Assembly (NCBI GenBank): GCA_951406725.2
Contig: OX597829.1
Span: 3,968,001 to 4,032,000, forward strand
Direction: 5' to 3'
Length of the DNA: 64,000 nt
Origin: Octopus vulgaris
Lineage: Eukaryota
The first letter of the stretch is position 1. Every line of letters starts with the position of its first letter. Under the pieces are notes generated by a model, which was given only the letters and a program-made list of their open reading frames with translations, searched no databases and was not told where the DNA came from. Position numbers and translations under genes: made by a program. This document shows, piece after piece, positions 1 through 64,000 of the stretch.

Positions 1-240
1 TGTGTGTGTGTGTGTGTATATATATATGTATATATATATATATATGTATATATATATGTGTGTGTGTGTGTGTGTATATATATGTATATATATATATATA
101 TGTGTATATATATATATGTTATATATATGTGTGTATATATATGTGTGTATATATATATATATGTGTATATATATATATGTGTGTATATATATATATGTGT
201 GTATATATATATGTGTGTGTGTATATATATATGTGTATAT

Positions 241-274
<34 letters not shown>

Positions 275-425
275 GTATGTATGTATATGTATGTATGTAT
301 ATGCATGTATATATATATATGTATATATGTGGTAATATAATAAATAATAAAATATATGCATATATACATACATATATGTACATACATCTACATGTATATA
401 TACATGCATATATATATATATATAC
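1..425. repeat. (TA)n/(TG)n compound microsatellite
   Basis: Direct reading; explains the YI/CV ORFs. Similar tracts at 738-784, 4879-5222, 9770-10037, 12040-12290, 44460-44640, 46264-46515, 54910-55320, 58563-58725. Confidence 0.98.
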
Positions 426-735
426 GAGTACAGGACACCACAAATAAACGTAGAACACAACGAGAGACGAGAACATAAAATCAAACAAGGAAACGGACTT
501 TTTTTAAACAACGAAAAAACAGAGTACAGGACAAACAATACAAGGAAAATACCCCTTCATCAGCTGTCCCTGGTTCGACTCAAAGTGTGTTTCGAAGGTA
601 AGGACAGAACACAGTCGAAACAATCCTTCCTGCAAAAGGAATTAAATAAAATTCTTTTGCAGAGGGGTAAAACAAGTGACAAAAACAGGACCTAAAAACA
701 ATACAAATGAAGATAAAACAGTACAATAAAACTGT

Positions 736-737
<2 letters not shown>
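424..737 (-). mobile_element. TA-flanked non-autonomous repeat, possibly Penelope pLTR-derived
   Basis: Bounded by (TA)n on both sides. Shares 'gggacag..ctgatgaaggg....ttgtcctgt...tcctgtac' (minus) with 40355-40500 (+) and 45843-46005 (-). Confidence 0.55.
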
Positions 738-787
<50 letters not shown>

Positions 788-940
788 TGTTCTTCCAAAA
801 TCTGCTATTGTTGGAATAGCTCATAGCTTTTGAAGGATACTTTTTGTGTAAAACCATCTGTTTAAGACTTCACAGTTAATATAGAAGAGGAGAAAAAGCA
901 ACAAAATACCTATAATAATTAGTAATATGGTTGTGATACA

Positions 941-1055
941 TGTTCCTAGTGTACCCTTATCAGACGAGTAGTCTTGATGGGTGTATAGTGCTTTGTATAT
1001 TTGTACACCAGTGTCAATTTGATGACATGCATTGCTCTCTCACTCAATGATGATG

Positions 1056-1092
<37 letters not shown>

Positions 1093-1178
1093 CAATAATG
1101 ATGATGATAATGGTAATAATAATGATGATGTTAATAATAATAATGATGATAATAATAATAATAATAATAATAATAATG
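941..1178 (+). mobile_element. 3' end of retroposon family E with (AAT/GAT)n tail
   Basis: gtgtacccttatcagacg...gcattgctctctcactcaat is the reverse complement of 28212-28290; followed by a long (AAT)n tail. Confidence 0.75.
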
Positions 1179-1356
1179 GTAGAAGGCCAACAATTTCGAG
1201 GGAGTGGGTAAATCAATTGCATTCAGTTTGACCTTAATTTATCGATTCCGTAAGGATGAAAGGCAAATAATAATGAGAAGAGTGAAACACTGGGCTCGAT
1301 GTAATCGACTTGCCGCCTCCCCACAAATTTTAGGCCTTGTATTTATAATAGAAAGG

Positions 1357-1391
<35 letters not shown>

Positions 1392-1406
1392 TACTACAAA
1401 TACTAA

Positions 1407-1525
1407 GGCGATGAGCTGGTAGAATTGTTAACACGCCGGGCGGAATGCTGCTAAACATTTCGTCCGTCTTTACGTTCTGTGTTCAAATTCCGCCGAGGTC
1501 GACTTTGCATTTCATCCATTCTTTT
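1407..1525 (+). mobile_element. SINE family A, partial copy
   Basis: ggcgatgagctggtagaa...gttcaaattccgccgaggtcgactttgc, homologous to full copies such as 5475-5705. Confidence 0.85.
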
Positions 1526-1621
1526 TCGTTTCTGCCAGCTCGCCACTTTCATGATAATGATGATGATGATTAATAGTACTTATCTTTTAAATATGTGGAT
1601 CGATCTTTCAGGTTGTTTGTG

Positions 1622-1935
1622 TGTGAGGCTATGTGGCAAGCATCTTGCTTCCCAACCACATGGTTCCGGGTTCAGTATCACTGCGTGATACCTTGAACAA
1701 GTGTCTTCTACTATAGCCTCGGACTGACAAAAACCTGCGTTTGTCCCCCACCATCACTTGAGAACTGGCGGTGATGCGTTTACGTCCCCCGTAACTTAGC
1801 GATTCGGCTAACAATAAGTACCAGGTTTTTTAAAAACAAAACAAGTACTAGAGTTGATATATTCGACTAAAAAAAAAAAAAATTCTCCAGGGCGGTGCCC
1901 CAGCACGGCCGCAAACTAATGACTAAAACAAGTTA
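1622..1935 (+). mobile_element. SINE family B (tRNA-like head, CORE-like 'ccttgggcaagt' box), diverged
   Basis: ggctatgtggcaag...ccacatggttccgggttcag...gtgccccagcacggccgc...tgactaaaacaag, homologous to 25147-25526. Confidence 0.85.
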
Positions 1936-4553
1936 AGAGATTTAAAAAAAACAAAAAGATATACGCGTGCGCGTATATGTCGGAATGAATCAATGTTCCT
2001 TCCCTATGGTGTTTTCGATAAGACTGACAAGGTAAGTTAAGTTTTTAACCCTCAGCGACGGAATAATGGGTCATTGATGAAGATTAATCAATTTTGAAAT
2101 CATCAATGATATGACTCCCATTCGCTTACCGTAGGGAGCACGTCTCCCTTGTCAGTCGTTAGAAAAGTAGTCTCGCGTGGCTAAGAGTTGTTTTGACTCT
2201 TATTTCTAGCAATGACTAGCACCCTCAGTTACTTTAGCAACGATTATACATCTGCCTTTCGCTTCTAGGTTGCGGATAGCCACCTTAATCATACACGCAC
2301 ACACGCGAGGACAGATATGTGTGTGTGTGTGTGTCCGTTCGTGTGTATATATGTCACCCGTGCGTGTATTTATATATGCATGCGTGTCATCCCGCGCTTG
2401 CACATCCATGTAAACTCGGGCATCCTTTAAAGAGTGGGGCGGAGTGATAGAAAGAAAAAAAGGGAAGAAGAGAAAAGCTAATTATATCTTGATTAGGATC
2501 AGTAGATTTGATGCCACTCAACTGATCGACTCTGTCTGCCATGGCAGCAATGCAATCAACCACAAACAGTCTAACTCTGCAGAATGGGATGCCTTTGTCA
2601 GTTTTCACTTTTGCTCGTCATCATTAATTTAGTGTGATGCCACCGCGACCACCACCCCTGATCCCCCTTCCTCCTGCTCCTCCTCCTCTTCACTTTGGCT
2701 TCCTGTAATCAGTTTCTGCTGTCCCTTCTCCCTCTCTCTCGCCCTCCTCTTACTACTACTCTTCCTCTTCTCCCGACTCACAATTGCGCAGGACGGATTG
2801 GCTTTCATTTATATTTGTTTTATTTATCTATTCTTTGTGTTTTTGTATTTGTTTCTAATTTTCTTTTTCTCCCTCGCAAAATGATATTATCGAGTAAGGA
2901 CTTGATAATATTTCTCTGAATCCATTTTTCTTACAAATGGCATCAATGCAAAAATATGGCATCGTTGCAAAAATACTTTTATAATTATTGATGTTGTTGT
3001 TTTTCCCTGTTTTATGGGGAGGGGGTGTTGTATGTCCCCCCCCCCTCATCCGAGAAAAACTATTGGCCATCTTCTGCGTCTATAAACATTTATACATTGA
3101 AGTTTATACTTTTGCTAAGTTCATTTGGCGTTCAGTGACGAGATGATGTTTCGTGCAGTTTTTCGCCTAACATGAAAACTTCCATGTAAAATTAGTGAAT
3201 AAGTCTTTATAATAGCTATTTCTTGAAGTTAAAGATCGTAACACTTGGCCAATATAGCCTACTCGGGTAAAATAACTTGCCTGCTAAAATGGCTAATGTA
3301 TATTTCACCGAATTGGGCATGGCTTAAAATGAGCAACCTCATCTTTGCGAATCTTTACTGTTTTTCCAAAGGGTTATTTCGTCTGTCCGCGGTATACCAA
3401 CTCAGTTTTTGATTAGCTTCTTTCATAATTCGTTCTCTCTCATTCACTCACTCACTCATCCTCTCTCGCTCTCTCTCCTCTCTTGCTCTCTCTCTCTCAA
3501 TCACTCTCTCCCTCCCTCCCTCTCTCTCCATATGTGTGTATGTGTTTGGTGATGCAAACAGGAAGGTTGAACTCAAAACATGATACAGATTTTTGTATTG
3601 CAAATCGGCAGAAGTTACAGACTACATTTACACTCATCAGACTTTATCTCTCAGTAATTTCTGCCGTTCAACAACAACAACAGTAGTAGTAGTAGTAGTA
3701 ATAATAATAATAATAATGATAAAATGATTCTTTAGTCGATTACATCGATCATAGTGCTCAATTCCGAAAGGATGAACAGCAAAGTCGACATCGGCGGAAT
3801 GTGTGTGTGTGCGTGCGGGGGTGGGGGGTAATGTTTTATTTCCTTTCAGATCTTGTGTCCTTTCGTTTTTTTGGAGGAAATTTAACCTGTTTCTAGTAGG
3901 TTGAACGATTACACAATAGTTTCTCAATAATAATAAGATGTTGTTGCTAAACTACTCGAATGACAGAAAAAGAATTTTCGTTATTATATTTAATTATATA
4001 TCTTTACACTTTATTATCCCAGATGAGATTTAGCTGTTATTTCTAGCATATCAAGAAACTACACACACACGCACACACACACACACATACACAGCATCAC
4101 GTTTATCTTTAAGTGTTGAGTGTGTATGTGTGTGTGTACATGCTTACATATATACAATCATACATGCATAGGGGTTTAGGAACAAAAACGACAACAAAGA
4201 AATACAAATTGATTCATTTTATGCCCTAAAAAAGAAGCGGAAGAGACCTCAAAGCTCTTTGGTCAAATTGAGAAGCGTGGATGACGTTTCGCGGAAGCAA
4301 TGCTATTATGGAAGATATGTCATGATGAAATGAAATATATGACAGATGAATAAAGTGAAATGGTATCACCCGACCAAGACCTGTTTCTTTCCAAGGGAGA
4401 TAATGTACAAGAACTTACGTTTTGTAAAGCCAAGGAAAACAGTGAGAATAATGTCCTTTTATGTGACACGGTCTTTCAAAATGTGACCTCGTGTGTACCG
4501 TTGGCGATTTTTTTTCCTCCGTCTTCCCTTCTCTGGATCTTTCCTTTTCCTTT

Positions 4554-4588
4554 GTTTCTGACGAAGAGCTCTGCTCGAAACATTAAAC
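4554..4588 (+). ncRNA. Minimal type I hammerhead-like ribozyme motif (Penelope pLTR type)
   Basis: gttt-CTGACGA-a-GAGC-tct-GCTC-GAAA-catt-aaac: core boxes, 4-bp stem II, stem I gttt/aaac. Stem III 'aacatt' looks like a CpG-decayed palindrome aacgtt. Confidence 0.65.
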
Positions 4589-4704
4589 CCTCCTTCTTTC
4601 CTTCTTTCTTGAGCGTCCAATAACACTATATTTGTTCCACGTCCTCGAGTTGTTGTGTTTTCTCTTTGTGTTTTCATTTTTGGATTAACTAATATATATA
4701 TATC

Positions 4705-4875
4705 AATGAAGTTAAACACAGGTGTTATTCAAATTCATTTACTTCCGACACAAGTTTCGAAGATATCACTGGTATTATTCCAAAGGAATAAAATGGTGCA
4801 AAACAAAGTAATCTTCTCTTCAGGGAAACATGTGTTGGAAGTAAAAGAATTTGAATAACACCTGCGTTTAACTCC

Positions 4876-4878
<3 letters not shown>
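4705..4878. mobile_element. Fold-back element with ~47-bp inverted arms, flanked by (TA)n
   Basis: aatgaagttaaacacaggtgttattcaaattcatttacttccgacaca vs tgtgttggaagtaaaagaatttgaataacacctgcgtttaactccatt (few mismatches). Confidence 0.85.
4742..4828 (-). ncRNA. Type I hammerhead ribozyme with complete canonical core
   Basis: Minus strand: tttcc-CTGAAGA-gaagat-(46-nt loop)-atcttc-GAAA-c-ttgt-GTC-ggaag. Stem I ttcc/ggaa, 6-bp stem II closed by G-C, short stem III, GUC cleavage triplet. Confidence 0.75.
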
Positions 4879-4929
<51 letters not shown>

Positions 4930-5474
4930 ATGTATGTATATATATGTATATATGTATATATGTATGTATATATGTATGTATATATACATGTATGTGTGTG
5001 TATATATATGTATATATGTATGTATATATATGTATCTGCATATATGTATGTATATATATATGTATATATACATGTATGTATATATATATGTATATATGTA
5101 TGTATATATATGTGTGTGCATATATGTATGTATATATATATATGTGTGTATATATATATGTATATGTACAGTATATATGTATACATACATATGCGCGCGC
5201 GCACACACACACACATATATATCTACTTATAAAAAGATGGGAAGATCCGAATCCTTTTGACTGAAAGTTTGCAGAATCAAAGATGACTCGGAGCTGCCTA
5301 GATATTTCAAACTTAACAATGTATCTTGAGCTTTTTTTGTCTAATACAGAATATGACTCGAGATGTGTTGAGTGTTATTTTCGCCAGCTTGACGATCACG
5401 TTGAGTCTTCTTCGTTGAGATTGTAGAAAAACATTTGCTAAAAGCTACATGTTGAAATAGGTGAAATAATACTG

Positions 5475-5705
5475 GGCGGCGAGCTGGCAGAAACGTTAGC
5501 ACGCCGGGCGAAATGCGTAGCCGTATTTCGTCCGCCGTTACGTTCTGAGTTCAAATTCCGCCGAGGCCGACTTTGCCTTTCATCCTTTCGGGGTCGATAA
5601 ATAAAGTACAAGTTACGCACTGGGGTCGATGTAATCGACTTAATCCGTTTGTCTGTCCTTGTTTGTCCTCTTTGTGTTTAGTCCCTTGTGGGTAGTAAAG
5701 CAATA
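5475..5705 (+). mobile_element. SINE family A, full-length
   Basis: A-box-like gagctggcagaa and B-box gagttcaaattcc; central gcctttcatcctttcggggtcgataaataaagtac resembles the MetaSINE-type domain as recalled; tail ...gggtagtaaagcaata. Confidence 0.92.
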
Positions 5706-5884
5706 GATATTAGGTACCCTGGGTACATCATGTCGGGAATATTAAAAATATAACGCTGCTTTCATGTATACATGTATGTATATGTTGGTTTTGTTTAGCT
5801 CCTGATAAGGCCTAATGAAACACTTATGATTGAAGGTATGTCATTCTTGACATCCGCAGATGTTTAGAGCTTTGTAGAAGTATA

Positions 5885-6090
5885 GTCGGGTGGTTAGGGT
5901 ATTGCACGCGTGATCGTAAGATCGTGGTTTCCATCTCAGACCGAGCAGGGCGTTGAATAAAACACTTTCACGTTGCTCTCCAGTCCACTCAGCTGGAAAT
6001 GTGTTCTAGCAATTAGTGTGAAGTTGACCCCGTCAGGGACCAGCATTCCGTCCAGGGGAGCACTGCCGTAATCTCATTTATACGCCATGA
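5885..6090 (+). mobile_element. Diverged tRNA-derived SINE (head related to family C)
   Basis: gtggttagggtattgcac...gtaagatcgtggtttccatctcagacc resembles the head of 46521-46810. Confidence 0.5.
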
Positions 6091-7054
6091 AAATGTGTTC
6101 TAGCAATTACATAAAATTACAGAAAATGATGTCACGTTTTATTTACTTAAGACATTTTTTAACGAGAAATTTGAAACATAAGGGGTGTGTGGGGGGGGGG
6201 AGTGGCTTGGGTGTTGTACGCACTTTCATTGGTTCTTCTTTGGTCGACATTGATCTGAGAGCTAAACGCCAACTATTGCAACACATAAAATGTATGTATA
6301 CTCCATAATGACCGGTAAACAGGAATAAATATAAATAAAAGACTAAGCTCATGCCACCCAGTTACCACTTTGGCAATTTATTACTACACACAATTAACAC
6401 AATATCAATTATGATGCTTATCAACATATGTATCTCATTAATAAACGTTTAAAAGATTAGTCGTTCACAGCGAAAAGTAAAAGCCGTATAAGTGAGACAT
6501 GAATCTCAGAGAGAAAACTCACTCTACTTGTAAACGTAAAATAATGCTTTAATACCATTAACATCTGTCTGGCAGAGAGAGAAGCTTAGATTAGCCGATT
6601 GGAATCTGACGTCAACTTGATCTATTGTCTTGGATACAATGCCTGCAACTATCACTGCTCACTTTTTGTGCCGATGCTGCCTCGGTGCCGTTTTGCGTTT
6701 GTAGGGAATAAAGATGCTGGCTTGATCATCTTGCATCTGACAACGAATTTCAGCTTTGTAGTGTTGATGTAGATGGCGCAATAGTATAGATGTAATGACA
6801 CCACCACTACTACTACTACTACCACCACCACTACCACAATGTCGAACAACTGCTGCTATGATTTTTCTTTTCACTCGTGAAGCGCCAGATTGTGATAAAA
6901 ACGCGACATACAACGCGATTCAAAAGAAGAAGAATCTGATATACGTGTGTGCGCGCGCGCGGGAAAAATGTTCTTGGTGTAGTCGAATGTTTGATAATTT
7001 GTTTTTGTTATAATTTGTCTTTGTTTTCATCCTCAGAATAAAAGAGAAATAGGG

Positions 7055-7640
7055 ATTTCTTTGGTCTTGATTAATTATTCATCCTGTTGAATAATTTTTG
7101 TCTCTGGAAGAATATTTTAAGTTCTTGCAGTCATCACTCTCGTCTCCTTGACTTTCTGACTATTATACAGATCACCATGATCACCGTAACCGACCAGGCT
7201 ATCAGATGTTGCTACACATCGCTGGTCACAATGCGCTTTGCATTGTTTTAGCCTTCAAATGACGCCACCCCCGCTGGCTAAGCGAGCAGGCCAACAGAAG
7301 AAAAAGTGGGAGAAAGTACGGTAGGGATCGCCAGCACTCCCTGCCGGAGCGGAGCTACACTCACAACGTCCGGTCTGGGAATCGAAACCGCGATCCTACA
7401 ACCGCGAGTCTACTGCCCTAACCACTGGGCCATTGCGCCTCCACATTATACAGATATATCTTGCCTTAATAAAATTCTTTTAATATGGTTTCGGGTGGTA
7501 AGACCTGAAGTTTAAGTATCGATGTGTACCCGTATCTTTCTACTAGCGATCATCTTGCTTAATTATCAGAATGTCCCGAAATGGCAATTCCCCTTCATTC
7601 ATTTCTGTTGTGAATTTTATCGATCCGTAAATGATCGTTG
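7055..7640 (-). mobile_element. Decayed Penelope-like element reverse transcriptase fragment
   Basis: Minus translation IKFTTEMNEGELPFRDILII (PLE IxFTxE...LPFLD motif), then frameshifted HRYL/NFRSYHPK and, after the SINE insertion, LQELKIFFQRQ. Confidence 0.75.
7171..7444 (-). mobile_element. SINE family C inserted in the PLE remnant
   Basis: Reverse complement of 46521-46810 (ggcgcaatggcccagtggttaggg head); TSD attatacag at 7162-7170 and 7445-7453. Confidence 0.9.
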
Positions 7641-8448
7641 ATTGATTGATTGATTTTTTTTTTTTTTTTTTTTTTTGTAATCTTGTAAAATCTTCCCTAA
7701 ATTTGGTTTCAAAATATGAATCTGCTACCGGGAAATTTTTTTTCCAGTTTTCTGAAAATCTGATCAAAAATTGATGTCCCATCTCGATGTGTGCGTGCGT
7801 GTGCGAAGAAGAAAAAGAAGAAGAAGAACAACAACAAGAAGAAACTTGTTAGAATACCATTGATTGAGAAATCGAACGAAATCGAAAGGTGTTTGTGAAA
7901 ATAGGTTTTGGGATAGAGAGCTGAAACTGGAAGAAATCAAATTTAATATTGAAATAAGAATATATGGAAAATACTAGGATGGTTATTACATTTACTAAAC
8001 TAAATAGAAGATGTACCCTAAAAGAGACCAAACAACACCTTGAGGTGGAGAGCTAAGTTGAAAAGGATGTAGCAATATAGAATAAGTTGTACTGGCGAAG
8101 CAGTGATATGTGGGATTGTGTTGTAAAGTGTGAGCGAGAGAGGAGTAAGGGACTTTGTTTTATCCCCAATAAACGAAGAGAGGTGTGTAGTGTGAAGACT
8201 GAAGCAGAAGGATATTACAAACTGATGAAAAATAGAGAGGAGAAAGAGAAGAAAAAAAATTATTATTTCACGTTATCGAGAAAGATAAACTGTGAACTTG
8301 ACTGAAATATAAAGGACATACGAGGAAAAGAAAGAGCAACGGAAATCATGATTGTGGGTGAACAAGAAGAAAAAGTTGTAAATATCAAATTGTAAATATC
8401 AAATGTAAGTCAAAGTCGTGAAGTTGCCAAGTGTATATGAAATGTAAG

Positions 8449-8657
8449 AAGCAGCGAGCTGGCAGAAGCGTTAGCACGCCGGGCGAAATGCTTAGCAGCA
8501 TTTCGTCCGCCGCTACGTTCTGAGTTCAAATTCCGCCGAGTTCGACTTTGCCTTTCATCCTTTCGGGGTCGATTAAATAAATACCAGTTACGCACTGAGG
8601 TCGATATAATCGACTTAATCTGTCCTTGTTTGTCCTCTCTGTGGTAGTAAAGAAATT
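8449..8657 (+). mobile_element. SINE family A with 15-bp TSD
   Basis: TSD tatatgaaatgtaag at 8434-8448 and 8658-8672. Confidence 0.92.
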
Positions 8658-9765
8658 TATATGAAATGTAAGTCTAAGTTAGTGAAATTGCCAAGTGTGT
8701 ATAACATATCGTTTTGATTAACTCGGAGTTGGAACAGTGTCGGTAAGCGGAGCCTGAATCATGACTTGAAGTTTTACTTTGTTGTTCTTATATGTAGCAA
8801 GATGGTGAAGATTTTAAACGAAGAAAACCACCGGATAAAGGGAAAAAAAGATATAGTGTATCGCTAGTGGGAAGTTTCAATTGAAAATAAATGAAAACTT
8901 ATAAAGGCATCGTCCAGGAATTATTTGCTTAAAATTATTTGCAAGATTTGTAAAAATTTACTGTAATAGGGAGCAAAAAGCTCATCTGTGATGACGATAA
9001 AGTTTTTAGAAGGCCTCAAAAGATACTTCTTGACTTCCATACCTTTTGTTATTTCTGTTTATTATAGAGTTCGCTTTCAGAGGGAGTGAGTGTGTGTGTG
9101 TATGCGTGTGCGTTTGTATTATATTTACATACTCTTGATGTGACGACGGCAAATATACACTAACCAGCATATCACTTCACCTATCGTTGTAACCTCGCTA
9201 CCATTAGACAGGGTTTGAGTCACTGCTGCATCACACTAATCCATGACCTCTTGGCACTAATTGGCAGCCGATTAAATGCACAATAGTACTTGGATCGTGT
9301 CTTATATTATCTTTCCTCCCCGAAAAGTGAAAAACAAAGTCAATCTTGGCGGAAAACATAAAGAGCCGGAGCAGTTACTTTGAGGTATTCTGTTCCATGT
9401 TCTGACGATTCTGCCAGTTCACCGTCCGAGTAAGAATGTACGAGATTACTCATTTTCCAACTCCTTACAATGACAGCCCATGTTAATTATGACCCTACTA
9501 ATGAATTTCAGGTACATATTTCCTGAGACGTACAAGCATACACGGCAATACAGATAGGCTAGGGCTTTCAGAGAAAGAAATCAATCGATTCTCACATCAC
9601 AAATACAATCTGTTAGTGGAACAGTTAAAATATGCAAGACTTTTATCAAATTTAAAACGGGACATTGTTTTTGCTATCTACATTCCAACAAAAGAGCTTT
9701 GTATCTTTGCTAGAAACCAGCTCCTTCCTCAGAGGAAGAACTTAAATAATTAAAAACACAAGAGA

Positions 9766-9821
<56 letters not shown>

Positions 9822-9843
9822 GTGTATGTATATATAATATACA

Positions 9844-9884
<41 letters not shown>

Positions 9885-10115
9885 AGACAAAAGAGTAATA
9901 TATCATGTATATATATATATCATGTATATATATATATATATATATATAAGAGCAAAAGAGTAATATATCATGTATATATATATATATGTATGTATATATA
10001 TATATATATGTATGTATATATATATATATATATATAATAAATATTAGGAATAAATCCAAAATTACAGGAAAAAAATCAGATTTAGGATTAAATAATTTTA
10101 TATAAAATATATAAA

Positions 10116-10318
10116 ATATATATATTTTGCAAACAAAAAGGAAAGACTAATAATACATAAAATTTTAATAAATAGAGCAACAATCGTTCTTGTCTTGATC
10201 GACAATTTCAGACTAATAAGTCAGTTTCAATCATAATTTGAAACGACTATCCTGAATTGTCGAAGACAAACTATATATTTATTAAAATTTTATGTATTGA
10301 TATCTTTCCTTGTTTGTT

Positions 10319-10335
<17 letters not shown>
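10116..10335. mobile_element. Fold-back (MITE-like) element in TA context
   Basis: ttttgcaaacaaaaaggaaaga...aatacataaaattttaataaata pairs with tatttattaaaattttatgtatt...tctttccttgtttgttttgcaaaa; inner stems tcgacaatt.cag/ctgaattgtcga and gtttcaa/ttgaaac. Confidence 0.75.
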
Positions 10336-10371
<36 letters not shown>

Positions 10372-11587
10372 ATATTTATGTATTAGTCTCTCCACTTGTG
10401 TGTGTGTGTGTTTCATTAACCCTAGATCAATCCTATTTACTTGGTTCATTCCTCATATAGAAAATTTTATATTAAAATTATTTTTGATCGCCGATGAAGA
10501 TGTTCGAACTTGCATCACCTTTGACACAAGTCGACCTGGTATTTCTGTCATGTGATACTGAGTAAACCAGTGAAATTATCCTCTCTCCCGCGCTCTCCCC
10601 CCCCCTCTCTCTGTTCTATCTTCAGAGACTAACATGGTGTCAAAGTCATATTTTAATGAAATTGTTATTACAATGGAATCATTATTGATTCAATGTATGA
10701 ACCGTGTTATTTAATATTCCATGTTAAAGTTAATTTCCTTCCGTCTTTATTATATATATATATATATATCAATGTTCTAGAAATGTTTCAAAATTGAAGT
10801 GTAACCTCGCACACATATTTCCCATGGTGGCAACTGTTCACCAGTATTTTCCTCCTCTCACTCGAATGCCAGCAGATGTTGTCGCGCCCGCGCGCGCTCA
10901 CATCGTTTCTTTCTTCTTCCGTTTCTCTCACCTCTGTCACTGCTGCTAGTGGCATTTCTCTCACGACTGTCGATTCTTTCTGCAGCCATCTACCTATCAG
11001 ATGCTGTTTTCTCCGTCATAAATATCAAGCGAGATAGTAATTTTAACTAAATTTGGCAACTGGAAGTGTTTGAAAGCTACTAGTTTGATTTATAAACTTA
11101 TCTGCCGGGAATAGCAGAAGATAAATAACTTGAAGAGGAACGGTTGTCACGGAAGAAAGATGAGTTGTTACCCAGACACAGATGCTTGCGTGGATATCAC
11201 GAATGCCAAGATTGGTTGGTTGTCGAAGAAATGAGAAAATGGCGTTTTTACTTTATGTTATGCAGAACGATGTTGCAAAAAAACGAAGTTACTTTTCTTG
11301 TGTACACTGGAATGGTTATTGATAGCAATATTCGCATTTTCGAAGAATACTGTCTGTAAAGACAATTCTTAACTATTTCATTTTTATGAATATCAATGTT
11401 ATCGCTAAACAAAGCTTAATCGATAGAAAGAGGTGTAATCGAAATTTATTCCTCTTCTGTGACATTGTCTTAATGTCTTCATATATTGTTTTATTCGGTT
11501 GTTAGCCCTGATCATGTACAGCTATTGATCAAAAAGTGGTATCATCCCATATTTTAGGTGTAACTTGAACTAATGATCTCTATAATG

Positions 11588-11905
11588 CAGGGATTCTCAA
11601 CTATTTATTATTATTTATTTATGGACCCCTTTCGTTACTATTTCATTCTGGTGGACGCCATAGGCATTCGACGTTTAAAAACTAGTTTTATAATTCAAAA
11701 TTCCCTTTTTTTTATTTTTCACACATTAATTTTTGTAGGTTGGACGGTGTAAAGTGTTAGAGGAAGAAACCTAGCAGTTTCTTGCAATGCCATCTAAAGC
11801 AAAAGGTTTTCAGGGGCCCCTTATGATACTCTTGTGGATCTCCGATTTACTATTTTGTTGCGTGGACCCCAAAAATCTTAAATGGATTCCGGTTGAGAAG
11901 AACTG
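11588..11905. mobile_element. hAT (Charlie-like) MITE
   Basis: TIRs cagggattctcaac...gttgagaagaactg; 8-bp TSD ctataatg / ccataatg (7/8 match). Confidence 0.8.
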
Positions 11906-12120
11906 CCATAATGAGTTGTTTATTTAAAGTGACTGGACATTGTTCGTCAACTTGTTTCACTTTGTGACACACCGGAGATCAAACATAAATTTAGTGTTGG
12001 ACTTTCCAGATAATTTTTTCAAATATTAGTTAAAAATTCATATACATATACATATACACACACACACACACACACATATATATATGTATATATATATATG
12101 TGTATATATACATAATATAC

Positions 12121-12176
<56 letters not shown>

Positions 12177-12197
12177 CATACATACATACATACACAC

Positions 12198-12235
<38 letters not shown>

Positions 12236-12236
12236 T

Positions 12237-12290
<54 letters not shown>

Positions 12291-12709
12291 TAAGTGGTGT
12301 CTTATTAATCATAACTGTACAACGCAATTATAAATTACTTATTTTTCAACTATTCGTATATTTTTCATTATAGCTATATATTTTAATATCTTGTCTAGGC
12401 ATAGTGATACTATTAACCAGTTGTTGAAATTCACTTTACACATATATTTTAGAGTGAAGCATTAAGCGAGTACAGAGCGTGATATTAATTGATGAATAAC
12501 AGAAAACACGGGATGCAATAGCTTCCAAGTGTTTCTGTTTTAAGGAGCAGGTACACCCAGAACTGAGTGGGTATGCAACATTTTATGGCTACCTCAGAAC
12601 CACGAAAATGATGTACGTTTATTTCGGAAAGTATTTAAATACACAGAAATGATTACCTCCTGAACCACACACACACACATGCACACACAAACCACGAAAG
12701 GTGAATATA

Positions 12710-13114
12710 CTCTTTACTCTTTTTACTCTTTTACTTGTTTCAGTCATTTGACTGCGGCCATGCTGGAGCACCGCCTTTAGTCGAGCAAATCGACCCCGGG
12801 ACTTATTCTTTGGAAGCCCAGTACTTATTCTATCGGTCTATTTTGCCGAACCGCTAAGTGACGGGGACGTAAACACACCAGCATCGGTGGTCAAGCAATG
12901 CTAGGGGGACAAACACAAATACACAAACACACACACACATGCAAATATACGACGGGCTTCTTTCAGTTTCCGTCTACCAAATCCACTCACAAGGCATTAG
13001 TCGGCCCGGGGCTATTAGCAGAAGTCACTTGCCCAAGGTGCCACGCAGTGGGACTGAACCCGGAACCATGTGGTTGGTTAGCAAGTTACTTACCACACAG
13101 CCACTCCTGCGCCT
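12710..13114 (-). mobile_element. SINE family B, full-length
   Basis: Near-identical to 13766-14190, 25147-25526, 33730-34130 and 50711-51122; internal (CA/TA)n. Confidence 0.93.
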
Positions 13115-13562
13115 GTATTTAAATACACGACATCGTTGGGATTTCTGCCGTTTTGCAACCTTCATGTAATATTAATTTCAGTGTGCAAAATTTATGATTA
13201 CATATTTGCAATAATATGCGTACTCCGCATTATACAATACACTTGTATATTCACAAATCAATGCAACTAAAGGAAGCTAACTCAACAGATCACTAGGGCA
13301 TCATGGTTACAACAACTTCAAGTATGCATACAAAATGTTTTCTTTATATATAAGCCCGAAATTAGCTTGGTATGGCCAGTAAAAATATAGACATTTTGTT
13401 TTATATGAATTAAGGTGCTAGATAGAAGTTCGGGGAGTTAACCATGCTTAATATTAACAACAAACAGCAAGGGATAGTAAATATAGAAATATAATAATCA
13501 CAAACATACATACATACAGACTGGTATATATTGCTGGGAGTAAAGATATTCTGTTGAAACAA

Positions 13563-14293
<731 letters not shown>

Positions 14294-16204
14294 AAACATC
14301 GAAAATGCTCTTGTAGCTGAGGAAGAGGCATATTGGTTTCTGCCCAGTAAATACCTGCATTAGACATGTCAATAATGTACAGTGTGTTTTGGTAAACTGT
14401 ATTGTTTATTCATATTTAAAGATTTAGTGCGGTTGAAGCTCTGTGTGTGTGTGTGTGTGTTTACTTGGAGGATTTCCGTTGGTTCGTAAAGGTGTCTGTC
14501 TTTATGCCCTTAACTACCCCGGATACATTTCACAACACTATTTCATTGTTAATATTAGCTTCTCTGCTCCGTTGACTGCGATGAAAGAGTAAGAAACTGG
14601 CTTGGGTTTCAACTATAAGCATTTAGCAGGATTTCAGTTAATCTCTTTGACATTTTAAGAGACGTGAAGAAATGAACAAAGGGATAATAATTTTATGACA
14701 TTTAACCAACCCAACATATTGCATTCGTGATTTTTGTTGAAGTGGCTGCCTGCTGAAACTGATAATAATTTGGTATGACTTCCAAATTTTGGTGTATGTT
14801 ATGTGCCTGTCTGACTGATTTTCTCTTTCTCTCCCACATGTATATATAGTTATATATTTATATATTAATATTTATAAATATATGTTCTTACACACACACA
14901 CATCCGTCTAATTTGATTGAAAATATTTGTAATTCTTTGGGCGGTTTGGTACAAATTTCTACTTGAAAACAATAGGATTGACGTAAAGCTTCGACAGTTT
15001 AATTTAAAATTCGCTGTTTCCTAATATCTACTAAATGTACTAAATGTACATATTTGCATATGTGCAGAACAAGAAAATGGAATATTGTTTGTTTGTTCTT
15101 TGGTTGTTGTTTTTTTTTTGCCTCCTACTTCTTCAATTTCTGTTATATTAGTTTCATTCATTGGTCTACAGCCATTTGGGGGTCACAGTCCAGTGGATGG
15201 GATGAATTATGGTGTCTGTTCTGGTTCTTTGCGTCCTGCTTTTAAATTCCACCTCCTATCCTTGGCATCTATTCTGAGACCCTGCTAATACCGATGGGTC
15301 TCCGCTGCTATATATAGAGTGGTGTTTGACTGGAGTAACATTTCAGTTACATAAACACAAATCCTGCACTGTTGTTGGAATAAATGCAAGGACAAAAAAT
15401 TCATTGGGATACAGCAGTACTGGTAACTATCTCTTTCCCTCTCCCGTCTTACGGTGGTGATTACATTACCCTATGTGAGATTTGAGGGATATTCAACTGC
15501 TGTTTCTTATAGGTCGAGCATTCACTTTGAGGTCTCTACCGGTGGCTCGTATATTTCTTCAAAATCCCAGCAAATTGACGTCTTAATCTGGAATCATGTA
15601 AAGCATTAAACTACCCATTAATAAAAGCTCAACCGTAGATTTGGCTTAAAGACTGATATTTATGACAGCCTCCCTCCAACATATGGATGAGGAGAAGAAG
15701 GAGGGAGGAGAAAGAACTACAGAATTATAAAAATATCGACGGGGAAGAGAGTTTTAGGTTTTTCATCTTGGTGAATTAAGTTATATTAGGAGAGAGGGTG
15801 TGTGTGTATAAACACCTCGAGTAGAATATATTTACATACATTCACATTCCTTCTGAAGGATGACGTATGTGTCGGCGTGAACGAATGTGTATGTATGTGT
15901 GTGTGTATGTGTATATGTACTCTCACAGAGAAGGAATATTCAGTACATGGAGTTCATTGTGTGTGTGTGTGTGTATAAATGTAGGTAAATATGCGTATGT
16001 AGAAGCATAAATGTGTATGTATATATACATCTTTATTCTGACTTTGGGCATTCGGAGTTCAAACCTGCCAGATGGTATCAGCAATTTTAAAAGCCAATGT
16101 AAACAGTTTCCTCGTTTCGATCGGTAGAGGGACTGTTCCACCCACCACACACACACACACACACACATAATCGATGCTGTCCATAAGTCAGGTAGAAAAG
16201 CACA

Positions 16205-16414
16205 AGGCGGTGAGCTGGCAGAAACGCCGGGCGAAATGCGTTGCCGTATTTCGTCTGCCGTTACGTTCTGAGTTCAAATTCCGCCGAGGTCCACTTTGCC
16301 TTTCATCCTATTAAGTACCAGTTACGCACTGGGGTCGATGTACTCGACTTAATACCTATGTCTGTCCTTGTTTGTACCCTATATGTTTAGCCCCTTGTGG
16401 GTAATAAAGAAATA
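16205..16414 (+). mobile_element. SINE family A with 14-bp TSD
   Basis: TSD ggtagaaaagcaca at 16191-16204 and 16415-16428. Confidence 0.92.
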
Positions 16415-18267
16415 GGTAGAAAAGCACAGTCAGTATGAGAAATATACTGGATATGTTTTCATATATTACTAGTTGTGGCATATGTAAGCGGGAAAATTGT
16501 CACCTGCTTCGCGCTGACTTATTGCACCTACGCATATTGGTGACTGTTGAGATATTCTGTCTGGAAGTGCGTAGCCTCTTCTGTCGGCGCGAAACCGACG
16601 GTAGCCTTATGCAATAACCAGCTGTATACTGATCGACGACGTGTGAGTGTATAACAACAGCTTGGGGTCCCTTGCTCCTGATGGGTTTTATCGCGCGCCT
16701 TGGCACCAATCAAAAGTGTTTCTGCGTCCGCACGTTCAGATGAATTGTCATCACGTATGGCTAGTTAACCCACGGCTGGGACCGTAACAGGCGCTACTAC
16801 TCCAGGTCAGAATAGACCTGGAAACAATTATTGCTAAGAGATAGTTCCATACCGCTCAAAACCCTTCAATGAAACGCGCGCACACACACACACCTATGTA
16901 CTTTCATGCATTTTATATATCCATATGTATATGCATACATAAATACATTATAAATATTCTATCTCATATTATTTGCTGTTTGCTCTGTCTTGGGAGAAAA
17001 TTATTCATATTTTCGTGTCAAAAATCATTTCTAAGAATTATTTACTTCTAATGGCAATGCTGGTCAAAAATATTGCGACATCCATCAATTCTCTTGAAGA
17101 ATTCACTTGTTTCGCGTTCATGTTACCATTTTCAGTATAAACCAATTTCATCTCATTTATGGCGTTAAGTCTTAATTCTAATTTCTTTTGTTACCCACTT
17201 CGACATTCCAGGTTTTAACTTTTTCCCTTTAATTAATCTTTATAATGGTTGTTTCTGTCATTGAACTGCGGCCATGCTGTGACAATGCATTTAATGTATT
17301 AAGTCTCCCTCTCACCCCGACCTCTTCCACTAATATTTATTTTATACCTCGAAACGCATAAAAAGTAGAGTGAGTATGAGCGGAATTTTCTATCCAGAAA
17401 AGCAAGAAGGACGTAATTAAATACCAAGAGGTATTTTAGTCTAAAGATCTACTGATTCCCCCCCCCCCCCGATTTTTCACCAACCGCGTTTAAATTATTC
17501 CCGAATCATCATCATCATAATCATCATTCTTATATCGATTTTCCTTTCACTTTCCCCCCCTCTCTCTCTCTCTCTCCCCACTACTCTTTTGCTTCTCTCT
17601 TTATTGTTTATTCCGTTTCATACCCAACTAATTCTTCTCTTCCTTTTCCCTATCTCTCCAATCTCTCTTTCTCTCGCTTCTTCCTTCCTCTCCTCCTCCT
17701 CCTCACTCTCTTGCTTCTTTCCTTCCTCTACTCATCCTCCTCCTCTCCCTATTTGCTAAAAACTACACCTTAAACTCCACCCAACAATAACAATAACAAA
17801 GCGGAAAATAAGAAGAAAAGAACAAAAATAAAACGTCGCTTTGTGTAAAATTGGCAATGGCAGCAGAAAAGGAATTCTTCGAGTGTCCATTTTGAGAAAG
17901 GTGGGTGCGAGACTGTATGGCGACATGATATATGCAGTTAAATTCTTACGTACGAAGATCGTTTCAACGGAAATGGTAAAGTGTCATTTGGTGTATGTCT
18001 TGGAAGAATAATTATACGTTCAATGTCCCATCTTCATACACCTCACGTTCTTTTGGGCAAAAATATTTTCCAGTCGTGTTCTTTTCTTTTTTTTTTTTCA
18101 TTTTCTTATGCCTCTTAGCTTTCTAAATCGCCAGATCTCAACAAATGTAGAGTTAAAATTGTTAGATAAGGTTAGTGTCAACATATTTAATACAGTTAGT
18201 ATTTAAAAACTAACTGGAAGTAATCATATGCCTCAGAACTTCCCTAATCTAGACACCAATATTTTAT

Positions 18268-18500
18268 CTGTTTCTTTATTACCCACAAGGGGCTAAACAC
18301 AGAGGGGACAAACAAAGACAGACAAAGGGATTAAGTCGATTACATCGACCCCAGTGCGTAACTGGTACTTAATTTATCGACCCCGAAAGGATGAAAGGCA
18401 AAGCCGACCTCGGTGGAATTTGAACTCAGAACGTAACGGCTGACGAAATACGGCTACGCATTTCGTCCGGCGTGCTAACGATTCTACCAACTCGCCGCCT
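18268..18500 (-). mobile_element. SINE family A, full-length
   Basis: Reverse complement of the family A consensus. Confidence 0.92.
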
Positions 18501-19352
18501 TTTATTTATCATTGCCGAAACCTAATTACGTCCCTGATTAGAAAACTTAATTACTTCCCTATGTAGAAAAGCAAACAATACCAAAGTAAGCGATGCCCAC
18601 AGACTATGAATCCACAAACAGTTTCCACTTTACAAGAATAAAGGACGACCCCAGAATAACTTGACTAAGATATAACAAATTAATTATCGAACAAAGCAAA
18701 TGTGCCTCACCATGCACAAATGGATATCACTATAGTTTCAATACCTGGAGGCAGTACCATTCAATCCGGCGGTGTTCACAGTGTTAAAAATGCTGCACGG
18801 GAATGGTATGACAAATAAGTTAGTGTTAACATATTTAATGCAGAGAAATAGTTTTGTGGTGAAATTAAACAATATTAGCCATTAACTAATATTATTTTGT
18901 TTATATCGTCAAGTAGGGAAAACAAAATTTAGAAGCGTATCACTCCTTTGTACCCCGTCAACGAAACATGTTGAATGCGTGGGATACGCGAAATATCGTT
19001 TTTGCTAGCCATATTGCTGTGGAATTATGGAAAACATCCGATCCTAACGCGTGATCATCATTATCAGTAGGTGGTTACTACACAACGTTTAATGAAGCTT
19101 GTTGAACTGAACTCGGTAGGCGATGGATTCAGGGAAGTGATGCGGTTGTCAAGATAGATTTTTCTGCTATGACAACTTAGTAATGCATGAATAAACAGTT
19201 GAAGATACAGAAGCACCATTCCTCTCATTTTGTTGGGGTGAAAACATACAAACAACGTCCAGAAACTCTACATCATCCAAAACCCCCAAAAGTCTAATTA
19301 AGCATCATGAGAAATGGATTACCAGAACACTCCACAGATCTGTATGGATTTA

Positions 19353-19563
19353 CAGCAATCCTTCGACTATGGCGGGTGTTATGTTCCAAAACCTTCTATA
19401 GAAATAATTAAAATCTAAAAAAAATATAAATACCTATCAACCACAGAGACTCGCGATATACTGAGGAGTCCACGATATAAATTTACATATATTAGCCAGA
19501 AAAAAAAATCCGCGATGTACTGAGTGTGCGATAGGTGAACCGTGATATGGCGAGGAATTACGG
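19353..19563. mobile_element. Tigger/pogo-like (Tc1/mariner) MITE, degenerate
   Basis: TA|cagcaatccttcgactatggcgg ... ccgtgatatggcgaggaattacgg|TA: imperfect ~24-bp TIRs starting CAG, with TA TSD. Confidence 0.55.
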
Positions 19564-20964
19564 TAATACGCGAAGTGGCCACCCATTACCACCATCTTTA
19601 AGAACTTCATAAATCTCGAATCCAACTTTATCGGTTACATTTTTAAAAAATGTCTCAGTGCGAACTCTTTCCAAAATACTCTGAGTAATGGCACGAAGTT
19701 CTTTAAACAATTTCAAAATATTAACTGGTGTCGAATTGACAGAAGCTTTACATTGTCGGATGAAATACCTTGCGATATTTTTATTCTAGACTTTTGCATT
19801 CTCGATTCAATTTCTGCCAAAGTCAATTTCATTTTTCATCTTTTCTGAGGATGATGAAGAGGCTAGCTTATATCGGTGGACTAGTGGAATCATTAAGGGC
19901 GTCGGGAGAGATACCGTTTGATGTTTCTGTTCATTGCTTTCTGAGTTCAAACTTCGCCGTGATCGGTTAAACACCACCACCACCTTATCCTTGGGTGCCT
20001 CTAACAGAATCCACGGTCGCAGGCATTTGGACCCACACCACTAGTTTGATGTTACTTTTCTCTCCCTCTCTTTCTCTCGAACTAAATTCTCTAATTCCTA
20101 AAAAATTAAATTACTATATGCCGTCTTAACCCCATAAATATTGGAAACGGAAGAACTAGCTTCCCAACTAAAATTTAAAAACTATCCTGCCAAAACAGTC
20201 ACAGAAGTCTGGTGCAGGTTTCTGCTGGTCTTGTCAAACCTATTTCTTTATTACCCACATGCTAGCATGGAAGGCAGACGTTAAACGATGATGATGATGA
20301 TGAACTAACTGCTTTGTCATGTACAAAGCTTAAGAGTTGCAAATGCTAATTCCTCAATCACCTAAACACAGATTACTTGGGAAACGCATTTTCGACGCAA
20401 TTATTTTCTAAAATTAGGAGCACCACGAGATTAGATCAATGGAAATATTCCACTATCATGCAGTTTCGTTGCATCAAGAACAAAACTTTCTGCAGATTCA
20501 CCAAATTCTGCATTAATGGTTTTCGCCTATCTACCTCTAAATCCTTTCTCCTGAAAGTGCTGTTCTTTGGGATGGGCTTCGCCACAGCTAGGGACCTAGA
20601 CACCAAGCTAATAACGATTGCAACATAATCACTTATATCATCGATTCTTGGTAAAAAAATATGTATAATCTTTAATTGGACGTGTCCGGGGGGGGGTGGG
20701 TTATGGATATGTATCTGTTTTCCTTTGGCACTTTTATGAACCACCCCGTCCACCATAGCTACAGATTATATAATGATAATGACTTATTTGTTTAGAATAG
20801 AGGTTCTAAACACTTTTAACAGGACCGATTTCCATCACAACCACAAATAGAAGTGGCTTTAGCGAGAGGACTGTACAACCAATCTTTTCGACGGGCTTCC
20901 TTACATTTTCCGTCCACCCAATATCATTCACAGCATTGAAAATAAATAAATCTGCATTGTTCGC

Positions 20965-21328
20965 AGGCGTGGCTATGTGGTAAGAAGCTTGCTTCCTAAC
21001 TACATGGTTCCAGGTTCAATCCCCCTGCGTGACACCTTGAGCAAGTGCCTTCTATGACACCCGATTTTGTGAGTGTATTTAGAAGACGGAAACTGAAAGA
21101 AGCCCGTCGTATATGCATGTGTGTGTGTGTGTGTGTGTCTTCCTCCCACTGCTTGACAACTGGTGTTAGTGTGTTTACGTCCCCGTAGCTTAGCGATTTG
21201 GCAAAAGAGACCGATAGTACAAGTACTAGGCTTTAAAAAAAGAGTCCCGGAGTCGATTTGCTCAAAACACAAGTGCCCTGGCATGGCCGCCGTCAAACGA
21301 CTGAAACGAGTAAGAAAAATAAAAAGAT
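20965..21328 (+). mobile_element. SINE family B
   Basis: ggcgtggctatgtggtaagaagcttgc...gactgaaacgagtaagaaaa. Confidence 0.88.
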
Positions 21329-21339
21329 TAAAAAAAAAA

Positions 21340-21522
21340 TGTGCTGAAGTTACACATGAACATTTGCAGTGTGGATGCTGAGGGGCTAGCACGGGACCGC
21401 CAGCGATGGAGAGCGCTGATGGACTTAGTCGGTTGTATGCACAATGACGTCTCTTGGATCACTAACCTGGAATGACCCCAGACCCATCAAGCAAGAGCAT
21501 GAAGCCAAGAAGCCAGTCAGTA
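21340..21522 (+). mobile_element. 3' end of an RTE-clade LINE
   Basis: Translation DAEGLARDRQRWRALMDLVG...NLE* carries the AxDRxxWR C-terminal motif typical of RTE ORF2. Confidence 0.55.
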
Positions 21523-21596
21523 AAACTTGTTGGTTGCTGCAAAAGATTGTCAAAACCTCAGCTTCAATCTGAGCTGAACGGTATTAAAATTAAAAA

Positions 21597-22196
21597 GGCG
21601 GCGAGCTGGCAGAAACGTTAGCACGCCGGGCGAAATGCTGACCGGTATTTCGTCTACTGCTACGTTCTGAGTTCAAATTCCGCCGAGGTCCACTTTGCCT
21701 TTCATCCTTCCGGGGTCGATAAATTAAGTACCAGTTACGCACTGGGGGTCGATATAATGGACTTAATCCTTTTGTCTGTCCTTGTTTGTCCCCTCTGTGT
21801 TTAGCCCCTTGTGGGTAGTAAAGAAATAGGTATTTCGTCTGCCGTTACGTTCTGAGTTCAAATTCCGTCAAGGTCGACTTTGCCTTTCATCCCTTCAGGC
21901 TCAATTAAATAAGTACCAGTTATGCACTGGGGTCGATGTAATCAACTTAATCCGTTTGTCTGTCCTTGTTTGTCCCCTCTGTGTTTAGCCCCTTGTGGGT
22001 AGTAAAGAAATAGGTATTTCGTCTGCCGTTACGTTCTGAGTTCAAATTCCGTCGAGGTCGACTTTGCCTTTCATCCCTTCAGGCTCAATTAAATAAGTAC
22101 CAGTTATGTACTGGAGTCGATGTAATCGACTTAATCCCTTTGTCTGTCCTTGTTTGTCCTCTCTGTGTTTAGCCCCTTGTGGGTAGTAAATAAATA
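21597..22196 (+). mobile_element. SINE family A trimer (one full copy plus two 184-bp headless units)
   Basis: Units 21597-21828, 21829-22012, 22013-22196; TSD ggtattaaaatt at 21580-21591 and 22197-22208. Confidence 0.93.
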
Positions 22197-23013
22197 GGTA
22201 TTAAAATTCTTTTAATAAATAGGACATTTGTTTTATATTTAAATCTTGTAAATTTGACAATCAATAAATTCAGAGTTTGATTCAATGTATTTACTTATCA
22301 GTTTTACTGTTATGCTGCAAACTACAACAGCGGTTGATGGTGAAAATCATAACACTTGCTCCACCCCATTTCACACCCTCGCTCTTGGTCCGCCGAGAGC
22401 CCTTCCTCACCGTTTATTGGTGCGTTTACTGTATAGTCATTTCTCTCCACCTCTCTCTCTCTCCCTCTCCATCTCATCGTCTTCTTATATTTGCTTTATT
22501 TTTTGTTTGGTTTATCTAACAAACCAAAAAGAAAACCTAAGCAAAATCCACAAAACAAAGCACATTTAACAAAGACAGTAACCAAAAGCTCTTACTATAC
22601 CAGACTATTACTGTTGTACTTACTACACACTCGCACACGTTTCTGTTGTAAAGGTAACTATTGTAAGGAGTTTTATAAATACTTATAATGTATTTATCCT
22701 CTTGTATATAAAAAATACTGCGGTTGGTAGCGTAGACCAACTCTCCCGTAGCCTAATGCCTGAATCAACAACCGTATTTCCTAACGCACACATACACACA
22801 TCTGTGTATACATCTGCGTATACATAATATGTATGCAATTCCACAGACGTATCTACCCTGTTCTGACACTTGACTTTGCTACTTAGCAAATTGTTTGTTT
22901 TGTTTCGACAAGGTCCTTTGTCAAATAAACACTACTTTTCACACATACACACCTCTTTCTCGCTCGCTCCTCTATATTTGCTTTCTCTATCTCTCTAATC
23001 CATCTGTCTTTTA

Positions 23014-23067
<54 letters not shown>

Positions 23068-23203
23068 TAAATATGCAATAATTTATGTATCCTTATTTGT
23101 CACTTGAGTCGAGGTGGATTTCTTTTGAAGTTCTGACGTGTGTGAATTGCATACGTATGTGTAAATGCATGTATCAATGTGTGTGTGTGTGTGAATGCGT
23201 GTG

Positions 23204-23243
<40 letters not shown>

Positions 23244-23985
23244 GCGCGCGTCTTCCCTCCATCGCTTGATAACTTGGTATCTGTTTAATACACCGTTAGA
23301 ATAAGTAACAAGGCTTTTAAAAATATCGATTTGTTTGACTAAACCCTTCGAGGTGATTCCCCCAGTACAGCCACAGTCCATTGACTGACTTGAGGTATGT
23401 GATATTCAACTGCCAAGTAATCACGTCTCGTATTTAGTTAGTATTATTTATTTGCAAGTTATATAACTTCTCGTCTATTTCTGCGAAACAGCAATTGAGG
23501 CAAAAGAATTTAAGTAAAAATATTCAAAAATAGCCAAGATATGTTGAATTAAAGTGATGGCACCTTTCAGGAATCGTTTCGTTTCTTCAGAATTTCGAAA
23601 AATTCCAAGAACGATTTATTAAGTGCCGTCATCTGAATAAACATGTATGTAATTATGTGTAGGTGTGTTAGTGTATGCGCACACACAAACACGCACGTAA
23701 ATCACGCAATCAGACGTTCGAATTTAATTGTATACACACTGGTAAAGTATTGGACACGGAAAAGCCACGCCGCAAATTTTTAAGCTCTTGATGTCGTTAA
23801 AAGCAGCTCTACATGTAACCGTACTTATAGCATTGTAACTGTGTTCTATTTTTAGTAGCGGCTGTTTCTACTCCAACCCCACCACAGTCTGTGAGTGAAC
23901 TTGCACGTGCGTGTGTGTTTGAGAGAGAGAGGGGAAAGAGGGAGAGGGAGAGAATTTACTTTGGTACAACGTACATACTGATATA

Positions 23986-24214
23986 TATTTCTTTATTGCC
24001 CACAAGGGGCTAAACACAGAGGGGACAAACAAGGACAGACAAAGGGATTAAGTCGATTATATCGACCGCAGTGCGTAACTGGTACTTAATTTATCGATTC
24101 CCGAAAGGATGAAAGGCAAAGTCGACCTCGGCGGAATTTGAACTCAGAACGTAACGGCGGACGAAATACCGGTCAGCATTTCGCCCGGCGTGCTAACGTT
24201 TCTGCCAGCTCGCC
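23986..24214 (-). mobile_element. SINE family A, full-length, young
   Basis: CpG-intact reverse-complement copy. Confidence 0.92.
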
Positions 24215-24559
24215 GATATAAGAATACAAGTGTGTGTACGCGGAGGTTTGCAGTTAAGAAGTTGTTTGCAGTTTGTTCTTCCACTGCTTGGTTCCTTGGG
24301 TAGGTCTTTTTCCGTTGTAGCCCCAGATCGATCCAAAATGCCTTATGAATAATGGATCTAATAGGTGAAATTGAAACCCATTATAAATGTGTGTGAGAGA
24401 GAGAGAGAGAGAGAATGTTTACGAAATTATGCTGTAGTGGTTTCATTGACATTTCCTGTTGTCAATGGATTGTTCGTTAGTTCAGTGCTTTCCAATTCCG
24501 CTGCAATAACAACAACAAAAATTTTCTTACTTTATAAACAAATAAAAGATTGGCAAAGG

Positions 24560-24972
24560 GAAGAGCACGTGGAAAGAAGCTTGCTTCCCAACCTCATGGT
24601 TCCGGGTTCAGTCCCTTTGCGTGGCACTTTGGGCAAGTGACTTCTGCTATAGCCCCGATGGATTTGGTACACGGAAACTGAAAGAAGCCCATCGTGTATA
24701 TTGTTTGTGTGGTCGCGCGCGCGCCTATATATATATGCGCCTGAGTTTGTTTCCCCCCACCTCCACCACCACCACTGCTTCACAACCGTTGTTGGTTTGT
24801 TTATGTCCCTGTAACCTAGAGGCTCGGCGGAAAGAAGCCGTTAAAGTGTCGGCTTTATAACAAGAAAGAAAAAAAGGAAGAAAAAAGAAAACCATGTGCT
24901 GGGGGTCGATTTGTTCGATTAAACTCTTCTAGGCGCTGTCACAGAATGGCCGCAGTCCAATGACTAAAACAA
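24560..24972 (+). mobile_element. SINE family B, diverged (another partial at 23225-23388)
   Basis: catggttccgggttcagtccc...ggaaactgaaagaagccc...ggccgcagtccaatgactaaaac. Confidence 0.85.
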
Positions 24973-25146
24973 TACCTTACCACAAATTCATGGAGGAGTG
25001 AAGTGTTTCGATTATTGAACTCATTGATTTATCTCATTAATATATCTCCCCGTCGACAAATTCAGCTGACAAAGTAGAGATCGATGACCAAATACTCCTG
25101 CTGCAAAGAAACTCTTCTATTATTATGTATTATTATTAGTAATAAT

Positions 25147-25305
25147 GGAGTGGCTGTGTGGTAAGTAGCTTGCTAACCAACCACATGGTTCCGGGTTCAG
25201 TCCCACTGCGTGGCATCTTGGGCAAGTGTCTTCTGCTATAGCTCCGGGCCGACCAATGCCTTGTGAGTGGATTTGGTAGACGGAAACTGAAAGAAGCCCG
25301 TCGTA

Positions 25306-25342
<37 letters not shown>

Positions 25343-25526
25343 TTGTGTTTGTCCCCCTAGCATTACTTGACAACCGATGCTGGTGTGTTTACGTCCTCGC
25401 CACTTAGCGGTTCGACAAAAAGAGACCGATAGAATAAGTACTGGGCTTACAAAGAATTGATCGACTAAAGGCGGTGCTCCAGCATGACCGCAGTCAAATG
25501 ACTGAAACAAGTAAAAGACAGAGAGT
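25147..25526 (+). mobile_element. SINE family B, full-length, young
   Basis: ggagtggctgtgtggtaag (A-box-like), gggttcagtccc (B-box-like), internal (TA)n, tail gactgaaacaagtaaaagacagagagt. Confidence 0.93.
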
Positions 25527-25616
25527 ATCCGCTGACGACCTCTTTGTTTTCCAAAGACAAGCCAGATGTGATATACGTCTTATCTAGCTCGGAAGTATGT
25601 GATTTGAAGACAATTT

Positions 25617-25871
25617 GGTACTACTTGAGAACAGTGGTCCCAGTGCGCGCACTCGCTCATCCGCGCTAGCTAGTCGTGACTAGTCGATCCTACAACGACT
25701 ACATAGCAAAGTAAATAAAACACAAAATAAATAATTTTTGATAAACAAAGTAAATTTTTGTTAAACAAAGTAAATAAAACACAAAGTAAGGATCGACTAG
25801 TCATGACTAGCTAGCGTGGATGCGCGAGTACAGTAGTGCGCGCACCGGGACCACTGTTCTCAAGTAGTACC
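25617..25871. mobile_element. MITE with ~75-83-bp TIRs and perfect 8-bp TSD; Merlin-like termini
   Basis: TSD gacaattt at 25609-25616 and 25872-25879; TIRs ggtactacttgagaacagtggtccc...gactagtcgatcct (25617-25691 / 25789-25871). Confidence 0.9.
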
Positions 25872-26239
25872 GACAATTTAGTTATTCCTTGCAAACTGAG
25901 TGACTATTTGTCGTTGGATCGCCTTTTGAGGGATTTGATGAACTCATTGTAAAAATCGAAAGAAAAAAAAGGAAAACAGTTAACCTTACATGCATACTAC
26001 TAATAAGGGAGCTTGTATCTGAATTACTCGGTGTGCTAGAGTTAACAACAAAATCTCTTTCAAATCACAACTTACGTCTTGAAAAGGCAGAGAACACATT
26101 AGAAAATGTAGTCCCAGATATACTTTGATTATAAAGTATGCTTCCATCTTGCTTGCCTTGCAGCTAAATCACCCACTGCGACCATTACCACCGCCTCAAG
26201 GCATTTTGCCCCGTGTCCTGCCAAAATCTGACATAAATA

Positions 26240-26277
<38 letters not shown>

Positions 26278-26515
26278 ACTCCGGCACGCACACGCGTGAT
26301 ATGGAATAAGGAGGCATTGAGAAGAAAGGAAAAACCGATCGTGTTCTGTGGAATTATCCGCTGCGACTGTCAACCCTATTTTACCTTATTTTACCTTGTC
26401 AGCCACCGTTAATAGGGGATCGAGAGCCTTATTTATTTATTTATTTATATGAGATGAGTTTTCTTAAGATTACGTTTATGAATTTATTTTGCAAGACTAC
26501 TGATGTGAAAACAGA

Positions 26516-26536
26516 TATTGCTATATTTCGGGACGG

Positions 26537-26589
<53 letters not shown>

Positions 26590-26825
26590 ATTTGTTTCCA
26601 ATTAATCACACACGCACTGTATACTAGCTGCTCTTCACTTCAGCTTTATTATTATTATCATCATTATTATAGCAACTTTGTGTGAAATCTTTCGTCACAC
26701 GGCCTGTGGACCTCTTCAGCGACAATTTATCTCACTGACAGAATGGACTGAACAGAACGTGAGATGGAATGTCGTTGAAGAGGTCACAGGATGTGTGACG
26801 AAAGGTTTCATGCAAAGGACACTGA

Positions 26826-26872
<47 letters not shown>

Positions 26873-26945
26873 TAAAGCTGAAGTGAAAACTAAGTATATA
26901 GTGGTTAATTGGCAAAAAGTATGACCATCCGCAAATATAACAATA
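26516..26945. mobile_element. Large fold-back element; each arm carries a hammerhead-like core
   Basis: Arms match across attgctatattt..gg.tgg.cata, ttcacttcagctttatt, and ctttg..tgaaa.ctttcgtcacac..cctgtg.acctcttca.cgaca...atctcac. Confidence 0.85.
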
Positions 26946-27499
26946 GTTTACCAAGTTTCGCAAGTGTCCCTTATAGTTATGCTCATAGTGATGATCATGA
27001 TGATCGTTTGTGTGTGTGTGTGTGTGTGTGTGTAAAGGTGAGAGAAGGATAGTGGAACTCAAGACAAATCTTTCTGAAGTTTAGACATTGTCGTCGGCGT
27101 TGACTTATCTGCTGTTATTCACCCCACCCCACCCCACTTCATCCCTCTTATCCTGGAACCCCCCGTCCTTTCCTCGCCCCATTCCCATATTCTTCACAAT
27201 CCTTTCTTCACCTACCCCCACCCATCCCTACTTTTTCCTGTTTTACTCTTTTCTGTAAAAAAAAAATAAATGTATTTCCTATTTTCACAAATTTCATATT
27301 TTCTTTCTTTTTTTAAACTATTTTCTGCTTCTCGTTTGTTTTCCCCTGTTTTTATTTTATTTTATTTTTTCAAGACCCCCCTTCCTCCCTACTCCTCCTC
27401 CTTTCAAATTATCTCTTTTTCGTTTTGTTATCCCACTTTTTCCTCTTATTCTCCTCTTACTTCCTCCTCACTTTCCTTTTCTACTTTCACTTTCTCCAC

Positions 27500-27530
<31 letters not shown>

Positions 27531-27979
27531 TTGCTCTCCTCCCATTGCACCTCCCGTTTCTCATTTCCCTCCCTATTACTTCCTTTCTGCTCCTTCTTTC
27601 CTTCTTTCTTATCCCTCAAAACACTCACTTTCACCTACTTCTCTCCCCGTCATCCCCTTCCTCTCTCTCTATACATCTTTACTTCTTCCTCCTTATCTCC
27701 CATTATCGTTTCTCTCTGCTATACAAATCAGTCTTTCCCTCCTCCTCCTCCTTCAACCCCTATGTTGTTACTATTCTAATATACCTTTTATTAATATTCT
27801 CCCCTCCCGCTCCCCATTAATCTCCTGCATAATTTTTCCTCTCAGAATCGCCATATCTCTTCATAAGGGTGGGAATGAAATTTGCTTAGAGGCTCCAAAC
27901 CTAGGTCCAAAATTTTTTACAAACCTGGTCGAATTTTTTTTCAATCTTAATATCAAATTAATAATAATAATAATAATTA

Positions 27980-28192
27980 CAATCCTTTCTACTAAAGGTG
28001 CAAGGCCTGAAATTTGGTGGGAGGGGACTAGTTGATTTCATTGACCCCAGTGTTTCACTGGTACTTAATTTATCGACCCTGAAAGGATGAAAGGCAAAGC
28101 CGACTTCAGCAGAATTTGAACCCAGAACATAGCAACGGGCAAAATACCACTAAGCATTCCATCCAGCCTGCTAACAATTCTACCAGCTTGCT
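27980..28192 (-). mobile_element. Old family A-related SINE (similar CpG-decayed pieces at 29122-29245, 35565-35900, 51130-51260, 59290-59455)
   Basis: ggtacttaatttatcgaccctgaaaggatgaaaggcaaag...gaatttgaacccagaac. Confidence 0.8.
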
Positions 28193-28211
28193 TTATTATT
28201 ATTATTATTAT

Positions 28212-28660
28212 TGAGTGAGAGAGCAGTGCATGCCATCAAAGTGACACATACCCATCATGACTACCCGTCTGATAAGGGTACACCAAGCACATGCATCACA
28301 ACCATATGTGCACGACATGGGGATCTCATATCGAGACAAACAGTACATGACCTTGCAGGTGGGGCCCAGTTAGAATTTTCTTCAGGTCGAGTAGCCCATC
28401 CCGCTCAAAAGGTCCCTGAATAAGGGTTGTTTAAGGATGTTGAACGAAACACCCATGTTTCTAGAGGTGAATTATTGAAACCCTAAAGAAACCCTCTCAA
28501 CACATGGCTATGATGCTCCCCCACTACTTCTACTCGTGATCAGAGATACACATATCGTCAGCCACTAAGGGACATGCTCAACTGGTTAAGGTCAAACAAC
28601 TGACAAACAAATCTGTGGTATTGAGCAGAATATTTGCTGTTGCCCATCTTTTTTACCAAG
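28212..28660 (-). mobile_element. Retroposon family E (AAT-tailed), longer copy
   Basis: Preceded by (TAT)n, the tail on minus; 3' end matches 941-1047. Confidence 0.7.
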
Positions 28661-29312
28661 ACCATCTTTTTTACCATTATTATTATTATGTGTACATCAA
28701 TTGTATCAGATAAATCCAATAATAAAAATGTAATGTTTCAAATCGGTCCAAAAATGATTCTATGCTTGTTCATTTTGACCAAGTCTTCAGAATGATGTTT
28801 AATGCATCTTCATTGTTCCTCTCACAAAAAAAATAAATAAATTGCACCCCCTGCAATCCCCTGTTCCTGAGCCAATGTATCTCTTTTGCTTTTATTTCAA
28901 TATTCATTTTTGTAACCCCATTTGAATGTTTAATGTCTGGCAATATTTGTTCAAGCCCTACTCACTGTTGCCTTTCCATCCCTCCAGGGTCATTAAAATA
29001 AAGTATTAGTCATTTGAGGTTGTGTAAATCCCACATCCTATACCTGTCTTTTATATTGCTCCTTCCCCTAATCTGTCACCCTGGTGGCAAATAAAAATCA
29101 TCATCATTATCATCATCATCATTGGAAGAATTGCTAACATGCTGGGCAAAATGCTTTATGGAATTTCTTCTGGCACTTTCATTCTGAGTTCAAATTCTGC
29201 TGATGTCAACTTTGCCTTTTCATCCTTTCAGGGTTGATAAAAGTAACATATCAGTCAAATCTGCAAAAAAGACTTAGAGTTGGTAGACAGAAACTGCACA
29301 AAAATCCAGCAT

Positions 29313-29364
<52 letters not shown>

Positions 29365-29374
29365 ATGTGTGTGT

Positions 29375-29700
29375 GACTTGTTTCGGTCATTTGACTGCAG
29401 CTATGTTGGAGCACCACCTTGAAAGGTGTTAGTCGAACAAATTGACCCCCAGGACTTATTTTTAAGTTTAGTACTTTATTCTATCAGTGTCTTTTGCCAA
29501 ACTGCTAAGTTACAGGGATGTAAACACACCAACACCAATTGTCAAGCACTGATGAGAGACAAACACACACACATACAACAGGCTTCTTTCAGTTTCTGTC
29601 TACCACATTCACTCACAAGGCTTTGGTTAACCTGAAACTATAGTAGAAAACACCTGACTGAGGTGCCCCACAGTGAGACTGAACCCAGAACCATGTAGTT
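29375..29700 (-). mobile_element. SINE family B, CpG-decayed (similar at 32240-32440, 36787-36950, 37560-37755, 39672-40045, 43440-43797, 44636-44800, 47610-47965, 56630-56952, 58945-59285)
   Basis: Homology to family B with CG>TG/CA changes. Confidence 0.85.
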
Positions 29701-31007
29701 CTGATGCAAAATATAGAAAGAGAGATGTGTGTTATTTTTACATCCTTTTAACTTAGTGGTTCAGCAAAAGTGACAATAAGCGCCAGACTTAACAAAAGAA
29801 AAGTACTGAGGTCAATCCATTTGAATAAAATCTTTCAAGGTGGTGCCCCAGTATGACCACAACTCACTGAAACACTTTTGTCATTCACTTTTGTCTTTTG
29901 AATTCACTTTTGAATTCACTTTTGTCATGACATGAAAAAAAATGTTTAATGTGAAGATTATCAAGAATAAATATTTTCTTTTATCACCTTATTTTGTATA
30001 TTTTAATTTTTTTTTTTATTCAGCTTTTTTTTTTTATTTCAAGCATTCAAGATAGTTTGTGTTAAATCAGGGGATTTATAAAGAAAAAAAAAAAAAGAGT
30101 TTGAGTGAGTTGACAGTTCTAACTTGCAATGTTTCTCTTTTCATTGTCATTTTTCTTTTCTAGCTAACGTTAGAAAAAAGAAGGAATCAAAATATCTTGG
30201 AATACTCTGTTCTCCCCTTTTGAGACAAACTCAATTACAACTAAAGAAAGCTTAAGAAGGAAAATTAACTGCCATTATTGCTAGAAGTCAATCAATGATG
30301 CTAATAATAATTTTAAAAAACTACCTTGTCTTTCCTTCTCTCTCTCTCTCTCTCTTTCTCTTCTCACTGCCATCCTCATTTCAATATTCTTTTCTGATAA
30401 AACTACAGAAGGAATGTGCTATATGCTCCAACCAATGCCACATTTATGACAGTACCGTCATCATTTGCAATATTATTTTCCTTATCATCCCATTTTACAT
30501 AAGTAAATTTTACAATGTCACAATATACCTTTCATTTGTTGTCCCCCTTATAGCTAATAAAAGAAATCATTAATACGACCATATTGGATGGAGAAAAGTA
30601 AGGCCAATTTACTCTGCTCTTGAAGAACAGGTGATCTCATCATCATGACATATCAAAATTCTAGTACACTCTATTTCAGAAAATTTTCCTGACATACCAT
30701 GATCAATTCTAATATACCCTTGTCAGTATGTGAGCCCTGGAAGTTGTCTTCCCCATGTGTGATGGCAAGAGGCTGAACTTGTGAGAAGTGCAAGTGATAG
30801 TGTAGATTTTTTTCCATACTGCACTTGACTGTGCAATAGAAATGACATTGTGCCATGGTGTTTTTCCTTTGTATGTATGCCACACAATGTGCCATACTTC
30901 TTGGTGACATTTTTTCTTCAGTTTCTGCTGCTGTGGATTACAGAATTTCTTGAAGACATCATATTTCTCTCTCCCCTTCTTCAGTAGTTCTGGAAGTGGT
31001 ATTATGA

Positions 31008-31422
31008 AGGCAGTGAGCTGACAGAATCGTTAGCATGCCGGGCGAAATGCTTAGCAGTATTTTGTCTACCACTACGTTCTGAGTTCAAATTACGCCGAAG
31101 TCAACTTTGCCTTTCATCCTTTCGGGGTCGATTAAATAAGTACCAGTTACTCACAGGGTCGATATAATCGACTTAATCCGTTTGTCTGTCCTTGTTTGTC
31201 CCCTCTGTGTGTAGCCCCTTGTGGGCAGTAAAGAAATAGGTATTTCGTCTGTCTTTACATTCTGAGTTCAAATTCCGCCAAGGCAGATTTTGCCTTTCAT
31301 CCTTTCGGGGTCGATTAAATAAGTACCAGTTACGCACTGGGGTTGATGTAATTGACTTAATCCCTTTGTCTGTCCTTGTTTGTCCCCTCTGTGTGTAGCC
31401 CCTTGTGGGCAGTAAAGAAATA
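31008..31422 (+). mobile_element. SINE family A dimer (full copy plus 184-bp headless unit)
   Basis: Junction aagaaata|ggtatttcg at 31239; flanking ggtatta at 30998-31004 and 31423-31429. Confidence 0.92.
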
Positions 31423-32456
31423 GGTATTAAACCTGCCCAACATTCTTCCTCTCAGTGCTCATACTTCCATTATTCCAAATATTCTTTCCAGGAAGTTATA
31501 TGCTTAAGTGATAACTTTTTGAGGGGAAATTTGCAGTTCTTCATATAGGAACTGGTAATATTTGTGGTGGTGGCAGTAGCAGAAGAGGTGGGGGGCAGCA
31601 GCAGCTGTGGTGGTGATACATGTTGTTGCTACTCTTGTTGTTTTCACTGCATGACATCTATGGAAGACACTAAAATACTGATAATTTTTTTTTTAATGTC
31701 AGCATCACTGTCTTATGCTGTGTAGGGACCAGTATGTCCATGAACAGCCCTGATGCTTCCTCTGCATGTTGGAAAAGGCAACTAAAAGATGCTGAGGTTG
31801 GATTTGTACTCTGACCTCAGAGAAACCCTTACCAGTAACAGCTACCCAAACAAACCCTTGGGCTGGAGGATTGTTGTCTAAGTGGTGCAAAGGTGTCATT
31901 TGCCAGGAATAGTAGGGAATCGCCAACGCATGGCAGATGCAGCCTGTTACTGCACATGCCCCCCTCCCCACCCTTAAAAGTACTAATACTAAATCACCAT
32001 CTTCAACATAATGCAGGTGTTGCTGTTGATGGTGATAGCAACTGTAATGTTTGCTACTCTCATAGACTCTTGAAGTGAGAGGTGAGAGTTTTCTTTTTCA
32101 TTGTTGTTTTATTGAAGGGTGGGGCTGCTAACATACTTCCCTCACTCTTCTGTTAATTTTTGCTCTTGCTTCTTGCTCACTTCCAGAACAAACAAAACTA
32201 AAGATGCCTGTTAAAATCTTTATCCCTTATTGTCTACTTCTTTCAGTCATTTTATTGTGACCATGCTGAGACACCATCTTGAAGGGTCTTAATCAAACAA
32301 ATTGTTCCTATAAGATTGGTACTTATTCTGTCATTCATCTCCTTTGGAAAACTACTAAGTTACAGGGACATAAACAAAACAATGCAGGTTGTCAAGTGGT
32401 GGTAGTGGGGTGGATGCAAACACAAAAACACACACATAGACAACTACCAATTCCAC

Positions 32457-33469
32457 TCAGTTTCCGTCCCTTCATGTATAAGAGCATGCACCTTAGCTCT
32501 GACAATGTAGCCTTCATGTTTTGCCTTGAATTGGTTGCAGTGCCCTTTCTAAATGCCTTAACTAACTTCCTGACCAGCTCTCGATTATGTTCCTTTCTAC
32601 TGCTGGTCCTTTGTTAAACCTTATCAGTTCTATTCTAATTGATAAAGTTTAGCAAGGGCAAACTACCATTTAATGATTGCTCTCATTAACACCTGCTTAA
32701 CCAATTCACTAATTTGTTTCTGAAAGCTTTGCATGTTGGCAAGGATGCATTCACCTTCCAGTAACTTGGTCCTGTCTATGGAGCCTATCTATGTTGACTG
32801 TACAGATCACAAATTTGTGGTCTGTGTAGCTGACAACCTATGCTGTCCTTATCTGCTTCTCTACAGAATACCCTATCTAGATATGATCGGTATGACCTGA
32901 TGCAGTTTGACCAGGACCACACTGGCACATCAGGGAAATTCAGTCAATACCTGTCAGGCCGTGGGAATTGTCTGAGCAGGCTTGCGGGGCTTTTGCAACC
33001 CATTGAACTGTCTACTGACCCAACACAGTCCCACCATGCATCTAAGATCCTGTTCCAGTCTCCAACTAACACTAAAAAGTGAAATGTTCCCAGCAAAGTT
33101 TCCAGATGCCTGAAGAAATCTGGTCATCCTGTCCCTATCAGGGCAGAGATGGCAGCTAGCTTGAAAGTATGTCCTTCAGTGTTGGTTACACCCAGCACCA
33201 CTGACTTACTTTTTGGGCCGAGGAAGATAGTCTGTATTATGGGAGCCAAATTCTTCTGAAAAATAATGCTTCTCAGACAACTTGCAGATGAGTACATCTC
33301 ATAGTCTCTGAAAATGAGTTTGAAATTCCTGGCTCAGAAATTCTGGTCTCACTAATGGCCACCACATGAGCATTCAGTGACCTTAGGTTGTTGAGCGAGT
33401 GACCATGTCTCCAGGACAACCCCAGGCCACATGCATTCGTGCTGCCTATTCTGAGTATGGCCTTATCAT
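32457..33469 (-). mobile_element. Decayed L1/Tx1-clade LINE ORF2, APE endonuclease region
   Basis: Minus translation (with frameshifts/stops): LRIGSTNACGL, VVAISETR, LVLVGDWNRILD, SYLDRVF, YTDHKFV, GPSYWKVNAS, EGYIVRAKVHALIHEG. These are the conserved L1/Tx1 EN and post-EN motifs in order. Confidence 0.85.
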
Positions 33470-33729
33470 TGAAATAAGAATAAGAATGAAAAGGAAAAAT
33501 TTACTTGGATTTGGTGGGGGGGGGGATTCCTATTGGATTGAGATGTTTCCATCAACAGATCACCAAGTATTCACTTGATGTTCCCTTAAAAATCTCTGAG
33601 ATTACTTGTGGGAATTTGCTTTTTCGGTATGCCTATGTGTCTTGTGTTTGTTCAAATGATTTGTGTGTAGGTATGGAGACTGAGTGTGTTATGAAATCTG
33701 TTTATGTTATGTTGGTGTGTATTTTCATG

Positions 33730-34130
33730 TACTCTTTTACTTGTTTCAGTCATTTGACTGCGGTCATGCTGGAGCACCGCCTTCAGTCAAGCAAATTGAC
33801 CCCGGGACTTATTCTTTGTAAGCCCAGTACTTATTATATCGGTCTCTTTTGCCGAACCGCTAAGTGACGGGGACGTAAACACACCAGCATCGGTTGTCAA
33901 GCAATGCCGGGGGGACAAACACAGACACACAAACATATACACACAAACATATATATATATACATATATACGATGGACTTCTTTCAGTTTCCGCCTACCAA
34001 ATCCACTCACAAGGCATTGGTCGGCCCGGGGCTATAGCAGAAGACACTTGCCCAAGATGCCACGCAGTGGGACTGAACCTGGAACCATGTGGTTGGTTAG
34101 CAAGCTACTTACAACACAGCCACTCCTGCG
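33730..34130 (-). mobile_element. SINE family B, full-length
   Basis: Near-identical to 12710-13114. Confidence 0.93.
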
Positions 34131-34475
34131 CTTATGTAATGCATAAAATCTGGGGGTTTTTCTCCTTATTGCTATATAGTTTGCAATGATACTGTCTTTA
34201 CATTGTATTTTCTGCTATTGCTATTGTTGTTGTTGTTTATATGGGATGGGTCATGTTTGTGATGTTATTGGTTGAGGTAGTGTTTCAGGTGTTTGTGGCA
34301 GTGGCACTGATGTAGGGTCTATTTCCAGTGGGTTTTTTTTTTTCCTTGTAGCTTTTATTTTTATCCTCTCCACTTTTTTTGTGTGGACGAAGATTGTTCT
34401 TTGTGTGTTGTTTCGTTTTTTTCTTCCTCTCTTGGAATAAATTCTATTGGAGTTGAGAAGTGACTCCAGAAGGCT

Positions 34476-34705
34476 AATGATGATGATGATGATGATGATA
34501 ACAATAATAATAATGATAATAATGATTATGATGTTGATAATAATAAAAATAATGATTATGATGATGATAACAATCATAACAACAATAATGATGATGGTAA
34601 TAATTATGATGATGATAATAATAATGATAATAATAAAATGATAGCAATAATAAGAATGATTATAATAAGAAGAAGAATGATAATAATCACAATAATGATA
34701 ATAGA
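34476..34705. repeat. (AAT/GAT)n trinucleotide microsatellite (similar at 35345-35550, 42835-43000 (TTC)n, 45130-45552 (TCTA/CCTA)n, 49690-49790)
   Basis: Direct reading. Confidence 0.95.
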
Positions 34706-34982
34706 AAATTCATAATAGATTTAATATTTATAAGACATTGTATTTATATCTTTTTAATATGGCAGCAGTAGATTGTTATAATATTAATTCATATTCATTG
34801 CTAATTTAAATGTCTTGCAGAGAGCTTGCAGTGTCAAAGAAAGAGAAAGAGAGCAAGAGAAAGAGAGGAGGAAAGAAAGAAAGAAAGAGATAGAAAGAAA
34901 GAGAAAGAGAGGGAGATGGAGTTAATGATGAGTCATGAAAGAAGGGATTATTGTTAATGTTACTCTCTATTCTTGTTTCTCT

Positions 34983-35034
<52 letters not shown>

Positions 35035-35344
35035 CTTGAGAGTTGGAGTGTTCCTCCTCAAAGAGCCAATAATTACATTTGGTATGAGTCAGGCTGTGGG
35101 TGGGGGTGGGGGGAGAAGGGTGGAAAGAGCAAGAGAGAAGGCTTTTTCACAAATGTTACATTTTATTCCGACCCCAAGAGCTGTTAGACATGATTCCTTC
35201 TGACAGGCAAGAATTTCATTCATTCCGTCTTGCTTTAGTGGTGTCTCTCTTAATTTAGGTCATGTTCGCATCAAGACATCACTGGCACATCTCTAAAGTT
35301 ACTTGCAGGTACCCATGTCTACTACAGGTAAACTGCACTGCATC

Positions 35345-35379
<35 letters not shown>

Positions 35380-36037
35380 GTTGTTGTTGTTGTTGTTGTT
35401 ATAATTATTATTATTATTATTATTATTATTATTGTTATTATTATTATCATTATTATTATCATTATCATTATTATTAATATTATTATTATCATTATCATCA
35501 TCATCATCACACCACCACCACCATCACCATCATCATCATTATTATTATAGATGTATTAATGTAGGGAACTGGCAGAATCCTTTAAGCACTGGGAAAATGC
35601 CTTGTAAAATTTGTTCAGATCTTTGAGTTCAAACCTTGTCGTGATTCACTTTGCCTTTCACTCCCCTAGGATTGATAATATAAAGAATTAGTGTAGTATT
35701 AAGGTAGATATAATTAATTAATCTCTTCTTCTCAGAATCTGCTGGCCTCCTGCCCACATTATAATTATTACGGGTAGATTGGCACAGTTTATGGTGTTGG
35801 AATGAAATACTTTGTGTTATTTCTTCTGGCTCTTAACATTCTGAGTTCAAAATCCCACTGAAGTCAGTTTTGCCGTTCATCCTTTCAGAGTTGATAGAAT
35901 ATAAAACTCTAGTTAAGTACTGGTCTAGGACATCGACTTGCCCTTCCCCTCAAAAGTACATACCTTGTGTCTAAATTAGAAATTGACAAACTAAAAGAAA
36001 ACAATCTGATATTTAATAAATGAGTGGAATTGAACCA

Positions 36038-36282
36038 ATCATCATCATCATTGTTTAACATCTGCTTTCCATGCTGGCATGGGTTGGACAGTTTGACTGA
36101 GGTCTGGCAAGCCAGAAGGCTGCACAAGGGTCCATTCTTGATCTGGCAGAGTTTCTACAATTGGATGCCCTCCCTAACTCCAACCACCCTGAGAGTGTAG
36201 TGTGTGCTTTTACATGCCACTGGCATGAGGACCAGTCAGGCGGTACTACTGGCAACGGCCACGCTCAAATGGTGCTTTTTAC
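36038..36282 (-). mobile_element. SINE family D ((GAT)n tail, 'ggaagggcatcc' box)
   Basis: Homologous to 40501-40810 (-), 61320-61630 (+) and the 3' fragment 20205-20302 (+). Confidence 0.85.
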
Positions 36283-36946
36283 CAGTGTGTGTGTTATTTA
36301 TATTGGCATGATGGTTCTCACTAGACACAACAAAATGTAGATAAGATTTCAATGAAAAGTGAATGGGGAAAGAAATAGTAGTAGCAACAGCAATGGTGGG
36401 GATTGTATTATTGTCAATGGTTGCATCAGTGGTTGCATCATGATGAAGCACATGATGATGGTTTCATTGATGGTATTGTTGATGATGGTATTAGGGTTAG
36501 GGTTATTAGTGATATAAGTATTGATGGCTCTGATGATGGTGATGGTGGTGGTGAAATTAATGGTGTTGATATTGGTTATGATGATGTTGACGTTAGTTGG
36601 GACTAGCTATCTTTGGAGAAATTAGGGATCAATAACCATTGTATTATGCCAAAATAAAATGAATAAAATTCAGGGACCCTAACGATGATATTCTTCAATA
36701 CAGCACAAACCAAAGTATTCTACATAATAGATACATATACACTTGATCGTCTTTTTATATATTTAAAAAAGAATACTTTATAATAGGTGCAGGCACGGGT
36801 GTGTGGTAGGAAATTTGCTTCCTGGCCGCATAGCTCTTGGGTTCGGTCCCACTGCATGGCATCTTGGACAAATGTCTTCTGCTATAGCCTAAGGCTGACC
36901 AAAGCCTTTGAGTGTATTTAGTTGATAGAAACTGAAAGAAGCCTGT

Positions 36947-37011
<65 letters not shown>

Positions 37012-37012
<1 letters not shown>

Positions 37013-37207
37013 AATAAGGAGAGTTTACGAAAAAAAACAGAAGACGAAGACAGGTGATGTACAAAACAAACAGATGTATTAGTATAACGCTCAGGAATAG
37101 AAAAAGCCTTTTATGTTTCGAGCCTACACTCTTTTACAGAAAGGGACACAGAAAAAACAAGGAGAGAAAAAAAATGTGTGTAGTGGCTAACGATCTATCA
37201 TGGCGAC
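37012..37207 (-). mobile_element. pLTR-like TA-flanked element with a decayed hammerhead (37107-37144)
   Basis: Minus: ccttt-CTGTAAA-a-gagt-gtag-gctc-GAAA-cat-a-aaagg. Same layout and similar downstream 'ctgagcgt...' as 4554-4690; a related 3' piece lies at 44832-44930. Confidence 0.6.
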
Positions 37208-37984
37208 TATATATGCGTGTATGTATGTGTATATATATATATCAATATATATATATATATGAAAAAACAAACTAGAGAAAGAGAAAATGGAATTCACGAG
37301 ATTCTTTATTAATCACAATGATTGTTTTGACCCATCTTGCTATGATTTTTTGCAGGCGAGATACTATACAGCTGGTTGTGGCGCATCCATCGGTGCAGAT
37401 GTGCCTTGTAAGGTGACTTTTCAAAAGATATCTCGCTCAATAAACTCAGTTTTGCTTGGTTCAGTTTTACATTGTCTCATTATTTGCTTGTGGCTGGTTT
37501 CCCACCCCACCACCACCACCACCACCACCACCAACAACAACAACACATTCACATGCATAAGTGTGTGTTCTTTGTATCTATGTTTGTTTCCCACCTCTGC
37601 TTGGCAATTAGTGTTGATTTAACCCCAGTAACTTTGCAGTTCAGCTAAAGAGATTGATAGAATATGTACTGGGGTCTATTCATTCAGCTAACAATTCTTC
37701 AAGGCAGTTCCCCAGCATAGCCACAGTCTAATATCAGAAACAAGTAAAAGGAAAAGATATATTACAAAATAACAAACAAGATTTTAATAGGTTTTGACAC
37801 TGCAGTTATTAGCTGTGACCTGGAGTTTTCTCCATAATGCTTGCAGCACTTAAGGACTGGGAAATTAAGAAAACTGGAAATTCGGTTATGTAAAATTCCT
37901 ATCACTGATAACTTGTCTAAGGGAGTCTAGGTTCTTTCAAATAGCTTCTAAAGCATCAGTTTTTTTTTTCCATTAGGCACAAAG

Positions 37985-38032
<48 letters not shown>

Positions 38033-38710
38033 GTACGCATGTGTGTATTAATCTATGTACCTCTCTCCCCCCCCCCACACACACACACACATTTTGGGAG
38101 ATGGATATTGGGAGAGTGTAATCTTCATGCTCTTTTTTTCCCTCTTAGTATTTTCTCAAGAGGCATATATCGATTGAAACTACATGAGAGGCTGTGATTC
38201 TTGTAATGTTCTTCTTTCGAGTTCACTTTAGAGACTTCTCAAATGTTCATTTCCTTCAACTTCACAGACCACAAAGAAGCTGTACTTAGAGGGAACACAA
38301 TAGAAAGGGAAGGCATTCATCCCTCTTCCAAAAAGTATTGACAGTATATTTGATGCGAATTAGATGGTTGAGTGAGTTTATTCACATCTTTGTTCCTATC
38401 TGTGAAGTACACATTTTCCCAAACCTACCACTACCTAAGTCAGTCCAGAACTAGTAGAACTATGAGCAAAAGTGTTCCAGATATGACCATCCGGACAACA
38501 TTGTCTAATATGTATGCTTTCTTTCTTTGAGGCAATAGGTTCTGTCATATTAAGATCTGATTGCTTTAGCTATGTGTTCTAGCAGCTACGTACTTTCTTT
38601 CAAAGATGTTCCGATTTGTGACGATCCCGTCTTTTATTCAGACATAGTGTATCTAGGACTACATTATCTAATGTATAGTATAGTAGTTAGTATTAGTGGC
38701 TATAATTGTT

Positions 38711-39042
38711 GTTGTTTAGCCCCAGGCCAATCCTGATCGAGGCAGACCTCTAATCAAAGATATTCCAGCTGCAGCCATCCTATCTTTTACTCAGGCATAG
38801 TGTATCTAGGACTACATTATCGAATGTTCTAGCTGTTTGTCTTTGGTGTTTTGTCATTATTTATTCCCCATTACCTGTTGTTTAGCCCCAGGCCAATCCT
38901 GATCGAGGCAGACCTCTAATCAAAGATGTTCCAGCTGCAGCCATCCTATCTTTTACTCAGGCATAGTGTATCTAGGACTACATTATCGAATGTTCTAGCT
39001 GTTTGTCTTTGGTGTTTTGTCATTATTTATTCCCCATTACCT
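38711..39042. repeat. Tandem duplication, 2 x 166 bp, one visible mismatch
   Basis: 38711-38876 vs 38877-39042; begins in the interspersed 'gttgtttagccccagg...gtgtatctaggactacatt' repeat also seen near 5790, 11498, 38460-38670 and 63750-63930. Confidence 0.95.
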
Positions 39043-40317
39043 GTGTTTGATTTCCTAAAAGAAGTTAGAAAGGAGTACATATCTATAAAAAAAACAACAA
39101 AAAACATATAAAGCATCTATTAGAAACCCATCAGATGGAAAATCAAAGTACAATAATTCCTCACCATATCGTAGTTCACCTATCACACACTCAGTACATT
39201 GCAGATTTTTTTGGCTAATATATGTCAATTTATATCATGGACTCCTCAGTATATCTGGGTTTTTGTGGGTGATAAGTATGACGACTGTAAGATTGGTTAA
39301 ACTGCACCGCAAAATGTGGAAGTAGTTAGGAATCTAAATCGTAGGAGACAGACACACAACTTCACTTTTATATATTCTATGTAATAATCAGGACAGTCAG
39401 ATAGGAGAATAGATACAAAGAGCAGATAATAGTGTTGAAGCAAGACTGGTTACAGTTCAGTAGTGGTGTTACAGTACAGCAATATCTCCGATACACAAAT
39501 GACTCTGACTGTTTGACTGCCTCAGATGTTCACACACACACACACACAAATGCAAGCGCACAATATATTGGCTGAATTGTTAGAGCATCAATCAAAATTT
39601 AGTTTAGTATTTAATCTGTCCAAGTCATGCAAGCAAGGAAATGATGATGGTGTGTACGTGTGTGTGTACATGCAGGCATGGGTGTGTAGTAACAAGCTTG
39701 CTTCCCAACATCATGGTTCTAGGTTCAGTCCCACTGTGTGGCACCTTGGGCAAGTGTCTTCTTCTATAACGTTAGACCAACCAAAGCCTTGTGAGTGGAT
39801 TTCTTAGACAGAAAGCAGAAAGAAGCTTGTCATGTGCTATGTCTGTGTGTCCGTGTTTGTTCCACCACCACCTCTTGATAAATGGTGTTGATGTGCTTTA
39901 CATCTCCATAACGTAGAAGTTCAGCAAAAGAGACCGATAGAATAAGTACCTAACTTGTGGTCGATTCATTTGACTGAAAATTCTTCAAGACGGTGCTCCA
40001 GCATGGCTGCAATCTAATGACTGAAACGAGTTAAAGGTAAAAGAAATATACATACATGTCTGTGATTTATTCGATTCAGTTGTCAGTAAATTTCATTAGT
40101 TAAACATTCAAATTAAACCCTCGCAGGTTCATTTTGGTGCAACGATTAACTAGTCTTTAGTTATTACCTTAATTCTTAATTGCCAATAAATATGGTGTAC
40201 TTAAACTGTATCTTATTAATTGGAATTTTGAATTAATTAGTTCTTGCACATACTCTCATTTGGAAAGAAGTATTCTTGGCCCTTCAGTTTCCCATTTCAC
40301 ATTCCTATCTGTATTTC

Positions 40318-40355
<38 letters not shown>

Positions 40356-40500
40356 GAAATAAGGAGTAGAGGGACAGCCGACAACTGATGAAGGGTCGTT
40401 TTTTATGTTACTTGTCTTGTTTTCCATTTGTTTTTCTTGTTCACAAAAAAGGTTTGTCTTCGTATTTCATGTTGTTTACGTTTTGTGACATCCTGTACCC

Positions 40501-40810
40501 ATCATCATCATCATCATCATCATTTACCGTCCGCTTTCCATGCTGGAATGGGTTGGACGGTTCAACTGGGGTCTGTGAAGCCAGAAGTCTGCACCAGGCC
40601 CAGTCTGATCTGGCAATGTTACTACAGCTGGATGCCCTTCCTAACGCCAACCACACCATGAGTGTAGTGGGTGCTTTTTACGTGCCACTGGCACAGGTGC
40701 CAGACGGGGCTGGCAAACGGCCACGGTCGGATGGTGCTTTTTATGTGCCACCGGCACGGGGGCCAGGCGAGGCTGGCAATGGCCATGATCAGATGGTGCT
40801 TTTTACTTGG
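40501..40810 (-). mobile_element. SINE family D
   Basis: (ATC)n tail then ...ggatgcccttcctaacgccaaccac...; internal repeats gtgctttttaygtgccacyggcac. Confidence 0.88.
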
Positions 40811-40962
40811 CAATATATATATACATATATATGTACGTATGTACATATATGTATATATGCATATATAATTTTTATTTATATTATTACATGATTGAATGCC
40901 ACGCATCCATTTCCAAGTAAGTTTATCTTGATATATGTATTATATATACACATACATGCATG

Positions 40963-41003
<41 letters not shown>

Positions 41004-43370
41004 ACACGCACATATATACACATCTGTGTGTGTGTATGTATGTATGTGTGTGTGTGTGTGTGCTTGTGTATCATGTACTCTTGTATCTCCCTTCTGTATA
41101 AACTCCATTGCATCTTTTAATCCATTTTAATTTGTTTTAATTGCATTATTAGATTAGTAAGCATATTAGAAACTAAAACTGATTAGAAGATTTACCATTC
41201 TGCTAATTCAAAAGGAATTCTTTAATAAAACTTCAGTCAGTTACACTCAGTTGCAATGTTTATTAGTTTCTGGTGCCAAAAGAGACTAACTGAATTCTAG
41301 ACAGAGATAAAGAGAATAGCTGTTCAGTACTTGACCTGCTAGGAATAGCAGCCAAATATCTCTCAAATCATATAATCATACTGGTGCTAAGTCAGTGTAT
41401 GGTGTACAGGTACACTACTGATTTTTTAGCAACTGATTCAGCCTCCTTTAATCCAGGTAAATTACAAAGAGGAACTTGAAATTCCTGTGGTCACCTGTCT
41501 AGCCCAGTGTGCAAGCCCAGCTGACTTTTGACTTGTCTGTTGTGATACCAAAAATTTGAGAGGTCCTTTGCTTGTTTAACTAAGTTACTGTAAATTATGG
41601 ATTCTACAGGTAATGGCACTGAGAGCATCAGAGGTAGTGCCAAACATAAACTTCCATCTCAGTGTCGATCCAAGATAAAGTAGAACTATTCATCGTACTT
41701 ATAGATGCATGGCAGGTGTGTAATTAATAGGTTAGAGGTGTGTTAATGAATTATTATTACATGACCAGAGATTGTCTGGCAAAACGGCCCATCTGCAATC
41801 ATGTACATCTGTGTGTATATTCTATTATTTTTTCCACTGGTTTAGACCTTACATATTTGATTACTGAGATATAGGCATAATCGTGGACACAATACACACT
41901 CTCTCTCTCTCTCTCACATACACATTCACATGCATGCACACACACACACACACATATGCACAGAGCTTCCATGTACAACTTCCACTCGGAAGAAATTAGT
42001 TCACTTGAAACCTCAGTAGAGGACACTTGCTCCTATTATAAGATGGTGAAGTTCAATCCTAAACGACGTGGTTGCAAAATGAACCCATCCCTTTTTTTTT
42101 AAACTATCCAGCTATGGTTTCCCTTAGTTGTGTCTGTATGTGTGTGTGTTTATGAACCTATAAAACAATGTAAGACATTTGCTCAGAAGCGCCACAGATG
42201 GCAGAGGTGGAGAACGTTGCCAGTTGTCTACCCACCACACTAGCTAACAAGTTATAATAATAATAATAATAATAAATAACAACAACAACAACAACAATGA
42301 TAATAACAACTCAGTGACCAAACATGTAATATGTAAACATTTGCCTTGCCCCTCTCTGCACACACAAACATACACACACACATACACACTACACCACTCC
42401 CACCTTGCTGTAGCATCTCTTTCGCTCCGTTTTCTCATATTTTATATTTGCCAGGAACCATTCCTATAACCATATTTGTTTGATTCAAGCTCTCTCTCCT
42501 GCCCTCTTGTCTATTCCGTTGCTTTATATTATCTCAGGCTAATCTTATTTTTTTTTTTCCTTCCTTCATACATTCCAAAAAATAGTTGGAAGTAGTGGTC
42601 ACATATCTCTTGCCTTGTTTTGACTTTTTTTATTTTTTTATTGCTGTTCATACCTTAAAACTCCTCCCAGCCTGCATAGAATAAATATGCCAAAAATAAA
42701 GAATTTATAACCAAAGAAAATAAATTACTTGTGTGTGTGTGTTTCTATCCTTATTATTTACCAAAATTACTGAGATTACTAAAAGAAATAAATTGCTTAT
42801 CATATAATCCATTGTGATTACTAGTATTGTTGTCGTCTTCTTCTTCTCCTTCTCCTTCTTCTTCTTCTTCTTCTTCTTCTTCTTCTTCTTCTTCTTTCCT
42901 TTTCTTCTTCTTCTTCTTCTTCTTCTTCTTCTTCTTCTTCTTCTTTCCTTTTCTTCTTCTTTCTTTTTCTTCTTCTTTCTTCTTCTTCTTCTTCTTCTTG
43001 GCAGTAATATTCACTGTGCTTTTCGGGTATTCCTTGTACCTCTTTTGTGTTCTGAGTTCAAATCTTGCTTGCAAGGTTCACTTTGAATTTCTTTTCTCCT
43101 GGATCAATAATAATAATAATAATAATAAACAAAAGAATGCCAAATTAGTTTACTAAGACCTGTAGTATTATGTTTCTGAATATATTTAAATGTAGAAAAA
43201 TGGTTGACAAATCGTTTTTCATTTTTTTAATTCCATGGTTGAAATGCCAATATTAAAAATATGCTTTAGATCCTGCAGAAATTTTGCATTGATAAGCGTT
43301 TTTAATTCTGCAATTTCCATTGAGAATGCAAATTTAATTCAGACCACAATTACAAAGACTATTACTATTG

Positions 43371-43420
<50 letters not shown>

Positions 43421-44542
43421 TACATATACTTTCTTCAGTTTTTTTACTTGTTTCAATCATTTGACTGTGGCCATGCTAGAGCACCACCTTGAAGGGTTTT
43501 AGTTGAACAAATTGACACCATGGCTTATTTTTTCAAGTCTAGGACTTATTCTGATGGTCTCGTGCCAAACCACTAAGTTACAGGGATATAAACACAAAGA
43601 CATATACATACACATAGTTGTATATATACACACACACACACTGGGCTTCTTTCAGTTTCCACCTAACAAATCCACTCACAAGGCTTTGGTCAGCTCAAGG
43701 ATACAGTAGAAGACACTTGCCCAAGGTGCCATACAGTATGCCTGAACCTTGGACGATGTGGTTGGGAAGCAAGGTTCTTGCCACACAGCTATGCCTGCAA
43801 ACTCACACACATACACAGACATACACACACACACATATATATACACATATATGTGTGTATGTGATTTAGATAGCGAGGTTATGGCCATTATTGGCCCAGT
43901 CAGTGTGTACTTTATATAAATATAATCTGTTGCTGTTTATCAACTATTTGATGGGTTTCAAAAAGTCAACAGAATGAGTAGTAACTAGCCATATTAGCTG
44001 TTATTAATGTGTGATAGTGTGGCAAGTGAAGAAGAAGAAGAAGGAGGAGGTGTGAAATAATCTAAACAGGTTCTCTTAGTGGGGATCCTTATCATGTTTA
44101 GGGTGGCTGGTAGTCCTGTAAGGGTTGTCAAAAGTACCTCATACAGTTTGTTGTGTGTAAATATAGGGAGATGTTGAGAAAAAGCAGATGAAATTGTTGA
44201 GATGAAGATTTATTGAAATTTTCTTCACTTTTTTTTTTTTGCTTATTGAGAATGTTCTTGAATAAACTTGGTGGCGTTGGCAGTGGAGAATGGTTTTTTT
44301 TCCCTTTTTTTATTGATATGTTCAAAATCACTCTACATTGATAACATATATGCTTGCAGTGTTCTATTGTTGTTGTTGTTTATTTGTTTTTGAAGGGAGA
44401 GATGGTAAATGATACGTGCATGTACATGCTTACATGTATATGTGTCAGTATGTATACTCATAGACGTTTACACACACACACACACACACATGTATACATT
44501 TATCTGCTGTGTATGTGTATACATATATATATATGTATATAC

Positions 44543-44579
<37 letters not shown>

Positions 44580-44604
44580 CATACAGAGAGAGTTACACAT
44601 AATG

Positions 44605-44637
<33 letters not shown>

Positions 44638-44803
44638 GAGCAGGAGTGGGTGTGTGGTAAGAAATTTTGTCTCCCAGCCACATGGTTCTGGGTTTAGTCC
44701 CACTGCATGGCACCTTGAGCAAGTGTCTTCCACTATAATCAGCGGCTGACCAAAGCCTTTTGAGTGGATTTGGTAAATAGAAACTGTGAGAAGCCCATTG
44801 TAA

Positions 44804-44834
<31 letters not shown>

Positions 44835-44942
44835 TAATCCCCAGAAAAAACACAAGAAAAAAAAAACGTGAGGACGTGGTACAGGCAAAGTATTAAAAGA
44901 TGCTCAGGGAAGGAAAAAAAGGGTATTTTTATCACTTCACTT

Positions 44943-45120
44943 TTAAAGATTTTCTTTAAGAGTTACTAAACATATAAGAAAATGTTTTTGCAAAACAGAA
45001 TTTCACAAAAATTTTGGAAAGAAGTTTTCATAGCATAAAAATTTTTTTCCAAAACTTTTGACATTCTGTTTTACTGAAAGCATTTTTTAAATAGTTAATA
45101 ATTGTTAAGTAAATCTTTTA
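44943..45120. repeat. Old AT-rich fold-back element
   Basis: aaaacagaatttcacaaaaattttggaaa vs tttccaaaacttttgacattctgtttt; degenerate pairing continues out to aaagatt/aatcttt. Confidence 0.6.
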
Positions 45121-45277
45121 TTATATATTCATATCTATCTATCTATCTGTCTGTCTGCCTGTCTGTCTGTCTGTATGTATGTCTGTATGTATGTATGTCT
45201 GTCTATCTATCTGTCTGTATGTCTGTCTATCTGTCTGTCTGTATGTCTATCTATCTGCCTGTCTGTATGTCTATCTA

Positions 45278-45329
<52 letters not shown>

Positions 45330-45508
45330 CATATCTACCTACCTACCTACCTACCTACCTACCTACCTACCTACCTACCTACCTACCTATCTATCTATCT
45401 ATCTATTTATCTACCTACCTACCTACCTACCTACCTACCTACCTATCTACCTACCTACCTACTACCTACCTACCTACCTACCTACCTACCTACCTACCTA
45501 TCTATCTA

Positions 45509-45560
<52 letters not shown>

Positions 45561-45654
45561 CACACACACACAAGTAAGCGAATAAATGAAAAACAAGGTA
45601 AAAATACTATTCAAATACCAAAGGTAGAGTAAGTAATATGCTTTTTTTTTTATT

Positions 45655-45805
45655 AAAGCTCCAAAAATATGGCAAAAAACTATTACTCTAAGTTTCATGT
45701 TTCTGTTTGTCAGGCAGTTGTGACGAAGACTCTTGATTACAACTGTCCAACATACGGAAATGTGAAACTCAGAGTAACAAGTTTTTTGTGATGTTTTTGC
45801 ATCTT
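45655..45805. mobile_element. Fold-back element with decayed hammerhead-like arms
   Basis: caaaaaactattactctaagtttcatgtttctgtttgtcaggcagttgt pairs with acaactgtccaacatacggaaatgtgaaactcagagtaacaagttttttg. Confidence 0.7.
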
Positions 45806-46003
45806 GGGCAGACATTAAACGATGATGATGATGATGATGATATTGGTACAGGATGTCACCAACAGTAAACAACATGAAATATGAAAACAAATGAGTTAAA
45901 TACACAAACAACGAGAGAAAAAAATGGAAGACAGGACAAGTAACACAAAGAATGACCCTTCATTTGTTGTCGGCTGTCTGTCTACTCCCCATTTTGGGCA
46001 GAC

Positions 46004-46043
<40 letters not shown>

Positions 46044-46095
46044 GTATTACTTTCCAGTAAAAGATAGCCCCATAAGGGTAAAATTATACATATAA

Positions 46096-46461
<366 letters not shown>

Positions 46462-46520
46462 ATTATATATATATATGTTATATATATATATGTTTTTTAT
46501 ATGTATATATATGTATATTT

Positions 46521-46804
46521 GCGCAATGGCCTACTGGTTAGGGCAGCGAACTCACGGTCGTAGGATCGCAGTTTCGATTCCCAGACTGGGCGTTGTGTGT
46601 GTTTATTGAGCGAAAACACCTTAAAGCTCCACGAGGCTCTGGCAGGGAGTGGTGATCCCTGCTGTACTCTTTCCCCACTCTTTCTTCTGTTGGCCTGCTC
46701 GCTTAGCCAGCGGGGTGGCGTCATTCGAAGGCTAAAACAATGCGAAGTGCATTGTGACCAGCGATGTGTAGCAACATCTGATGGTCTGGTCAGTCACGTG
46801 ATCT

Positions 46805-46810
<6 letters not shown>
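46521..46810 (+). mobile_element. SINE family C, full-length (tRNA-derived head)
   Basis: A-box-like tggcctactggtt, B-box-like gtttcgattcc; 3' ...catctgatggtctggtcagtcacgtgat; matches 7171-7444. Confidence 0.9.
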
Positions 46811-46857
<47 letters not shown>

Positions 46858-48998
46858 TAGCAAAAGAAAAATACAACAAACACTTTTTCTCTTTGTTGTA
46901 CATATTTTATATATACATATTTCCAAGGTATCACTAAGATTGGAATAAGTTGGTGCTAAAGACACGATGGATGCTGCAATTTCTTGATTCTTAAAGGGAA
47001 GCAAAAATTGTATTTGGTGGTGATAATAATATGAGATGGAAGTAAGTTAAAAGACAAAAGGAAAAAAATGTTTATCTCCAGAATTCAGGTTGTCGCATGA
47101 AACTTGGGTTTCCATGCTGGAGGGTTCCTAAGAACCCATCCCTTTCTTATCTCCCTTTTTATCACCATATGAGTGTTTTATTGTGTGAAAGAAAAAAAGC
47201 TCAAACTTTTCTTCTTTATTGTTGTTATTGTTCTTTTGTTTTGCTGAAGCAAAGAAAGTCAAACTTTTAATAATAATACATTCATTGTTTATTTTTCGCT
47301 TCTGTTGACCTTTTAATTGTGCCCTGCAGCCAAGTTATAGGATGACAATGATGATTGTAGCACTTGATTATTGACCTGTCAGTGCATAAGTTCAGATCCT
47401 AGCGCTGATAACTGTGCTATCTCCTTCCGGTCAGGTATTTCTAATCTGTTTTGCTCCACTGAACATTCCTGGTATTTAACAAGAAACACAAATCCGTTCC
47501 ATACTCCACATCATTCTGTCATTAGAAATCAAATCTTGCAAATATTACTGCTAATATTTACATTACCATAACTATTTAACATACACTATGAAAAATTAAT
47601 TATTAACAGGTATGGTAAGAAGCTTGCTTCTTCTCAGTCACATGATTCTGGATTCAATCCCACTGCATGGCGCCTTGGACAAGCGTCTTCTACTAAAGCC
47701 TTGGGCCAACCAAAGCCTTGTGAGTGGATTTGGTAGATAGAAACTGAAAGAAGCCCTTTGTATATGTATATTCATGTGTGCATCTTTGTATCTGTTTTTG
47801 ACCCTCACCACTACTTGGCAAACAGTGTTGGCAAAAGGGGCTGATGAAATAAATACCAGGCTTTAAAAAGAAACAAGTACTGGGGTGAATTCATTTGACT
47901 AAAATTTCCTCAATGTGGTGCCCCAGCATGGCTGCTGTCCAATGACTGAAACAAGTAGAAGATAAAAGAACAAAGAAACATTTGAAAATAAACTTTTTCC
48001 TCTACTAGTTCTTTGAAAAGGAAGACAAAATGGACAACTTTTGCATACCTTCCTTCTTTCCTGCCTTTTTTTTGTTGTTGTTGTTTCCTCTTTTGTCATA
48101 GCAATTGGTCATCAGTCTTAATTTATTATTGTTAATTACCAGTTATATAGATTTACATAAACCTTGATAGGTTTTGACCAGAAGTAGGCCAGGACATATC
48201 TAACCTTTTTTTTTAGCTGTTTTGGTTGTTGTTTCACTGCTTAAAACTATTCCTTTGCATATTTAAAACACATATTTAAAACACATGCTTATATAGAAAT
48301 TTTTTGTTCAAAATCAGTAATTGTTTTATACTAATTTGGTAAAATCTGACATCTTGAGGACATTGGTTTTGGTTAAAGACAAGTTTAGTTGTTGTCTAAA
48401 AGAATTTATAATCCCTTTAGACTGCTACTTTTCCACCTGGGTGACAACACTACTTACTCTGTCTTCCTTATTCTAAAAGCCTTACATCAACCCCTGTCCT
48501 TCGTGGTAGTTGAATTTAACTGAACTCTCCATCGTTCATCAGATAGTCATTAGCTGAAAAGTGTTTGATCCTTATTACCAAATTTCTTCATGTCTGATAT
48601 CACTGAAATACCCTGTATCTGTCTGTCTGTCTCTCTCTCTACCTCTTTTTGTCTTGTTTGTTTACCGTATATAATGATGTATACAGAAATAAGAGACTGT
48701 TAAACTGAATGTTTTTGTTTTTTCATTATTTCAGTATTGTTTTACCTTCTTTAAATTAATTCTTTCTTGAATATATTACCTGATTTCAATGTAACAAAAT
48801 ATTAACCCAGACAAAACACACTGGATTGTGCACTAGTATGTATAAGATATATATATATACATGTAAATGTAGGTACGTACATATATGTTTGTATGTATGC
48901 ATATATTTTATTTATTACACTATTGTATGACTGAGTGCTCTTGCGTCGATTCGATTCGTTTCGTTTCGTTTCGTTTCTTCTTCTCCAAGTACAGTTTT

Positions 48999-49029
<31 letters not shown>

Positions 49030-49733
49030 GTAGATATATAAATAGTGTGTGTGTGTGTGATTTATAGATTCGTAGAAATATAAAATGTATAAATGTACTT
49101 GTTAACAGTCAGAAATATGAAGAATACAGCAAAAATTTTAACAAGAAATTTTAGTAAGAGACAGTCAGTTGTTTTAGATGTACTTTTTTCGTTTTCTTCT
49201 CCTCCATCTTCTTTATTTGAAGATGAAGGATTACAAGAACAACAACAGCAGCAAGTAGAATAATACACTCGAATAGCAATAAAACTCTATTAAACCGCGA
49301 TGCTTGACAATGTCACGAGATCTCTTGCTAGCAGAAAATGTATGCATCTCCTGTTCGGGTCTCTAACCACTTGACTTTGTTTATTTAATACACTGTCCAC
49401 CCCACTCACTCTCTCTCTCTCCCTTAACCCCTCCCATCCTGCCCCCCCCCCCCCCGAACACTATTGATTGTTTAACTTAAATGTAACCGAGACCAACTGC
49501 AAAAATACCACCAGAGATCATTTTTTGTCCATTTGTAATTATAGAGTGCAAGCAATTATTTTGAGATTTGTGTGACCGCTGGGAAATCTGTTTATCGAAT
49601 ATGTAGTTTGTCACCCATATTCTCTTCTGAGCAAACAGACAGATTGTTCTGTCTGTTTAAGTGAGCCACACTTGTAATATTATTTTTATTATCATTGCCA
49701 TCATCTTCATCACCACCATCATCATCATCATCA

Positions 49734-49777
<44 letters not shown>

Positions 49778-50710
49778 TTGTTGATGTTGATGTTGTTGGT
49801 ATCTTTTTTTTCTTTTATTATTTCATTTCTTTTTTGTTTTTGTTTGTTATTATTATTTGTTGTCTCGGTTCCTCCCCTTCTCATTTTACTTGTCACGGTA
49901 GTCATTGTCAGTAAACTGAGGTAGAGGCAAAGACAGCCCTGCTGATTACCATAATGGTCAATTGTTTCTCTTTCTCCCCCCCCCTCTCATGTCCTCTGTC
50001 TTTATCTCCTGCAACCTTTGCTCTCTTTCTCACTCTGTGACATAGATAGATAGATAGAGAGAGTGAGAGAGAGGAAGAGATGGTTTGATAGAAATAGGGG
50101 CAGGAGTTGATAGGAGAGCAAGGGGAAGCTGCTGACATTATCAGAACTGCTTCCATCTGTCCCTAACCATCACCACCACCACCATCCTGTCAATATGGCT
50201 CAAATAAAACTCCAGATTTTCCTCCCACATAATTACTTTGATGATCATGGTGGTGGTGGTGGTGGCAGTGGTGGTGGTTGCAGTGGTAACAACAGTGATG
50301 ATAGTGGTGGTGGTAGTGGTGGTGGTGGCGGCGGTCTTGTCTGTAAGATTTGAATTGATAATTTCAACTTTATCTTCGTTCATTTGCTCATTTATTTATT
50401 TACATTCCAGATTGTGTTCCGAGATTATTATTGCTATTATCATCATTATCATCATCATCATCACCACTACCATCATCATAATCGTAATCATCATCATCAT
50501 TTTTTTTTTTTTTTTTGTTGAGTGAAATATAAGTTTTTTATTTCAACTTCAAAACATAAGCCTAAAAAAAATATTTCTACACGTATAACAAAATTTATTT
50601 CACTGCAGCTTCTTTGTCTATTTTATATTAATATTATGTTAAGAATTTGAATATATTTACCACATTGTAATGTTTGAGGTAAGGCAGCAGCAGACTGGCA
50701 GAATAGTTAA

Positions 50711-51122
50711 CTCTTTCTCTCTTTTTTTCTCTCTTTTACTTGCTTCAGTCATTTGACTGCGGCCATACTGGAGCACCGCCTTTAATCGAGCAACTCAACC
50801 CCGGGACTTATTCTTTGTAAGCCCAGTACTTATTCTATCGGTCGCTTTTGCTGAACCACTAAGTGATGGGGACGTAAACACACCAGCATCGGTTGTCAAG
50901 CAATGCTAGGGGGACAAACACAGACACACAAACACACACACACACATATATATATACATATATACGACAGACTTCTTTCAGTTTCCGTCTACCAAATCCA
51001 CTCACAAGGCTTAGGTCGGCCCGAGGCTATAGCAGAAGGCACTTGCCCAAGATGCCACGCAGTGGGACTGAACCCGGAACCATGTGGTTGGTTAGCAAGC
51101 TACTTACCACACAGCCACTCCA
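50711..51122 (-). mobile_element. SINE family B nested in an older family A copy
   Basis: Flanks rejoin as ...ctggcagaatagttaa|catgtaaaatg...gggttcaaattttgccaaggtcaactttgcc. Confidence 0.9.
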
Positions 51123-52774
51123 TGTAAAATGTTTACAAACATTTCTTCTGGTTCTTTATATTCTGGGTTCAAATTTTGCCAAGGTCAACTTTGCCTTTTG
51201 TCTCTTCAACATGGACAAAATAAAGTGTGAGTCAAGAATTTGGGTTTAGTGTCATCAATTTGTCCCTTCTTCTCAAAAATTACTGGTCATGGACCAGTGT
51301 GCCATTCAAAAGGGATTTTGTGATCTCAGTCACTTATAATAAACTGTGGAAACTGGATAAAACCAGTCTTGCAAAACATAGGGCTTGTTGATCTAAAAAC
51401 TGAATTCTCCATATTCAAATAACAGAGAGTTGTCAATGATGGAGGAAAGATCACGGAAGGGAGTCAAAGAAATGGTGGTTGAGTTTCGATGTTGGGCCAC
51501 AAGGACTCACAAACAAGATGACTAAAGACTGATACGAGAGTATTGATATGTTGCTTCTCAAGCAGGAGCAAACCTATCCAACCCATGGAGTGGAGATATG
51601 GTGGGGATGGGAACGGCAGTTAAAAACTAACAGTGACAGTGTTAGGGTGATAGTGGTGGTGGGGTTATAGTCATGATGATAGTGATGGTTCAAGGTGATG
51701 ATTACGATGGTGATAGTAGTGTTGGTGAGAGAAGACATCCTTAAATATAGCCATTCTCCTCTCACTCTTTCCCTGTCTTCCCTTTTGTCAGTTTCTCCAA
51801 TTCTTTCTCATTCTCTTTTACTATCATCTTTCAATTCTTTTGTCCGTCTACCCTCTTCTTTCTTTTATTTCATCTCCCTATCCTGGACCCTGTTCTTTCC
51901 TACCCCAATATTATATTATCATTATTATTATTATCATTATTATTATCTCTCCCCCCCAACTCTCTTATTTCAATCTTGTCTTCCTTTTGTCCCGTTTTCC
52001 TCCTTCCCCCCTCCCCATCTTTTGTGTTTTGTTTTGTTTCCACTTCCTCCTCCTTTTCCTCCTCTCCCTCATGCCCACCACTGCTACTCTCTCATACTCT
52101 CCAGTCACTCTTCTCTTTTATTTCTTTTATATGTTGTCTCTTCTTCCAAAATCTTTCTCCTTTCTCTCCACTACCACCACCACCACCACCATCCCTAAGC
52201 AAAACCTAAAATCTTTTTCTCTCCCCTAAATTACTATGACATTAACCACCCACTCACTATGTCTTCAATACTTCATATAATTTACCCCTATATGCAGGAG
52301 GTTTCCTTGTTTTTTCTGTTATGTTTTTATAATATTTCCCCTCCCTAAATACACACACATAAACACACACACACACACACACATATATATTATATATGTG
52401 TGTGTGTGTATTATATAAACAATGTACATTATATTCTCTATATATTCTGTCTGTCTGTCAGTCAGTTGGTTAATGGATCATCAGGATTTGAGAAGTATTT
52501 GAGGAGTATTTGATAATTTAATAAAACAGCTCTAATCTAGCAAAAATTAAATATATTTTAATAAAAAAAAATTGTGCACATGTTCCTGAGAAGCTTTCTT
52601 ATGAATCCACGTTTAGCTGCAGAATCCACGTTTAACTGCTTCAAAACACAGAATTGGAATCATTGAAACTAGCTGGACCTGTGAAAAATTTACGGAAAAT
52701 ATTAAAAAAATGGAAGCTTCTGTAAATTGTGTGCTGGTGCCATGAGAAGCGTTTCTATATCGTGACAGTTAAAA

Positions 52775-53980
52775 GCGGCGAGCTGGCAGAATCGTTTGCT
52801 CGCCGGGTGAAATGCTTAGCGGTATTTCATCTGCTGCGACGTTCTGAGTTCAAATTCTGTCGAGGTCAACTTTGTCTTTCATCCTTTCGGGGTTGATTAA
52901 ATAAGTACCAGTTATGCACTGGGGTCAATGTAATTGACTTAATCCGTGTGTCTGTCCTTGTTTGTCTCTTCTGTGTTTAGCCCCTTGTGGGTAGTAAAGA
53001 AATAGGTATTGATTTTATCAACCTTGAAGGATGAAAGGTATATTCAACCTTGACAGAATCTGAACTCAGAATGTAAAGACAGACAAAATGTTGCTTAGCA
53101 TTTTGTACAGCATGCAAAGGATTCAGCCGGCTCGCTGCCTTAATAATAATGATAATCCTTTCATCTGGAAACACAAGGCCTCAAATTTTGGGGGAAGGAA
53201 TTAAGTTGATTACAGTACATAACTGGTTCTAATTTTATCAACCCCAAAAGGATGAAAGGCAAAGTTGACCCTGACAACATTTGAACTCAGAACATTAAGA
53301 CAGACGAAATACCTATTTTTTTACTACCCACAAGGGGCTAAACACAGAGAGGACAAACAAGGACAGACAAACGGATTAAGTCGATTATATTGACCCCAGT
53401 GCGTAACTGGTACTTATTTAATCAACCCCGAAAGGATGAAAGGCAAAGTTGACCTTGGCGGAATTTGAACTCAGAACGTAGCAGCAGACGAAATACCGCT
53501 AAGCCTTTCGCCCAGCGTGCTAATGTTTCTGCCAGCTCACCACCTTAAGACTAAGCATTTTGCTCAGCATGCTAATGATTCTGCCAACTCACTGCCTTTT
53601 TAAAAATAATGATAATAATAATCGTTTCTGCCATATGCACAAAATCTGCAACTTGGTGGAGGGGTTTAGTCAAGTACATCAACTCCAGTGCTCAATTGGT
53701 ACTTATTTTATTGACCCAGAAAAGATGAAAGTGAAAGTCAACCTTGGCAGAATTTGAACTCAGAGGTTTCAAATTTTGGCACAAGGCCAGCAGTTTTGAA
53801 GGGAGTGGAAGACAGCACATCAACCTTAGTGCTCAGCCGGTTCTTCATTTTATCAACCATGAAATGATGAAAGGTAAAGTCAACCTAAGCAGTATTTGAA
53901 CTTACAATGCAGAGAACCAGAAGATATTCTACATAGCATTTTATCCAGTGTGCTAACAGTTCTGCCAGCTCACCACCTTT
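52775..53980. mobile_element. Cluster of family A SINEs: one + copy (52775-53004) and several - copies (53005-53140, 53160-53313, 53314-53544, 53550-53760, 53790-53980)
   Basis: Repeated homology to the family A consensus in both orientations. Confidence 0.9.
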
Positions 53981-54955
53981 AACAACAACAATAACAACAA
54001 CAATAATAATAACAGATATAGTAATAAGAGAGATAACACTTGGAATATTCTTTGTCTTGTTACTGTCAAATATTTGTCCAAGTTAAAAGACTGATTCAAA
54101 ACAGGTGTATGGAATTGTTATGTCTTGATAACTATCAGTAATTCACTGCGTTTCACAGAATTTTGGAATAACCGCAAATAGAATGTCTGTCTACTCTTTC
54201 TTAGACAGGAATTTCTAAACAATTCTGACCACATACTTATAGTGAGAGCTCTTCATTTCTCCACAACAAAGAATCCAGGTTTGTGTGTTTGTGTGTGTGT
54301 GTGTCTGTGTGTATCTGTGTGTGCATGTACATATGTATATGTACATTTATGTATAAGTGTATGTGTATGTGTGTGTGTGTATTGTATATATGTTCAGAAA
54401 AATGTATATAAATGGGAAAATTGAAATGATGATGTATATAAACATACATATGCTTGTGTATTTGTGTGTGTGTGTGTGTTTCTAAGAGTAATTAATATAT
54501 TGTGTCCAATTTTTCTTCTTGTACCATTCCTTATTCACAGATTCAACACAGTCATAAATTTTCATACCTGCTTGTAAATTTGTGTTGAGTCCTTTTGTGA
54601 GTTGCGTTTTATGAAAATGAATTAAGATGTATTCTGTTGAGTCCATCAGTGTCTTAATGTTTGTTATTGTTGTTGTCATCCTGGCATCCACTTTCCAATG
54701 CTCTTTTTGGGTGAATCCAATTTTATTAAGACAAACTTTCTTTCTTTTCTATAGTTGGATGTTCTTCCTGTTGCCAATCCTCACCTTGTTTCTAAGCAAG
54801 TTAATATTCCTTCGAGTCGTTCTAACAACAAACGACTCAATAGGTGAGGCATGCTTTCACAGAGGACCATTTGTGTATAATTAGCATACTCATCAGGACA
54901 AGGGAAAACATATATACACTCACATACACACATACATTTATGTACATGTATATAT

Positions 54956-55002
<47 letters not shown>

Positions 55003-55237
55003 TGTGTGTGTATATATGTGTTTGTGTGTGTATATATATATATATATGTATATTATATGTTTATATATATATATGTATATTATATGTTTATATATATATG
55101 TATATATATTTATATTTATGCAGATAGAGAGACAGACAGATATGTATACACATATACATACTCAGAAGATAATTGTTATATATGTAAAGTGTGTGTATAT
55201 ATTTATGTGTGTATACATATGTGTGTATATTATATGT

Positions 55238-55270
<33 letters not shown>

Positions 55271-58161
55271 TACATACACTCACATGTCTGTATGCGTGTA
55301 TATATATATATATATATATTGATACAGATAGAGAGACAGACAGACAGATATGTATACGCATATACATACTCAGAAGATAATTGTTATACATGTAAAGATT
55401 CAGGGCATTTGAAACTTGTGTCCTGTTCACATATCAAATGCCTTCTTTCGAATCTTTTGGCTTGATTGTTCATGTATCATGTCCAGGTTATTTTTTTTTA
55501 ATTCCTTTCTTCAAGAAGATAGATGCCTAAATACAATGAACAAGTACCTTTTTAGATTCCACTTAGCACTGGAATTTTCTTTCTTTCCATTTGTCTTCTT
55601 GTGTCAGCCTCCCAAAAATTTTTTCTGAACTACTCCTTATTTTTTGCTTCGGGGGGGGGGGGTTATTTGCTGTTTTATTTTTGTTTATTCTTCATTCATT
55701 AATGTACTTGTCTTTTAGTGAGAATTTGTTTTTGTCTCTCAGCATCACAGAGATGTCAAAATAAAAATTACAAGCAAGTCACAGCTATTACTACTACTAC
55801 TACTACTAGACAGCTATTTTGGTGTAGTCGAGAAGAAATGGATGGAGTAAAGTACATTGTTATAGAGGAAGGAAGTAAATAATAAAGAAATACCTAACAA
55901 AAATGAAATGAATAAATAAAGACAATGTGGAATGACATACCGATCTCTGATAAATAATCATTAGAAAAATGTGTCAATGTAACCGGAAGTGTCTCTTTTG
56001 AAAAGAAAAAGAAAAAGAAAAAAGGAAGCATTATTATTTAAGGAAAGTTATGTGCCATACCAACTAATTAAACTGAAAGAGAATTTTACCTTAGAAAATA
56101 GATTTATTTTGTTTGAAAACTTTTACAAAACTAACCAAGAGATCACTTATCTTTGTCAAGTCACCTCATGATTGCCAAGTCTACAATCAGTGGGGGTCAC
56201 CACATTATAGGATCGCAGAGAGAGAAAGACTTCTGTGTAATCACTGTATGTCAAACTGCAGTGAGAGACCTCCATGTGGTTATTGTATTTCCTCAGTTGT
56301 AAGGATTTATGCTAGGTACCGAGGCCAGTTGAGGATCTGCATGGGTCTTTACGTCCTGATAACCCTGTTTTATTATCATTATAGCTGGGTTCCCTAGTAA
56401 TCAGATTATTCTGTCAAATGTAATATGCCTCATATTGTTTTGAATTAATCTTGCATTATTTTATAGCTTTGAGATTTCATTGATGTGGTTATTTTGAAAA
56501 TGACATTGTAGGGTTGGTATGAGAAGCCTGGGTTAGGTTGGTTTGAACATAAAATGTGTAGAATATTTTGGCCACACCTGGCTGGTTTAAATCAAATAGT
56601 GTACTGATTAGGGAGGTGAGAAATGAGTTTAACCACATTGTTCTGTGTTCAGTCTCACTGTATGGCACTTTGCACAAATGTCTTTTATTATAGCCCCAAG
56701 CTGATCAAAAGACCCTTGTGTGTGGATTTGGAAGAGAGAAACTGAAAGAAGCCTATTGTGTGTGTCCCACCACTGCTTGACAACTGGTATCCTTGTGTTT
56801 ATGTCCTCATAACCTAGTGGTTCAGTGAAGAGACTAATAGAATGAGTACCAGTTATAAAAAAAACTGAGGTCAGTTCATCTGACTAGAAATTCTTTGAGG
56901 CAGTGCCCCAACATGGCTGCATTTTAATGATTGAAACAAGTAAAAGATAAAAGATATATATTTTCACTTGATTTTAATACACTATTCAATGACTTTAAGT
57001 ATGAAACTATGTGTGAATGTGTACATACACACACACTCGTGCACACACACATATATATATATGATACAGCAGTATGTTATCATTCTGCTATATATTTTTA
57101 CATTCTGCTATATATTTTTTTCAATGCTTTTCATTATATGAATTCATGTCTCAAGTGGAATCAAAGTATTGGACAAAATGACACCTAAAATGGAATTGTC
57201 ACCCTGATCTGCTAACCATATGACACACTGTCATTTCTCTTTAAAATTTTATCTGTCATACACAGTTCTCTACATTGTATACCCATTACATTCAAACGAA
57301 TGTATGTGTATATATGTGTGCATGTATGTATATTTATTAATGCAAATAAGAATTCAGTGTTGGTTGAAGAAAACCAGAAGAATCAAGAGTGATTAGTAGT
57401 GCAATCACTCAGAGGCATCTTGCCTGCAACTTTGTTGAGAGGCAGCACCCACAAGTGAAAACCATCTAACACTTGCTTTGTTTTAAATTGGAAGAGACAT
57501 TTGCATCACACTTCACCTCCCACCACCGATATTCAATAAATACACATAGAACGGTTCGGTTACGTTGATGATGGTAGTGCTGCTGCTGTTGTTGTTTGTG
57601 GTGGTCGTGATGGAACACCTTTCTATATAACAATGTTTAGGTTGGGAGAAACAGTGCTGGATATTTGGTTCAGATGATGCTTTTCTTGTACAATGGTTTT
57701 TTCTGTTTCATATAATCATTTTTATCCATGATTTAGATTAGGAGGAAAAAGCAGTTTTCCGTGGCCTCTGCAAAAGCTCCGAGATTGGTCAAATTGGTGA
57801 TCGATGCAACTTGAGTTCCGTTTGGATCTGTATCCTATGAGTCAAAATTTTAGCAAGAAAATCATTCATAATTGGTAGCAGAGAGGTGTTGTGGGAGGGA
57901 GGAGAGGTTTATTTTAGATGTTACATTTGCATCTTTCATTTCAACGTTATTGTTCTTTATAATAAATGCAAAAAGTATTTTAAATATTAGGTAGAAAAAA
58001 TTTTTTAAATTAAATTTGCTACCAAACTCAGATGAAGTGGCCTGCTTTTGTTTATCTTGGACAAGAAAAGTACATATACATACACACACACATATGTGTG
58101 TGTGTGTGTGTATGTATATGTACTTTTCTTGTATGTATGTATATGTACTTTTCTATATATA

Positions 58162-58562
58162 TCTTTATATATAAAAGAGAGATTGTGTGTCTGTCTCCTA
58201 CGATTTAGATTCCTAACTACTCCCACATTTTGCAGTGCAGTTTAACCAAAACCGGGTATCTTATAGTCGTGATTCATATCGAGCCCTTCTGGATATTAGT
58301 GTGCGTCTACGACGAGTCTACGATTTAAAAAAAAATTTACCATCATTTTTTTCCATTTTAATGCATTTTTTTCGCTATTATATAAGGGAAGTAACTCTCT
58401 AAAAATGTCTACGATGAGTCAACGATTTAAAAAAAAATTTACCATCATTTTTTCCCCCCATTTTTAATGCATTTTTTTGCTATTTTTTGGCTTTAACTCT
58501 CTAAAAATGCTTATATAGTTATTTCCCTTACAAGCCCGAGCAACGCCGGGCAATACTGCTAG
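58162..58562 (+). mobile_element. Non-autonomous Helitron
   Basis: 5' A|TC(tttatatataaa); 3' GC-rich hairpin gcccg-agcaacgc-cgggc (58534-58551) followed by CTAG|T; no TSD; internal ~100-bp tandem duplication. Confidence 0.88.
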
Positions 58563-58602
<40 letters not shown>

Positions 58603-58659
58603 ATGTTATTGAAATGTAGAGTTATAGATAAGATATATAAAATTTCATATTATTTGTGT

Positions 58660-58727
<68 letters not shown>

Positions 58728-59459
58728 AGTGAGAGAGACACAAATACATTCACACATGCACAAATATGTATGTTTGTATATAATTTCATTTCATTTCCCC
58801 AAAAAAGTTGCATCTAATTTTTGAAAGAAAATGTGGAGTTCATATATATTTACAATTTCTAGTCAGGGTTGACCTGGGGTCATACACACACACACACATA
58901 TACACAAATGTTTCTAGGAGTTACAGAAGCTAAATATTTGTTTGTGTGGCTGTGTGGTAAAACGTTTGCTTCTCAGCCACATGGTTTAAGGTTCTGTCCC
59001 ACTGTGTAGCACCTTGAGCAAATGACCAACGCCATGTGAGTAAATTTGGTATATGGAAACTGAAAGAAGCCCATCATTTATATATGTGTGTGTCTTTGTG
59101 TGTGTATGTGTTTGTCCCCCACTGGTGTTGATGTGTTTACATCTGCATAACCAATAGAATAATTACCAGGCTTAAATAAAAAAAATAAAAAAGTACTGGA
59201 GTCATTTCATTCAATTAAATTTCTTTGAGGTGGTACCCCAGCATGGCCACAACCTAATGAGTGAAACAAGTAAAAAATAAAAGAATAGTTTCTGATTTAG
59301 GCACAAGTCCAGCAGTTTTAAGGGGAGGGGTTTAGTGGACACCATTAAGCCTAGCACTTGACTGGTACTTTATTTTATCGAACCCAAGATGATGAAGGGT
59401 AAAGCTGACTTTAGTGTGATTTGAACTCAGAGTTTAGAGATCTAGATGAAATGCTGTTA

Positions 59460-62400
59460 ATAGTGTGGTTTGCTATGTCAAGTATAGGTTTTTGGAAATA
59501 TGACTTTTTAGCCACAATATCATCCAAGGAATAGAAAATGTGAAGCTTCAATTTTTTTATCTGCCATCTTGCATATATGGCAACAATAATAAAATGGTTG
59601 CTGAAAAAGTCAATTATTTGATAGCTTTCTGTAATATATTCAGGGCAATAATATGGTTTTTGGCATCAAAAAATTTTAATTTAACATTTCCAAATATAAA
59701 ACAGCCACCATTTATAAAATAGAGTACATTTCATAAGGAATATGACCGCTAATATATTTTGGAACTTTGCCTCTAGGAGTTGTATAGTGAAGGAAACTAA
59801 TGATCTGTGATTCGCTCCTATGAAGGAGCTGGATGTTTTTCAAAAGCACACAATGTGAAACTGTCCAGGTTGTATGACACATTTTTCTTTAAAAGAATCC
59901 TCTAAGTATGGAATTTTCAAAGCCCTCTTGCAGAGATCCATATCCATCCAAACAGATATAAGTGGAGCGTTCTCCCCTCTAACTATCTTGTTTAATTTAG
60001 AAAGATTTTCTTGTTCTGTTATCAATGTTGACCAGTGATTGGCTACAGAACATATAATGGGTAATGAGTGTGGGTAATCTATTCTACCACCCCTCTCAGT
60101 AATCACTGAATTCTATGCCCTCCATAAAGGTATGTCCTGCTTCTTTAAGTCTAGTTTTGAATTATCATTAAATTCTTCAGTGGTAACTTCAATATCTTCA
60201 GATTCAATAGTTGGTTGATCAGCTTCACTAGAGACATATGTCTCAAATTCACAATCCTGTAGATTTCTTGTCCCACATTTCTGTCTATTGAAATGTCTGG
60301 CCAGTAGCCATGCCAGATCAATTTCCTTTGCTGCCTTGGATTCTTCATACTGACCTAGCTGGAAGTCTGGATAATGTGGACTTTGGTATGGTGTTGGTCT
60401 TCCAGTAACATTAGTCTCTTGTATATCTAGTAGTGACTTGGGTATGTCTACTAATCTCAAGTCCGTAACTTGAGATTGAGGTGTAATGGGTCATTGAAAA
60501 TCTCCTCTCCACCAGGGGCTATTTCCTGGTAAATAGCCATGGTTGTGCCATGAAAAGAGTTTCTATCGCATCTGGAGTGTCTACATGACTATCAATGTTG
60601 TCGAGTGATCCAAAGATTGGTTTGTCCTTGCTAAGATTAGCTGGAATATATATTCCTTCATTTTTCTTCATATTGTCCTTCACTACACAAGCTATCTGTG
60701 AAATATGTTTTGTTACCTTGTTGAATGGTAACCCAATTCCATAGTGGTGAAGAAAGTTAATTTCTCTCTTGCTTCCATGTGCTTGATAGGAATGGGAGGA
60801 AATTCTACATGTTAGTGGTGTTTTAATTGAAACATCAGATTTTGCCTTGTATAGCATTTGTCTATCTGGCTTGTACATCTGGATTATTCGTTGCGTTAAA
60901 TTTTGGTGCATTATGTTTACTGTATATCTTCTATCTTCACTTGTCCCAATCCTTGTACCTTCAATAATCCAACACAGCAATGAATACAGCTCATGTGGTA
61001 TATATTTGTCATCTCCCATGAGGGAGCTACTAAAGTTTCAAGAGTTATTTTTGGCTTTATGAATTGCATGTCTCATTATCCTCCTTGCATCAAAAGGCTT
61101 TTGCATGTCTTTCTCATGACTGGCTACATCCAATTTGGCATCTATAGAAGAGGAGGAGTGCTTATTAAGAATCAACACTGGTTTGTTTTGAGCAACAGCT
61201 CTTGTAAACTTGATGTTTCTGCAGAGTTTCAAAATCTTTTCCTTTCGTTGTGTATGATTTATTTCTACATTGAGTCAAGTACATCAAAATAAAAATTCAA
61301 ATGGAAATTTTAGTTAAGACACCCGTGCCGGTAACATGTAAAAAGCACCGTCCGAATGTGGCAGATGCCAGTGCCGCCTAGCTGGTGTCAGTGTCGGTGA
61401 CACGTAAAAGCACCAACCGATCAAGGCCATTTGCCAGCCTGCTCTGGCCCCTGTGCCGGTGGCATGTAAAAAACACCCACTACACTCACGGAGTGGTTGG
61501 CATTAGGAAGGGCATCCAGCCAAATCAGACTAGAGCCTGATGCAGCCTCCATGGCTTCTAGACCCCAGTCGAACCATCTAACACATGCTAGCATGGAAAA
61601 CAGACGTTAAATGATGATGATGATGATGATTATCTATACCATGGTCATTCATGCATTCTTTGTAGAACTTCTCTACCTCTATTGTAGACATAATTTTGCC
61701 ACCATCTAAAGACAGTTGTAAATCTGCAAAGAATTCAATTTCTCCTGCAATGCTTTTAACGCTACATTTTTCTTTTGTATCAGTAAGACGATTTCCACTG
61801 GTGAAGAGCAATACTTTGCTTACTCTCTTGTCATACATAATTTGTAGTACATTATATCTTTTGATAGGGATGGTGGGGGGGGTCTTTCTCAGTTATGATT
61901 TCTGCATGATTTACTTTCCAGCTATCACTTTTCTGCACATTTCATATATTTGATTCCCAATATTCTCAGTGCTGCATGTAACTTTCCTGATTCTTTCCTT
62001 TGGAAAAAGAAGAAGCATTTAGATCTTTGGAATGATTTTGATATTGATCTTGTGAAAAGCCAGATGAGGTTGATGATTCTTGAACATTGGAGCGTGAAAT
62101 GGATGGATGACCACGCTTGCGTTTAAAGGGTAATATTGTCTCCTTTGCTATTGCTGCATCATATCTAGCCTTCGTTCTCTTCAGGTGGTTGCTTTGGAAA
62201 AACACTTTCTATGCCAGAATGCTTATTGTTTTGTCAAATAATCTGCAGTAATGTCTTTGCCAAGTCTTTCTTTCAAAGTAGCAAATTCTAGATCTTTCAT
62301 GTCGACCAAAGTATTCATTCGCCTGACAAATTTTTGAAATGTTTCTACAATTGGGTTTCTCACGGTGGGCCCAGTCTTGTTGATTAGGCAGATGATGCAT

Positions 62401-63099
62401 AGTTTGTGTTTAATCAGAGGATGTTCAAGATGGATTCTTTTAGCAGGAGGTTCATCAACAGATTCCATGTCTTAATTCAAGCACATGCAAAGAGAGAGAA
62501 GAAAAATCACAATTACTGAGAGAAAACATTTGCCCCCAACCCCCCCCCCCTACCCATATGAATCCTCCCCAAAGATTTTACATATGTGGTATAAACAGCA
62601 CTCAAAATTAATTCTGACAGGTAAAATATTAAGCATTATATTCATGAACAGTAGTTATATAAGTATTTTATTTTATTTTTATTTTATCTAGTTTCAGCTC
62701 ACGAGCTGTGGCCGTGCTGGGGCACTGCCATTTTGCTGGGGCACCGCCATTTATGTTATCGAAATATTTGGCAAGATGGCCATATTTGGTAACCATTATA
62801 AGAAAAGATGACTCTCATGCACAAAATATAACTTTTTCATATTCATAAATGTCATATTTGAAATCATTGGCTTTAAAAACAATACATTGCATAATTTTAA
62901 CCGATTTTCTTTCTTAATTTGAAGGAAAATAACGCAGGATTCATGACTTTGGTCACCATTTTTAAAGATGGCCAGCAAATATCTAAGATGGCAGACGAAA
63001 AAAATGGAAACATCAATCTTTTTTCTTCCTTGACCTTCATTTTATTGAAAAAAATCATGTTTCCCAAAAATGTATCTGAAATTTTCATGGAATGACCCA
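59460..63099 (-). mobile_element. Decayed Academ (AcademX-like) DNA transposon, 3'-truncated
   Basis: Fragmented minus-strand ORFs from ATG at 62468 (MESV...KLCIIC), SKREINFLHHYG, GIYIP..L......GSLDNIDSHVDTPD/TFHGT, LPII..., WMDMDL, IQPGQFH; these match Academ transposase motifs as recalled. 5' terminus TGGGTCATTCCATG at 63099 with repeated aagatggc subterminal motifs. Interrupted by SINEs at 61320-61630 and 62685-62752. Confidence 0.75.
61320..61630 (+). mobile_element. SINE family D inserted in the transposase
   Basis: gtggttggcattaggaagggcatccagc...gacgttaaatgatgatgatg. Confidence 0.88.
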
Positions 63100-63401
63100 A
63101 TGCTGCCCCCACCCCACCATATGCATTTTGTCCGACATGCTTATGATTCTGGGTGTAGGAATTAACTTTAACTTCAGCAGTTCTAATTAAGAGATAAGTG
63201 CAAAAATGCTCTCTGTCTCTCTCTGCCCGTCTCTTTCTCTACCTGTCTTGGAAATAGATGACAGAATCAACAAATATCACAAGTCTTTTGAACTCATACA
63301 ATATTGATATATATATATATATATATATTCATGACCCCCACCCTCAGTCCCAGAAATAAGATACCTGTTTGTTTGTGCTCCACCCACCCAGTTAGCTTTA
63401 A

Positions 63402-63593
63402 CCCTTTTGTTACCATATTTATTTTGAGATGCTCAATTGATTTTAAATATAACAAAGAATTTAGTAAATTAACTTGTTTGGAACATAAATTGTGACTAAG
63501 GTTTGGTGGAAGATTTTAATTCAAAATTTATGAAAACAAGACATTTATACTTAAGAGCCAGAGCCAGTTTCAGCTGGGTTGGTAACGAAAGGG
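63402..63593. mobile_element. piggyBac-like MITE
   Basis: TTAA|cccttttgttacc ... ggtaacgaaaggg|TTAA. Confidence 0.85.
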
Positions 63594-64000
63594 TTAACAT
63601 GTTGTTTATTTATCTATTTCCCCATTATCCAATGTGTGATTCCAATATTAATACAAAAGGCAGAAATTTCAGCGAGATTTTAGCTACTGTTCTTATTAGT
63701 AGAAGCAAATATGTTTAGGTACCCTTAATTGTGTTCTGATGTTTAATCCTATAGTCTGTTGTTATTGAATAAAACTATGGTCAAAAGCTTTCCAACCATG
63801 ACCATTCCATCTATTTTTTCAGTGTGCATATTGCTGCATTGTCCACTGTACCCCATCTCCTTTTTTTACTAAGGTGATAGGATATATAATTTAAGAGAGA
63901 TTTGGCTGCTATTTCTCTCATTAGCTCACTGGTAGTTGGGTGTAGCTGATTGTACACCAACGACTTTAACTTTCTGTTTATATAAACATACATGCACAAA

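Follow-up and report, generated by a model that had tools for sequence, protein, structure and literature searches.

A hammerhead motif in Octopus vulgaris lies in two truncated Hydra-clade Penelope-like element ends, probably joined head-to-head in a TA microsatellite by one insertion

A short inverted repeat on contig OX597829.1 of Octopus vulgaris encloses a hammerhead ribozyme motif in TA-rich surroundings. The locus raises the question of whether it is a small mobile element whose ribozyme can switch between a hairpin and a self-cleaving fold, as an earlier note suggested, or whether the motif was trapped there when a larger element inserted. All coordinates refer to the window, the whole stretch of 64,000 nucleotides that was analysed. 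With a probability of about 0.88, we consider the 174 bp at 4705-4878 to be two 5'-truncated 3' ends of a Hydra-clade Penelope-like element (PLE), joined head-to-head in a TA microsatellite, likely in one insertion event, with the hammerhead predicted to be locked off. The parent family is called family A, and the features of the locus are as follows.

4705..4828, minus strand: long (sense) arm, the last 124 nt of the pLTR of a Hydra-clade PLE
4825..4878, plus strand: short (inverted) arm, the same pLTR end a second time, again 5'-truncated and beginning at the core GAAA
4825..4828, no strand assigned: TTTC/GAAA overlap of 4 nt common to both arms at the head-to-head junction, placed by comparison with the natural copies L071 and L011
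4692..4703, no strand assigned: left (TA)n tract, shared with a more abundant and unrelated repeat (about 4475-4691) at the 3' end of the latter
4879..5220, no strand assigned: right (TA)n / (TATG)n microsatellite, the insertion target
4743..4827, minus strand: type-I hammerhead with a 4-bp stem I, CUGAAGA, a 58-nt domain II, GAAA, a 2-bp helix III and GUC
4753, minus strand: A-to-U change in loop 3 (family ACAUGUGU, here ACUUGUGU), which breaks the self-complementary helix III

The (TA)n tracts flank the feature on both sides, in agreement with the TA-embedded setting described in the earlier note, and a target-site duplication is indistinguishable within the right (TA)n / (TATG)n flank. The inverted arms that it reported are real, but they are longer than its estimate of ~47 bp: they measure 54 nt each (4705-4758 and 4825-4878), are identical at 49 of 54 positions and include the whole GAAAC...GUC-GGAAG half. 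The long arm is truncated 5 nt upstream of CUGAAGA and ends without a tail at the proximal 3' end of the family (...CATT). In 24 of the 30 loci that scored best in the genome search, the corresponding 124 nt are 93-95% identical to it. Relative to the commonest family letter (n = 49 copies), the short arm differs at one position and the long arm at four. The displaced family tail has no match anywhere in the 64-kb window.

The unrelated repeat at 4475-4691 (plus strand) meets the TA tract tail to tail with the 174-bp feature and is more than 10 times deeper than family A in the run contigs. It carries CUGACGA, a short stem II and GAAAC at 4558-4581; no GUH lies behind them, and a GUC is located upstream near 4521. 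At 60522-61037 (minus strand), the window also holds a 172-codon open frame with no Pfam match, which may be a DNA-transposase fragment.

The minus strand contains a CUGANGA / GAAA / NUH core with three helices, and every hammerhead part named in the earlier note was found in its place. Stem I pairs UUCC (4827-4824) with GGAA (4746-4743), and the core strand CUGAAGA occupies 4823-4817. The 6-bp stem II (GAAGAU at 4816-4811 and AUCUUC at 4764-4759) encloses 46 nt, and the 58-nt domain II is composed of this stem, an inner helix and a hairpin. GAAA (4758-4755) is followed by the C4754-G4749 pair with its 4-nt loop UUGU and then by GUC, whose C17 is at 4747; the cut is predicted between 4747 and 4746. 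The motif is the single match to a type-I descriptor in the 64-kb window. Among Markov-1 simulated windows, the descriptor matched one of 200 with stem II set to at least 4 bp and none of 200 with at least 6 bp. A plus-strand ribozyme was not found in the element, in which CUGANGA is absent from that strand. The Rfam hammerhead models that had been proposed as a check did not match the motif, either at E ≤ 1 in 1-12000 or at E ≤ 10 in 4480-4878, and the other Rfam matches were just miRNA-hairpin look-alikes far below gathering scores. The long-stem-II hammerhead of the family evades the Rfam models.

The genome search returned 2584 candidates, from which 40 were scored and 30 loci fetched. One of these is the window itself, and in five the match extends over almost all of the query. 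In the remaining 24, the main hit covers only positions ~51-174, which correspond to the ribozyme and the 3' arm. Most of the 24 run upstream into shared sequence, up to ~990 nt between pairs of copies. The core pattern of family A has at least 345 exact matches, compared with none for the reversed control; exact patterns miss diverged copies, and the mean divergence of the family is 6%.

These data bear on the proposal of the earlier note that the locus is a small non-autonomous element; a MITE- or retrozyme-like fold-back of this kind would have been copied as a 174-bp unit. Its terminal inverted arms in TA and the five other loci matched over nearly the full length agree with such a unit, as does the recurrence of two other junctions at two loci each (L119/L120 and L156/L157), showing that fold-backs can repeat. 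The L156/L157 recurrence favours a hot spot because the tail sits on opposite arms. However, the five loci differ in junction, and the core is damaged in two of them. The exact junction of the 174-bp copy (-5/+65) matched only itself, and a looser pattern gave five matches, four of them with other junctions. We found no set of many copies sharing the same ends and interior, as in a MITE, and no tandem unit; the window holds one ribozyme with inverted arms and no second copy, as opposed to a retrozyme, and the arms are plain pLTR sequence. Copying as a 174-bp unit is very unlikely.

The identity of the parent element is indicated by two long copies (L112 and L113), which contain, in the ribozyme sense, a reverse transcriptase (RT) with YRDD, a thumb and a GIY-YIG domain with CxxC and CxH at its end, followed by ~200 nt of 3' UTR and then the hammerhead. 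Stops and frameshifts occur throughout these coding remnants. The earlier note is right that this is a Penelope-type, type-I hammerhead with a minimal helix III. A younger sister family, family B, has 1580 exact core matches and an intact 899-codon ORF with RWL, DKT, YRDD, a C-terminal GIY-YIG, CNLC and CPH, to which the main family-A pieces are 46-62% identical. The order of RT and C-terminal GIY-YIG, in the same sense as the hammerhead, is seen as remnants in family A and intact in family B. DKT and RWL are present in family B, and family A was recovered without its N-terminal part or a full-length ORF. The end of the endonuclease carries CxxC/CxH (CLLC and CKH in family A, CNLC and CPH in family B) and no CCHH. 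Insertion into (TA)n and a hammerhead in the pLTR are both present in the family. Pfam gave an RVT_1 match under its cut-off (E 5e-6) on a related RT piece and nothing significant in the intact Hydra-like ORFs. Compared by eye, the family-B ORF resembles the published Hydra-1_Obim motif by motif. On these motifs, we assign families A and B to the Hydra clade. Because both lack the CxCX5C linker, which is present in the related L100 family, we filed them as a linker-less Hydra-like subgroup. No published description of family A appeared in our literature search, whose scope ended short of subscription papers and Repbase; one family motif is absent from the PMC8557442 supplement.

Several relatives were encountered along with these families. 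Locus L153 (G000:C1:119513800-119522500) is a family-B tandem array with a period of ~3624 bp (3.6 kb), in which the 899-codon ORF is open in one unit; its ~160-nt family-B tail forms a GC-rich hairpin and has a short motif in common with the family-A tail. L100, L101, L102 and their relatives make up another young Hydra family, which has Asn-rich ORFs of ~955 codons and the CxCX5C linker; the sequence fetched from behind the ORF showed no canonical hammerhead. Two other families, C (L021:54-324) and D (L094:4797-4898), have the same long-stem-II hammerhead; L021 contains a head-to-head pair, and the L094 fold has a z-score of -4.4. L007, the first RT query, is located 3' of a family-A ribozyme but probably belongs to another insertion, and it served just to find relatives.

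Head-to-head pairing is common in these families. By an automatic test, 11 of the 30 loci picked by pattern have a head-to-head partner, some partners being partial or tail-only, as do 15 of 30 picked by similarity, which is a biased set. No abutting tail-to-tail pair was observed in the loci tested for partners. The first 100 family-B matches listed (73 loci) include 22 head-to-head, 5 same-strand and 0 tail-to-tail pairs, and the head-to-head gaps range from 18 to 5285 bp. In the 11 family-B pairs examined, one arm ends directly behind the ribozyme, at +135 to +143, and the other at or past ~+295, and in 7 of them the tailed arm is the arm reaching less far 5'. Unlike all 11 pairs, the 174-bp copy has no tail on either arm. 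In four loci (L001, L002, L003 and L008), a short arm ending near GAAAC is joined to differing TTTC copies upstream of CUGA. The GAAA of the ribozyme and the pyrimidine-rich stem-I strand therefore likely supply microhomology.

An inversion arising after insertion, by replication template switching or by repair at an AT-rich site, would account for the common end point of the two arms, and the 4-nt overlap is equally compatible with repair. However, this geometry recurs often in two families and is head-to-head in every case, and in the 7 family-B pairs the arm reaching less far 5' has a tail absent from the other arm, which copying of a neighbour cannot yield. We consider a later inversion highly improbable.

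Joining during insertion thus remains our preferred origin. The GIY-YIG/RT protein of the element would nick the TA target, and cDNA synthesis would start 42 nt 3' of the cut site. The template would have been uncleaved RNA, since both arms hold sequence 5' of the cut site. Synthesis would halt at -5 in the long arm and at +65 in the short arm, and the cDNA ends would anneal through TTTC/GAAA. For the family, we favour a short arm made as a second cDNA primed on the other strand: the arm pattern of family B appears to fit cDNA synthesis primed by each of the two target strands and begun at two start sites, which has been shown in vitro for a Poseidon element. Single-cDNA snap-back is unfit as a general mechanism for 7 of the 11 family-B pairs. 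In the 174-bp copy, the short arm may be a snap-back copy of the first cDNA because both arms end at the same point and neither is tailed. The trapping of the hammerhead in a hairpin was likely an accident during this insertion.

The ribozyme itself shows compensatory changes in stems I and II across related families, the pattern that the earlier note had suggested looking for in other copies. In 26 sequences from four related families, 7 of 18 pairs have a two-sided change, and 93.8% of cells are paired compared with 35-52% in slid controls; the sequences were hand-chosen from 89 distinct pattern hits, and the cells are not independent events. Because the rows were selected by the core pattern, the invariance of the core is by construction. 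The 8-nt helix-III segment keeps its self-complementarity through a U-G, U-A, C-G series at its centre, the hallmark of cleavage as a dimer; a dimer result is given in a passage of a review (PMC6765202). The ribozyme of the intact element most likely cleaves as a dimer through this helix.

The catalytic G12 is changed in 15 of the 92 listed copies covering it, mostly at CpG (hand count of copies chosen on downstream sequence alone), indicating that individual insertions are not kept functional. A pile-up of 5' ends at the cut site, which would be a sign of cleavage in vivo, was not seen among the first 100 of 363 matches; 8 of these start 3' of the start of GAAA, and 2 of the 8 lie at the cut site or within 2 nt of it (hand count). 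In a look for expression, contigs of runs X18, X19, X20 and X1 contained family pieces alone, and none spans 4705-4878. Separately, near-perfect small family-A palindromes occur at G000:C2:105233137, C5:68954952 and C4:45771815; they centre on TTTCGAAA or beside the cut site and contain only the 3' half of the ribozyme.

The 174-bp copy has decayed since its insertion. The loop-3 U at 4753 is rare (2% of 49 other copies), and the family letter accounts for ~98% of the contig depth in run X18. The dimer helix is predicted at -1.1 kcal/mol in this copy compared with -6.0 kcal/mol in the family, and the extended stem I of the family is shortened to 4-5 bp. The core, including G12 and C17, is intact.

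The full 174-nt RNA is predicted to fold as a single long hairpin (-81.6 kcal/mol). Relative to the ensemble, the active fold would cost 22.7 kcal/mol in the full RNA, 14.2 kcal/mol when the ribozyme has just emerged, and 2.5 kcal/mol without the arm; all these values are predicted with a nearest-neighbour model that leaves out protein. By folding z-score, the motif does not stand out (0.09 here, -4.4 to 0.03 for four relatives). The mutual exclusivity of duplex and ribozyme claimed in the earlier note holds largely, in that the inner arm has to open, but ~37 outer pairs are compatible with ribozyme formation and may stay. Its cleavage-capable conformational switch is not supported by the uphill energies of 14-23 kcal/mol or by the broken helix-III palindrome. 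A regulated switch would require that the ribozyme is restrained by the duplex and then freed by a helicase, by an antisense RNA or by transcription that starts within the short arm. The intact catalytic bases and the small cost of the active fold without the arm would permit this, and one PLE hammerhead has been reported to require its protein for cleavage. The short arm is, however, transcribed ahead of the ribozyme and imposes the full barrier, stem I and the dimer helix are impaired, the arrangement is unrepeated in the family, and catalytic bases are freely lost among its copies. We regard such regulation as extremely improbable; the fold-back is predicted to lock the hammerhead off rather than to act as a working switch, and the 174-bp copy is an ordinary two-armed Penelope stub.

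The family-level features are mildly unusual, namely the 58-nt structured stem-II arm that Rfam misses and the short-plus-tailed two-armed insertions. Tentatively, and with the odds against it, the linker-less Hydra subgroup may have a conserved 55-60-nt stem-II arm, with a covarying inner helix and a near-constant UUAUUC hairpin strand, that serves dimer cleavage by making tertiary contacts or binding protein, and its head-to-head insertions, with one short and one ~160-nt tailed end, may record two-strand priming from two start sites. Family B, with its many exact core matches and intact ORF, would be a good natural substrate for studies of PLE ribozyme dimerisation and head-to-head insertion. 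For scans of sequence, the locus is a caution that Penelope 5' inversions can be mistaken for a MITE or for a switch with a caged ribozyme.

Published accounts of PLEs describe inverted copies with truncated 5' ends, a tail on one side only and joins made through microhomology, and several known systems come close to the locus. The Hydra clade comprises C-terminal EN+ PLEs such as Hydra-1_Obim and Penelope-13_HM (Craig et al. 2021, PMC8557442). Families A and B share with the clade an RT followed by a C-terminal GIY-YIG (in a single intact ORF in family B), CxxC/CxH without CCHH, the (TA)n target and, close to the 3' end, a hammerhead in the sense orientation; DKT and the RW motif are shared by family B. 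The same source lists Penelope-13_HM with a 5'-truncated inverted copy at its own 5' end, similar to the arrangement described here. In contrast, loop 2 is 3-10 nt in the 26 Hydra rows published there, compared with the 46-nt structured insert of our motif; loops of 29-35 nt are listed there for two non-Hydra PLE-X elements. The missing CxCX5C linker also sets families A and B apart from the clade, and family A is a family of its own.

The metazoan PLE hammerheads of Cervera and de la Pena (2014, PMC4209133) are likewise type I with a short stem I and a large helix II, and the palindromic helix III and mostly solo truncated copies of our family are also found among them. Pairs 100-700 bp apart on opposite strands are described there, together with an inactive monomer and a weakly active dimer. 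Our motif differs from them in its much longer domain II, in having no extra unpaired base before stem II and, in the 174-bp copy, in the lost palindrome.

The head-to-head orientation and the overlap at the join resemble the inverted pLTRs of Arkhipova et al. (2013, PMC3846280) and Frangieh et al. (2024, PMC11167929). According to these accounts, each of the two strands is nicked and then extended by the PLE protein, the tail results from the use of two RT start sites, and uncleaved RNA is the insertion substrate. The 174-bp copy differs in consisting of two stubs only, both untailed, and the family tail is ~160 nt compared with 30-40 nt in those pLTRs. Animal non-LTR retrozymes, as outlined in excerpts of two reports (bioRxiv 10.64898/2026.07.22.740005; PMC7229834), are also non-coding and PLE-derived with a type-I hammerhead, but they consist of direct repeats in tandem, every unit of which has its own ribozyme, whereas the octopus locus is a single inverted pair.
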